A DNA stretch of 64,000 nucleotides from Octopus vulgaris (Eukaryota). A program made the position numbers and the translations under genes. Positions 1-64,000 of the stretch are shown one piece after another. Position 1 is the first letter of the stretch, and every line of letters begins with the position of its first letter. Below the pieces are notes generated by a model. The model was not told the DNA's origin, did no database searches, and worked only from the letters and a program-made list of their open reading frames with translations. Where the stretch lies: positions 72,788,001-72,852,000 of the forward strand of contig OX597824.1 of NCBI GenBank assembly GCA_951406725.2, written 5' to 3'.

Positions 1-572
1 TCACCGGTCTGGAACCCCTATCTTGCTCAGGATATCAATCGTCTGGAAGCTGTTCAGTGACGTGCAACCAAAAGAATACCCTCCATCAGGCATTTGTCAT
101 ATCCTGAACGCCTTACTTCCCTGGGCATGGACACATTGAAACTCCGACGTCTGGCAGCTGACTTGGCAGATACCCATAAAATTATCAACCATCGTACAAA
201 CAATAACTCTGAGCACCTTTTCAAACTCCACCCATCTAACACCCGTGGACATATTTACAAAGTAAGAAAACAGCACAGCTCCCATGACTTCAGGAAACAT
301 TTTTTTACGCTGAGAGTTGCTGAAGCATGGAACAAACTGCCGGCATCAGTTGTTAGTTGTCGGAGCACTGCATCCTTCAAAACTTCCATGCTTCCTGAGA
401 TTCGCCAACACTACACTTGATTTTCTCCTCTCCATACACACACAGGCATGTATCTGACTCATACATTGTTCGCTTTCCAGACATTTCCACATTACTGCAT
501 GTACTTTATATGCACTTTCTGACAAGTTGTGGTGCACCTGAGCGCTGTATACAATAATTTCATTATTATTAT
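1..572 (+). mobile_element. CR1-clade LINE 3' fragment (RT C-terminus, 3' UTR, (ATT)n tail), decayed
   Basis: Translates SPVWNPYLAQDINRLEAVQ*RATKRIP...TRGHIYKV...FFTLRVAEAWNKLP, typical CR1 ORF2 C-terminal motifs; in-frame stop; second copy at 24744-25365. Confidence 0.85.
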
Positions 573-1164
573 TATATATATATATATAATGAAGTAAAAG
601 GATTTCCGTCCTCATCTGTTTTATAAATATATACATATATATACATACATGTGTATCATGGTGCTGTTTTTCTCACAGGTGGTACCCAACTGACCTTACT
701 ATAATATGTAGTCAAGAAAACCAAAGTAAACAATGTGTCATGCGTGAAATTAAAACTATAAAATGGTGACAATCTACCCATCACACCCTGTATGTATACA
801 TGTTTATGTATGTGAAAGGGTGTAGCTTTGTACTTAAAGTATTCAGTTCAGTTTTATAAGGTCACGAGTTTGACACCTGGCAGCATTTAGTGTTCTTGAG
901 TAAGATATTTTATTTCCTGTTGCTACTGTTCATTCACCTGGCAAAAATGAATCGTGCCTGTATTTCAAAGGGCTGGCCATGTTACATCAAGCATACCTGT
1001 GCAGATTTACATTGAATCTCCCCAAGAACTATCTTAAGGGTGTATATGAGTCAGGTGATTGCATGTTAATTTCATGAGCAGGCTGTTCCATTGATTATAT
1101 CAACTGGAACACTCATTGTTGTAACTGATGGATTGTCACTTATGTATGTGTATATGTGTATATG

Positions 1165-1207
<43 letters not shown>

Positions 1208-1235
1208 TTATGTATGTGTGTGTGTATACTCTCTC

Positions 1236-1441
1236 TTTTACTTGTTTCAGTCATTTGACTGTGGCCATGCTGGAGCACCGCCTTTTAGTCGAGCAAATCG
1301 ACCCCAGGACTTATTCTTTGTAAGCCTAGTACTTATTCTATCAGTCCCTTTTGCCGAACCATTAAGTTACGGAGACGTAAACACACCAGCATCGGTTGTC
1401 AAACGATGTTGGGAGGGACAAACACACACACACAAACATAT

Positions 1442-1502
<61 letters not shown>

Positions 1503-1636
1503 TATGACGGGCTTCTTTCAGTTTCCATCTACCAAATCCACTCACAAGGCTTTGGCTGGCTCGAGGCTACAGTAGAAGACACTTGCCCAAGGTGCCACAC
1601 AGTGGGACTGAACCCGGAACCACACAGCCACTCCTA
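1236..1636 (-). mobile_element. tRNA-headed SINE, family 1 (internal microsatellite)
   Basis: Head GGAGTGGCTGTGTGGT...GGTTCAGTCCCACTG and body GGATTTGGTAGACGGAAACTGAAAGAAGCCC recur at about 4170-4825, 16905-17062, 18968-19285, 37410-37797, 39158-39552, 40870-41112, 42850-43115, 45448-45820, 58615-58995 and 62815-62965. Confidence 0.85.
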
Positions 1637-2521
1637 CGTTTAGATGTATATGTTTCTGAGTGCATGTGTGTGAGTTGTTCTATTATTGATAGGATAAATG
1701 AAAAAGTACTCCAGCTGGTGAGTGATAAATGTTCTTTTAGTATACTAATAACTAAAAATAAGCTATTACTTTGGATGCTGTGAATACACAATAAACTGGC
1801 AAATATATATTGTGATTTGTGCTTCCAAGCAATCCTGCATGCTCAAATACACAACATGGCTGGTCTCATTTGAAAAAATGAGAGATGACACTGATCTCTG
1901 AGAGAATATAGGAAATAATTAGAGGAGGGTGAAGGCCAAATGGAACAAAAATAAACAAAAAATGGACTGGTAAAAGGGAGAAAAAAAAGAAACCAAAATT
2001 TAAAAAATTTTCTGTATCTATGGTTATCTTGTCTTTGAAGCCACTGTTAGCAAGGGCATTGTTATCATAGGAGCCTGATTTATCACATATTTCCTTAGAA
2101 GAAGAAAGATTAGATAACCTATTATTGATATTGACAATAGGGGGTGGCAGGATTGTTTATGTATACATGTGACTTTCTCAGTTACTTTATAATAGAGTTT
2201 ATAAGAACACAAGCTTAATTCTAGGGAAACATCTAAGAAATCAGTGGAAAATAATACAGTTCACTCCAGTGGGGGAATATATACACCTCAGAATCTGGAA
2301 AACTGGCCCTATGAACCTATATCTCGGAGTGGACCCTGATCCTTTGAACGCTTTGTGTGAGTGCCCATACTATTGCTAGATAGTCATTGAACCTAGTGCA
2401 GGTTCAGTGACTATTTAGTAACAACAGAAGTTCTCAGAAATTCTTGGGTGGTGTTCAGTACAGTGGAAGACTACTGGGTGTGAGGTACTCCTCAGTTTTT
2501 ATTAAAGTATGTCTAGAAGAG

Positions 2522-3015
2522 TGGAGGCACGTGGCTTAGTGGTTAGTGTGTCAGCATCATGATCGTAAGATTGTGGTTTTGATGTTGGGACCGGGCGACA
2601 CATTGTGTTCTTGAGCAAAACACTTCATTTCACATTGCTCCAGTCCAGTCAACTGGCAAAAATGAGTAACGCTGTGATGGACTGGCATCCTGTCCAGCTG
2701 GGGAACACATACGCCATAGAAACCGGGCCCATGAGCTTGGCTTGGCTTTAAAAGGGTGCATTTGTGGAGGCACATGGCTTAGTGGTTAGGGTGTCAGCAG
2801 CATGATCGTAAGATTGTGGTTTCGATTCCTGGACCGGGCGAGGCGTTGTGTTCTTGAGCAAAACACTTCATTTCATGTTGCTCCAGTCCACTCAGCTGGC
2901 AAAAATGAGTAACGCTGCGATGGACTGGCGTCCTGTCCAGCTGGGGAACACATACGCCATAGAAACCGGGAAACCGGCCCATTAGCCTGGCTAGGCTTTA
3001 AAACGGTGAAGAAGA
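2522..3015 (+). mobile_element. Head-to-tail dimer of a tRNA-derived SINE (family 3)
   Basis: Two ~240-bp units beginning GTGGAGGCACRTGGCTTAGTGGTTAG (A box) with a B-box-like GGTTTCGATTCC; 11-bp direct repeat ATGTCTAGAAG at 2509-2519 and 3016-3026. Confidence 0.85.
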
Positions 3016-3374
3016 ATGTCTAGAAGGTCTCTCTGACATGAAACTGGATATGCAAGGAATGGCATTGGATATTTTGGGGATCTTTTGCCTGCACTGCAGA
3101 TCATGGTGCTCACACATTTCTGAGCCTGTGTCCCATATTGGCACTGGACATCTTGTCCTGGCTTGTCTCTGGATCATGTTAATAGAGTGGAGGGGGTCTG
3201 TGAGGTATTGAGCAAACCTTACTGGACCTATAATTTTATGTTGCACGGTTGCAACATAAAATTTACTTTATCTTTATCTGGTTTCAGCCCATGCTGGGGC
3301 ACCGCCATTTTTTTTTTTTGTTGAAATTTTTTGAAATTTATTTTTGCTACCCCACCACTGCCACAAAGATACAC

Positions 3375-3435
<61 letters not shown>

Positions 3436-3571
3436 ATCGAGTCTTTCTCAAACTCAGACTTATGGCGTCGGCAACTGCGTAATAAAGTTTAATAACAAAA
3501 AAAAATTGTAATTTGATAAACTTTTCTGTTGCTTCACTAATTGCTAATTGATGACCTCTTTTTAATTGCAG

Positions 3572-3738
3572 GACCTGTATCTTTTCAGTATTGATCCGTG
3601 GAGGTAAACCATCACCCCTGTCAACAGTCTCTTTAGCATTTATCTTCTGTTTCTTCAACTCTTACATACAAGTTCGCTCACTCATGAAATATTCAATCTT
3701 TCCTCCAAACTGGCTTTACAGTTTCCAGTTCATAGCAG
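3572..3738 (+). CDS. SRD5A1: Steroid 5-alpha-reductase (SRD5A1-like), internal exon, 167 bp
   Basis: ttgcag|...|gtttgt; encodes TCIFSVLIRGGKPSPLSTVSLAFIFCFFNSYIQVRSL...FQFIAG, matching the RGGKP...FC..N.Y.Q segment of SRD5A1/2. SRD5A1 versus SRD5A2 orthology cannot be resolved here. Confidence 0.9.
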
Positions 3739-4369
3739 GTTTGTACAGCAGGGTTCTTGATTATCTCTTACAATTCTTATTTATATAATAACATCACATT
3801 CACGTCCACCAACTTACATACACACACTCACAAGCCAATGAAAGAACTTATATGTGGTTACTTGACTACAAGAATAGTAGCCAAATTCCTATCAAATTAC
3901 ACTGTATCACAGGGTTGGGTTCTCAAACATTTTTTCCTCATGTAGCCATTTATCATGTCCATCAGTGTTGACTTACCCCTTGAAAAGGATGTTGTGTAAA
4001 ATGGCTGGAGACCATGAAACAGAAAATAGTGCTTACCATTCTGTAGACAACATAAAACAATGTAGGATTTGTTACTAATTACATTTGAAAGTAGGCAATG
4101 AGCTGACAGAATTGTTATTGTGCCAGACAAAATTCTCAGCAGCATTTCTTCCAGATCTTTTTCTTTTTCCCTCTTACTTGTTGCAGTCATTTGACTGTGG
4201 CCATGCTGGAGCACCACCTTTAGTCGAGCAAATCGACCCCAGTTCTTATTCTTTGTAAGCTTAGTACTTATTCTATCGGTCTCTTTTGCCCAACCACTAA
4301 GTTACAGGGACATAAACACACCAGCATCGGTTGTCAAGCGATGTTGGGGGGACAAACACAGACACAGAA

Positions 4370-4408
<39 letters not shown>

Positions 4409-4448
4409 TACATACATACATATATATGACAGGCTTCTTTCAGTTTCC

Positions 4449-4678
4449 TTATTTCTTTATTGCTCACAAGGGGCTAAATATAGAGGGGTCAAACAAAGAC
4501 AGACAAAGGGATTAAGTCGATTACATCGACCCCAGTGTGTAACTGGTACTTAATTTATCGACCCTGAAAAATGAAAGGCAAAGTCGACCTCGGCAGAATT
4601 TGAACTCAGAACATAACGACAGATGAGATGCCGCTAAGCATTTCACCCGGCGCACTAACGTTTCTACCAACTCGTCGC
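4449..4678 (-). mobile_element. SINE family 4 nested in a family-1 SINE
   Basis: Core GAGGTCGACTTTGCCTTTCAT...GTCGATAAATTAAGTACCAG on the minus strand; 12-bp TSD CTTTCAGTTTCC at 4437-4448 and 4679-4690. Confidence 0.85.
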
Positions 4679-5931
4679 CTTTCAGTTTCCGTCTACCAAA
4701 TAACTCACAAGGCTTTGGTCAGCCCAAGGCTATAGTGGAAGGCACTTGCCCAAGGTGCTATGCAGTGGGACTGAACCCGGAACCATGTGGTTCGTAAGCA
4801 AGCTACTTACCACACAGCCACTCACACATGTGGATGTTCTGAGTTCAAATGCTGTCAAGGTCAGCTTTGCCTTCCATCTTTTCAGGATCAATAAAGTAAG
4901 TACCAGTTGAACACTAGGGCTCATGTAATTGATTCACTTTTCCCTAAAAATTGCTAGCCTTGTGTCAATATTTGAAACAATTACATTTAGAAGTCAAAAC
5001 TTCCAAATGACATAATTGAGGATTTTTGGTATCTTTTTGTGCATAAATACTTTTTACTAAATCTGAGGGTACACTATCTAAAAGTAGCTGATTGTCACTA
5101 CTTCAAAATTCCATTGTTGTTACAAATCTCACATAACTCCATAATATATCTCTTGCATACTCTTATGTTGTCTTCTGTTGTCTTAAAAAGTAAATCAAGG
5201 TCAGCTTGTATAATGGAACTTGGAGTACACTGCCTTAATGAAAGAAAAGGCATGGTCATATCCTAAATCCCTTTAATCAGTTTAATCAAGGTTTCCATGA
5301 ACATAGATAAGCTCAGTATGGGCTCAAAAATAATTACACCTACGCACTATATCATCAATATCATTGCAATAATGATTTTTAATATGAGCACATGGTTGCA
5401 ATTGCAAATTGTGAGAGAGGATTCAGTTTTTATTTTATTGAAGCCCCTAAAGTAGGGTTTCTCACTCTGGGATGTCTGCACCACCTGGGAGTGCAGCAAA
5501 GTAGGAAGTATATATATATTCATTTGCTCACTTAATGTCACTTTTCTCATGCCAGGATTAAATGGGTCCATGTTTGAGGCAGAACTTTACAGCTGAATGC
5601 TTTTCCTGCCACCAACCTTTTGTTATTTTTCAAGTTAATGTTACCATATTCCATGGATTTCTGAAATTACAGAGTGATTGATCAAAATTTCAACAAAGAG
5701 TGTAAACATAACATTGTTTTGCTCAAGCAAAAGCACAGGCATGGTTGTGTGGTTAAAAAGTCTGCTTCCCAACAATGGGAAGTTCCATATAGCCCTGGGC
5801 CAGCCAAAGGTTTGTGAGTGAGTTTGGTAAGCAGAAACTAAAAGCCTGTCATATATCATCATCATCATCATCATCATCATCATCTTCATCATTGTAATCA
5901 TTTAATGTCCATGTTCCAGCATGGAACATGG

Positions 5932-6340
5932 TCATTAAATGAAGTCAAATAAGCAAATACAATCATTCATCAACAGATGCTTACGTAGTATACTTAAAAT
6001 TAGATGGCCCGAACACATAAGCAATATGGAGCTATGGCAAAGAACAAATCAAGTTTCGGTTAGGGAGCAAATAATTAAGAGAAAAAGTGGAAGTGGATTG
6101 GTAGCACAATTAGAAAAGACATACCAAATGTAACGAAAAGTGCTTTACAGTGGAATCCGGATGGATATAGAAAGAAAGGTAAGCCTAAGAACTCATGGCG
6201 TAGATCAACACAGAAGGAACTAGAGAAAGGGGGACATTCATGGCAGAGTATAAGTACAGAAGTGAAAAATTATACGACATGGAATTCAACTATAAGTGGC
6301 CTATACTCCGCGTTGGAGGGTTAAAGGCAGGAAGAAGTTC
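5932..6340 (+). mobile_element. RTE-clade LINE 3' fragment
   Basis: IQSFINRCLRSILKIRWPEHISNMELWQRTNQ, followed by frameshifted W.W.G and GKPKNSWRRS motifs of the RTE ORF end. Confidence 0.75.
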
Positions 6341-6776
6341 CATGCTGGCATGAGTTGGCTGATTTAACAAGAATCCAATGAGTCAAGCACTGCATTGTTC
6401 TTCAGTGTCTGCTTTGGCATGGACGCCCTTCCCAATACCTGCACCTTACAATGTGCACTGAATACTTTTTGGGGGCCATCAACATTATTGAGGTCAGCAT
6501 GTAGCTTGCAAGTCAACGAGACCAGGGAGGAAGGTGTTGCCTCTGTGTATGTTGGATAGGAATTAAGATATATTTACACACACACACATTAATAAGGGAG
6601 AGTAATGAATGTCAATAACAAGCACCTTGCAGGAGTGGTAGTGATGACTCATCAACATCATATATATATATATCATCATCGTCATCGTCGTTGTCATTGT
6701 CCATGATAATGTTTTATTGCTGATCATTGTACTAAATTCCTTAACTTTGATACCTTTTGCATTTCCCAATCTATAG

Positions 6777-6878
6777 GCTGTATCTTATTCTTCATCGGGA
6801 TGGCCATCAACATCCATTCAGACCATATTCTACGAACATTACGGAAACCTAACGAAACAGGATACAAAATCCCACAAG
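6777..6878 (+). CDS. SRD5A1: SRD5A1-like exon, 102 bp
   Basis: ctatag|...|gttagt; GCILFFIGMAINIHSDHILRTLRKPNETGYKIPQG contains the conserved NIHSD..LR.LRKP..TGYKIP.G motif; phase matches both neighbours. Confidence 0.95.
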
Positions 6879-7152
6879 GTTAGTATAAAGATATAATAAT
6901 AATCATTAAAATAATCATTATCATTTAACATCCACTTTTCTATGCTTGCATGGATCAGGCTGAATATGTTGGGGCATATTTTCCATGGCTTGATGCCTTT
7001 TGTGTTGCCAAAGCTCACCTGTTTCCAAACAAGGTAATATTTCCCCATGGCCAAATAGGTTTTTCATGGAAGTCTGGAAACAAACAGCATTGCTTGTATA
7101 AACACTGATACTCATCTACAACCAACATGTTTCTGCCAGATCCCTACCATAA

Positions 7153-7670
7153 CCCCTTGACAAAGGTTGACGCAAATATGCGATCACACTTTTGCTTGCC
7201 TACCCGCAGCTAACGTAAATATACGATGTAAAGCTGCCCTACATCTATCGTGGACTTTTTAGTGGCTGACGTATGTTTACGTTCGCTATCGTGTACTTTA
7301 TCTCTTGAGGTGCACGCGCTCGCTGTCCTGTGCATTATCTTAGCTATTTTAGGTTACGTTCAAGTCAAGAAACTAGCAGTAGACCAATGACACGCGGATA
7401 CTTTACATGCATAATACCATGTTTTGAGCTGTACCACACGCAAGCTATTTTTTGAACTTGAGCAGAATAACTCGTGTCTATCATATTATGATAAATAGCT
7501 TCACATAGTTCGTTTTCATAAACCAGTAGACGTAAATGTACGACGCTATGTTATTGTAACGGTGAATGTAAATAGACACGTGCTCGTTGGCACTTGTGTG
7601 TTTGTGGTCTCAGATAAAAAAAAAACGGAGCAGCGTCTCGCATGCTTTGGGTAATACCGGCGTCAAGGGG
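7153..7670. mobile_element. piggyBac-type MITE
   Basis: Termini CCCCTTGAC...GTCAAGGGG flanked by ATAA/TTAA; CpG-rich interior. Confidence 0.7.
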
Positions 7671-7915
7671 TTAATAATGGTTTCAAATTCTGGCATAAGG
7701 TCAGTATTTACAGAGAGAGGAGGTTAAGTTGATTACGTTGACCCCCCCTCCTCCCCAGTGTTCAACTGATACTCATTTTCATTTATCTCTAAAGGATGAA
7801 AGGCAAAGTTAATCTTGGCAGCATTTTGAACTCAGAATGAAAAGATAGACAAAATGCTGCTAAGCAGTATGCCTGGCATGCTACTGATTCTGCCAGCTTG
7901 CTGCCTTAATTGCTA

Positions 7916-8136
7916 CCTTTTGAGACCAACCCGGCTGAAACCGGCTCTGGCTCTGTAGTACAAATGTCTTGTTTTCGCAAGTTTAGAATTAAAATCTTCT
8001 ACCAAATCTTAGTCACAATTTATGTTCCTAACATTAGCTTAATGATAACTAAGTTATTTTACTAAATTCTTTGTTATATTTAAAATTGATTGAAAGAAAC
8101 ACAAAGCATCTCTAAATAAATACAGTAACGAAAGGG
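7916..8136. mobile_element. piggyBac-type MITE (~220 bp family)
   Basis: Ends GTAACGAAAGGG|TTAA; other copies at 20175-20395 and 39770-40334. Confidence 0.75.
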
Positions 8137-8507
8137 TTAATAATAATAACACATTCTAAATTTGGCACAATGCCAGCAGTTTTGAAGGGAGAGGGATAGT
8201 GAATTACATCGACCCCAGTCTTAGACCAGTATTCTATTTAATCAACTGCAAAAGGATGAAAGGCAATGTAGACCTTGACGACGGTTGAACTCAGAATATA
8301 AAGAGCTGGAACAAATACCACAAGGCATCTAGTCTGATGTTTATAATGTATTTTAATTTAAGCCCAAGACCAGCAGTTTTTGGGAGAAGGCATTAGTCTA
8401 TAGCATCAATCCTAGCACTTGTACTTTATGGTATCAAACTGAGAGCAATGAAAGGCAATTGTGACCTCAGTAATATTTGAATACAACATGTAAAGAGCAG
8501 TGATCAA

Positions 8508-8728
8508 CTCTTTAGCATTCAGATTATTCTGTCAAATGTAATACTTACTTATTCACATTGTTTTGAATTAATCATGCAATATCTTGTAGCTATCAGATTT
8601 CAATGATGTGATTGTTTATTTTTAAAATGACATTGTAGGGTAAGTGTAAGAGGCAAGATCTGGTCAGTTTGAACATAAAACAGGTAGAATATTTGGGTTT
8701 GGATATGACTAATTTAAATGCTAATAGG
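8508..8728. mobile_element. Second TTAA-flanked MITE family
   Basis: CTCTTTAGCATT...AATGCTAATAGG|TTAA; better copy at 38548-38766, partial copy near 57020-57190. Confidence 0.65.
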
Positions 8729-8829
8729 TTAAGTACAGCAAGGTATTTTGTCTGATGCTGTAATGATTCTACCAACCCACAATCCTAATAATAACAACTG
8801 CTTCTGATTTCATAATAATAATAATAATA

Positions 8830-9316
8830 AAAGATGGGCTACAACAAATATTCTGCTCAATACCACAGATTTGCTTATCAGTCGTTTGACCATAATCAGT
8901 TAAGCATGTCTCTCAGTGGTTGACGATATGTGCATCTCTGATCATGAGCAGAAGTAGTGGGGGAGTATCATAGCCGTGTGTTGAAAATAATTCTTAGACA
9001 TTTGGATAATTCAGGGGTGGTTCGTTCAACATCCTTACACAATCCTTATTCAGGGACCTTTTGGGCAGGATGGGCTACTCGACCAGAAGAAAATTCTAAC
9101 TGGGCTCCACCCACCTGCAAGGTCATGCACTGTTTATCTTGATATGAGATCACCATATCGCGCACATATGATTGTGATGCATGTGCCTAGTGTACCTTTA
9201 TCAGACGGGTAGTCATGATGGGTATACTGGGCTTCGTATATTTTACGCCAGTGTCACTTTGATGGCATACACTGCTCTCTCACTCAATAATAATAACAAC
9301 AATAATAATAATAATA

Positions 9317-9349
<33 letters not shown>

Positions 9350-9360
9350 ATAATAATAAG
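8830..9360 (+). repeat. Interspersed repeat with (AAT)n tail, probably LINE 3'-UTR derived
   Basis: Near-identical block at 21705-22075; ends in an (AAT/AAC)n run. Confidence 0.6.
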
Positions 9361-9670
9361 GCGACTACAGTACCAGTGATTGTAGGATCTCTAGGAATGA
9401 TAAAAAAAGTTACTGAAACCTATTTGAAAATGATACCAGGCTTACCATCCCTACAGGAAGTGCAAAAAATCGTATTAACTGGAACGGCTCATGTACTGAG
9501 AAGAGCATTATCGCTGTGAAAACAACATCCATTTTTCATGAATTTATTTATTTATTAATTTTTAAATACATATTTTACCTGTGAATTTGCATATATAATC
9601 TGGGGATGCATACAATGAGCTTCTCTGCCCTAGGTGTACGGAAAACACTTGGTGAGAAACGGAAGACAGA
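9360..9670 (+). mobile_element. RLE-type (R4/Dong-like) LINE 3' end
   Basis: VPVIVGSLGMIKK...LQEVQKIVLTGTAHVLRRALSL* is the typical C-terminus of restriction-like-endonuclease LINEs; related pieces at about 20960-21190 (+) and 22075-22170 (-). Confidence 0.75.
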
Positions 9671-9972
9671 AGGAAATAATAATAATAATTATAATAATAA
9701 TAATAATAATTCTTTCAAATTTTAACACAAAGCTAGTCATTTTATGGAGAGGAGGAAAGTCAATTGCATCAACCCAGTACTTGACTGGTACGGTATTATA
9801 TCAACCATGAAAGGTACAGTTAACTTCAGAAGGGTTTGAACTCGGGATTTTAAAGAACTGGGAGAAATTTCACTAAGTATTCTGTCCAGTATGTTACGAT
9901 TCTGCCAATTTGCCACTTTAATAACAAACAACAACAGCATCAATAATAATTCATTCAATTCTATATTTCCAG

Positions 9973-10123
9973 GTGGAATGTTCAAATATGTAACCGCTGC
10001 TAATTTATTTGGAGAAATAGTTGAATGGTGTGGCTTTGCTATTGCATGCTGGTCACTTCATGCTTCAGCATTTGCATTGAGCACATTCTGTGTACTTATC
10101 CCACGTAGCTACACTCATCACAA
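9973..10123 (+). CDS. SRD5A1: SRD5A1-like exon, 151 bp
   Basis: ttccag|...|gtaagt; GGMFKYVTAANLFGEIVEWCGFAIACWS...PRSYTHH matches the GGLFEYV..AN..GE..EW signature. Confidence 0.95.
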
Positions 10124-10324
10124 GTAAGTCATACTTTAACCATTCTTTCTTCTCTGTTTCTCTTTTTCTTGCTTCCTCTCTGTCTCTCTGTTACTGCATT
10201 TAGTTGTTTATGGCTATCAGCGATGTGATTTTGTTTGTTGTTACATGACTTTGTAAAGCCATGTAACATTGTATCATTTGCAGCTCTAAATAATGAAATT
10301 AGAAACTGTTACGACAAACTGTTT

Positions 10325-10630
10325 CATCATCATCATCGTTTAGCGTCCACTTTCCATGCTAGCATGGGTTGGACAGTTCAACTGAGCTCTGGGAAGCCAG
10401 AAGGCTGCACCAGGCCCAGTCTGATCTGGCAATGTTTCTATGGCTGGATGCCCTTCCTAACGTCAACCACTCTGTGAGTGTAGTGGGTGCTTTTTACGTG
10501 TCACCGCACAGGTGCCAGATGAGGCTGGCAAACAGCCACGGTCGGATGGTGCTTTTTACGTGCCACCGGCACGGGGGCCAGGCGAGGCTGGCAAACGGCC
10601 ACGGTCGGATGGTGCTTTTTACGTGCCATT
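10325..10630 (-). mobile_element. SINE family 2 ((GAT)n tail, internal ~50-bp tandem units)
   Basis: Core GGCGTTAGGAAGGGCATCCAGC and tail GGACGTTAAACGATGATG; further copies at about 12075-12520, 21275-21455, 23378-23622, 27805-28135, 29990-30205, 33487-33950, 35768-36127, 36860-37168, 39909-40272, 41500-41872, 41906-42215, 43375-43740, 57950-58348, 60520-60802 and 61695-62140. Confidence 0.85.
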
Positions 10631-10697
10631 TAAGAGATGAGGAATTATGTACATTATTTACATTCGACGGATATTTGTCCTCATCTTGTTTGTTGTT

Positions 10698-10743
10698 AAC
10701 ACAACGTTTCGGCTGATATACCCTCCAGCCTTCTTCAGATGTC
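10698..10743 (-). ncRNA. Minimal type I hammerhead ribozyme motif
   Basis: gacau-CUGAAGA-A-GGCUG(gaggguauau)CAGCC-GAAAC-GUU|guguu: full core, 5-bp helix II, palindromic ACGU helix III, helix I gacau/guguu. Confidence 0.75.
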
Positions 10744-10883
10744 TTGGGGAAATTTCGAACCTGGCGTCTCATTAACAACCTCCTAAGCAGACCGAGTGCA
10801 GATGTGAGCAGCATATGGGAACTGGTATTAAGGAAGGATAGAAGGATATTAGATTTATAAGCCCTGAAATTCACTCCATAATT

Positions 10884-10953
10884 GCCCATGGCGTAGTGGT
10901 TAAGAGCGTGGGCTACTAACCCCAAGATTATGAGTTCGATTCCAAGCAGTGAA
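10884..10953 (+). promoter_or_regulatory. tRNA-like internal Pol III promoter module
   Basis: A box TGGCGTAGTGGTTAAGAGCG, anticodon-like arm GTGGG-CTACTAA-CCCCA, B box GAGTTCGATTCC; acceptor stem not intact. Confidence 0.6.
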
Positions 10954-11067
10954 CTGAATAATAATAATAATAATGATAATGATGACGACGACAGTGACGG
11001 CGATGACAACGATGGTGACGATGAAGAATACCTTAGAAATGAGAACCCAAGTTCAAAATTTCCCCAA

Positions 11068-11113
11068 GACACCTGAAGAAGGCTGGAGGGTATATCAGCC
11101 GAAACATTGTGTT
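11068..11113 (+). ncRNA. Minimal hammerhead motif, helix III palindrome mutated
   Basis: gacac-CUGAAGA-A-GGCUG...CAGCC-GAAAC-AUU|guguu; ACGU changed to ACAU relative to the inverted partner. Confidence 0.65.
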
Positions 11114-11504
11114 AACAAGAAACAAGATGACAAATATCCGTTGAATGTAAATAATAGACTGTTTCATATCATCATTTCTGTAGTTGGTCTCTCTTCTCTG
11201 AGCAACACCTAATTAGCATCCTTCCCTCACCCTTATCATTGAAACCCACCCTCAATCACATTTATTGTTTACCAACTTCTGCAGAGTTGGTGTTAGGAAG
11301 GACATCCAGCTATAAAATTCCTGCCAAAACAGACGCAGTAGCCTAGGGTAGTTTTTCTACCTGGCCTGCTCTTGTCAACCATCCTACCCATGCATGGAAG
11401 ACGGACATTAAATGATCATGATGAGGATTGCATCCTATGACTACTGGAAATTTGCTCCAATAAATGAAAATTATGTAATTACCATGAATATATATATATA
11501 TATG

Positions 11505-11805
11505 TGGAGGTGCAATGGCCCAGTGGTTAGGACAGCGGACTCACGGTCATAGGATCGCGGTTTCAATTCCCAGATTGGGCGTTGTGAGTGTTTATTGAGC
11601 GAAAACACCTAAAAAGCTCCACAAGGCTCCGGCAGGGGATGGTGATCCCTGCTGTACTCTTTCACCACACTTTCTCTCACTCTTTCTTCTGTTGGCCTGC
11701 TCGCTTAGCCAGCGGGGTGGCGTCATTCAAAGGCTAAAACAATGCGAACGCATTGTGACCAGTGATGTGTAACAACATGGTCTGGTCGGTCACGTGATCA
11801 TGGTG

Positions 11806-11807
<2 letters not shown>
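11505..11807 (+). mobile_element. tRNA(Arg)-like-headed SINE, family 3
   Basis: GGAGGTGCAATGGCCCAGTGGTTAGGACAGCGGACTCACGG...GGTTTCAATTCC; relatives at 14772-15020, 20559-20840 and 18400-18710 (-). Confidence 0.8.
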
Positions 11808-11842
<35 letters not shown>

Positions 11843-12931
11843 TTTACTACTATATTTTTGGAAACTATGTGAGGGGGAAATAATTTGCAAATATACAAAC
11901 CAAAAAGCAGCTGTGGTGTTGCTAATTATTTTAAAATTGAAGTATCAGTATCTATCTAATTAGTTACCAAGAATTCATATAAGTACAAAACAGTTAACAG
12001 AAATAGTTAGAACTAGTAATCAAAGATTATAAATAATAAATTATAACATGATTATAAATAATAAACTTTAATGCGTGGCCTATACCAGGGGTGTAACCAG
12101 CCCACTTATGCGTACCTTTCCTTCATTGGACACTAAACGCTGCTTGCGAAGACCTGTTGAGGCAAGTGAAATCGAAATCAGATTCGATGACTGGCATCCG
12201 TGCTAGTGGAGCGCTAAGAGTACCATCCAAGCATGATCGGTGGCACGTAAAAAGCACCATTCGAGTGTGATCGTTACCTGTGTTGCCTTACTGGCACTTG
12301 TACTGGTGGCACATGAATAAACATTTGAGCGAGGTCGTTGCCAGTGCTGCTGGACTGGCTCCTGTGCAGGTAGCACATGAAGAACACCATTTGAGTGTGG
12401 CCGTTGCCTGTACCACCTGACTGGCTCTCGTGCCAGTGGCACATAAAAGCACCCACTACACTCTTGGAGTGGTTGGCATTAGGAAGGGCATCCAGCTGTA
12501 GAAACTCTGCCAGATCATGTATGTATGTGTATGTGGAAATTACTAGAAACTTGTGGACCCTATTGCAATGGAACAAGGCTATATAAATTGTGTATGGCAG
12601 AAAGATATATTATCCTCATGAACTCGCATGAGCCAGGAGGCTACCTGAACTCCAGGATGGAAGTGTGGGGAGTTGTCCATATTTTCGCAAATTTTAACTT
12701 CAGAATTGGAAAACATAGCTATCAAGCGAAGGAAGACAACTTGCCCGGCCATAATTTTTTAAGAGGAACATTTCTTGAACTATCACTGGCGTTCTTGTGT
12801 TTAAAAAAGCATTCTTTGCAGAGAACGGTTATCGTTTAGAGAAACTGCAGAAATGTCTAGTTCACGCTAGATATAAAACCAATGGTTTTTTTCTTAAACT
12901 ATTATGTTACACATACAAATATATATATATA

Positions 12932-13314
12932 TCTCTATATATAAACGGCAGTTTGTCTGTGCGTGTTTCTGTGTGTCTGTTTGCTTGTACCCTCACCCCG
13001 ACCACGGCTTTCAACCGATTCTGATGAAACTTGACAAACACATAGCCCAATGTCATAATTCAAAACTGACGCAGCGAAAATTTTGAAAAGTTCCCCCAGT
13101 TCTGAAAAAAATCGATAAATTCGACATGGGGTCGAGAATCAGAAACACGAACCACAAACTGTCTAGGGGACGCAACTCCACCTTTTTTAAATCTCCCCAA
13201 AAAAATTTACCATCATTTTTTCCCATTTTTTTCTATTTTTTGGCTATAACTCTCTAAAAATGCTTTATAGTTATTTCCCTTACAAACCTGAGCAACGCCG
13301 GGCGATACTGCTAG
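12932..13314 (+). mobile_element. Non-autonomous Helitron
   Basis: A|TC 5' end, CTAG|T 3' end, GC-rich subterminal CCTGAGCAACGCCGGG, no TSD; mini-derivative at 59075-59160. Confidence 0.8.
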
Positions 13315-14459
13315 TATATATATATATATGTATAGTGAGAGAGAGAGAAATGTATATCATCATCACCATTTAACATGTTTTTCTTTGCTGGCATGGATTG
13401 AATGGTTCAGTAGGATGTGGAAAGCCAGATGAGTGCACTGAACTCCACTACTTTGATATGATTTTGACATTATTTCTGTGGCTGGATATTCTTTCTAACA
13501 CCAAATACTTTACAGAGTGTGTTGGGTGCTTTTTACACGGCAGCAGAACTAGTGAGGTCACCAAGTAATTTGCAGCACAAGCCCTTCCTCAACTGACAGG
13601 GCGTGTAGTATTGAGGGCAGTAGCTTTATTCCTGATGATGAGAAATTAAAGTAAGATAGAGGGATAGGAACAGGTGTCATGCTGTAGGAGTGATATATAG
13701 GTTACCGCAGTAGGGAATAAAAGAGGATGGTAGTGAAAATCTTTCAGGATGCACCCTCAAGTTACAAGAACATGAATATAAGAAATATGGATAAGTTTGT
13801 ATGAGTGTAAAATGAGAGAAGCAGAAGAATAGAGATGTTCAACTGAAGGAGATGCAGTAAGTGGTGAACATGGTGGTGGTGGGGGTTCAGTTGGGAATGT
13901 CCTTTGGAGAGAAAAGTAGAGGAAGTTGGTGTGAATCTGGGAGGTGGCAGCAAAGATGATGGGAAGTATATGTGTGTGTGGGTGTGTTTGTGTATCCGTA
14001 GTGTGGGTTATGAGAAAGCTGCACAATGCCAGGGAGAGGTACATAAGGGTGTAAATAGTGGGAGATGATGAATTCAGGTAACAGGGAGGTTGGGTGCCAT
14101 TGGTAAAATGAGGGCTTGTACAGAGAAAAGGGGGGTGGGGTGGAAAGGGCGTTTTGTGGAAAAATAAGGTGGCATGGGATGATACTGAGCATGCATGAGA
14201 AAAAAAAGTGTTTTTAGGAAGGGTGAAAAGTAGGGAGATGAAATATGTGCTGTTCTACTCTTGTAATTTTAGCAGCTGAGTAAATTGTGCCATAGTCAGA
14301 TGGGTGATGGTAAGGAGTGTTGTAGGAGGGGATGGTGTTAGGAAGATGAGTTGTGGAAAGAGAAGATGTTAGGAAGGTGAGTCATGGGGAAGAGAGAGAG
14401 AGAGAGAGATTCATCGTAGACAGATTGGATGCAGGAGCATAGGCATAAATGATATACTT

Positions 14460-16490
14460 TTAAGGGCTTGGGGCTTGTTTTTGCCTGGATGGACTTCTCA
14501 AGCACTGCAAATCACTAATCATCTCAGTCCTTTACATCTCTTCAGTGAGGTTCAGCATCTGGAAATCCTTCTTCACTACTTCATCCCATGTCTTTCTGGG
14601 ACTCCCTCTTTCACAGATTTCATTCACATTTAGTGATTCACACTTCTTTACACAACCCTCCTTATCTACATGCACACATGACCATATCAATGTGGTCTTC
14701 TCTCTTGCACATGATATCTGATTCCTCTTGTGCCCAATTTTTCTCTTAACACATATACACTTTGTTATATGTGGAGGCACATGGCCAAGTGGCTAGAGCA
14801 GTGGACTCGTGGTTGAGGGATCGTGGGTTCAAATCTCAGACCGGGCAATATGTGTGTTTATGAGCGAAACACCTAAGCTCCATGCGGCTCCGGCAGAAGA
14901 TGATGGTGAACGTCTGCCGACTCTTTTGCCACAACTTTCTCTCACTCTTTCCTCCTGCATCTTGCAGCTCACCAGCGACGGACCGGGAAACCAGCCCTTA
15001 TGAGCCAGATGTGGCTCGAGGAGGAAAGAACTTTGTCATATATTTACACTGACATAGCATATCCAGTGGAGCACGCTAAGCTTTGTTTCTTTCAAGCCTT
15101 CATATATCCTCTGTATTCAAAGCTCATGTTTTGTTACTATGTATCATTGTCATTCATACACATTCTGCCTTTTACTCTGGGAGAGAGAGACCTTTTATTG
15201 CCAACAGAGATAATAGCTCTTTGAACTTTTTCCATTCTATTCATATTCTAGCAACTATACTTTCAGAACATCCTCCTCCACTGCTAATCAAATCACCTAC
15301 ATAACAGAAACTATCCACAAACAATAGCGAGCCTTCAGGACATTTGAGAAAATTTATTTCCCATGTGTTTTTAGTGTTTATTGTTCCTGTGTGTCTTCCA
15401 CATACAAACACTAATTTTTCCATTAATCTTCTTGTGAATCCACTGTATTTATTGTATGTCCATAGCTTGCACTAGTTACACCATATGGAATTCCTGCCTT
15501 TTGGTTTGAACGGCAGTTTTTTCTAGCGGTGTCATATGAAATTGTCACCCATAATTATGACCCTAGTATCGATCTATTGCATTTCAATCTGTGTTAGGGT
15601 TAGGGTTAGGGGTGGGGGGAAGGGTATTTTTTTTTCTTCACAAATGTAAATAAACCCAATCTGTTTCTTAAATGAGGAACATATTCATACAGCACAGAAT
15701 GTTTTTTTACCTCAATAGACGTCAGTGATTGGTTGAGATTGCAGAAATTGAAGAAAAAAAACAACAAATATCTTACAAACTATAGAATTTTCTCAATAAA
15801 GCCAAGAGGAAAAGATGTTTTATAAACACATTCTACCAGTTTTAGTTACCTAGAAATTATGTTAAAAACTGCCATTCAAACTGAAAAGATCCCATTTACT
15901 GGAGTCTTACCTGTTTTCCTGTTTACTAGAACTTCAATCATTGTTAAGTTTACTTTAAGGCTTGGATTTTTTTTTTCTAATCTATTACAGATCCTGCTAT
16001 GAGAATGAGATCAGCATATAGTAGTTCTCAAGGGTAGTCATTCTTACATTCCTCTGTCAAAGCCTGAAGGAAAATGATGAATAGGAGTCTGAGAACCAAG
16101 CTGTGGTACTCCTACCTGAGCTCTAAATTCATCACAGTACTCATGGCTAACTCTCACCTTACTTGAACATGGCTTATATAACTTTCAGAAACCATTTGTT
16201 TACCCCTAGCTTCCTAAGAGGCCACCAGATCAGAGAACAGTGTATCCTGAAGAAGGCTTTCTTCAGATAAACAAATGCCAAGTTCAGTGACTCATTTTTA
16301 GATAGATTCTTCATCTGCAGTTGTCTTATCAAGAAAATGGTTTCAGTAGTACTAAATTGCATCTCATTTAATCTAATTCTGTTCCTAATTAGTTTGGCTA
16401 TAATTCACTCTGTAATTTTCAAAATCTGGTTCAGTAATTTGATATCTCTGTAATTATTACAACCTAAAGCATCTCCTTTACTCTTGCAGT
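14460..16490 (-). mobile_element. Fragmented RTE-like LINE ORF, interrupted by a SINE and a MITE
   Basis: Pieces translate to KGDALGCNNYRDIKLLNQILKI, LNLAFVYLKKAFFRI...LRKLGV, VDSFCYVGDLISSGGGCSESIVARI and RGSPRKTWDEVV; a + strand relative lies at about 26945-27150. Confidence 0.75.
15498..15893. mobile_element. Unclassified MITE with internal (TTAGGG)3
   Basis: TIR CTTTTGGTTTGAACGGCAGTTTTT / AAAAACTGCCATTCAAACTGAAAAG; inserted in the LINE remnant. Confidence 0.65.
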
Positions 16491-16503
16491 AATTGTCTAT
16501 AAC

Positions 16504-16690
16504 TATGTATGTATGTATGTATGTGTGTGTGTATGTATGTATGTATGTATGTATGTATGTATGTATGTATGTATGTATGTATGTATGTATGTATGCATGC
16601 ATGCATGCATGTGTGTGTGTGTATGTGCAAGCATGCATGTGTGTGTGGAGAGAGAGAGAGAGAGAGAGAGAGAGGGGAGGGAGAGAGAGA
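16504..16690. repeat. Compound microsatellite (TATG)n/(TG)n/(GA)n
   Basis: Directly visible; source of several spurious ORFs. Confidence 0.95.
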
Positions 16691-17089
16691 CATATATGTA
16701 TGTGTGTGTGTATATATATTTCTTTAAATTCTTTAAATTGTTTCAGCTTAAAAGCTGCAGTCATACTAGGGCACCGTCTTTGTAAAAATATACGAATTTG
16801 TATGTCATCCTTGCTCAGGGCCATGATTATCTTCTTTGTATTGTTCCAATTTTAGAATATGTACTGCCATACATACATATATATATAGTAATAAATATAT
16901 ATATATATATGATGGGCTTCTTTCAGTTTCCGTCTACCAAATCCACTCACAAGGCTTTGGTTGGCCCGAGGCTATAGTAGAAGACACTCGCCCGAGGTGT
17001 CATGCAGTGGGACTGAACCCGAAACCATGTGGTTGGTAAGCAAGTTACTTACCACACAGCCATATAATATATATATATATATATATAAA

Positions 17090-17350
17090 AAATACAAAAT
17101 GGGACAAGAACGCAAAACATCCAAATAGACAATACAAAAAACACAGATGAGTCATTCGAAGTCTTTAATCTTCAGTCAAGAACCGGATCATCCTCGCAAT
17201 TTCGGCTGATTAATCTTGAGATTGCTCCAATCTGGCCAGCCCCAAGGAAAAACTAAGCTAAGAGCATTAGATTCCTTGGAAAAAGATTGAATGTGTACGA
17301 AACAAGGACAGAAAAACGGACGATGTTACACGAATATAAGTACAAAAAAA
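17090..17350 (-). mobile_element. Interspersed repeat, probable Penelope-like pseudo-LTR remnant
   Basis: Homologous to 23690-24035 (+); contains CAGCCGAAA and CTGAAGA fragments without a clean hammerhead fold. Confidence 0.5.
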
Positions 17351-17374
17351 AAAATATATAATACTAATATAAAT

Positions 17375-17434
<60 letters not shown>

Positions 17435-17450
17435 TATATATATATATCTA

Positions 17451-18325
17451 CACGGTGTCCCAAAAGACACCGATGGATTACAATTTTTAGTAACTTCCTT
17501 AACTTTACAAATAAATGCATGAAATGTTGACACAATATAAAGGACATAATGGAAATTAATATGCACAAGTCAAATTTTGCAACACCACTGAAATTTTACA
17601 TTACATGTGAAAAATGACATCACTTAAAATGGCAGCCATTTTCAGTTTCGCATGCCCGTGCCCTTTCCAAAACCTGCACCATTACACCCTCAAGAGTTTC
17701 AGACCCCACTTCTCTGATTTTTCTATTGATGTTCTTCAGTTGCACCAGGGTCTCCAGTTTGTTGACATAAACCCTCTCTTTCAGGAATCATGACTGAGAC
17801 CTTTTTGCGCCTGACTATTCAAAGTAGACTTCACACATGGTTCAAGCAAGATGGGGTAACTGCTCATACTGCAAGAGAAACAATGCAGTTGCTACAGCAG
17901 TGCTTTGGAGAGAGAATAATCTCCCACTATGGCAATGTCAACTGGCCTTCACACACCCCAGACTTGACTAGCCTGGATTTTTTTCTTGTGGGAATACCTG
18001 AAGGAGAGGGCTTCTGTCAACAAACTGCAGACCCTGATGCAACTGAAGGAGAGCATCAATAGAGAAATCAGAGAAGTAGGAGCTGAAACTCTTGAAGGTG
18101 TTATGCTGCAAGTTTTGGAAAGTGCATGGGTGTGTGAAGCTGGAAATGGCTGCCATTTAAGCAGTATCATTTTTCATAAGTAATGTAGTGGTGTTGCAAC
18201 ATTTGACTTGTGCATTGTAATTTCCATTGTGTTCTTTATGTTGTATCAAAATTTCATGCATTTATTTGTAACGTTAAGGAAGTTATTAAAAATTGAAACC
18301 TGGCAGTGACTTTTGGGACACCCTG
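17451..18325 (+). mobile_element. Tc1/mariner (DD41D, rosa-like) derivative with ~335-bp inverted arms
   Basis: TA-flanked; termini CACGGTGTCCCAAAAG / CTTTTGGGACACCCTG; WFKQDGVTAHTARETM...WPSHTPDLTSLDFF has 41 residues between the last two Asp. Confidence 0.85.
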
Positions 18326-18328
18326 TAT

Positions 18329-18363
<35 letters not shown>

Positions 18364-18807
18364 TATGTATAGGTGTCCCCACTTTGGTCATGAATGACCA
18401 TCATATTGCACCTAGAAAGTTACCCTCCCAGGCACAAGTCCAGGCAAGGTTGTTTATGGAAGACCAGCAGTAACCATGCATTCCAGCCTCCCCTCTCCGA
18501 GCCGCCAATGTTATCCAAGGGAAAGGCAAAGGATGATACAGCTTGGCACCTGTGACATTGCAACTCATTTCTACAGCTGAGTGAACGGGAGCAACGTGAA
18601 ATAAGGTGTCTTGCTCAAGAACACAACACACAACCCGGTCAGGGAATCAAACTCACAACCTCATGATTGTAAGCTCAACACTCTCACCATTGAGCCATGC
18701 GCCTTCACGTATATATACACACACACACACGCACATACATGGGGTGCAGCCCTCTGGCTCGCTAACCCTCAGTCAAACCATCCAACCCATGCCAGCATGG
18801 AAAGCGA

Positions 18808-18844
<37 letters not shown>

Positions 18845-18913
18845 AATATATATATATATGTGTGTGTGTATATATATATGTATATATACATGTATATATA
18901 TGTGTACACACAC

Positions 18914-18962
<49 letters not shown>

Positions 18963-19294
18963 GATATGGGGCAGGAGTGACTGTGTGGTAAGTAGCTTGC
19001 TTACCAACCACATAGTGCCAGGTTCAGTGCCACTGCGTGGCACCTTGGGCAGGTGTCTTCTACTATAGCCTCAGGCCAACCAAAGCCTTGTGAGTGGATT
19101 TGGTAGACGGAAACTGAAAGAAGCCCATCGTATATATATATGTGTATGTATGTGTGTGTTTGTGAGTCTGTGTTTGTCCCCCCCCCCAACATCACTTGAC
19201 ATTCGATGGTGGTGTGTTTATGTCCCTGTTACTTAGAGGTTCAGCAAAACGTAACTGATAGCATAAGTACTAGGCGGTGTAAAAGTGTAAAAGA

Positions 19295-19295
<1 letters not shown>

Positions 19296-19337
<42 letters not shown>

Positions 19338-19399
19338 CATATATATACATACACACACACACATGTGTATATATATATATATATATGCACACACACACA

Positions 19400-19440
<41 letters not shown>

Positions 19441-19500
19441 GTATATATTTACATATATATAAACACACATACACCCATATATATGCATATATATATATAT
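19296..19500. repeat. (TA)n/(CA)n compound microsatellite
   Basis: Directly visible. Confidence 0.95.
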
Positions 19501-20174
19501 TAGGTTTTAGTAAACAGCAAATCAGGATCTTGCTAATTGAGTGATGACGTTACGAAAATCTAACCAATCATGTCATTCAACAACTGCACACAAAATTCTT
19601 TGACTGACGTCAGTCAAAAGTTCTGAGAAAAGCAAAACTGTTTCTTGAAAATCAACCAAGCTTTGGATTATGCTTCCACCCATTTTCACCACTCACTGTA
19701 TTTCCCTCTACCCATCTTCCACTCACCTCTCACACTTCCTGCAAGCTTAGTTACCTAACCATTTCCAATTCCCCTAATTCATCTTCCAGTAACTTAACAC
19801 CTCTTCACCACTATCCCTCTTCTCCTGCAACTGGCGTAAGCATCCAAATCCCCATACAACATATATCTTAACATCTCATCACCTGGCATAAGGTCACCTC
19901 CTTCAATTCTACTTCTTCCTTCTCAGTTGAGTTACTTGGTACCACATAAAAAGAAAACACTCAGTGAAGTCTGTAAAGTGGTTGGTGTGAGAAAGGGTAT
20001 CCTGTGTCATTTCTTATAACTTGCCTTGTTTTGGCTTTATACATACATATTCAACAGATGAGATCCAGAGATTCTTAGTATACAAGATAGTAGTACTCAA
20101 ATGATTCAAACCTAGATTCCAATGTCCTTATGGGGTAAAGAATGGCTGTTATATATATATATATATATATTTAA

Positions 20175-20395
20175 CCCTTTCATTACTGTATTTATTTTGA
20201 GATGCTCTGTGTTTCTTTCAATTATTTTAAATATAACAAAGAATTTAGTAAAATAACTTAGTTATCATTATACTATTGTTAGGAACATAAATTGTGACTA
20301 AGGTTTGGTGGAAGATTTTAATTCAAAACTTATGAAAACAAGACATTTGTACTACAGAGCCAGAGCCAGTTTCAGCCGGGTCGGTAACAAAAGGG
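20175..20395. mobile_element. piggyBac-type MITE
   Basis: TTAA|CCCTTTCATTAC...GTAACAAAAGGG|TTAC. Confidence 0.8.
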
Positions 20396-22166
20396 TTACT
20401 TTGTTTATCTGCATGCATGTATGCATACCTACATACATATTAAGAAGGCAATAAGCTAAAAAAACTAAAAATACAACATGGGTGGGACAAGTTTTTAACA
20501 TTAGCAATTAAAACAAAGGAAAAAAAGACTTGACATCTCAGACACTAGTCCATACATCGGAGGCGCAATGGCCCAGTGGTTAGGGCAGCGGACTCACGGT
20601 CGGAGGATCGCAGTTTTGATTCCCAGACTGGGCGATGTGTGTGTTTATTGAGCAAAAACACCTAAAGCTCCACGAGGCACCTGCAGGGGGTGGTGGTGAC
20701 CCCTGTTGTACTCTTTCGCCCCAACTTTCTCTCACTCTCTCTTCCTGTTTCTTGAGTAACGCTGTGATGGACTGGCGTCCCGTCCAGCTGGGGGGGATCA
20801 TGTATGCTATAGAAGCCAGGAAACTGGGCCCACGAGTCAGACTGACCATAATATTGCAGCAATGAGACCAGATATGATTGTAGAGGACCAGAAAAAAACA
20901 GGGAAAAACAATAACAGACAATCATAGAGTTTACAAAACCATATAATAACAGTGAATACGAAAAAAATTGAGAAAATTGAAAAGTACCTAGATTTAGCCA
21001 GCGAGATGAAAGGAGTGTCAAAGACTAAAATGGCATTTATACCCATGGTAATTAGTGCATGTTGTACAACATCCAATCTAGAAGTTAAGTACTTAATGGG
21101 GTGAAGGATTGTGGAGTTGAGATTCACAGTTAACTAGTAGAAAAGTGCAATCCTATACTTTACATGAATCCAAAAAGGACTTGTTGCCACCAAGCTTCAT
21201 TATAACATTTGAGTAATTATATATTAATTAAATAAGTATCTAATATCTTTAGTATAACAACACTAATAACATCATTATCATCATCATGTAACGTCCGTTT
21301 TCCATGCTGGCATGGGTTGGACAGTTTGACTGAAAACTAGTAAGCTGGGGAGCTGCACCCGGTTCCAATCTGATTTGCCATGGTTTCTACAGGTGGATGC
21401 CCCTCCTAATGCTAACCACTCCAAGAGTGTAGTGGGTGCTTTTTATGTGCCACCAGTTTCAAATTTTGGCTCTAGACTAGCAATTTTGGGGAAGGGAAAA
21501 TTTGATTACATCGACCTCAGTACTCAATTGGTACTTATTTTATTAACCGTGAAAGGATGAAAGGCAAAGTCAACCCCAGCTGAATTTGAACTGAATAATA
21601 ATAATAATAATAAATGTCCTGATGCAATACCAGGCACTGGCTCTCATGGCTTCTCATCTTAACTGATTCAAAGTGTTGTCATGTACATGTTTTGTATTGG
21701 TATAAAAGATGGGCTACAGCAAATATTCTGCTCAATACCACAGAGCTGTTTGTCAGTTGCTTGACCATAACCAGTTGAGCATGTCTCTTAGTGGCTGATA
21801 ATATGTACATCTCTGATTATGAGCAGAAGTAATGGGGGAACATTATGGCCATGTGTTGAGAGGAATTCTTTGGGATTTGAATAATTCACTTCTGGAAACA
21901 TGGGTGTTTTGTTCAACATCCTTAAACAACCCCTATTCAGGGACCTTTTGAGTAGGATTGGCTATTCGACCAGAAGAAAATTCTCACAGGGCTCCACCAG
22001 CCCTGTGATATGAGATCACCATGTTGTGCACATATGGTTGTAATGCATGTGCCTGATGTACTCTTATCAGATGTGTTGTGTTTTGTTGTGATGCTCTGAT
22101 GGTTACTGTATTGAAAGTGTTTTGCGTAGGATGTGTGCAGTGCCCAGTAGGGTAATTTTCTGTATG

Positions 22167-22199
<33 letters not shown>

Positions 22200-22572
22200 A
22201 TTGATAATGCAGCAAACGAACAACACATACCCAAGGCACACAAAACTGCGCTCGGTAGTGAAGTGAAAGCAAGCCATAAAAATAAAACTACTGAATAATA
22301 ATAATAATTTCTAAGATAGGCATAAGGCACAGAAATATATCTATGGCAGAGTAACAGTTGATTATATTGACTTCAGTATGTGATTGATACATTAATTTAT
22401 GTACCCCAGAACAAAAGGTAAAGCTGACTTCGACTGAATTTGAAACAACAACATAAAGAGCTGTAACTAAATGCTGCAATTTTTTCTTACATAATAATAT
22501 CAAAAATATAGTTGGAATGTTTATTTTTGCTACAGGCTCTCTACCAATATATTAACTTTATTTGTTTTCCAG

Positions 22573-22639
22573 GTTTTATTTGCAGAAATTGGACAACTAT
22601 CCAAAGACCAGGAAGATTGCCATTCCCTTCATTTGGTGA
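22573..22639 (+). CDS. SRD5A1: SRD5A1-like last coding exon, 67 bp
   Basis: ttccag|G TTT...TGG TGA; (K)FYLQKLDNYPKTRKIAIPFIW* matches the Y..KF..YPK.RK..IPF family end; phase matches the previous exon. Confidence 0.93.
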
Positions 22640-22716
22640 TTACTTCACAAAGGAATCTTGGTATTGGCACCTGTTATTGGTATGTTCCCATGTGTGTATC
22701 AATGAATATGAATATA

Positions 22717-22758
<42 letters not shown>

Positions 22759-23060
22759 TGAGGGAATATCATTCCAAACTTACAAGGAAAAATTCAATTT
22801 AGAAATACTAAATCAAATTTCACAAAATATAATATATATATACATATATATATATCCCATGCTAGCATGGAAAGTGGACGTTAAACGATGATGATGATGA
22901 TGATAAATTAGAAAAAACACCTTTTATCAATTCAATAATGAAAAATTAAATTATGCCATTTAGAAAAATTACATGATATAGAAAGATTAAATATAAGATA
23001 AAACATATAACGATGATTAAGTAATATGCAAAATAATAAATAAAACGTATATATTTGGTA

Positions 23061-23170
23061 GAATAACGACACGTGTTTCGTGGCTATATTTAAGAAATGA
23101 TAATAGTAATAATAATAGTAGTAGTAGTAAAATCACTTCAATATAAATATAGCCACTCTTCAAGATAAAG
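23061..23170 (-). ncRNA. Hammerhead-like motif, U3 variant with long helix II
   Basis: UUGAAGA-GUGGCUAUAUUUA(loop)UAAAUAUAGCCAC-GAAAC-ACGU-GUC; perfect 13-bp helix II, palindromic ACACGUGU, GUC triplet; helix I weak. Confidence 0.6.
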
Positions 23171-23180
23171 ATAACAACAA

Positions 23181-23375
23181 TAAAATAATTAATTAGATAA
23201 ATTAATAAATATTCATAGATAATCTTGTAAAATATGAAATATCTTAATATAATTAATTAGATAAATTAATATATATACGTAAATAATCTTGTAAAATATG
23301 AAATATCTTAAAATAATTAATTAGATAAAGTAATAAATATACGTAAATAATCTTGTAAAATACAAAATATCTTTA
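23181..23375. repeat. AT-rich ~62-bp tandem repeat, about 3 copies
   Basis: Unit TAATTAATTAGATAAATTAAT...ATAATCTTGTAAAATATGAAATATCTT repeated. Confidence 0.8.
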
Positions 23376-24034
23376 TATCATCATCATCATCGTTTAACGT
23401 CCATTCTCCATGCTAGCATGGATTGGACGGTTCGACCGGGATCTGAGAAGCCAGAAGGCTGCACCAGGCTCCAGTCTGATCTGGCAATGTTTCTACAGCT
23501 GGATACCCTTCCTAACGCCAACCACTCCTTGAGTGTAATGGGTGCTTTTTACGTGCCAGACGAGGCTGGCAATGGCCACGATCGGATTGGTGCTTTTACG
23601 TGCCACCGGCACGGAGGCCAGTCAATATATATATTTTTCAATGCGCCAGCTCAAGTTCACCCATCCTGTCGAAAAGACACCTGTCTGTAACGTCCTGTTT
23701 TTGTTATTATTATTATCCTTATTGTTTTTACATATTTTCATATTCTTATTCGTGTTATCATTATTATTTTTACGTATTTTTGTATTCTTATTCGTTCCCG
23801 TCCTTGTTTTGTATACATTCGAGGCTTTCTTCCAAGGAATCTAATGCGCTTGGCTTAGATTTTCCTTTGGGGCTGGCCAGGTCGGAGCAATCTCAAAATT
23901 AATCAGCCAAAATTGCGAAGATGATCTGGTTTTTGACTGAAGATCGAAGGCTTCGAATGTCTCGTCTGTTTTTTTGTATCGTCTTCTAAATGTTTTGTGT
24001 TCTTGTCCCAGTTTGTGTTTTTTTACATTTATCC

Positions 24035-24075
<41 letters not shown>

Positions 24076-24260
24076 TTATATACATGTGTGCATTTGTGTG
24101 TGTATGCATGCATGTGTCTATGCGTGTGTGTCCTTTCTTCTGTAATAGAAGAAGACTTTTTCAAAAAGACCAGGCTGAATGAATAATGTTTCATGTAATT
24201 ATGGCATGATACGCAAACGGATTTATAGCTAATTATGTTTTAACAGTTAATTTTATATTG

Positions 24261-24454
24261 CAGGGTGGGCCAAAGTCATGCACAAAACATTTGACATTTT
24301 AATTTACATTTACATTATTATTCATTTTGTTTGTCATGTACAAGTGTGTGTGTGTTCATTGTTATTTTATTGAGTTCTAGAAAAATTGAAGCATGTCTTT
24401 CACAATTCCAGAGTGTATTGAACTTATTTTGTGCGTGACTTTTGACCCATCCAG
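24261..24454. mobile_element. Tc1/mariner-type MITE
   Basis: CAGGGTGGGCCAAAGTCATGCACAAAA / TTTTGTGCGTGACTTTTGACCCATCCAG|TA. Confidence 0.65.
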
Positions 24455-24743
24455 TATATATATGTATATATACATACACACACACAAAAGGGAAAACTCC
24501 ACATCCTTGTCTCACTTCAGCTGAAGACTCTAAGATCACAGTCATACTTTATCCACTGTGAAGAAGAGTGCCCAGAGCTCACAATTGCCAACTCATTTCT
24601 ACAGCTGAGTGAACTAGAGCAACGTGAAATAAAGTGTTTTGCTCAAGAACACAACAAAGAGTACAAATAGCATAGTACTATAGGCTGCAAGTAGCAAGCC
24701 CACTACTCATGCAAGATTCTGGGAGTTCCAACAAAACCAAGTC

Positions 24744-25365
24744 CTTTATGAGCTGCTCTCCAGCTATCTATCTGAGGCTCTATATAGCTATGGTGCAGCC
24801 TCACCTGGAATTTGCATCACCGGTCTGGAACCCCTACCTTGCCCAGGATAATAATCATCTGGAAACCGTTCAGCGATGTGCCACCAAGAGAATACCATCC
24901 ATCAGGCATTTGCCATATTCTGAACACCTTACTTCCCTGGGTATGGATACATTGAAACTCTGACATCTGGCAGACACCCATAAAATTATTAACTATTTAC
25001 TAACAATAACTTTGAGCAACTTTTCAAACTCCACCTGTCTAACACCCGTGGACATGTTTACAAAATCAGAAAAAAGCACAGCTCCCATGACTTTTGGAAA
25101 CGTTTTTTTTACGCTAAGAGTTGCTGAAGCATGGAACAAACTGCCGGCATTAGTTGTTAGTTGTTGGAGCACTGCATCCTTCAAAACTTCCTGAGATTCG
25201 CCAACACTACACCTGATTTTCTCCCCTCCATACACATACAAGCATGTATCTGACTCATACACTGTTCGCTTTCCAGAGATTTGTACATTACTGCATATGC
25301 TTTATATGCACTTTTGACAAGTTGTGGTGCACCTGAGCACTGTATAACAATAATTTCATTATATT
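24744..25365 (+). mobile_element. CR1-clade LINE 3' fragment
   Basis: LRLYIAMVQPHLEFASPVWNPY...; nearly identical to 1-572. Confidence 0.85.
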
Positions 25366-28326
25366 AAAACCTGAGTTAAAAGAATCATAATATTTCAAAC
25401 ATAAAATAAGGCAGTGGGCTGGCAGAAGTGTTAGCACGTCAGGCAAGATGCTTAGCATCGTTTCATCTGTCTATATGTTCAAGGTTCAAATTCCACCAAG
25501 GTTAAGTTTGCCTTTCATTTTTCACAGTTGATAAAACGAGTACCAGTTGAGCACTGGAGTCAATATAATTGCCTTACCCACCACCCCTGAACTTTCTGGC
25601 CTTGTGTCAAAATTTGAAATCAATAGTTCAAACATAAGCAGGAGGCTTGAAATTTGGGGAAAGTGGGTTAGTCAATTAAATCAACTCCACCACTTGGTTT
25701 GGCAGGTAGATTATCTTAGAGAACTTGACGGAATGAAAGGCTAAGCTGACTGTAGCAGGATTTGAAAAATAACAATTACAACAATAACAATAATAATCCT
25801 TTCTACTGGAGGCACAGGCTTTGAATTTGTGGGAAGGGGCAAAGTTGATTACATCAATCCCAGTGTTTCACAGGTACTTAATTTATCTGTTTCTTTATTA
25901 CCCACAAGGGTCTAAACATAGAGGGGACAAACAAGGACAGACATAGGTATTAAGTCGATTACATCGACCCCAGTGCGTAACTGGTACTTAATCTATCGAC
26001 CCTGAAAGGATGACAGGCAAAGTCGACCTTGGTGGAATTTGAACTCAGAACATAGCGATGGGTGAAATACTGCTAAGCATTTCATCCAGCATGCTAATGA
26101 TTCTGCCAGCTCACCGCTCTAATAATAATAATAATGATAAACTTACCATGAGCCTATGTAAGAATGATTTTCTCTTCTTTTTCTTTTGAAGGTGCTACAA
26201 GTGGCTGTGTGATGACTTCAGCAATTTTTGTTAATGAATGTTACGAGTAGCAAAGTTGAACTCACCTATTTTAATTGTATCATGCTTTGATAAACTGATG
26301 CATAATCCATATCTATATTTTATATTATGTTTATACAAATTTTATACAAATTTAAGACATTATAAACATTGATTACATTATAATAATTATGTTGCATATA
26401 TATGTGATTTTTATTTGCAATAAAAAAAAATATATTCTGTCTATATTTTATGGCATTTATATTTATATTTGAACAATGTATATATGAAATTCTAAGTGCA
26501 TGTGTGTGTGTGTGTATGTGTGTGATTATCATTATCAACATTGTTTCTCAACGTCAACTTTTCCATGTTCACATGGATCAAATGAAATTCATGGTGGAAG
26601 ATTTTCTACAGCTGGATGCCCTTCCTATCACTAATTCTGACCTGTTTTCAAGGAAGGTAACATTTCCCCGCTGGCCAGACGTTTTCACAGAAGAATGAAA
26701 ATGAAAGACAACACATGCATGTATAACAACAACTATCACATGATGTCAAGACAAAGAGACATATGCACACATTTATACATAAACAGGCATATATACATGG
26801 ATAGATTTCAGTTCCCATTTACCAAATCCACTTAGAGGGCTTGCCACGTAATGGAACTGAACTTGAAATTATGTGGTTTGGAAACAAACTTCTCAATCAC
26901 ACATCAACACCTGCACTTACACACAGCCATATATATATGTTTATGAATGACTTAGAGAAGGCATTTGACAGGGTCCCATGTTCAGTAACTTAGTGGTCTC
27001 TAAGGAAACTAGGCATTGATGAATGGCTTATGAATGCTATACAAGCCATATAGAAAGATGTAGATAGTAAAGTGAGAATCGATGATTTCAGTGAGGAATT
27101 AAATGTGAAGGTAGGAGTCCATCAAGGCCCAAAATTGTCTCTCCTTCTCCATTATCATACATCTCTTACTCTCCCTATGCATTATATTTGCTTCTCCCTT
27201 CACACTCTTGCAACTTATCCACCCACACCCAGCTCTCATCCTTCCTTTGTCTACTGTATTATTATTACTATTCTGCTGGTCTTCTTGCCCCAATCACACC
27301 CAATTCATACAGTCATCTCCTACTCTTCCCTCTAACACATCGTCTTCATCTATTCCACAGCCTCACCATCCCGTATACATTCTTGCAATCTTTAACCTCC
27401 CACACTTCCTGTTCTACTATCTCTTCTTATTTCTACTCACCTTATATCTTGAGGATTCACATTTTTCTATTTTCTTTTCTATTTTAGTAGCCATGTAGCA
27501 CCTCTAAGCAAAAACCTGTTGTTCTGGTTCCACTTCTCTTACTTTAATCTCGTATCTCCTAGCCTTCTTCACTACCACAGCCTTACAGTCGTAGCAGATC
27601 TTAAGTCTTGCAAGCTGCATGGCAACCTCACTAGTGTTGGCACTACAAAGCATCCAATACGCTCTGATAAGTGATTGGCAATAGGAGGGGAACACAGCCA
27701 TAGAAACCATGCCAAAGCAGATGTTAGAATAGTGTGCAGTCCTCAGACCCATTCGATCCTCTCAAACTATCCAATTCCTGCCAGCATGAAAGATGGATGT
27801 TAAAAGTTGAAACTGGCTTCCGTGCCGGTGGCATGTAAAAGGCACCATTCGAGCGTGATCATTACCAGCATCACCTTACTGGCACCTGTGCCGGTGGCAT
27901 GTGTAAAAAGAGTCGAGTGAGGTCGTTGCCAGTACCACCTGACTGGCCCCCATGCTGGTGGCATGTAAAAAGGACCCACTACACTCTTGGAGTGGTTGGC
28001 ATTAGGAAGGGCATCAAGCTGTAGAAACACTGCCAGATCAAGATTGGAGCCTAGTGCAGCCATCTGGTTCGCCAACCTTCAGCCAAAATCGTCCAACCCA
28101 TGCTAGCATGGAAAGCAGACGTTAAACGATGAAGATACACACAGACACATATGTGTATATAGTAGAATAAGAAATAGAAAGTCCTTGGTATAGTATTATG
28201 TATTTGAAAAAATGAATACAAAACCACTTTCAAGCGAGAAACTCCTATCAGAGTCACCCTTCGTAAACTCATAAACATCAAATTACACTGGACAACAAAG
28301 ATTTTGCTATTGGAGTATAAGCATGT

Positions 28327-28574
28327 AAGGTGTTTATAAGCCATTTAAGAAACACACAAAAACTGTTAGATTCACTTCAACATTTAAATTTAATTTGACA
28401 AAATATTTTCAGCGCTTTGAGACCGCGACCTGTTCACTGACAAAATTCTGTGCTGAATTTTGTCAGTGAACAGGTCATGGTCTCAAAATGACGAAAATAT
28501 TTTGAAAAACTAAATTTAAATGTTGAAGTGAATCTGACGGTTTTTGTGTTTCCTAAATGGCTTATAAACACCTT
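28327..28574. repeat. ~248-bp near-perfect palindrome carrying two divergent hammerhead-like motifs
   Basis: Arms AAGGTGTTTATAAGCC...GACAAAATTC and GAATTTTGTC...GGCTTATAAACACCTT around a 6-nt spacer TGTGCT. Confidence 0.9.
28459..28509 (+). ncRNA. Hammerhead-like motif with G3-C8 core
   Basis: uuuguca-GUGAACA-G-GUCAU(ggucucaaa)AUGAC-GAAA-AUAUUU|ugaaaaa; mirror copy at 28394-28444 (-). Confidence 0.55.
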
Positions 28575-28849
28575 CCACACTGCAATTGTTTTCGTTCCAG
28601 CACACGATCTCAGATCAGGCCACTTGCTATGCAAGTACATCTCCGTAATTCTAAAAGCATGTGTTTTAGACTAAATCAAGGATGCTGATTCTGAATCTCC
28701 ACTCAGAATTGTTGTAGCATGTCAGGTGCAGGATTCTACTTTCAGCTAGATATAGGCCGTATTATAAAATTTGCTAAAATAAAAGCGGTCTCAATTCAAA
28801 ATTAAAGAAATAATTGCAATAAAACAATGAGAAAGTTCTTTTAGTTTAG

Positions 28850-29280
28850 TGGCTGAATGGAAAACAGAAGGGAATGCCTTTTGCTGTACCAATGGTATGG
28901 CATGAGCCAACCAATCATGTTTCTGATTGTTACTTTTGCATGACTAAAACAAGTGGTTTCTCAAAGAAAACCAAAGCAAAAATTGTGTATGCAGATTGTA
29001 AGTTGGGTCGAAAACCAGTTCCACATGACTTCAAGAACTCTGTCCCAGTTCCTCTCTTACATGATTCACTTGAAGACCTTGACACGTTGCATGATGAACC
29101 CCCCAACTCTCCTATTGACAAAGAGTATGTTGTTGATTCTAAGAAAAATGAGCCATACTTGTTTAATCAAGAAGATTTGAATGATTTAGTAAGAGACCTA
29201 GCATTGTCAAAGGAGAAATCAGAAGTTTTGGGATCCAGACAACAGCAAGGTATGAAAATTTCTATTTCAGAGCCTAAGTA
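28850..29280 (+). mobile_element. Chapaev3-like (CMC) transposase fragment
   Basis: WLNGKQKGMPFAVPMVWHEPTNHVSDCYFC...FNQEDLNDLVRDLALSKEKSEVLGSRQQQ, motifs recognised from Chapaev-3 transposases. Confidence 0.7.
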
Positions 29281-29478
29281 AATGTTGCAAGAGAGATACC
29301 CTTGACCCAGTGGAAAATCAGGAAAAGAGAGAAGGCTGTACCAGTACTTGGCTGGTACTAATTTCAGCTGAGCAGATTGAAGATGAAAAGAGGTGCCTTG
29401 CTCAAAGATATAACATGCTGCCTGGTCCAGGAATTGAACCTATGACATTGCATCAACATACCTGCATATATGTATATA

Positions 29479-29792
29479 CTGGGTCATCCCATAAATAATG
29501 CAGTTCTTTTATACTTCTTTTACTTTTTCAAAATTAAGATAAACAGAGTTATTTTTTTAATCTAAAATATACTCTCCTTCATTTTCCACAATGCTCTTCC
29601 ATCTATCTGGTACACTTGCAATGCCCCTCTTCCAAAATTCACTTGTCCATCACGAAAAATACTCCTCCAGTACTGTTCTGACCTCATCTACAGAATTCCT
29701 TTTTTTTTTCCGTCCAAATGATTTAGAAGACTGTGGAATAAATGATAATTAGATGGGGTAGTGTCCAGCGAATAAAGTGGGTGGGGCATCAT
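29479..29792 (-). mobile_element. mariner transposase 3' fragment with right end
   Basis: MPHPLYSLDTTPSNYHLFHSL (HPPYSPDLAPSDYHLF-like)...DRWKSIVENEGEY; internal stop. Confidence 0.8.
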
Positions 29793-30204
29793 ACATGTGC
29801 ATATATATTATATACATATGCATATATACATTGTATAAACTTTAAGCTAAGTCTTACCAAGTATTTGTGTAGATCTTGTCTAATATGACGATACGAAGAA
29901 AATTGTTTTGAGATAGTAATTGTGCACTTAAAAATTTAAGTATTTAAAACAAATCAAAATATATCAACTAGATTATGGTTGGGATATATCATCGTCATTT
30001 AACATCCGCTTTCCATGCCAGTATGGGTTGGACGATTTGACTGAGGTCTGGCGAACCAGATGGCTGCACCAGACTCCAATTTGATTTGGCAGAGTTTCTA
30101 CAGCTGGATGCCCTTCCTAATGCCAACCACTCCGAGTGTAGTGCGTGCTTTTACGTGCCACCAGCACGAGGGCCAGTCAGGTGGTACTGGCAACGGCCGC
30201 CAAA

Positions 30205-30900
30205 TTAGCCACCCTCAGCTTCCTTCATAGCCTCAAGACAGCTCCAGAACCTGGTACACACGTTCCTCAGTGTGTCCCTGGGAAGATCTTCAAACACCTC
30301 CTTTATCCAGGCCATGAGCTCAGCCTTGGTATTGTAGGCAGAGAAGTTGGTGCCTTTCTCAACTATGCCCCACATATAATAATCTATGGGATTACAATCG
30401 GGAGAATTAGGAAGCCAGAAATTAGGGTTGGCTAAGTTGTAGAAATTCTCTCTAACTCTTTCTGGAGATATGGCAAGGAGCAGAATCTTACTGGTACACA
30501 TATGGCCTTCCAGCAGCAAATCTCTCCAGCCAGGGTTTGACCAGTCTTGAACAGCTTCAGTCATCTGAATTGAGCCTATGGCCTCGTTCAAAGATGTGGG
30601 GATCAATTCTGGTGTGCAAACACTGTCAAACTACCTGTTGTGTCCCTTCCTGCTGCACAAGGCTTCCTAGTCTCTGTTGCAGCTGTCCATGTAACACCTA
30701 ATGGTCTTCACAGTGTTCACAGAGCACTGAGCAGCAAATGTTGATGTTAGCATTTTGATACCTGGCATAAATCATCACAATACAGGTAACACTCTTCCAA
30801 TATTCTGATGACTTCTAGTCCTCCATATCAGCTAACTTTTTCTCGACTACAATCTTTATGCTCTCCAACACTGTTTGCCAATACATCAAGATGTTCCTGA
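30205..30900 (-). mobile_element. Tc1/mariner (maT-like) transposase remnant
   Basis: FWLPNSPDCNPIDYYMWGIVE...CTRFWSCLEAMKEAEGG. Confidence 0.75.
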
Positions 30901-30957
30901 TAAAATGACTGAAACAAATATAAGAAAAAAAGAAATATATATATATATATATATATA

Positions 30958-31446
30958 CCGTAAATCCTCAAGTATAGTCCGCCCTTGAGTATAATACACA
31001 GGGGATTTTTAGGGGGCTGTACCTCTGGAAAACCTAAACCTTGTGTATAATACGCACCCCTTCTTGAACTTGAGTCAAGGAGGTCTATATAACGTCCTTT
31101 ATTATTATTGTATATATAACATAATGCAAACGTGTAGCTATTTTGTACATTTTGTTTGCAGAAAATAAAGAAATAACATTAATAACAGTAATAACGTTTA
31201 ATAAATGTTGGTTACTGCATGTTATGGATGATCATTTTATGACTTCATTGCTTTCAGGCTTAGCTTAAGGTATTTTCGCCCCCGACATCACAAATGCATC
31301 TGAATAAACATTGCCGGACAGCAAATAGAGACTTGGACATTGCTTAGAAAACATTTTTCATTTTTAACCTCGTATATAGTACGCACTAGGGATTTTGACC
31401 ATTAAATTTTGGGAAAAAAATGCGGATTATACTCAAGGATTTACGG
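30958..31446. mobile_element. pogo/Tc2-like MITE within (TA)n
   Basis: 25-bp TIR CCGTAAATCCTCAAGTATAGTCCGC / GCGGATTATACTCAAGGATTTACGG, TA flanks. Confidence 0.8.
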
Positions 31447-31934
31447 TATATATATATACTATCATCATCCTTTAACGTCCATTCCATGCTGGCATGGGTT
31501 GGATGATTTGCCACTGCATTTATATGTATGTGTGTATATACATGTTTGTATTACTATCTCATTATCTTGATTTCATGTGACAGTAGTAAACAAACATCAA
31601 CGTCATGCAAACATGTTTGGTCATGGGGGGTATTACCTTACTTGGAAACAGGTGAGGGTTAGCATTAGGAAGAGCATTTGGTTGTTGAAAATGCACCTCA
31701 ATTAATCCAACCTGATTAACATAAGCATAGAAAAGTAGATGTTAAACAATGATGATGGCATAATTTCATCATGCTACCCAGGTCTTATGAAGGTTTTTGC
31801 TCTCTGCTTCTTAAAGCTTGTGACTCTCTGGTGCTGCAGTCTGGCTGGCTGCAACTGCTTCCCAGGTGTTGGAGGTGATGTTGGTTGCTTTCATGTCAGG
31901 CAGGCACACATCCTTCTATTTCAGGTGAGAGTTA

Positions 31935-32350
31935 AGGCGGCTAGCTGGCAGAAATGATAGCACGCCGGGCGAAATGCGTAGCCGTATTTCGTCTGCCGTT
32001 ACGTTCTGAGTTCAAATTCCGCCGAGGTCGACCTTACCTTTCATCCTTTCGGGGTCGATAAATTAAGTACCAGTTACGCACTGGGGTCGATGTAATCGAC
32101 TTAATCCATTTGTCTGTCTTTGTTTGTCCCCTCTGTGTTTAGCCCCTTGTGGGTAGTAAAGAAATAGGTATTTCGCCTGCTGCTACGTTCTGAGTTCAAA
32201 TTCCGCCGAGGTCGACCTTACCTTTCATCCTTTCGGGGTCGATAAATTAGGTACCAGCTACGCACTGGGGTCGATGTAATCGACTTAATCCGTTTGTCTG
32301 TCTTTGTTTGTCCCCTCTGTGTTTAGCCCCTTGTGGGTAGTAAAGAAATA
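31935..32350 (+). mobile_element. Young family-4 SINE with internal ~184-bp tandem duplication
   Basis: 31984-32167 repeated almost identically at 32168-32350; CpGs intact. Other copies at 25885-26120 (-), 38020-38252 (-), 46856-47075 and 60099-60289 (TSD GATAAATATAGAAAT). Confidence 0.85.
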
Positions 32351-32983
32351 TAATTCAGGTGAGAGTAACTGTTACCACTCAACATAGATGCCAGTACACC
32401 ACTGAGCAGGTCTTTTTGAATACAACTATGATATATCTGTATATATACATACATACATATATGTATGATATATAATGTATATTTTATATACTCATATACC
32501 CATATATATAAAATACATAATCTGTTTAAAAAAAAAAGTAGTGTTAAGGCATGTTTTATATATAAAAACAAATTACATACATATGGGTCACAAAGTATGT
32601 GTGTGCATAAATACATGCACACATACATAAAGCTTCAAATACATCAACATATTGTCATCATTTTGTGTTTCTGCATGCTTTCAGGAGTCAGATGGGTCTT
32701 CCCCAGTACAGTCTCTTGTTACTTGTTGCAGTCCTTTCTCATTTCTTTCATGAGATACAGCATTCACCATTTCATTCCACTTCTATCTCAATCTTCCTAT
32801 TTTGCATACATTTTGTACTCGGATTACTTAACACTTCATCCAACTGTTATCCTTCAAAAGCATCATGTATCTATACTAGCAAACCTTCTCTCTTGCACAC
32901 TACATCTGATTCCTCTTATACAAATTGTTTCCTTCAGTTTATCTATCTGTTATCTGCTGTTTTCCATGCACACTAACAGAATG

Positions 32984-33194
32984 CAGGGTGTCCATAAATT
33001 ATCTTTACAATTCCCACAATTTATTATCAAGATGTGTTGCATGCAACAAATGGAGCCCATATGGAAGTATTCTGATGTTTCTAATAAAATTTTATTTATT
33101 TACCTATATTATCAAGTAAATTCTGCTGAGTTATCCTTATTTTTCATTTCTTTATGATCTCTTCAAATTGTAAAAGTAATTTATGAACACCCTG
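32984..33194. mobile_element. Tc1/mariner-type MITE
   Basis: CAGGGTGTCCATAAATTATCTTTACAATT / AATTGTAAAAGTAATTTATGAACACCCTG|TA. Confidence 0.75.
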
Positions 33195-34375
33195 TACGTT
33201 TGGTCAAGCTTGCTCACCTCATTCCTATCTAGGCTTTATATTCAATGCCTATGTTTCATTAACATGCAGTTTTACTCTTTATATACAAACATCATACAAT
33301 CTGCTGCCCTTTACTCATCAGAATCCCTTAGATGCCAACAGAGGAAATAACTCCCCAAATCCTTTATACCTCAACCATATACTGGCCATTATGCTTTTGC
33401 AACATACACGTCTACTGTTAGATCATAGAGGTACAGATGCTATTACCTATTTCTACTGAGCTTTCTGAGCAAATGTGAGTCTTTTTATCATCATCATCAT
33501 CATTGTTTAGCGTCCGCTTTCCATGCTGGCATGGGTTGGACGGTTCAACTGGGGTCTGGGAAGCCAGAAGGCTGCACCAGGCCCAGTCTGATCTGGCAAT
33601 GTTTCTATGGCTGGATGCCCTTCCTAACGCCAACCACTCCATGAGTGTAGTGGATGCTTTTTACATGCCACCTGCACAGGTGCCAGGCGAGGCTGGCAAC
33701 GGCCACGATTGGGTGGTGCTTTTTACGTGCCACCGGCACGGAGGCCAGGCGAGGCTGGCAACGGCCACGATCAGATGGCGCTTTTTACGTGCCACCGGCA
33801 CGGAGGCCAGGAGAGGCTGGCAAACGGCCACGATTGGACGGTGCTTTTTACGTGCCACCGGCATGGAGGCCAGGAGAGGCTGGCAACGGCCACGATCGGA
33901 TGGTGCTTTTTACGTGCCACTTGCACGGAGGCAGTCGGGGCAGCGCCCACTCCTGTGAATCGGCTATAATTGAAGTCCCTTTTCTGACAACCTATCTGTG
34001 ATATCACAGCATTGCTTATGCACCCATTGTTTATACTGAGTGCACGGTTTAGAATTTCTACTGATTTCTTTTCTGCATATCAGTCATGGCATTTCTGAGA
34101 TAATAGTAAAAGCTTGTATTGTATCTTGCTAATGAAATCGTTTGTCTTTGCTATGCTTAATTTTAAACCTTTGATTGTGGGCTCTGTTTCCATGTTAGGG
34201 ACTTTTCCCCCAACCTTTTCAAATGATCAAGCTTGGGAAAATAGGTTGTTGACATAAAAGAGTTTCCATGAACAGCCAACCTTGTACTCCTACCTCTGTT
34301 ATGACCTGAAGAGCTAAAAGAAACAGAAAAGATTGAGAAACTGCTGCTAAATTCTTCACTTAAGTTGTTGCTAAA

Positions 34376-34376
<1 letters not shown>

Positions 34377-34406
<30 letters not shown>

Positions 34407-34429
34407 CACATACATAATTATATACATAC

Positions 34430-34467
<38 letters not shown>

Positions 34468-34479
34468 GCATATATATGC

Positions 34480-34514
<35 letters not shown>

Positions 34515-34534
34515 TATGCATATACATATATATA

Positions 34535-34576
<42 letters not shown>

Positions 34577-34810
34577 TATATATATATATATACACATACA
34601 TACATATATATATATACACATACATATACATACATACATATATATACATACATACATATACATACATATATATACATACATACATATACATACATACATA
34701 CATATATATACATACATACATATACATACATACACAACCTATTTGGTTATATATATATATATATATACATACACATACACACCATACACACACACATACA
34801 TATATGCATT
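34377..34810. repeat. ~430-bp (TA)n/(TACA)n microsatellite downstream of the FBXO28 stop
   Basis: Directly visible. Confidence 0.95.
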
Positions 34811-34975
34811 TAAATATATTTACAAGGTGGAAGGAGCTGTGTCCATTTAAAAACAAATTAAAATAGTAATATATATATATATTTAATTTTTATCAGTTTT
34901 TTTTTCCCTCTTCTTGCTTTTTCTCCTTCGGTAACATTCCAAGTCTGTGAGAGACAGACAGGCAAGTAGTTAGTT

Positions 34976-35625
34976 CTACTGTTTGTAATGTTTTGTAATT
35001 GGTAGGTCACTTTGATTTTCAGACACGGAAAGCCTTCGTTTTATAGTCTTTCTGGCTTTCTGGTTCGCTATATCACTTAAGTGGTCTAAAGATGGATCCA
35101 CTATGTGCTCTGACACAGAGCTGACACTATTGCAACCAGGGGAGTCAAAGTCTGCCTCCTCATGCCCTTCACAGATTTTGGTATCAAGGTCAGCATAAGA
35201 AGGTAATTTACTAGTAAACTTGTCCTCATACAAAACAAGCTTCTGGTTTAGTTCAGCAATTTTCCTCCCCTGGTCATTCACCCTATCATTAAGTTCCGCC
35301 ATTGTTTTGCCCTGGCTTAAAAGTTTGCTGCTCAGCTCATCAACCTTGCGCTCTTCTTCAAGAAGTCGTGTGTTCAAGTCGGACAAACATTTGTTCTGGA
35401 TTTTGCAGCGCTTCTTCTGAACGAGCACTTTCTTTGCAAGCTCTCTGGAGTTTTTGCGCTGCATGCTGTACTTACTCTGCATTTCATTAAGTTCTCGTTT
35501 GAAAACCTTCATGGAATTGCTGTGTGAACGAATCAGTGTATGCATGTTAGTGATCTCTTCCCTTAGGGAAATGGCTCGAATACTAGGCTGGGTGTTATTC
35601 AGTGGTACTATAGCACTGGAAGTTC
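34976..35625 (-). CDS. FBXO28: F-box only protein 28, last coding exon (coiled coil and basic tail)
   Basis: ttttag| acceptor, phase 1 completes GGA; open to TAG at 34976; REEITNMHTLIRSHSNSMKVFKRELNEMQSK aligns with the FBXO28 coiled-coil region. Confidence 0.85.
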
Positions 35626-38600
35626 CTAAAACATAAGAAAAACAAACGTCAGTGTAAACTAATTATAGCAATATGTGTTACATTTTATAAGTAATTCACA
35701 GTAAAAATTATTGGCAAAAAAAAGAAAAGATAAAATGGAAAAGTGCAGTGTATCTCTCATTTATTTAAACCATCCGAACATGGTCGTTGCCAGCGCCGCC
35801 CCGACTGGACTCTGTGCCGGTGGCATGTGAAAAGCACCATCCAATCGTGGCTGTTGCCAGCCTCGTCTGGCCCCCGTGCCGGTGGCACGTAAAAAGCACC
35901 ATCCGATCATGGCTGTTTGCCAGACCCTTCTGGCACCTGTGCAGGTGGCACGTAAAAAGCACCCACTACACTCTCAGAGTGGTTGGCGTTAGGAAGGGCA
36001 TCCAGCCATAGAAACACTGCCAGATCAGACTGGGCCTGGCGCAGCCTTCTGGCTTCCCAGACCCCAGTTGAACCGTCCAACCCATGCTAGCATGGAAAAC
36101 AGACGTTAAACAATGATGATGATGATGTAATACTTCAAAGTATTTTGTCAGGCAACTCCACTGATTCTGCTATCCAGATCCTCCTATATTTTTTCTTTTC
36201 CGTGATGTACTGCATATTGGCCTGAAAACGGATAGTTTCAGTTACAAATCAGCTTTCCCATGTTCAACCGTTCTTTATTTGTGAAGAAAAGGACCTTGTG
36301 AATGGCCTCTCACGACCCTTCTTATATAGCACATCATAGCCAAATCCTGGAGAAAATTGACCCCAGGTACTTTACTGAATCCAGAAGGATGAAAAGCAAA
36401 ATTAGCCATGTTAGAATTTGAGCTGGAACAAATACTGCTTGGAATTGTATCTGAGGTTTTAATTACTCTACCAATATTTTGCCTGTCCTAGTATATTGCT
36501 GGTACCTAAATCAAGAATTTGTTGCATAATATACCGTATTTGTCTATGCTACTTAAATATATGCCACTGGCCACTTTGAGTTATCTCTCTTAGCTTATTT
36601 TTTGTTTAAATTAAGCAAATTACCTGGACCATAAAAGTTTTCTACTCTTTTTCGTATAACTCTAAGTCCCTTGGCTACTGGAGATGAGGTTGGAAAATCG
36701 TTGTGTTGATAACAGTTATTGAACCAGAAACACATGTCTATGACTGTCCTCTTATCTCCAGACAATAAGCTTGTTCTTCTCCTTAGTACATGGCAACTTT
36801 GGAGAATTCTTATTCTTAAGATTATCTCTCCATCTCAATTTAGTAATTAGGTAATTTGGCCTCATAGAGGTAATGATAAATAACCGAGACCTTTGGCAAT
36901 ATGCTGTGCTTGAGTAGAAGACCCATAAAGCCAAGTGAAACAGTCGTGGCAGATACTGGCGTCATGCAACTGGCACCTGTGCTGGTGGCACATAAAAGCA
37001 CCCATTACACTCTTGGAGTGGTTGGCGTTAGGAAGGGCATCCAGTTGTAGAAACCATGCTAAATCAGACTGGAGTCTGGTGCAGTCCCTCAATTTACCAG
37101 CCCTGGTCAAACCATGCAACCCATGCCAGCATGGACAATGGACGTTAAATGTAGATGATGATGATGACACAATCCCTTGAGATGGAGATAATATTAATAA
37201 ATCAAGAATTTATGTTGTATAGTGTTTAACATACTTGTATTTTGTTTGTTACTCAAATATATGCTCACAGGCCACTGAGTTATTTCTCTTAGTTTGTTTT
37301 TGTTTAAATTATGCAGGTCAACCCCGGCAGATTTTTAACTTGGAATGTGAAGGGAAGTAACTAAATTAAATTGGAAATCTCCATCAATTCTGTTGTTCAC
37401 TGAAACACATTCTTTTATTCTTTTACTTGCTTCACTCATTTGACTGTGGCCATGCTGGAGCACCACCTTGAAGAGTTTTAGTCGAACAAATCGCCCCCAG
37501 GACTTATCTTTTATCAAGCCTTGTTCTATCAGCGTCTTTTGCCGAACTGCTAAGTTACAGGAATGTAAACACACCAACACCAGTTGTCGAGTGGTGATGG
37601 GGAGGACACACACACACACACACATATATACATACATAACATGAGATTCTTTCAGTTTCTGTCTACCAAATGCACTCACAAGGCTTTGGTCAGCCTGAGG
37701 CTATAGTAGAAGACACCTAAGGTGTCATGCAATGGGACTGAACCCAAAACCATGTGGTTGGGAAGCAAGCTTCTTACTGCACGGCCATACCTGCGCTTAT
37801 GTTCATTAATTTAATCCCATGACCTTTTTAATTGTATCATTCTCTGCACAAGTTTTGTGCCTATGCTGGAAATATAGACACAGGGCCAGAAACTTTGGAG
37901 AATCAGCTGAATAAACTGACTCTAGGACTTGACTGTCACTTTATTTTGTTGAAACCCCAAAAGGGCAAAAATCAAAGCTGACTTTTAGCAGGAGCAAATA
38001 CTGTAAAGCTTTTAATTATATATTTCTTTATTGCCCACAAGGGGCTAAACATAGAGGGGACAAACAAGGACAGACAAAGGAATTAAGTCAATTACATCGA
38101 CCCCAATGTGAAACTGGTACTTATTTATCGACCCCGAAAGAATGAAAGGGAAAGTCGACTTCGGCTGAATTTGAACTCAGAACGTAATGACAGGAGAAAT
38201 ATTGCTAACTATTTCGCCTGGCGTGCTAACGTTTCTGCCAGCTCGCCGCCCTTTATAATGGGTTTTAACATTGCCAGAAGGGTAAAAATATTAAAGACAA
38301 GTATAGTTGATTGGCATTAACACTATCATCATCATTTACCGTCTGTCTTCCATACTGGCATGGGTTGGACGGTTTGACAGGAGCTGGCCACGTAGAAAAC
38401 TACAGCAGGCTACACTGTCTGTTTTGGCAGGGTTTTTTACAGTTGGATGCCCTTCCTAACATCAACCTCCAGGTAGTGTGGAATAAGTGCTTCAACATTT
38501 CCAGCATATAAGCAAACTGTATATTAATCTTTTATGTAAAATATTAACCCTTTAGTGTTCAGATGATTCAATCAAACATAATGCCTATTGATTCCCATTG

Positions 38601-38850
38601 ATTTGAATTAATCATACATTATCTCATATCTTCAAGATCTTGATGGTGTAATTACTTAATGTAGAATAACATTGTAGGGTAGGAGTGAGAGCCTGGATCT
38701 GGTCAGTTTGAACATAAAACAGATTAGCTATTTTGGCTGGATATGGCCGGTTTAAATACTAATGGGTTAAAGAAAAAAGATGGAGAGGAGGGGGAGGAGG
38801 AGGAGGTGGATGAGGAAGAGGAGGAATAAAAACAAATTTTAATTTTTTAC

Positions 38851-39058
38851 CAGCTTCTGATTCTGAGTTGACATTAAAGTTGCCAAGAGTGAGGCGAACA
38901 CTTGGCATCTTCTGTTTCAATGAAGGCACAATTTTCTCTTCAAAATGCTCCATGGCCATGGAAGATATATCTCGCAGCTCCTGGAGGAACTCATGTGCAC
39001 GAGGAGGCTGGCATGTACACTGAAGTGTTTGAAGTATGTGGTAAAGCTCGTCCAACAC
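38851..39058 (-). CDS. FBXO28: FBXO28 exon 3, 208 bp
   Basis: gtcag|GTG...GCT G|gtaaaa; VLDELYHIL...RAHEFLQELRDISSMAMEHFEEKIVPSLK is the FBXO28 signature. Confidence 0.95.
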
Positions 39059-39769
39059 CTGACACAAAGAGGAAAAATGTCATGTAAGGATAAAGAATAT
39101 GACAGATATGTGAGTGTGCATAAATTAAAAAAAAAAAATTAGAAAAAAATATATACTGTTTTACTTGTTTCAGTCATTTGACTGCGGCCATGCTGGAGCA
39201 CCGCCTTTAGTCGAGCAAATCGATCCTGGGACTTATTCTTTGTAAGCCCAGTACTTATTCTATCGGACCCTTTTGCCGAACCGCTAAGTGACAGGGACGT
39301 AAACGCACCAGCATCGGTTGTCAAGCAATGCTAGGAGGACAAACACAGATACACAAACATATACACATACATATATATACATATATACGACAGGCTTCTT
39401 ACAGTTTCCGTCTACCAAATCCACTCACAAGGCATTGGTCGGCCCGAGGCTATAGCAGAGGACACTTGCCCAAGATGCCATGCAGTGGGACTGAACCCGG
39501 AACCATGTGGTTGGTAAGCAAGCTACTTACCACACAGCCACTTCTGCGCCTATATGAGCAAATGAAAAAAAACCTCTATGTAGTTTCTTGATTTGCATGA
39601 AATGCAGTAAAATTGTCCTTAACTCATACTATACAGTCATAAAAAAAATGAACGCATTCAGTAAGGCATTTCTAGACACAAGAAGAAGAAAATAAGACAA
39701 CATGGATACAAGCCTGATAAAGTAATGGAATTAAAATATTTAGACCAACACAGATATACAAATATTTAA

Positions 39770-40334
39770 CCCTTTCGTTACCAACCAGGCTGAAACCGGC
39801 TTTGGCTCTGAGTACAAATGTCTTGTTTTCATAAGTTTTGAACTGAAATCTTCCACCAAATGTTAGTCACAATTCATGTTCTTAACACTAGCTTAATGAT
39901 AACGAAGTTCATCATCATCATCGTTTAACGTCCGTTTTCCATGCTAGCATGGGTTGGACGGTTCAACTGGGGTCTGGGAAGCCAGAAGGCTGCACCAGGC
40001 CCAGTCTGATCTGGCAGTGTTTCTACAGCTGGATGCCCTTCCTAACGCCAACCACTCTGTGAGTGTAATGGGTGCTTTTTACATGCCACCTGCACAGGTG
40101 CCAGACAAGGCTGGCAAACGGCCACGATTGGGTGGTGCTTTTTACGTGCCACCGGCACGGTGGCCAGTCAGAGCGGCGCTGGCAACAGCCACGCTCGGAT
40201 GGTTCTCTCACGTGCCACCGGCACTGGTATCACAGCTACAATTTCCATTGATGTTGATCGATTTCGATTTTGATATATTTAAAGTAATTGAAAGAAACAC
40301 AGAGCATCTCAAAATAAATACAGTAACAAAAGGG
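39770..40334. mobile_element. piggyBac-type MITE interrupted by a family-2 SINE
   Basis: TTAA|CCCTTTCGTTAC ... GTAACAAAAGGG|TTAA, with a SINE at about 39909-40272. Confidence 0.8.
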
Positions 40335-42488
40335 TTAAAAATCAATGAACTAGACAATGAACAACACATACAAATACAAGAAAATGCTAGGATGAAGCAT
40401 TAAATGCAAAAATATATGTGCATAGATTTGTATATGTGCATATCAGTACATTTGTTTATGCATGTCCTTAGCTGTAACACTAGATGTGTGCGTATTTGCA
40501 TAAGCTGAATAGAATTTATGGAGCAGATTCTCTATGGCCAGATGCTCTGTCACCAACCCTTACCTGTTTCCAAGCAAGGTAATATTTACCAGTAGCCAGG
40601 CATGTTTTCCTAGATTACATGAATGACATTCCTTTACAACAGTCATGTGACATCAAGACATGGAAACAGAAACACACACATTCACAATGGGGTTGCTTTC
40701 AGTTTTCGTCTAACAAATCAAATCATAAGGCTTTGTCAGTATGTGGATCAATATGCAAATTAATAATACCATAAGAATAATACACATAAAATGGTCCTTA
40801 CAGCTGTTTCAGCCTATAGATAAAAGTATCTCATTCTGCCTATATTAGTCAAATGTATTGAGGTTGTCAGCATCGGTTGTCAAGCAATGCTAGGGGGACA
40901 AACACAGACACACAAACATACACGCACATGCACACACACATATATATATGCATATATACGACAGGCTCTTTCAGTTTCCGTCTACCAAATCCACTCACAA
41001 GTTTTTGGTTGGCCCGAGGCTATAGTAGAAGATACTTGCCCAAGGTGCCATGCAGTGGGACTGAACCCGGAACCATGCAGTTTATAAGCAAGCTACTTAC
41101 CACACAGCCACTCACACACGTGGATATTCTGTCAGAACAAACTATACTGCAGTAGATACCATGAGAGAAACTCTCATATAGGCTTTTGGTGCAAAATACA
41201 GCTTGTTTATATCACTAGTTTGGAGATAAATCCCTATCAACTCCAGCATTGAGACCACCAGATCACATGATTTCGACCTTCCTTGGTCTCATTAATGACT
41301 GCTAAGAGATAGCAACGATTCATCCCCCCCATCAGCGATATATAGAAAATCAGTGCCAGAACAGGCACTGGTGTTGCAATTAACCAGTGAGCTTGTTGAA
41401 AAAATATATATTAGTGACAGAGGCAGTATTAATACTTGAGTGTGGTAGATACTATGAAAGAAACTCTCATATAAGCTTTTAGTGCAAAGTTTGTTCCAAC
41501 GAGTGTGACACCATCCGAGTGTGATCATTGCCAGAGCGGCTAACTGGCTCCCGTGCCGGTGGCACGTAAAAGGCACCATTCAAGTGTGATCGTTACCGGC
41601 GTCGCCTTACTGGCACCTGTGCCGGTGGCATGTGTAAAAAGATTCGAGTGAGGTCGTTGTCAGTACCGCTTGACTGGCCCCCGTGCCGTTGGCACATAAA
41701 AAGCACCCACTACACTCTCAGAGTGGTTGGCATTAGGAAGGGCATCCAGCTGTAGAAACTCTGCCAGATCAAGATTGGAGCCTGGTGCAGCCATCTGGTT
41801 CGCCAGCCCTCAGTCAAAATAGTCCAACTCATGGTAGCATGGAAAGCAGACATTAAACGATGACGATGATGAGAACATCCACATTTAAGTGGGGTTGAAT
41901 ATTTCCATCGTCATCGTTTAGCGTCCGCTTTCCATGCTGGCATGGGTTAGACGGTTCAACTTGGGTCTGGGAAACCAGAAGGCTGCACCAGGCCCAGTCT
42001 GATCTGGCAATGTTTCTACGGCTGGATGCCCTTCCTAATGCCAACCACTCCACGAGTGTAGTGGGTGCTTTTTACGTGCCACCGGCACAAGTGCCAGACG
42101 AGGCTGGCAAACAGCCACGATCGGATGGTGCTTTTTACGTGCCACCGGCAAGGAAGCCAGTCGGGGCAGCGCTGGCAACTGCCATGTTCGGATGGTTCTC
42201 TTAGTTCGGATGGTTATATAACTTTTGAGACCATATGGTTGTAAAGAATACTACTTAACTTCACAGCCATACTTGTACCGACACAACAAATACACAAAAC
42301 ACTAAAACAACACCAAAAAACAAAATACATCCTATAACAAAGCAAAACTGACGCACCATATGAATACAATCTTGCAACCCTTAAAAACAATGTTGCACAC
42401 ACATTTTAGGAACATAGAAGGTGCATCTAATGGTGCAGTATAACCTTGTACAAAATGGTTGAAAATACAATGATAAATGATATCAGAC

Positions 42489-42737
42489 CTTTCCTGGTAT
42501 AAAGCAACAAAGGCCCATGTCGATGTATCTCAGGTATGTCATTCCAAGCAAAGATAACCGTGTTTCGATAGCAGAGAGAATATCAACATGACGAGCTAAT
42601 TGGTGGTTGCGCCGTTCTGACTCCCTTCTTGGTAGCTGGCCCTTGATCTGACGTTGTACAAACGCATGATATTTATGGACACGAGTGAAGCCTTGGTTCA
42701 GGATGGCCTGAGCTTCAACGTTAAATGAGTGGCATAC
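42489..42737 (-). CDS. FBXO28: FBXO28 exon 2, 249 bp
   Basis: atacag|GTA...AAG|gtctga; LNQGF...QLPRRESERRNHQLARHVDILSAIETRLSLLGMTY...CCFIPGK is near-identical to vertebrate FBXO28. Confidence 0.97.
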
Positions 42738-44640
42738 CTGTATAAAATAATAGAGAAAAGTTTCACTGATTAAGGGGAAAAAAAGGTACACAAATAATAA
42801 GACTGAAAAAGATGGGAGCTGGAAAAAGAAAAAACCCAAATAATAAGCGAAGGAGTGGCTGTATGGTAAGTAGCTTGCTTACGAACCACATGGTTCCAGG
42901 TTCAGTTCCACTGCGTGACACCTTGGGCAAGTGTCTTCTACTATAGCCTCAGGCCCACCAAAGCCTTGTGAGTGGATCTGGTAGATGGAAACTGAAAGAA
43001 GCCCATCGTATATATGTATAAATATATATATATATATGTGTGTGTGTGTATGTGTATACGTTTTTGTGTCTGTGTTTGTCCCCCCAACATCGCTTGACAA
43101 CCGATGCTGGTGTGATCTTTAAAACATTTGTTTTATGAATTTGTGAGAGTAAAGTGAGTAGTGCCTATGATATTTCACAGATCTCTGGAACTGGTGATGG
43201 TGTCTGGAGCCATGCAGAAAGAAACCATGACTTGTGAGTTGATGCAGTAAGAAGCAGAATACTAAAATGTTGAATTATCTTGGTTAAATAGCTGTTAAAA
43301 ATGGAAGTAGAGAAGTATTGGGAAAGTGACAGTACTGATCTTAAAGCCCTCTATGTTCTCAGTTCAAATCCCATTCATCATCATTGTTTAACGTCTGTTT
43401 TCCATGCTAGCATGGGTTGGACGGTTCGACCGGGGTCTGGGAAGCCAGGAGGCCGCACCAGGCTCCAGTCTGATCTGGCAGTGTTGTAACAGCTGGATGC
43501 CCTTCCTAACGCCAACTATTCCGTGAGTGTAGTGGGTGCTTTTTACATGCCACCGGCACAAGGCCCAGAGGAGACTAGCAAACGGTTGGTGCTTTTATGT
43601 GTCACCGACATGGATGCCAGTCAGGTGACGCTGGCATCTGCTACGTTTGGACAGTGCTTGTTACGTGTCACCGGCATGGGTATCTTAACTACAATTTCCA
43701 TTTGATCATTAATTTGATGTTGGTGTTGACGTACTTGACTCAATAGGTCTCCTCGAGAACAGCGGGTCGCTCTACGATCCAAGGTTAGCCCAGCAGGCTG
43801 TCCTGCAAGCCATGAACTCACTTCATTTGTCAGGTCTTCATAGTCACAGCATATCTCAGAGGTTTTGGTCTTCGTCATTTCCTCCGTGAGGCCCAACATA
43901 CCACCGGCACGGGTATCACAACTACAATATCCATAAGATTTTTATTTTGAAGTTGATGAACTTGACACAATAGGTCTCCTCAAGCACAGCAGGCCGTCCT
44001 GCAAGCCATTAACTCACTTCATTTGTCGGGTCTTCATAGTCACAGCTTATCTCCAGAGGTCTCGGTCTTTCGGCAGAGCCTCTGTGAGGCTCAGCGTACG
44101 AAGGTCCTTTCATATTTATCCTTCTGTAGTGGTAGTAGTAATAGTGCATTGCTGCATCCACCATTTGCTGACGATTCCCTATTCTTGGTGGATGACCCAA
44201 GTGACAACTCTTCAACCCATTTATGTAGTCATTGCTGGTGACAGTTTTATGAAGTTGGAATGCAAATCCTACCTCAACCTTTTTTAGTTGCCTTTTTCGA
44301 CATGCAGAGCAAATAATTGGGTCTATTCTTTGACATGCCAATCGCCACACAGCAACTAGAGCAACATGAGATGAAGTGTTTTACTCAAGAATATGACATG
44401 CTGCCCAGTCCAGGAATCGAAACCACGATCTAGCGATCGAGGATGCAACACCCTAATCACTAGGACATGCAGCTTCACTGGGTTTTCACTTCTGGAGTTG
44501 ATTAAATATCGCTTCTATTGTAGAATAGTCAAGTAAGATAATTAAAGTAATGTGTACATAAAATAATAAATTCTAAATAATAATTAGTGACAGAAGCATT
44601 ATCAATAAATTTAAAAACTCATTTAAATAAAAAAAAAAGG

Positions 44641-44674
44641 CACGTTTCTGCCTTACTGGGCATCATCAGAAGCA
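44641..44674 (-). ncRNA. Truncated hammerhead core
   Basis: CUGAUGA-UGCC(cagUAa)GGCA-GAAAC-GUG; canonical core and helix II, but a GUG triplet and no helix I partner. Confidence 0.45.
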
Positions 44675-44874
44675 AGTACTACACCCTTCAAGGCAGTGCC
44701 CCAGCATGGCCTTAGTTCAATGACTGAAACTAGTACAAAACGCGTGTATGTGTACATACATAGGACAATTTAAAATTAATGGAATATTTGCAAATTCCCA
44801 ACATTTGACAAACTACACAAACACAATGCAATATTTGGGAATAATAATAATAATAATAATTCCTTCTTCTTTAG

Positions 44875-45038
44875 CAGTGGTTCCCAACCATTTCCCTACT
44901 AAGAACCCCTTTTATTTAAATGAATTTTCCTATGGACCTCAGGATATTGAAAGGTCTGTCAACTTAACATGTTTACACACCCCAGTATTACTTTTGTGGA
45001 CCTCCAGAGGTCCACAGACCACAAATTGGGAACCACTG
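44875..45038. mobile_element. hAT (Charlie-type) MITE
   Basis: TIR CAGTGGTTCCCAA / TTGGGAACCACTG; imperfect 8-bp TSD CTCTTTAG/TTCTATAG. Confidence 0.8.
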
Positions 45039-45917
45039 TTCTATAGGCACAAGGCCTAAATATTTTTTTTGGGAGGGAGGGGCGTAGTCAATTATATCAA
45101 CCTCAGCACTCGACAAGTACCTATTTTATCAACCCAGAAAGTTTGAAAGGCAAAGCTGAGCTTGGCGGTGTTTGAACACAATGTAAAAAGCCGGAAGAAA
45201 TGCTATAAAGCAGTTTGTCCAATGCATCAACGATTTTGCCAGCTCGCCACCAACAATCTTTAAAATAACTTTCATTATTAGCCTTTTCAAGCAATTTTCA
45301 TTGCCTCACCCTGATTCATTACGGGTACCTGATATTACATGACTAACTCCAACATATGATTCATTCTGGATGAGGGAGATTTGACTGCTACCTCCAGTAA
45401 GTCTAGAGGTTATGTAGAGGTTCTATTGTAGCTTCGTGGCTTTAGTATAGGAGTGGCTGTGTGGTAAGTAGCTTGCTTACCAGCCACATAGTTACTGGTT
45501 CAGTTCCACTGTGTGGCACCTTGGGCAAGAGTCTTCTATAGCCTCGGGCCGACCAAAGCCTTGTGAGTGGATTTGGTAGACGGAAACCGAAAGAAGCTCG
45601 TCGTATATATGTATATGTGTGTGTCTGTGTGTGTACCCCCAATATCGCTTGACAACCGATGCTGGTGTGTTTACGTCCCCGTAACTTAGCGTTTCGGCAA
45701 AAGAGACCGATAGAATAAGTACTAAGCTTACAAAGGATAAGTCCTGGGGTCGATTTGCTAGACTAAAGGCGGTGCTCCAGCATGGCCACAGTCAAATGAC
45801 TAAAACAAGTAAAAGAGAGTATTAGTTTCAGATCAGCTCCATTCTGTTTGCCTTTGTAGGGTACGAGTTAAGGAAAATTTGGCAGCTATTTCTAGCAAGT
45901 AGAGCGACCACGTAGAG

Positions 45918-46076
45918 CAGTGGTTCCTAACCTGTGGTCTACAAAGGTAGTACTGGGGTGGGGGGTGGGGTCCGTGAACATGTTAATATGAAAGACCTTT
46001 CAATGTCCTGGGGTCAGTGGGAAAACTCATTTAAATAAAAAAAAGTCCTTGGTAGTGAATAGGCTGGGAACCATTG
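45918..46076. mobile_element. hAT (Charlie-type) MITE
   Basis: TIR CAGTGGTTCCTAACC / GGCTGGGAACCATTG; perfect 8-bp TSD ACGTAGAG. Confidence 0.85.
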
Positions 46077-46249
46077 ACGTAGAGACTACTTCTTCGGCTT
46101 GTTCATGTGAGTGTGTATGTAGAAATGCATATAAGGAAGTAAATGTATACAACACGATTAGCAACTATCGAAAACTTTATGCAAAGATGATAAAAAAAAA
46201 AAAAAAGAGACAAGTCCACCAACACCACATAACGATCTTGGAAACAATT

Positions 46250-49200
46250 ATTGTAGTTTAACCCCAGGCCATCCTTAATCGAGCTGACAAACCTATGATC
46301 AGAGATATTCCAGTTTCAGGGCCTCTCAGAATACAGCACATAATGCCTGTTTTTGTTGCTGTGTTTAGCTCAGGGCATGGTTGAGTAGACCTATGTTCTA
46401 ACTGTGATCAACCCGTCTTTTAGCATGTGCTAGAACCCAGGGTTCTTGTTTAAGAGGGAAGGGTGGATAACGTGGAAGATTATCCAACTGGAGGGAAATT
46501 TGGCTGCTATTTCTAGACCAGTTACGGGTAAACTGCGGCCCATGGGACTTTCTGAATAGCACGCCAATGAAAAATTACCTTAATTTTTTTTTAGTAGCGC
46601 GGCTCGCTTGATTGCTGATGAGTCATATCTCATGCAGCCTGCTTCTCAAAAAAGGTTGCTCATGTCTGAAGTAAAGTGTAATTTAGCTGCTATCTTCAGC
46701 AGCTCGAGAGATAGAATAAGAAGCTCACCCGATTCTGTTCAAGTGATTTCTATAATAGCAAAATGAGGGCAGAGATTAAGGGATTACGCAAACACACAAA
46801 GGATTTTTTTTTTTCATTTCCCCTAGTATTTCCGACACCATCTTCGATTGAACTAAGGCGGCGAGCTGGCAGAATCGCTAGCACGCCGGATAAAGTGCGT
46901 AGCGGTATTTAGTCCGTCTTTACGTTCTGAGTTCAAATTACGCCAAGATCAACTTTGCCTTTCATCGTTTCGGGGTCGATAAAAAAAAAAGTACCACTCT
47001 AGTACTGGGATCGATGTAATCGACTTGCCCCCTCCCTCGAAATTGCTGGCCTTGTGCTAAAATCTGAAAGCATTAGATTGAACTAAAAGGAGGCGAGCGG
47101 GACGAAAGATTGGTGCATCAGATTAAATGCTCGGCAGCAATCCTGGTTCTCTACGCTGAGTTTAAACTCCACCGAGGTTGACTTTGCCTTTCAACCTTTC
47201 AGAGTCTATAAACAGTCGAGCACTGGCCTTGTGCCAAAATTAGAAAGAAATATAAGATTAAAAATAAATTTCTTACGAAATAAAAAGACACGAAGTTGTC
47301 AGGACCAAAAGGGAAATGGAAGTGGGTAAGGGGAATAAATAAAGTTCTGAAATACTTAACGGAAATTAATAATTTATGATATAATCAAAATGACAACAAT
47401 TAAGAATGAAATATGATCGCAGCTTCGAGTATCCAACAGCCTTAACCGCTCGTATTTAATGACGCACTTTCGTTGGACTTACTAAAATAACAGCCAAATC
47501 TCCCTCAAATTACACGTTGCAGGGTTAAAAAAATAAGGACATGTTAAATAATGTAGTTCTTGGTTCTCGTGCACATAGGAAATGATGGAATGGTCACGAT
47601 AGGAAAGTCTTTTATCCTCGGGCTGCTCGATCAGGGCTGACCGGGGGCTAAACAATAGTAGTAAAAACAATGACGCATTTCAAATATTGTAATTTTCACA
47701 TTGGCACAATTTCTAGGAAGAAGCGTGTATTGTCGACTGGACTATCCCCACCTCGGGCAACCCCCTAAATCATAACCGATACCTTATTTAAACACATTCA
47801 CCACCGATGATATGTGAAGTCATATCCGGCAGTTTGAACTACTAAGAACGTAACGAGCCAATGGAGTGTCCATGCGGTTGCATAACACGCTAGAAATAGC
47901 AGCCCATCCAAAAAGGAAGGGGAAGTTCACATCGGATAATGTAGTAAACGGACACGGCTAAAAATACGGGATGGTCATAGATGGTTTACCTCCGATCATA
48001 CTAAACAGCTCGACTAAACAGAGCTGACCTGGGGGCTAAGCAACAACAGTTTCTTCGTGATTGTTAGAAATAACTCACCTTACCATCTTAAGAAAAGAGG
48101 GATACGTTGGATAATGTAATTCTGAATATATTGCTTGAAATTTGAAAATTAAGATAGGATAGTCATGGCTGGAATGCTTTGATTAAAGTAATCCTGAGTC
48201 TAAACAAACAACAACAAAAGGCAGGAACAAATCGGATAGTATAAGTCGCAAATATCCCAGGAAAGGAGATGGAACGGGATGAGATCACAGCTGTAATATC
48301 TTTTGATTATCGATCTGTTCGGTAAAAAGTCGACCTGGGTCTAAAGGACAACTACTAAGATAGAGAAACCAGCTATCCTGGTACACAACAAGGAGATCGC
48401 TGCGTTGTCATTCGAGCTGCTAGAAATAGCAGTCTAATTCCTTTCGAATCACACACATACGCGCACCATGCACCACCTTAAAAACACCCCAATAAAGACG
48501 GGGTGGTTACGACTGAAATGTTTTCGATCATAGGTCTGCTTGATCGAGGTTGACCTGGGGTTAAAAATCAACAATAACAACAAACCCATAATTCGATCGA
48601 CTAATGATAAATAATCTAAAAACGTTAAAAAAAAAAGCTGCTTCAGTGGTGGAAGAATTTGAAAGTAATAATTTAAATGGAGACGGGAGAGGAGGGAACA
48701 AGGCATTATTAATGTATCAAGAATTTCATTAAAAAAAATATATAGACAAACAGATACATATTAAAGTCACTAACGAATTTATGCGTCCGAATTGTTTACA
48801 GAAAAAAAAAATGTCCAAGACATTTTTATGCAGACAATCAGGTTTAATAAAAATGGAATTATTATTTTAACTACTCTGACAAGCATAAAACCTTAAATCT
48901 TGGTGTTGATACTGTTTAGCCCCAGGTCAAAGGATTATTAGCCCGGATCAAAAGATTTCCCGGGAATGACAATACTGTTTATTTATTTATATTGCATTAA
49001 AATAATTTTTTTCTATGCAGATAAGTAATTAGATCTATGACTTATTTACTCAAATTTGTCTTCTTCACCTTCTTTTCACGCATACAGTAAAGCAATGAAT
49101 GTATTAACCGAGGAAAATTTAGTTGCTATAACTAGCAGACCAAGCGACCACGTTGGTCCATGTTTTTTATCCAGGCAGATTTAATAAAAGTGAAACTATT

Positions 49201-49470
49201 ATTTAAACTGTTTTAAATATGCATAGCACCTTAAATCTTAACAAAACAGTGACTGTGTATAGTGTGCAGCCCCTGCTGTTGTTTAACCCCAGGTCAGCCC
49301 TGATCGATCAGATAAATCTATGATCAAACCATTTTTTTTTTTTTGCTGAGATATTTTTTTTTACAGACAAGTACAATACCTAAAATTACATGACCCAATT
49401 TGTCCTTCCTGTTCGCTGAGGAAAATTTAGTTGCTATTTCTAGCAGAACGAGCGACTACTTTAGTGGCAC
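46250..49470. repeat. Cluster of an old ~170-bp interspersed repeat in both orientations
   Basis: Motifs TGTTTAGCCCCAGGTCAGCCCTGATCGA and GCTGCTATTTCTAGC recur about 10 times. Confidence 0.7.
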
Positions 49471-50052
49471 CCTTGTTTGCTATCATGTCTATAGGCCATG
49501 TTTGTTTAAGTGGAAGAGGCGGAGGAATATATCGTGTATGATGCTTATGGCAAAATAAGGAGCAATTCCAACAAAGATTCTGGGACATAATCAAGTCGCT
49601 CAAATTTTTCGCCTGTCATTAGGTTTAGGTGCTGGTCGATATATTGATTGATTATACACAGCAGGTATTATATTATTTTTTTTTTAAGGACTGTGTTACT
49701 ACAAGAGTTCAGCTGTTGTGAGGGTGAAGGTTAGAAAAACAAGTCAAAAGATTTAATTGACTATTGCACACTAACTACTTAATAGCTGAGATTGCATGTA
49801 TGATATCTTGAGAGTGGCTATGACGGATATTAAGAAAGTTGTCTTGTAAAAAAGGAAATAATAGATAAATATATAAATGGATATATTAATGATCATTAAA
49901 TTATTGGTGAATTGTTGTTTTATTTCTTTATTGTTTTATGTTATTTATTATTTTTTTTTTCGTGTGCCGATCAACCAACCTCATCGGATGTTCAAGGCTA
50001 CAAATCAGTGTTAACAATCATGACAAGGACAAATGCTAGAAACTATACGAAC

Positions 50053-50166
50053 CAGACGTATTTCGCTGACTTCCTGAAACTGTAAATAAGTGAGGATTTT
50101 GTTGAAAACTTCTTTAGGTAAGTTTCGGATATTCAGAGATTGTTTCCCGTCATCGTCAGCAGCCAT
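50053..50166 (-). CDS. FBXO28: FBXO28 first coding exon (F-box N-terminal half), 114 bp
   Basis: ATG...CTG|gttcgt; MAADDDGKQSLNIRNLPKEVFNKILTYLQFQEVSEIRL joins in phase 0 to VCHSF, giving the LP.E...I..YL......RLVC F-box. Total CDS 1221 nt. Confidence 0.88.
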
Positions 50167-52289
50167 TGTAGCTTTTAACTAAATATACACACATTGGAGA
50201 AGTTGATGAAAAAATCTAAAAGGAATGCATATAACTGGAACGAAACAGTTCTCAGCTTATGACACAAAACGAAACGAAACTTCTCACAATAGAACTTCAT
50301 TAATTTTTCCTTACAATGCTTAAATTTTTTTTTGTCAACGATTGTAATAATTGACTTTTAGGTTCACTTTTAGGTTTGAAAAATGTATGAATATTATCAA
50401 TTAGTTGGTTTAAACAGGAATATGATGTCATTTTTGAAGTAGGTCGGTTGATCAAATTGAAGTGCAGGGTCCACTCCCTTGCCTTATTGGGCAAGAATTC
50501 TTCCTGTTTCCTCTGTGCTGTTTCTGTTTGAGCGGACCTGTGGTCGTGGTTATTCCAGCCACAATCATCCCGTCGCTTTTCGTAATTAGTATGTCTTTTT
50601 AGATAGGATGGTGAAGTGTACTTTGGAAGAAGTTTGGCTTTTGTTCCTGCTGAGTGAACGCGACATGTGGAGGTTTCCTTATTAATAATGTTGATTTACT
50701 GATTCTTCTTTCCCTCCTGGCTTTTACGAAAATCCTAAATGGCTCACTACTGCACTTGACTATATTGATGATGATTGGTGCATTGTCTTCCGTAATCCTT
50801 ATGTAGGCGATCCTTCGTTTTCTCCTGCGATGTATACGGTAGGCCTAGCGAGCGTGGAGAGGATCACTTTGGTGGAAGTTGACGCATCACGCTGTCCTGT
50901 CTAATATGACCTGTTAGTGCACGTTTAGAGTTCGATCTTTTATAAGTATTCATTCCAGGCTTCCGACACAGGATCGTTATTGGGATCTCACGACACGCTA
51001 ACACCATCTTTGTCACTAAAAGCGAAAATTAATTTATGATACTAAAATCGTTATTTACTCTAATCTAATATCCATGGATTTCGATCAAGCCAAGATTGGG
51101 TCTATTCTTTGACACCTCCAAATACTTTTCTCTTTCTCTACCGAACTGCTACTACCCCTTCACCTATCGGGTTGTCCAACCCCTGCCTTAACCCAACTAT
51201 CCATCCTGCATCCACAAACTTCGCAACACCCATTCCTCTGACCCTATGGCCTTTCAATCAGTTGACTTAGCGGAACTCCACCAATTCTGCGCTATACTTT
51301 GCCGCATATGTACTTCACTAGTGAATCATCAGAGACAGCCATGCAGGTGACTAAAACCATCCTCTTAGGTACGTCTTTCTATCCACCTGCCTACACAAAC
51401 AAAAACTCAAATTTGCCAATTGTTCTGTAACAGTTCGAGCAAAGGACATGGTTTGTAACGCTTCTATGTCAACTCCCAATTGACCCTTGCCCTCCTCCGC
51501 GAGAAATTTGATGAAAACATTGTTAGTACACTTGAAATCAGAAAAGCAGTCAAACCGTACCTGACACGTAATTCATTCAAAACTGCCTACCCATAAGCTC
51601 TAATCATTTTCAGATTGCTCCAAGCCGGCGCGTTTTGGATGTCTCTCTGATGCACACTTAACGACCTGCCAGTTGTCACCTCCAAATCTACTCATTCTTA
51701 CACAATACCATTCCACACCAAAGAACTCTAGTCCTAACCCTAACCCTAGACATTTCACAAACTTGCACTGACACCATGATCTCGAAATTAACTTCAAAAA
51801 GCAATAGTTTCTTCAGTAGAGAGGTAGTCACAACGAATATCAAGAAAACTATATTGGATCCCGCCCCTATGTACAAATAGCACCTAAGCAGAAATTTTTA
51901 AGTGTCTACTAATGCTAGCTACTCACCATCACTGAAGATCTCCCCTAGTGAATGCCTATCCTCAACAGAGCAAAATATTGCACCAGAAAGACTAGGATTT
52001 CTCTCTGGAGCAAAAAAAAAAAAAAAAAAAAAAAGAAGGAAGAAAAAGAAACAAAAAATAATAAAATAACAAACAAAACAAACAAACTTTTCTCCAACAA
52101 TTTACCCCTACAAAGTTCAATCCAGATCCACAATGGAGTTGCTCTCACAACTAGGACGTTTTGGCGCTCCATATACCTATTTGCGTCAATGCAGCCTGTC
52201 GTTGCATACTCCCTTATCGGTATTTGCTCTGATTATCCTGGGAAACATACCAAGCAGTGTTTCATTCAGTCCCTATCTTTACGAGATAC

Positions 52290-52900
52290 TCCTCAGTCGC
52301 CCTGACCATGTGGAATGTGGTCAACTAACACGAGCCGTCACCGCAGCCGGATCCTTGGAGAAGAGAACACGTTACGCAAGATCCAATTCGGAAAATCCAG
52401 CAACATGACTAAACAGTCTGAACTTACGCTCCTGGATTATACAAGTAACAGTATGCATCTCAGTTTCTGAATAAAGTCGTTGGTTGGAGACAATATCCGA
52501 CCAGTGGTAACCCATTACCTTATGAAATATCCTGGTACAAAGGAGTTCAGGGCCCCGAACAGTGTCCAAATCACCTAACAAGACAGGGAGGATCAGAGAC
52601 ATGAAGACCTTAACCTTTGTCCTACTGCTCAGATATCAGCAGCGCCAAACACCTTTGTCTAGTGAATCCGTAACTACACCAGTACGTCCAGGTCTTTTAA
52701 GACTTTAGACACGCAGCTAATGCTGTTTGGGCTACCCTGCCGGGATGAGTGAAGCGGTCAACAACTTCAACATTCTCACCCGCAACAGAGGCAAACGAGA
52801 TGGAATCTCCCAGGAAGCAAACGAAAGACTGGATTTTCGTATTGACCCCAAAACCTCTAAATCCGAGTGGTTCTGAAAGGAGAGCACATACTAAAACCGC
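52290..52900 (-). mobile_element. RTE-clade LINE fragment
   Basis: VAGENVEVVDRFTHPG...MGYHWSDIVSNQRLYSET...IQERKFRLFSHVA. Confidence 0.7.
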
Positions 52901-53356
52901 ATAAAAAAAGTGCACTCCTGTTTCTGACCCAGAGATGTGCTGTCCCTTCTCTCTGCCTACCACAATGGTCTTTGTTCCTGGAGCTAAATTGTCTTATACC
53001 ACTCCAATAAAGGCACTTCCAGCACAATCATCTCTCATTTTCTTGTCACCAGTATTGGGTGCAGTTCCTCAGACCTCGTACTAACCACTTCGTTTAGCCC
53101 CCCCCCCCCAGATTGTCGGTCCTCTGAAATGATGTTCCTGCACATTTTCCCCTCAAACGTTTGGAAAGGGCATGATACATAAAAAAAGGTGACTAGTATG
53201 AAATTGGCAGACTTCGTAGGACCTATGTAACAGTAGTTTCATTCCATTATCTTCAAAATTCAAATTATAGATATCTATTTCACCCATTCTTTCTCAAAAG
53301 CCGATCGCACTTTGTACAAAAGACTACCTAATGAGCGAAACAAAATTTGAAACAGT

Positions 53357-53672
53357 GCGGAAGTGGGATCGTAATACCGTTTAATTTCTAGGTCGAATAT
53401 GTATAATTTTTTTTAGAGAACTAATACTCTTGGGAGAGATATGAAAATAACATTTTTACACGTTCTTTAAATATTGGAGGGAGTGGGCAATATTTCTGCT
53501 CTTGTGAAAGAAACCACTTTAAAGCAAAAGTAAAATTATATAGAAAATTATTTGGAAAATTTTCGGTGTAATTACATTTTCATAATCAAACTTATATAAA
53601 CCTAGAAACATAATTAAAACGCATGACAAGCTTGTTACAAAACAAATTAATAAAATTTCCAGAACCGGAAGT
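53357..53672. promoter_or_regulatory. Putative promoter with two ETS (GABP/ELK-type) sites
   Basis: GCGGAAGTG at 53357-53365 and ACCGGAAGT at 53664-53672, about 260-570 bp upstream of the PSMC6 ATG in repeat-free sequence. Confidence 0.55.
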
Positions 53673-53930
53673 TAGCTATGTGCGGGATTACAATATGAGT
53701 TCTTTTTCTGTGAAGTTTAATTTAAAGAAAAGAAAAAAAAGAATCAACACTTTATAATGTTTAGAGATAATAATGTTTAAATAAATATTTTTCGTCATTA
53801 TTTTTTATTCTGTTATTATTAAAATACGATCAATATTGTTTCACTTTCCAGAAATAATAGTTTGATGCCTACAATAAGAATTGAATGGTAATTTATTTTA
53901 TTTTACACCGGTTAGCATGACTAGTTAAAA

Positions 53931-54036
53931 ATGACGGCCACTGGAATCACTGTTGATGGTTCCCGAGAAAAAGCTCTCACTGATTATAGAAAAAAGCTTA
54001 CTGAGCATAAAGAAATAGAAGACAAACTCAAGCAAT
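53931..54036 (+). CDS. PSMC6: 26S proteasome AAA ATPase Rpt4, exon 1
   Basis: AAAAATG...T|gtaagt; MTATGITVDGSREKALTDYRKKLTEHKEIEDKLKQ resembles RDKALQDYRKKLLEHKEI. Confidence 0.92.
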
Positions 54037-57000
54037 GTAAGTCTTTTACATAACGTCTCTCAAGTAATATTTAATGCATTGATTTCTTAACACCGTTTCA
54101 TAAACAATGCATTATTTCTTGTGTCTAACAAAAAACCTCAGATGTTTCTTTTTTTTATTTTTAAATATTTATGTTACAATTTGTTTCGTCCCTATTATAT
54201 TTAATTACATATTGATTAATTGTTGAACTCGACAGTAAAATAGTCAAACATTCTGCAAATTGGATATAACTGTAGATAGTATTTCGTTATTAAAGCAAAA
54301 ATTTACACCTGTTAAATATTACAAATGAGGCAACGAGGGATCCCATATGCTGCCTGCTAAAAATATCCGTTTAATCTTCCTCAAACTACAATCTTTTATA
54401 TTTGAGAAAAAAAAAACCTATTTAGATCTGGATATATTCCTTTAAAATAGAATGGGATGGTCATGGCTGGAACGCCTTTAATCAAAGATTTACTCGATCC
54501 CAAGGAGCTAAACAACGTTAATTGTGAATTTCATCTCAAGATAAGATAAATCTCTAAGACAGGGATTAATCAGAAAAGAGGGAGGCTCTGGTGCGTGTGT
54601 GTGTGTTTGGTAACAAAACGGGAAAAATAGAACTTATACCATGATTATATATAATTTTTGATCGACAGAAGTTACAAAGTGACTTAAGGACCGAGAGTTA
54701 CGTGCGTAGAACTTATCAAACTTCATAATTTAATGCCTATGTTCTATGCTGGTATGGGTTGGATGGTTTGATAGGATCTGTTGTGTTCACTGACTGCATC
54801 GTGCGCCAATTTCTGCTTTGTTTTCTACAGCTGGTTGCTCTTCATTACAGCAAACACTTTATAGTGTGTACTGGATGTTTTTGTTTCATACCATTGGCAC
54901 TAGTGAAGTCACTATGAAGTTTGCATAACTATGAAACCCAAGTGGATGTTGGTTTTATACTAAGGGATGAGGGGTTACAAAGTGACTTAAGGACTGAGAG
55001 TTACGTGCGTGGAATGAGAGAAGGGTGGGGACAGAGCAGGTTCTTGTAGAGGAGTTAGACATATCTACTCACATTTAGAAGAGAAGACGAGAATAATCAA
55101 TAGATTCTGAAAAAATGATAGTGGTGAAGAGGTATCTAGGTGTCTCATCAAGGTACAAGATAAGTAAAAGTGATTGGGGCAGAGGAACTAGGAAAGTATG
55201 GGAAATTTGCAAGAGATGGGAGGTAGGTAACAACTATAAAGATTAGATAGGGTTGAAGGGTGAATGTAGGGAATGGTGGACAAGGGATGGAGGATGACAA
55301 TTCATGCATAAATTGGGAAAGATAGAGGGATGCAGAGGAGCAGGATAGTAATTATGATACAGTTGACAGGTTGAACAAGCAAGAGATGACGTGGTCAGAG
55401 AAAGGCTGGCATAGTGCATAAAGAGATAATTTGGTGGTTTATGGGAGTGGGATGATCAATGAAACATGGGGTGAGAGACCAGTCTTCATGTATGAAGAAT
55501 AGCTAACAAGTAAAATTGATTCTGGATAACAAGAAAAAAAAAAAGTGATATTAAAGGAGAGCTGTAGTGAGAGAGATTATGAGTATGATAGAAGGTTGAG
55601 CAAGGCACACACACACAATGCTTCCAGAAGTTAGTTTCCCTGCAGTAGGCAGGTCTTCTTGAGAATTGTGTATTGTCACACATTTTGGTTCTTTGTCATC
55701 TCTTCTGTGAGGCTCAGGGTTCTGAGGTCAGCCTTCATCACTTTGCCCCACATTTTCTTGGTTCTCCCTCTTCCACGCATCTTTATACAGCTGTTTTCAT
55801 CAATATGCATCACATGTTTCATACTAATGTAGTCTTCTTTCTTGCACGTCTGATTCCTCTCATGCTCAGTTTTTCTCTCAGCACATTTATACTATGTTGT
55901 TCATGCTCACTTTACACATACACACACATGTGACTGTGTAGTAAGAACTTTGTTTCTGAACCATGTGGTTTTGGTCTGAAATTGCAGCTGACTAAAACCT
56001 TGTGAGTGGATTTGGTTGATGGAAACTGGAAGAAGCCTGTTGTGTGTGTGTGTGTGCTGTTGTACCCTTGCATGATTGTTGAGAGTGTCACTATCATGCA
56101 AGCAGCATTTTTTGTTTCCAGTCTTCCATGAAAGCATGCCTAGTCAAGTGAAAAAATTAATTACTTCATTTGGGAATAGATAGGGGTCGAAGACAGGAAA
56201 GTCGTAGAAAATCCACCTCAATAAAATTCTATCTGACCCATGCAAGCATGAAAAAGTAGATTTGAAAATGATGATTTTATATATATATATATATATATAT
56301 TATATTTTGCTTCCTAACCACTGTGTGGTGCCTCGGGCAAGTGACTTCTACTAGCCTCGAGTTGACCAAAGTTTTTTGAGTGGATCTGGTAGATAGAAAC
56401 TCTGTGTGTATATATATTTAGTAGGCATCAATCAGTCTTGAGAGTCCATAGATCTGCGCCCTGAAGAAATCTTGTCAACTGCTAATGGTGGTGCAGTGTA
56501 TGCTATGGCTGTAGAGGCCCACATGGAAGTGGCAATCATGCATACAGCAACTGCATTTGGAAGCGCTACTGGTTTTTCCTTCCATCGAGTGTGCATTTAT
56601 ATATATACATGTGTGTGTGTGTGTGTTTGTCCCAATAAGTTAGTGTTTTGGCAAAAAAGACTGATAGAATAAGTATCATGTTTGAAAAAATAATGAGTAT
56701 TGGGGTTGAGACATTCAGCTAAAAAATAAAAATTTTTACTGTGTGGTGCCCCAGCATGACCGCAGTCTCATGACTGAAACAAGTAAAAGACAATTGACAT
56801 ATAATGTGTTAGTGTGTTCTTTTTGTTTTTATTTGGTGTGGAAAAAATGCTTTTGATTATGGTATTCATAAACCCTCTGAGACAGGTGAGGTTAATGCAG
56901 TTAATGTTTGCAAGGAGACGTTTTGAGATGGTAAGAACTACTGTGATTAAGCAAAAGTTTTAACTACAAAGTTATGCTTGTATATACACTTACCTCTCTC

Positions 57001-57699
57001 TATCATTGTTATTGTTACTTAACCCTTTAACACTTAAACCGGCCATGTCTGGCTCAAATACTCTACCTATTTTATGCTCAAACCAGCCAGATCTCATCTC
57101 TCACACCTACCCTATGATATCATTCTTAAAATATACAATTATATCATAAAAATCTCAAAGCTACAAGGTAACACATAATTAATTCAAAACACACACACAC
57201 ACACATATACAATGGGTGTCTTTCAGTTTCCCTCTACCAAATCCACTCAGAAGGCTTTGGTCGGCCCCATGCTATAGTAGAAGATACTTGCCCTAGGTAT
57301 CATGTGGTTGGGAAGCAAGCTTCTTACAACACCTATTTATACACACTTACACACATATATATTTGGTAAATAGCACAAATGGAATGAGAGGAATATGAGA
57401 TGGACAGTTGGGCAACATGAGAGGTCATGGCTGGCAGACAAAAATTTAAAAGGTGATGAACAAAATGTTAGCATACACACACACACAAAATATGAAATGG
57501 AATGTTGTACAGTGAATGGCACACCAAAAGAAATAAAAAGAAGGGTGAGAAGTAGATTGATGTTTTGCATGCATATCAGAATAGAGTTAGAAGGCAAAAT
57601 AAAAAAAAAACAATACCTGCTTATTGCATATGTATATCTTTTGACTACATGATATATTTATAAAGTAATGGAATTATTTTCTCTGTTTTCTCTCTGTAG

Positions 57700-57779
57700 C
57701 TCGTGAAGAATTGAAAGAACTTACAAAACAATATGATAAATCCGAGAATGATTTAAAAGCTCTTCAGAGTGTTGGACAG
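57700..57779 (+). CDS. PSMC6: PSMC6 exon 2
   Basis: ctgtag|...|gtaaga; [26 protein letters not shown]. Confidence 0.97.
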
Positions 57780-59074
57780 GTAAGAAATTGTGTTATTAAA
57801 AATACACCAACTCATTTTTTTGATTAGGTGTGAACTCTTATTATAGGAAGTTGTGTGCACAGTTACAAAGGTTTTATTTTTACTTTTGCATAAAATCAGC
57901 TCTGATCAAAAGTCTCTCAACCATGGTTTTCCTATTAATTTTTCATGTTTGCCAGGGCCATGGATTGGCTCCAGTGGCACGTAAAAAGCAGCATTCGGGC
58001 ATGGTCGTTGCCAGCGTCGCCTTACCAGCACATGTGCCGGTAGATGTGAAAAACAACATTCGAGAGTGGTTGTTGCCAGTGGCGCCGGACTGGCTACCAT
58101 GCAGGTGGCATGTAAGAAGCACCTTTTGAGCATGGTCGTTGCCAGAACTGCTGACTGGCCCTCGTACCAGTGGCATGTAAAAGCACCCACTACTCTCTCG
58201 GAGTGGTTGGCTTTAGGAAGGGCATCCAGATGTAGAAACTTTGCTAGATCAGATTGAGCCTAGTGCAGCCTCTGGTTCACCAGTCCTCCGTCAAACCGTC
58301 AAACCCATGCCAGCATGGAAAGCGGACATTAAGCAACGATGATGATGATCTCCTTGCTCCTTTTAGATGGCAGAGTGTGTTTGAAAGGAGGTTTGGCTAT
58401 CACTTCTAGCAGATTGAGTGCCTATTTCTTGGTTTTCAAAATAGGTACTTGCCTATTTCTTGGTTTTCAAAATAGGTACTCCATATCTCTGCATGTCATA
58501 ATAGTGACTAATGAGACTGGTGTTGAGTAGGGAATCCTGCTTTTAAACATTACGTCAGAAGTTGTGTATCCCAGTGTTTAGAATAGGATTGATCATATGA
58601 TTACTTATATATGAGGCATAGGTGGAGCTTTGTGGTAAGGAATTTGCTTCTCAATTTTATGATTCTAGGTTCAGTTCCACTGTGTGACACCTTGGGCAAT
58701 TGTATTCTATTATAGTCTTCAGCTGACCAAAGCCTTGTGAGTGGAATTAGCAGATGGAAACTGAAAAAAGCTTATCATATATATCATATATATTTCTGTG
58801 TGTGTCTCTGTCTTCCACCAGCACTTGGCAACTAGTGTTGATGTGTTTGCATCTCTGCGACTTAGTTGTTTGGCAAAGGAGACCAAGAGAATTAGTAGCA
58901 GGCTTACAAAAGTACAAGAATTGATTCACTCAACTAAAATTCTTCAAGTTGGTGCCCCAGCATGGCTGCAGTCTAATGATTAAAAGAAGTAAACGATGAA
59001 GTAAACGATGAATGATATAATTATACTCTCTTGGAGTGGTTGGTGTCAGGAAGGGCATCCAGCTGTAGAAACCA

Positions 59075-59160
59075 CTAGCAGTATCGCCCGGCGAGTGAGG
59101 GTACGAGAAAACAGACACACAGAAAACGCACAGACAAACTGCCGTTTATATAGAGAGAGA
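59075..59160 (-). mobile_element. 86-bp mini-Helitron inserted in a SINE
   Basis: 5' TC and 3' CTAG ends shared with 12932-13314; sits between A and T of host GAAACCA|TACCAAATCAG with no TSD. Confidence 0.85.
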
Positions 59161-59565
59161 TACCAAATCAGACTAGAACTTGGTGCAGCTCTTTGGCTTA
59201 CCAGTTCCAGTCAAACTGTGTAACCCATGCCGGCATGGAAAGCAGATGCTAAATGATAATGATGATCAGTTCATATATATATTCCCAGTTTTAGAAAAAG
59301 TACACTACATCACTGTGTATCTGAGGGGTGGCACCAGAAACTGCATCTGGCTCTAAAACCCTAAGTGTCCTGTCCAACCAATGCCAGTATGGGGAAATGG
59401 GTGTAAAATGATGGCAATGATGATAAAGTCAACCTGTTTGTAAAATGTAAATATATTTAGACGATACTGATGCTTAGGATTAAAATGTTCCCATGGCAAT
59501 TTTTATCAAACGTAAACTGACAAATATGTCTTCAGCTCACAATAATCTCTCTTTCTCTCTTACAG

Positions 59566-59605
59566 ATTGTTGGTGAAGTACTGAAACAACTTACGGAGGA
59601 GAAAT
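59566..59605 (+). CDS. PSMC6: PSMC6 exon 3
   Basis: ttacag|IVGEVLKQLTEEK|gtaaga. Confidence 0.97.
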
Positions 59606-60890
59606 GTAAGATTTTGTTTAATATTTTGAACTATTAAATTTTTTATCTTCTATTATAACTGTATTTCTATTATTATCAAATAGTATGCCTTGCTCTGGTT
59701 CTTTTCATCCTGTGTTCAAATCCCACCGTGGTCAACATTGCCTTTCAATTGTATGGGGTCGATAAAGTCCCAGTCAAATATTAGAGTCAATTCTTTTCTC
59801 TCGTTCTTGTTAAATCAACCGCAAGGAAGATCATGGGAGATAACTCGCAGTGTCACTTTCTCTAGAAAAGACACAGTAAGGGACTAGCAAACTCTTTTCA
59901 TAAAACCATGTATGGATGGCTCTACTGGAACCATACAACCATCAATGCAGTCATCCCATTTCCTTTCAAAAATGGTCTTCCTTTCCTTCCCCTCTTCATA
60001 TATCTCTCTTTTTTTCTCTCTCTCTCTCTATATATATATACATATTCATCCTCCTAATTTAGCAGCCAACTTACTGCTCTGGTGATAAATATAGAAATGC
60101 TTAGCGGTATTTCGTCTGCCGTTACGTTCTGAGTTCAAATTCCACCGAGGTCAACTTTGCCTTTCATCCTTTCGGGGTTGATAAATTAAGTACCAGTTAC
60201 GCCCTGGGGTCGATGTAATCGACTTAATTCGTTTGTCTGTCCTTGTTTGTCCCTTCTGTTTTTAGCCCCTTGTGGGTAGTAAAGAAATAGATAAATATAG
60301 AAATATTTTCTTCAGCTCGTTCATATTTTGAAATGTTTTAACTGAGGAAGATCTTATGTAATGGATGTGTTTCCTATTATATATTATGCAGACCTGAAAT
60401 GTGTGTATTAAACGATTTCAAAATATCACTATTTGGCATTAGGAAGGCCATCCAGCCATAGAAACCATGCCAAAACAGACAGGGAGCCTGGTCAGCTCCT
60501 GTCACACCGTCCAACCCATGACTATGTATTTGAGCGAGGTCGTTGCCAGTGCCGCTGGACTGGCTCCTGCACAGGTGGCACATAAGACACACCATTTGAG
60601 CGTGGCCATTGCCAGTACTGCCTGATTGGCCCCCGTGTTGGTGGCACGTAAAAGCACCCACTACACTTGGAGTGGTTGGTGTTAGGAAGGGCAGATCAAG
60701 ATTGGAGCCTGGTGCAGCCATCTGGTTCACCAGTCCTCAGTCAAATCGCCCAACCCATGCTAGCATGGAAAGCGGACGTTAAACGATGATGATGATGATG
60801 ATATATATGTATAAAGTGTTACTGACGCATTCATCTATGAGTGAATTGCATCTTATACCAGAAACAGCTGTAAGCTAATGAGGTTCATAA

Positions 60891-61130
<240 letters not shown>

Positions 61131-62394
61131 TAAAGTAACATTTCATTCCATCTTTCTTTTTCCTTTTTCCTCAGTGAACATTCAGAAGTTTGCATTTATA
61201 TCTTGGCCACTGAAACTATCCTCTATCTTAGCTTAGTTGCATGGTTTTGGTGAGTGCAGTTTGAGTGGTGATGGTTTGTAATCTATAAATGTCTTGATTG
61301 AATGATTCATTTTTGCTTCCTTATTATTCTCTGACTAAACCCAGACAAATACCATGCAATAGTTCTTCTGGTTTTGTTTTTTGTTCTGCATTCAGATGCT
61401 GCTGAGGTCAACTTGGCCTTTGATTCTTTTGGGTTTGGTGGAAGGGGGGGGGGGTGTCAATAAATGCCAATCTGTGCTACCATGCAGTGAACTAGTATCG
61501 TACAGTAGAATCCCCAGATCTCTATACAACCATGGGGCTCTGATAGATGAAATGACATCAGTTGGAGTACATTGTTGTTACATCTATGTTGTCATGCACA
61601 TACACATATATATCCAGTCATTCACTCATGCATGTGTGTATATATAATATATATATATATATTTACACACACACACACACACTCTCTTAAATTGACTCCA
61701 ATCTGATCTGGCAGAGTTTCTACAGCTGGATGCCCTTCCTAATGCCAACCATTCCGAGAGTGTAGTGGGTGCTTTTACATGCCACTGGCACGAGGGCCAA
61801 TCAGGTGGTACTGGCAACAGCTGCGCTCAAGTGGTGTTTTTTACGTGCCACCTGCACAGGAGCCAGTCCAGTGGCACTAGCAATGACCTCACTTTTTTCA
61901 TGTGCCACTGGCACAAGTGCCAGTAAGGCGACGCTGGTAACGATCACGTTTGAATGGTGCTTTTTACGTGCCACCGGCACAGAAACCAGTCAGCTGCTCT
62001 GGCAGCAATCACGCTCGGATGGTGCTCTTAGCACTCCACTGGCACAGGTGCCAGTCATTGAATTTGATTTGATTTCAATTTCACTTGCCTCAACAGGTCT
62101 TCTCAAGCAGAGTTTAGTGTCCACTGAAGGAATGGTGACAGTATTTATGTCCCATGTACTCAAAAATGCTGGCAGCTTGACATTTCATGTGAAGTCATGT
62201 GGAATAATGTACTCTAGCTGAAGCAAAGGTCAGGAAGGGCACCCAATTGTAAAATATCGTATCAAATCTTATCCATCATGGAAATGCACACATAAATTCT
62301 GTGTGATGCCACTCACTGAACATAGGTTATGTAACCTATTTTATTTTGGTTGTCTTATAAGTTGCTTCAATATTGTTGTACTTTTATTATACAG

Positions 62395-62509
62395 ATACCT
62401 ACCAAGAGAAGTGGATCCTTTGGTTTACAATATGTCGGTCGAAGATCCTGGCCAAGTTAGTTATAATCAAATTGGTGGGCTTGGAGAACAGATCAGAGAA
62501 CTCAGAGAA
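62395..62509 (+). CDS. PSMC6: PSMC6 exon 5
   Basis: atacag|[38 protein letters not shown]|gtaagc. Confidence 0.98.
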
Positions 62510-63609
62510 GTAAGCAAACATTTTTCAACACTTATCTCTCTCATCATCATCATAATTATCGTGGTCATTGTTTTAATGCCCATTTTTACATGCTTGCATG
62601 TGTCTGGCAGAATTTATGGAAACAGATTTTCTATGGCTGGATGACCATCCTGTGACCAGTTGTCACCTGTTTCCAAGTAAGGTAAATACTTCCCCATGGC
62701 CAGACATATTTCTGCAGAATACTGGAAATTGAATGACAATGCTTATATGACACTCATTTACAACTACTACCCACTATCAACACAAAGAGGCACAAACATT
62801 TATACATGCATGTCACAGGCTTCTTTCAGTTTCTATCTGCCAAATCTATTTGCAAGACTTTGGTTAGGCTGGAGCCATAGTAGATGACACTTACCCAAGG
62901 TGCCATGGATTGAGACTGAACCTGAAACCATGTAGTTGGGAAGCAAACCTCTTAAATACACACCCAGCATTATATAGCAGAAGTGTATCTAAAGGGCCAA
63001 GAGTTTTGTGTGTTGGTATGTATGTATACACACACATTATATATATATATATATATTCCACACTTCTCTCTCCAGCTCTTTAGTTCTTTCAATGATAAGG
63101 TAGTGGTGAGTTACTGGAGTTGCTAGAACTGCAGATAGATTGCTTTGTGGTATTTTCTTCTGATTCTCTGCACCCTAAGTTCAAATCTCACTGAAGTGAA
63201 CTTTGCTCTTCATCCACTCAGGTGTTTACAAATATGTCAGTCTAAGGTGGTGGTGGATTGGCAGAATTATCAGAATGTCAGACAGGATGCTTTGTGGTAT
63301 CCATTGTGGGTTTGTATTCTAAGTTCAAATCCTTCCACCTGTTATCAAGAAGCAGGATGGATGAAGAACCATTGTGACACTGTGTAGTTGTAGTTGGCAG
63401 ATTGTGTCAAAAAACAATGAGAACATAGTTTCTCTGGGGTTTTTTTATGAAGATTGGATGCCACCATTATCTTGTCATATATTTTCGATTTGTTTAATGT
63501 CCATTTTTGATACCCTGAGTTTAATGAATATATGTCATCGAGGCCATTGTTTTACAGCTTGATGCTCTTTCTGTCACTAAGCCTTAACATGTTTTTCAAT
63601 ATTCTCTAA

Positions 63610-63870
<261 letters not shown>

Positions 63871-64000
63871 TGATACCTCTACTTCACCAACCTTTCTCCC
63901 TTTTCTGCTGGGGTAGCAGTGTAGTTTCTTTATTGCAAGACACCTGTCCCTATCTCCATTATCATGCTTTAGTCTTTCAACACCTGACACAAAGCCACCT

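What the first reader, a model, noticed from the sequence alone, without database searches (positions are those of the whole stretch)
10634..11155. Penelope-like unit combining a tRNA-like Pol III module with paired minimal hammerhead ribozymes
Seen, in order: inverted arm with a hammerhead motif (-), a 28-aa ORF end, an A/B-box tRNA-like module, an (AAT)/(GAY)n spacer, then a hammerhead motif (+). Established: Penelope-like elements carry minimal type I hammerheads with a palindromic helix III that cleave as dimers, and they often insert with an inverted partial pseudo-LTR. Inference: a Pol III promoter upstream of the ribozyme could yield a short (~225 nt) self-processing RNA, a SINE/retrozyme hybrid mobilised by a PLE reverse transcriptase.
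Basis: partly seen in the sequence, partly recalled or inferred. Interest (0 to 1): 0.75.

Follow-up and report, generated by a model that had tools for sequence, protein, structure and literature searches.

The report
Penelope retrotransposon with tRNA-type promoter
This is a broken, back-to-back copy of an abundant protein-coding jumping gene whose repeated end begins with a tRNA-like start signal; most copies begin right at that signal, so the element is likely read by RNA polymerase III, which would be unusual for a protein-coding retrotransposon.

Summary
The parts are real, but this is not a separate SINE or retrozyme. It is a truncated, head-to-head copy of an autonomous Penelope/Poseidon-clade element (RT plus GIY-YIG; at least 11,518 arms genome-wide). 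The hammerhead arm is the first ~40 codons of the element's own ORF. The tRNA-Arg-like A/B-box module is constant (22 of 22 copies reaching the stop codon) and, in the pseudo-LTR, lies just upstream of the ATG. Copy 5' ends pile up at the tRNA start (59 of 72 arms; about 90% were expected to pass it). Copies running from it into the ORF start there too. Short and long copies share age and haplotypes. The family's majority sense strand has no T4 Pol III terminator in 2.6 kb (p about 0.02-0.03); a second Penelope family has 8-9. Best reading: a captured tRNA promoter likely starts the template RNA, and short copies are run-off cDNAs from mostly uncleaved RNA. Rival: a palindrome at the same spot. 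There is no transcription or cleavage evidence. The scan noted this family before elsewhere in this genome (e1-8669850, e1-8663237).

The parts
10628..10773 (-). Inverted, 5'-truncated second arm: ORF start with hammerhead and most of the optional ~30-nt 3' tail (tail on this arm only)
   Evidence: the two family 3'-end classes
10698..10743 (-). Minimal type I hammerhead (C3 at 10738; palindrome AACGTT intact; predicted cut after 10703)
   Evidence: cleavage not tested
10774..10860 (+). Last 28 codons and stop of the RT-GIY-YIG ORF (5'-truncated here)
10861..10888 (+). Short 3' UTR and 5' arm of the family palindrome (-14..+9); 8-nt deletion in this copy removes the tRNA 5' end
10884..10957 (+). 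tRNA-Arg-like module, A box 10889-10899, B box 10934-10942, cloverleaf degenerate; inferred promoter at the 5' edge of the pseudo-LTR
   Evidence: similarity; 5'-end pile-up
10957..11025 (+). (AAT)n/(GAY)n spacer, length variable in the family (about 9 to over 400 nt)
11039..11155 (+). Start of the element's ORF (ATG 11039, 39 codons), ending at the short 3'-end class without tail
   Evidence: translation; continuity into the ORF; match to the N-terminus of intact 847-aa homologue P0004
11068..11113 (+). Minimal type I hammerhead inside the ORF start (helix I 5 bp, helix II 6 bp with bulged A, C3 at 11073, predicted cut after U17 at 11108; palindrome broken by CpG decay)
   Evidence: cleavage not tested
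9973..10124 (+). Context only: host exon of a steroid 5-alpha-reductase-type gene ending in a GT donor; the element lies just downstream, likely in its intron
   Evidence: PF02544, E 3e-14

Best explanation
This is a truncated, head-to-head copy of an autonomous Penelope/Poseidon retrotransposon whose pseudo-LTR begins with a captured tRNA-Arg-like A/B-box module that likely acts as its RNA polymerase III promoter. Shown: the unit order is tRNA module - (AAT)n - ATG - hammerhead - RT - GIY-YIG - stop - tRNA module again; most copies start at the tRNA 5' edge; short and long copies come from the same masters. Inferred: transcription starts at about -7/+1 of the tRNA and, because the sense strand lacks T4 terminators, can run through the whole ORF into the downstream repeat. 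The RT-endonuclease nicks DNA and starts cDNA at two internal sites about 90 and 120 nt past hammerhead C3, as shown in vitro for the anole element. Starting at the upstream site, it runs off the RNA 5' end after about 270-300 nt and leaves SINE-like short copies, about 5 per long copy. Starting at the downstream site gives long, randomly truncated copies such as the window's + arm. The self-complementary 5' end would let the cDNA fold back and prime inverted copies. The hammerhead is mostly uncut in templates and is predicted to need a dimer or the protein. How an uncapped RNA would be translated is not known.
For: 5' wall: 59 of 72 unselected arms covering the A box start between -8 and +12, with modes at -7 (11) and tRNA G1 (10). 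Background truncation of 0.0029 per nt predicts about 90% passing; 10-13 of 72 pass. A differently anchored, partly overlapping sample gives 35 at the tRNA start against 6 long. Genome-wide exact 18-mers: 1,090 just upstream against 6,004 inside the module. Of 30 loci at the ribozyme-ORF junction, 7 carry the module upstream in sense; 5 start at -8..+4, two of these (L370, L385) run 340 and 175 nt on into the ORF body, and none of the 7 has ORF-end sequence in front. Module constant: 22 of 22 copies reaching the stop; at least part in 29 of 30. A and B boxes are kept while the cloverleaf is lost. Same non-CpG divergence in short and long copies (0.045 vs 0.045, p 0.92) and the same three haplotypes, 29/12/14 vs 23/9/13. 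No T>=4 in the 2,631-nt majority unit; codon shuffles expect 2.7-3.0 in the ORF (p 0.030 and 0.021), and T3 is not depleted. Controls in the same genome: a second PLE family of equal base composition has 8-9 per 2.35 kb; four LINE-like families have 25 in 6,840 nt. The mechanism model rests on PMC11167929.
Against: No direct transcription data: RNA-seq reads lie on both strands about equally and fall off towards the ORF start like copy number, with no start or end pile-up at the module (one study, 3 runs, possibly another species). The strongest 26-nt hairpin of the last 850 nt (-9.6 kcal/mol) sits on the same spot, and pseudo-LTRs of rotifer PLEs have palindromes at their 5' ends (PMC3846280; 'tRNA' does not occur in that text). 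The T-run signal is modest: p 0.064 by dinucleotide shuffle, low Phe is a clade trait, and the longest stop-free real copy, L328, has 3 T4 runs, as expected by chance. No intact pLTR-ORF-pLTR master was found. Arms of one insertion are not independent, and the unselected samples all come from the first part of contig C1.
Confidence: 0.5

Rival explanations
1. Split system: the tRNA module is a working Pol III promoter, but it yields only short or medium RNAs that become the short copies; the ORF mRNA and the long copies come from Pol II (host read-through or a Pol II start nearby).
For: Explains the 5' wall equally well and avoids translating an uncapped RNA. Family reads are abundant as passengers of both strands. 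Kojima argues that autonomous partners of Pol III-driven TRIMs must use Pol II (PMC10886601).
Against: Does not predict a T4-free ORF (against 59). No terminator lies near the ORF start to keep the RNA short. Copies run from the tRNA start well into the ORF.
Confidence: 0.25
2. The tRNA module is a passenger SINE fragment fixed in the master's UTR; the wall of 5' ends comes from RT stalling or cDNA snap-back at the palindrome that overlaps the tRNA start.
For: Hairpin -14..+9 is the most stable local one. 16 of 62 short arms have fold-back junctions at this site. Palindromic pLTR ends and self-priming are described (PMC3846280).
Against: A stall should leave ends at the hairpin's 3' foot (+9/+10), but the modes are -7 and G1. 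17 arms without a detected inversion also start at -7..+7, six exactly at G1. Hairpins of similar strength (-9.1 at +15, -8.4 at the ribozyme) give no such wall. It leaves the intact A/B boxes and the T4-free strand unexplained.
Confidence: 0.15
3. One reading: an independent Pol III SINE/retrozyme that self-cleaves to a ~225-nt RNA and is mobilised in trans, like the schistosome hammerhead SINEs.
For: Most arms are short and tRNA-headed. Ribozyme core columns are 69-100% conserved in about 108 arms. 5 of 99 arms start at R90-97, next to the predicted cut (R92), against 0 of 94 in the 20 nt before: a weak hint of some cleavage.
Against: No diagnostic positions (2 columns at p<0.03 of about 250, both CpG), equal age and shared haplotypes with long copies. 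None of 151 arms ends at the cut site, and 94 of 99 read through it. Short copies end at the RT start sites and may lack the downstream binding segment that the anole protein needs (PMC11167929). U17 is the least favoured cleavage base (recalled).
Confidence: 0.08

Closest known systems
Penelope/Poseidon PLEs, e.g. Poseidon_Ac (PAc) of the green anole (PMC11167929; parts 1-2 of 4 read, supplements listed only)
   Same: Single RT + C-terminal GIY-YIG ORF (37% identity over 569 aa to Anolis protein P0057); hammerhead overlapping the ORF start; two 3'-end classes about 30 nt apart (tail); inverted truncated arm; hammerhead uncut in most templates.
   Different: The pseudo-LTR starts with a tRNA-derived A/B-box module, with a sharp 5' wall there and a T4-free sense strand. 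No such module is mentioned in the parts I read.
Adineta vaga Penelope families (PMC3846280; passages)
   Same: pLTR includes the first codons of the ORF; optional 31-bp tail; palindrome at the pLTR 5' end; inverted junctions ascribed to self-priming.
   Different: A putative TATA/Inr (Pol II-type) promoter; 'tRNA' and 'polymerase III' do not occur in the text.
Schistosome Sm-alpha/Sj-alpha hammerhead SINEs (seen only through review PMC6765202, passages; primary paper not held)
   Same: Pol III promoter combined with a type I hammerhead in a repeat.
   Different: Those are non-coding tandem repeats whose ribozyme releases monomers. Here the module is part of a protein-coding element, and copies read through the cut site.
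TRIMp3: Cassandra, Helenus, Ajax (PMC10886601; passages)
   Same: A small-RNA-derived Pol III promoter inside the terminal repeat of a retroelement.
   Different: They are non-autonomous LTR elements of at most about 1.3 kb; here the carrier is an autonomous PLE with an ORF of about 2.4-2.5 kb.
tRNA-derived SINEs (SINE2) and metazoan non-LTR retrozymes (PMC7761336; passages)
   Same: The short copies look like a tRNA head joined to the partner's recognition end.
   Different: No separate lineage, no tandem ribozyme-bounded monomers, and the same head sits in the autonomous element.

Membership tests
Penelope-like elements (Penelope/Poseidon) | Single ORF with RT and C-terminal GIY-YIG endonuclease | tested here: met
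   RVT_1 over cut-off in real copies; 37% to P0057 across RT and the C-terminal nuclease region; 270 longer homologues. Pfam GIY-YIG itself did not hit this family, so the nuclease call rests on the alignment and recalled motifs.
Penelope-like elements (Penelope/Poseidon) | Pseudo-LTR holding the ORF start, with partial tandem or inverted arms | tested here: met
Penelope-like elements (Penelope/Poseidon) | Optional 30-40 nt 3' tail | tested here: met
   3' ends cluster at R143-150 and R172-177; one-sided in the window
Penelope-like elements (Penelope/Poseidon) | Minimal type I hammerhead with palindromic helix III in the pLTR | tested here: met
   Core, bulged base, helix II 6 bp and helix I 5 bp as described in PMC4209133
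Penelope-like elements (Penelope/Poseidon) | Placement in the Poseidon clade by phylogeny | not tested
   No tree was built; the placement rests on similarity to the Anolis protein, which I take to be PAc-like
Active hammerhead ribozyme | Self-cleavage as monomer or dimer | not testable with these tools
   Cofolding did not give the catalytic dimer fold; genomic trace weak, 5 of 99 arms
tRNA-derived SINE (SINE2) | tRNA-derived head with A and B boxes | tested here: met
   best match tRNA-Arg among 21 tRNA calls of 6 isotypes only
tRNA-derived SINE (SINE2) | Copies begin at the head's 5' end | tested here: met
tRNA-derived SINE (SINE2) | Non-autonomous lineage of its own, distinct from the partner | tested here: not met
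   Same head in the autonomous element, same age and haplotypes
tRNA-derived SINE (SINE2) | Transcription by RNA polymerase III | not testable with these tools
   Indirect only; RNA-seq uninformative
Non-LTR retrozyme / Sm-alpha type | Non-coding monomer bounded by the ribozyme cut, in tandem arrays | tested here: not met
   0 of 151 arms end at the cut; the ribozyme segment is coding
Non-LTR retrozyme / Sm-alpha type | Abundant circular RNA | not testable with these tools
   Needs RNase R or small-RNA libraries; only standard RNA-seq was laid

The most novel reading that the evidence does not exclude
An autonomous, protein-coding retrotransposon whose whole ~2.7-kb RNA is made by RNA polymerase III from a captured tRNA promoter, purged of T4 terminators and translated without a cap, and whose internal RT start on that RNA continually spins off SINE-like copies: a SINE head and its reverse transcriptase in one element.
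Probability: 0.35. Interest if true: 0.85.

Novelty: new variant of a known kind. Interest (0 to 1): 0.62.

Why it matters
Autonomous retroelements are held to use Pol II (or Pol I co-transcription for R2, recalled), while Pol III promoters mark short non-autonomous ones; PMC10886601 states this expectation. A Penelope element with a tRNA promoter at its pseudo-LTR edge breaks that split. It gives a concrete route by which SINE-like elements could arise from a PLE. It also supplies a genomic record of how pseudo-LTRs form: run-off from the internal RT start to the RNA 5' end. Promoter, transcript end and cap-independent translation are all testable with a few constructs.

Tried and rejected
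ARAGORN and Rfam (gathering and E<=5) detect neither the tRNA module nor the minimal hammerhead. One-off SINE insertion: rejected. Free-standing SINE with another body: 5 of 30 tRNA-anchored loci lack the ribozyme arm, but they share no alternative body; two look like duplicates of one insertion. Separate short subfamily: rejected. Search for an intact pLTR-ORF-pLTR master among fetched loci: none; 3 copies span the ORF from R118-149 to or near its end; not exhaustive. Sister family as control: the 30 best hits to homologue P0001 were all this family, so no tRNA-less Poseidon control was available; the PLE control is a distant family. RNA-seq lay: both strands, uninformative on starts. Cofolding did not give the catalytic dimer. 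One search used a mis-cut motif and the wrong orientation; both were redone. Lunse 2017 and Ferbeyre 1998 are not held. Literature searches listed no paper whose title or abstract start describes a tRNA or Pol III promoter in an autonomous PLE. Repbase, Dfam, subscription journals and unread supplements (Craig 2021 consensus file, the PAc .gbk, the octopus repeat library of PMC13282606) may hold it.

Full report
OBSERVATION. The window holds, in order, an inverted arm (10628-10773), 28 codons and a stop (10774-10860), an A/B-box module (A 10889-10899, B 10934-10942), an (AAT)/(GAY)n tract and a second arm ending at 11155. Both arms carry a minimal type I hammerhead core. ARAGORN and Rfam see neither tRNA nor ribozyme. 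The module nevertheless matches tRNA-Arg best among 21 tRNA calls from this genome, well above shuffles (only 6 isotypes were sampled). The insertion lies just 3' of an exon of a steroid 5-alpha-reductase-type gene. The genome is 2.8 Gb; I take it to be an octopus from recall of its repeats, which no call establishes.

FAMILY. Exact matches genome-wide: 3,523 for a 28-nt ribozyme core and 11,518 for a 19-mer just downstream, with 0 for the reversed controls. Long copies continue upstream into a nuclease domain and an RT. The longest stop-free copy is 37% identical over 569 aa to an Anolis carolinensis protein, which I take to be Poseidon_Ac-like; no tree was built. The ribozyme arm is the ORF's own N-terminus. 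It is open from an ATG 34 nt before C3, continues into the ORF in real copies, and aligns with the N-terminus of an intact 847-aa homologue. This matches PAc, where the ORF starts in the hammerhead, RT starts internally at two sites that define the optional tail, and ribozyme mutants do not block insertion (PMC11167929, parts 1-2 of 4 read). The family shows the same two 3'-end classes. Non-CpG divergence is about 4.5%. No intact master was found among the fetched loci.

IS THE tRNA MODULE CONSTANT? Yes. It follows the stop in 22 of 22 protein-selected copies that reach the stop and, at least in part, in 29 of 30 copies anchored just upstream. Conversely 25 of 30 module-anchored loci have the ribozyme arm downstream; the other 5 share no other body. 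In the tandem or pseudo-LTR arrangement the module therefore sits directly before the ORF start.

WHERE COPIES BEGIN. I sampled in genome order from the start of contig C1: 86 of the first 100 ribozyme-core hits (the last ten and a few merged neighbours were not fetched apart), 30 module hits, and 99 arms from the first 100 hits of a third anchor. These samples overlap in part, and arms of one insertion are not independent. Of 72 arms covering the A box, the script called 62 short and 10 long. Three 'short' ones extend to -20, -26 or are long with a deletion, leaving 59 that begin between -8 and +12, with modes at -7 (11) and tRNA G1 (10). Upstream truncation runs at 0.0029 per nt, so about 90% should have passed. 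The third anchor gave 35 at the tRNA start and 6 long. Genome-wide, 18-mers 50 nt apart drop from 6,004 to 1,090 across this point. Among 30 of 38 loci at the ribozyme-ORF junction, 7 have the module upstream in sense; 5 of them start at -8..+4, and two of those run 175 and 340 nt on into the ORF; none has ORF-end sequence in front. The tRNA edge is thus also the furthest 5' point seen for ORF-bearing copies.

SEPARATE SINE? No. Short and long copies have equal divergence (p 0.92), no convincing diagnostic site, and the same three two-site haplotypes in like proportions. None of 151 arms ends at the ribozyme cut, and 94 of 99 read through it. Five of 99 start at R90-97, beside the cut at R92, a weak hint of occasional cleavage. 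The window copy starts 116 nt upstream of the tRNA, has lost the tRNA 5' end to an 8-nt deletion, and has lost the palindrome in its + ribozyme. It is a dead long-type copy.

TERMINATORS. Pol III stops at runs of four or more T (established knowledge, recalled). The family majority has none in 2,631 nt. Codon shuffles expect 3.0 and 2.7 in the ORF (p 0.021; p 0.030), and T3 runs are not depleted. A dinucleotide shuffle gives only p 0.064. T4 runs in real copies are minority changes (pooled 39 against 90 expected, not independent). One real copy, L328, has 3, as chance predicts. A second, young PLE family of the same base composition, with CCAAT/CRE-like repeats behind its ORF (motif names recalled), has 8-9 runs in 2.35 kb. 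Four LINE-like families have 1.7-5.3 per kb. Part of that contrast is amino-acid composition: close relatives are also Phe-poor. The signal is consistent with the model but modest.

AGAINST. A palindrome spans -14..+9 and is the strongest local hairpin; 16 of 62 short arms show fold-back junctions there. Palindromic pLTR ends and self-priming are described in rotifer PLEs (PMC3846280, passages). But the ends do not peak at the hairpin's foot, 17 arms without a detected inversion start in the same zone, and similar hairpins make no wall. RNA-seq from one study lay on both strands alike and showed no start, so nothing here shows transcription by any polymerase.

MECHANISM. Shown: anatomy, constancy, 5' wall, common origin, read-through of the cut site. 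Inferred: a Pol III start at -7/+1; transcription across the ORF into the downstream repeat; internal RT starts giving short run-off copies from the upstream site and long truncated copies from the downstream one; fold-back priming of inversions. Unknown: translation and ribozyme function. Odds: full model 0.5, Pol III for short RNAs only 0.25, hairpin artefact 0.15, independent SINE/retrozyme 0.08.

COMPARISON AND NOVELTY. It is a member of the Penelope-like elements on every feature tested (PMC4209133, parts 1-2 of 4; PMC8557442, passages). Its short copies work like a SINE but fail the separate-lineage test, and it fails the retrozyme test. Pol III plus hammerhead is known from schistosome SINE-like repeats (review PMC6765202, passages), and Pol III promoters in terminal repeats from non-autonomous TRIMs (PMC10886601, passages). 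Eight searches listed no paper on a tRNA promoter in an autonomous PLE; passages of an octopus repeat paper (PMC13282606) do not mention one; repeat databases could not be searched. The scan's own notes reached the same outline on other DNA of this genome; that is not independent support. Verdict: new variant of a known kind, interest 0.62.

Noticed in passing
L297-L326 (e.g. L309; first seen in L253:5409-6287): A second, young PLE family (97-98% identity between copies, 2,967 candidates, stop-free frames of about 780 aa) whose 3' region is a tandem array of ATTGG and TGACGTC motifs, resembling a modular Pol II promoter.
   Followed up: partly
window 16784-16876 (-): U6 snRNA-like copy, 64 bits, with substitutions and a 3' deletion; likely a pseudogene.
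   Followed up: no
window 44640-44680 (-): Another hammerhead-like core, unrelated in sequence, followed by a T run.
   Followed up: partly
L141, L193, L199, L007: Further minimal-hammerhead-like motifs of other sequence families near fetched copies.
   Followed up: no
L371 (G000:C4:111713570-111716600): ORF end joined directly to the ORF start at R153, skipping the tRNA module and ribozyme; likely a template switch.
   Followed up: no
family, ribozyme position 7 and module position 63: Two linked variant sites (CUGAUGA/CUGAAGA; G/A) define three haplotypes that look like successive masters; both window arms carry the latest-looking A/A type.
   Followed up: partly
window 10486-10628, 12239-12453, 33655-33932, 35800-35963, 61904-62057: A 62-66-nt tandem repeat inside another abundant interspersed repeat; the element abuts one array.
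   Followed up: no
window 14782 (+) and about 11505-11580: Other tRNA-headed SINE-like repeats with A/B-box-like motifs, not similar to this module by BLAST.
   Followed up: no
G000:C1 near 7.93, 8.94 and 9.05 Mb: Family copies duplicated together with flanks at about 95% identity, i.e. segmental duplicates.
   Followed up: no
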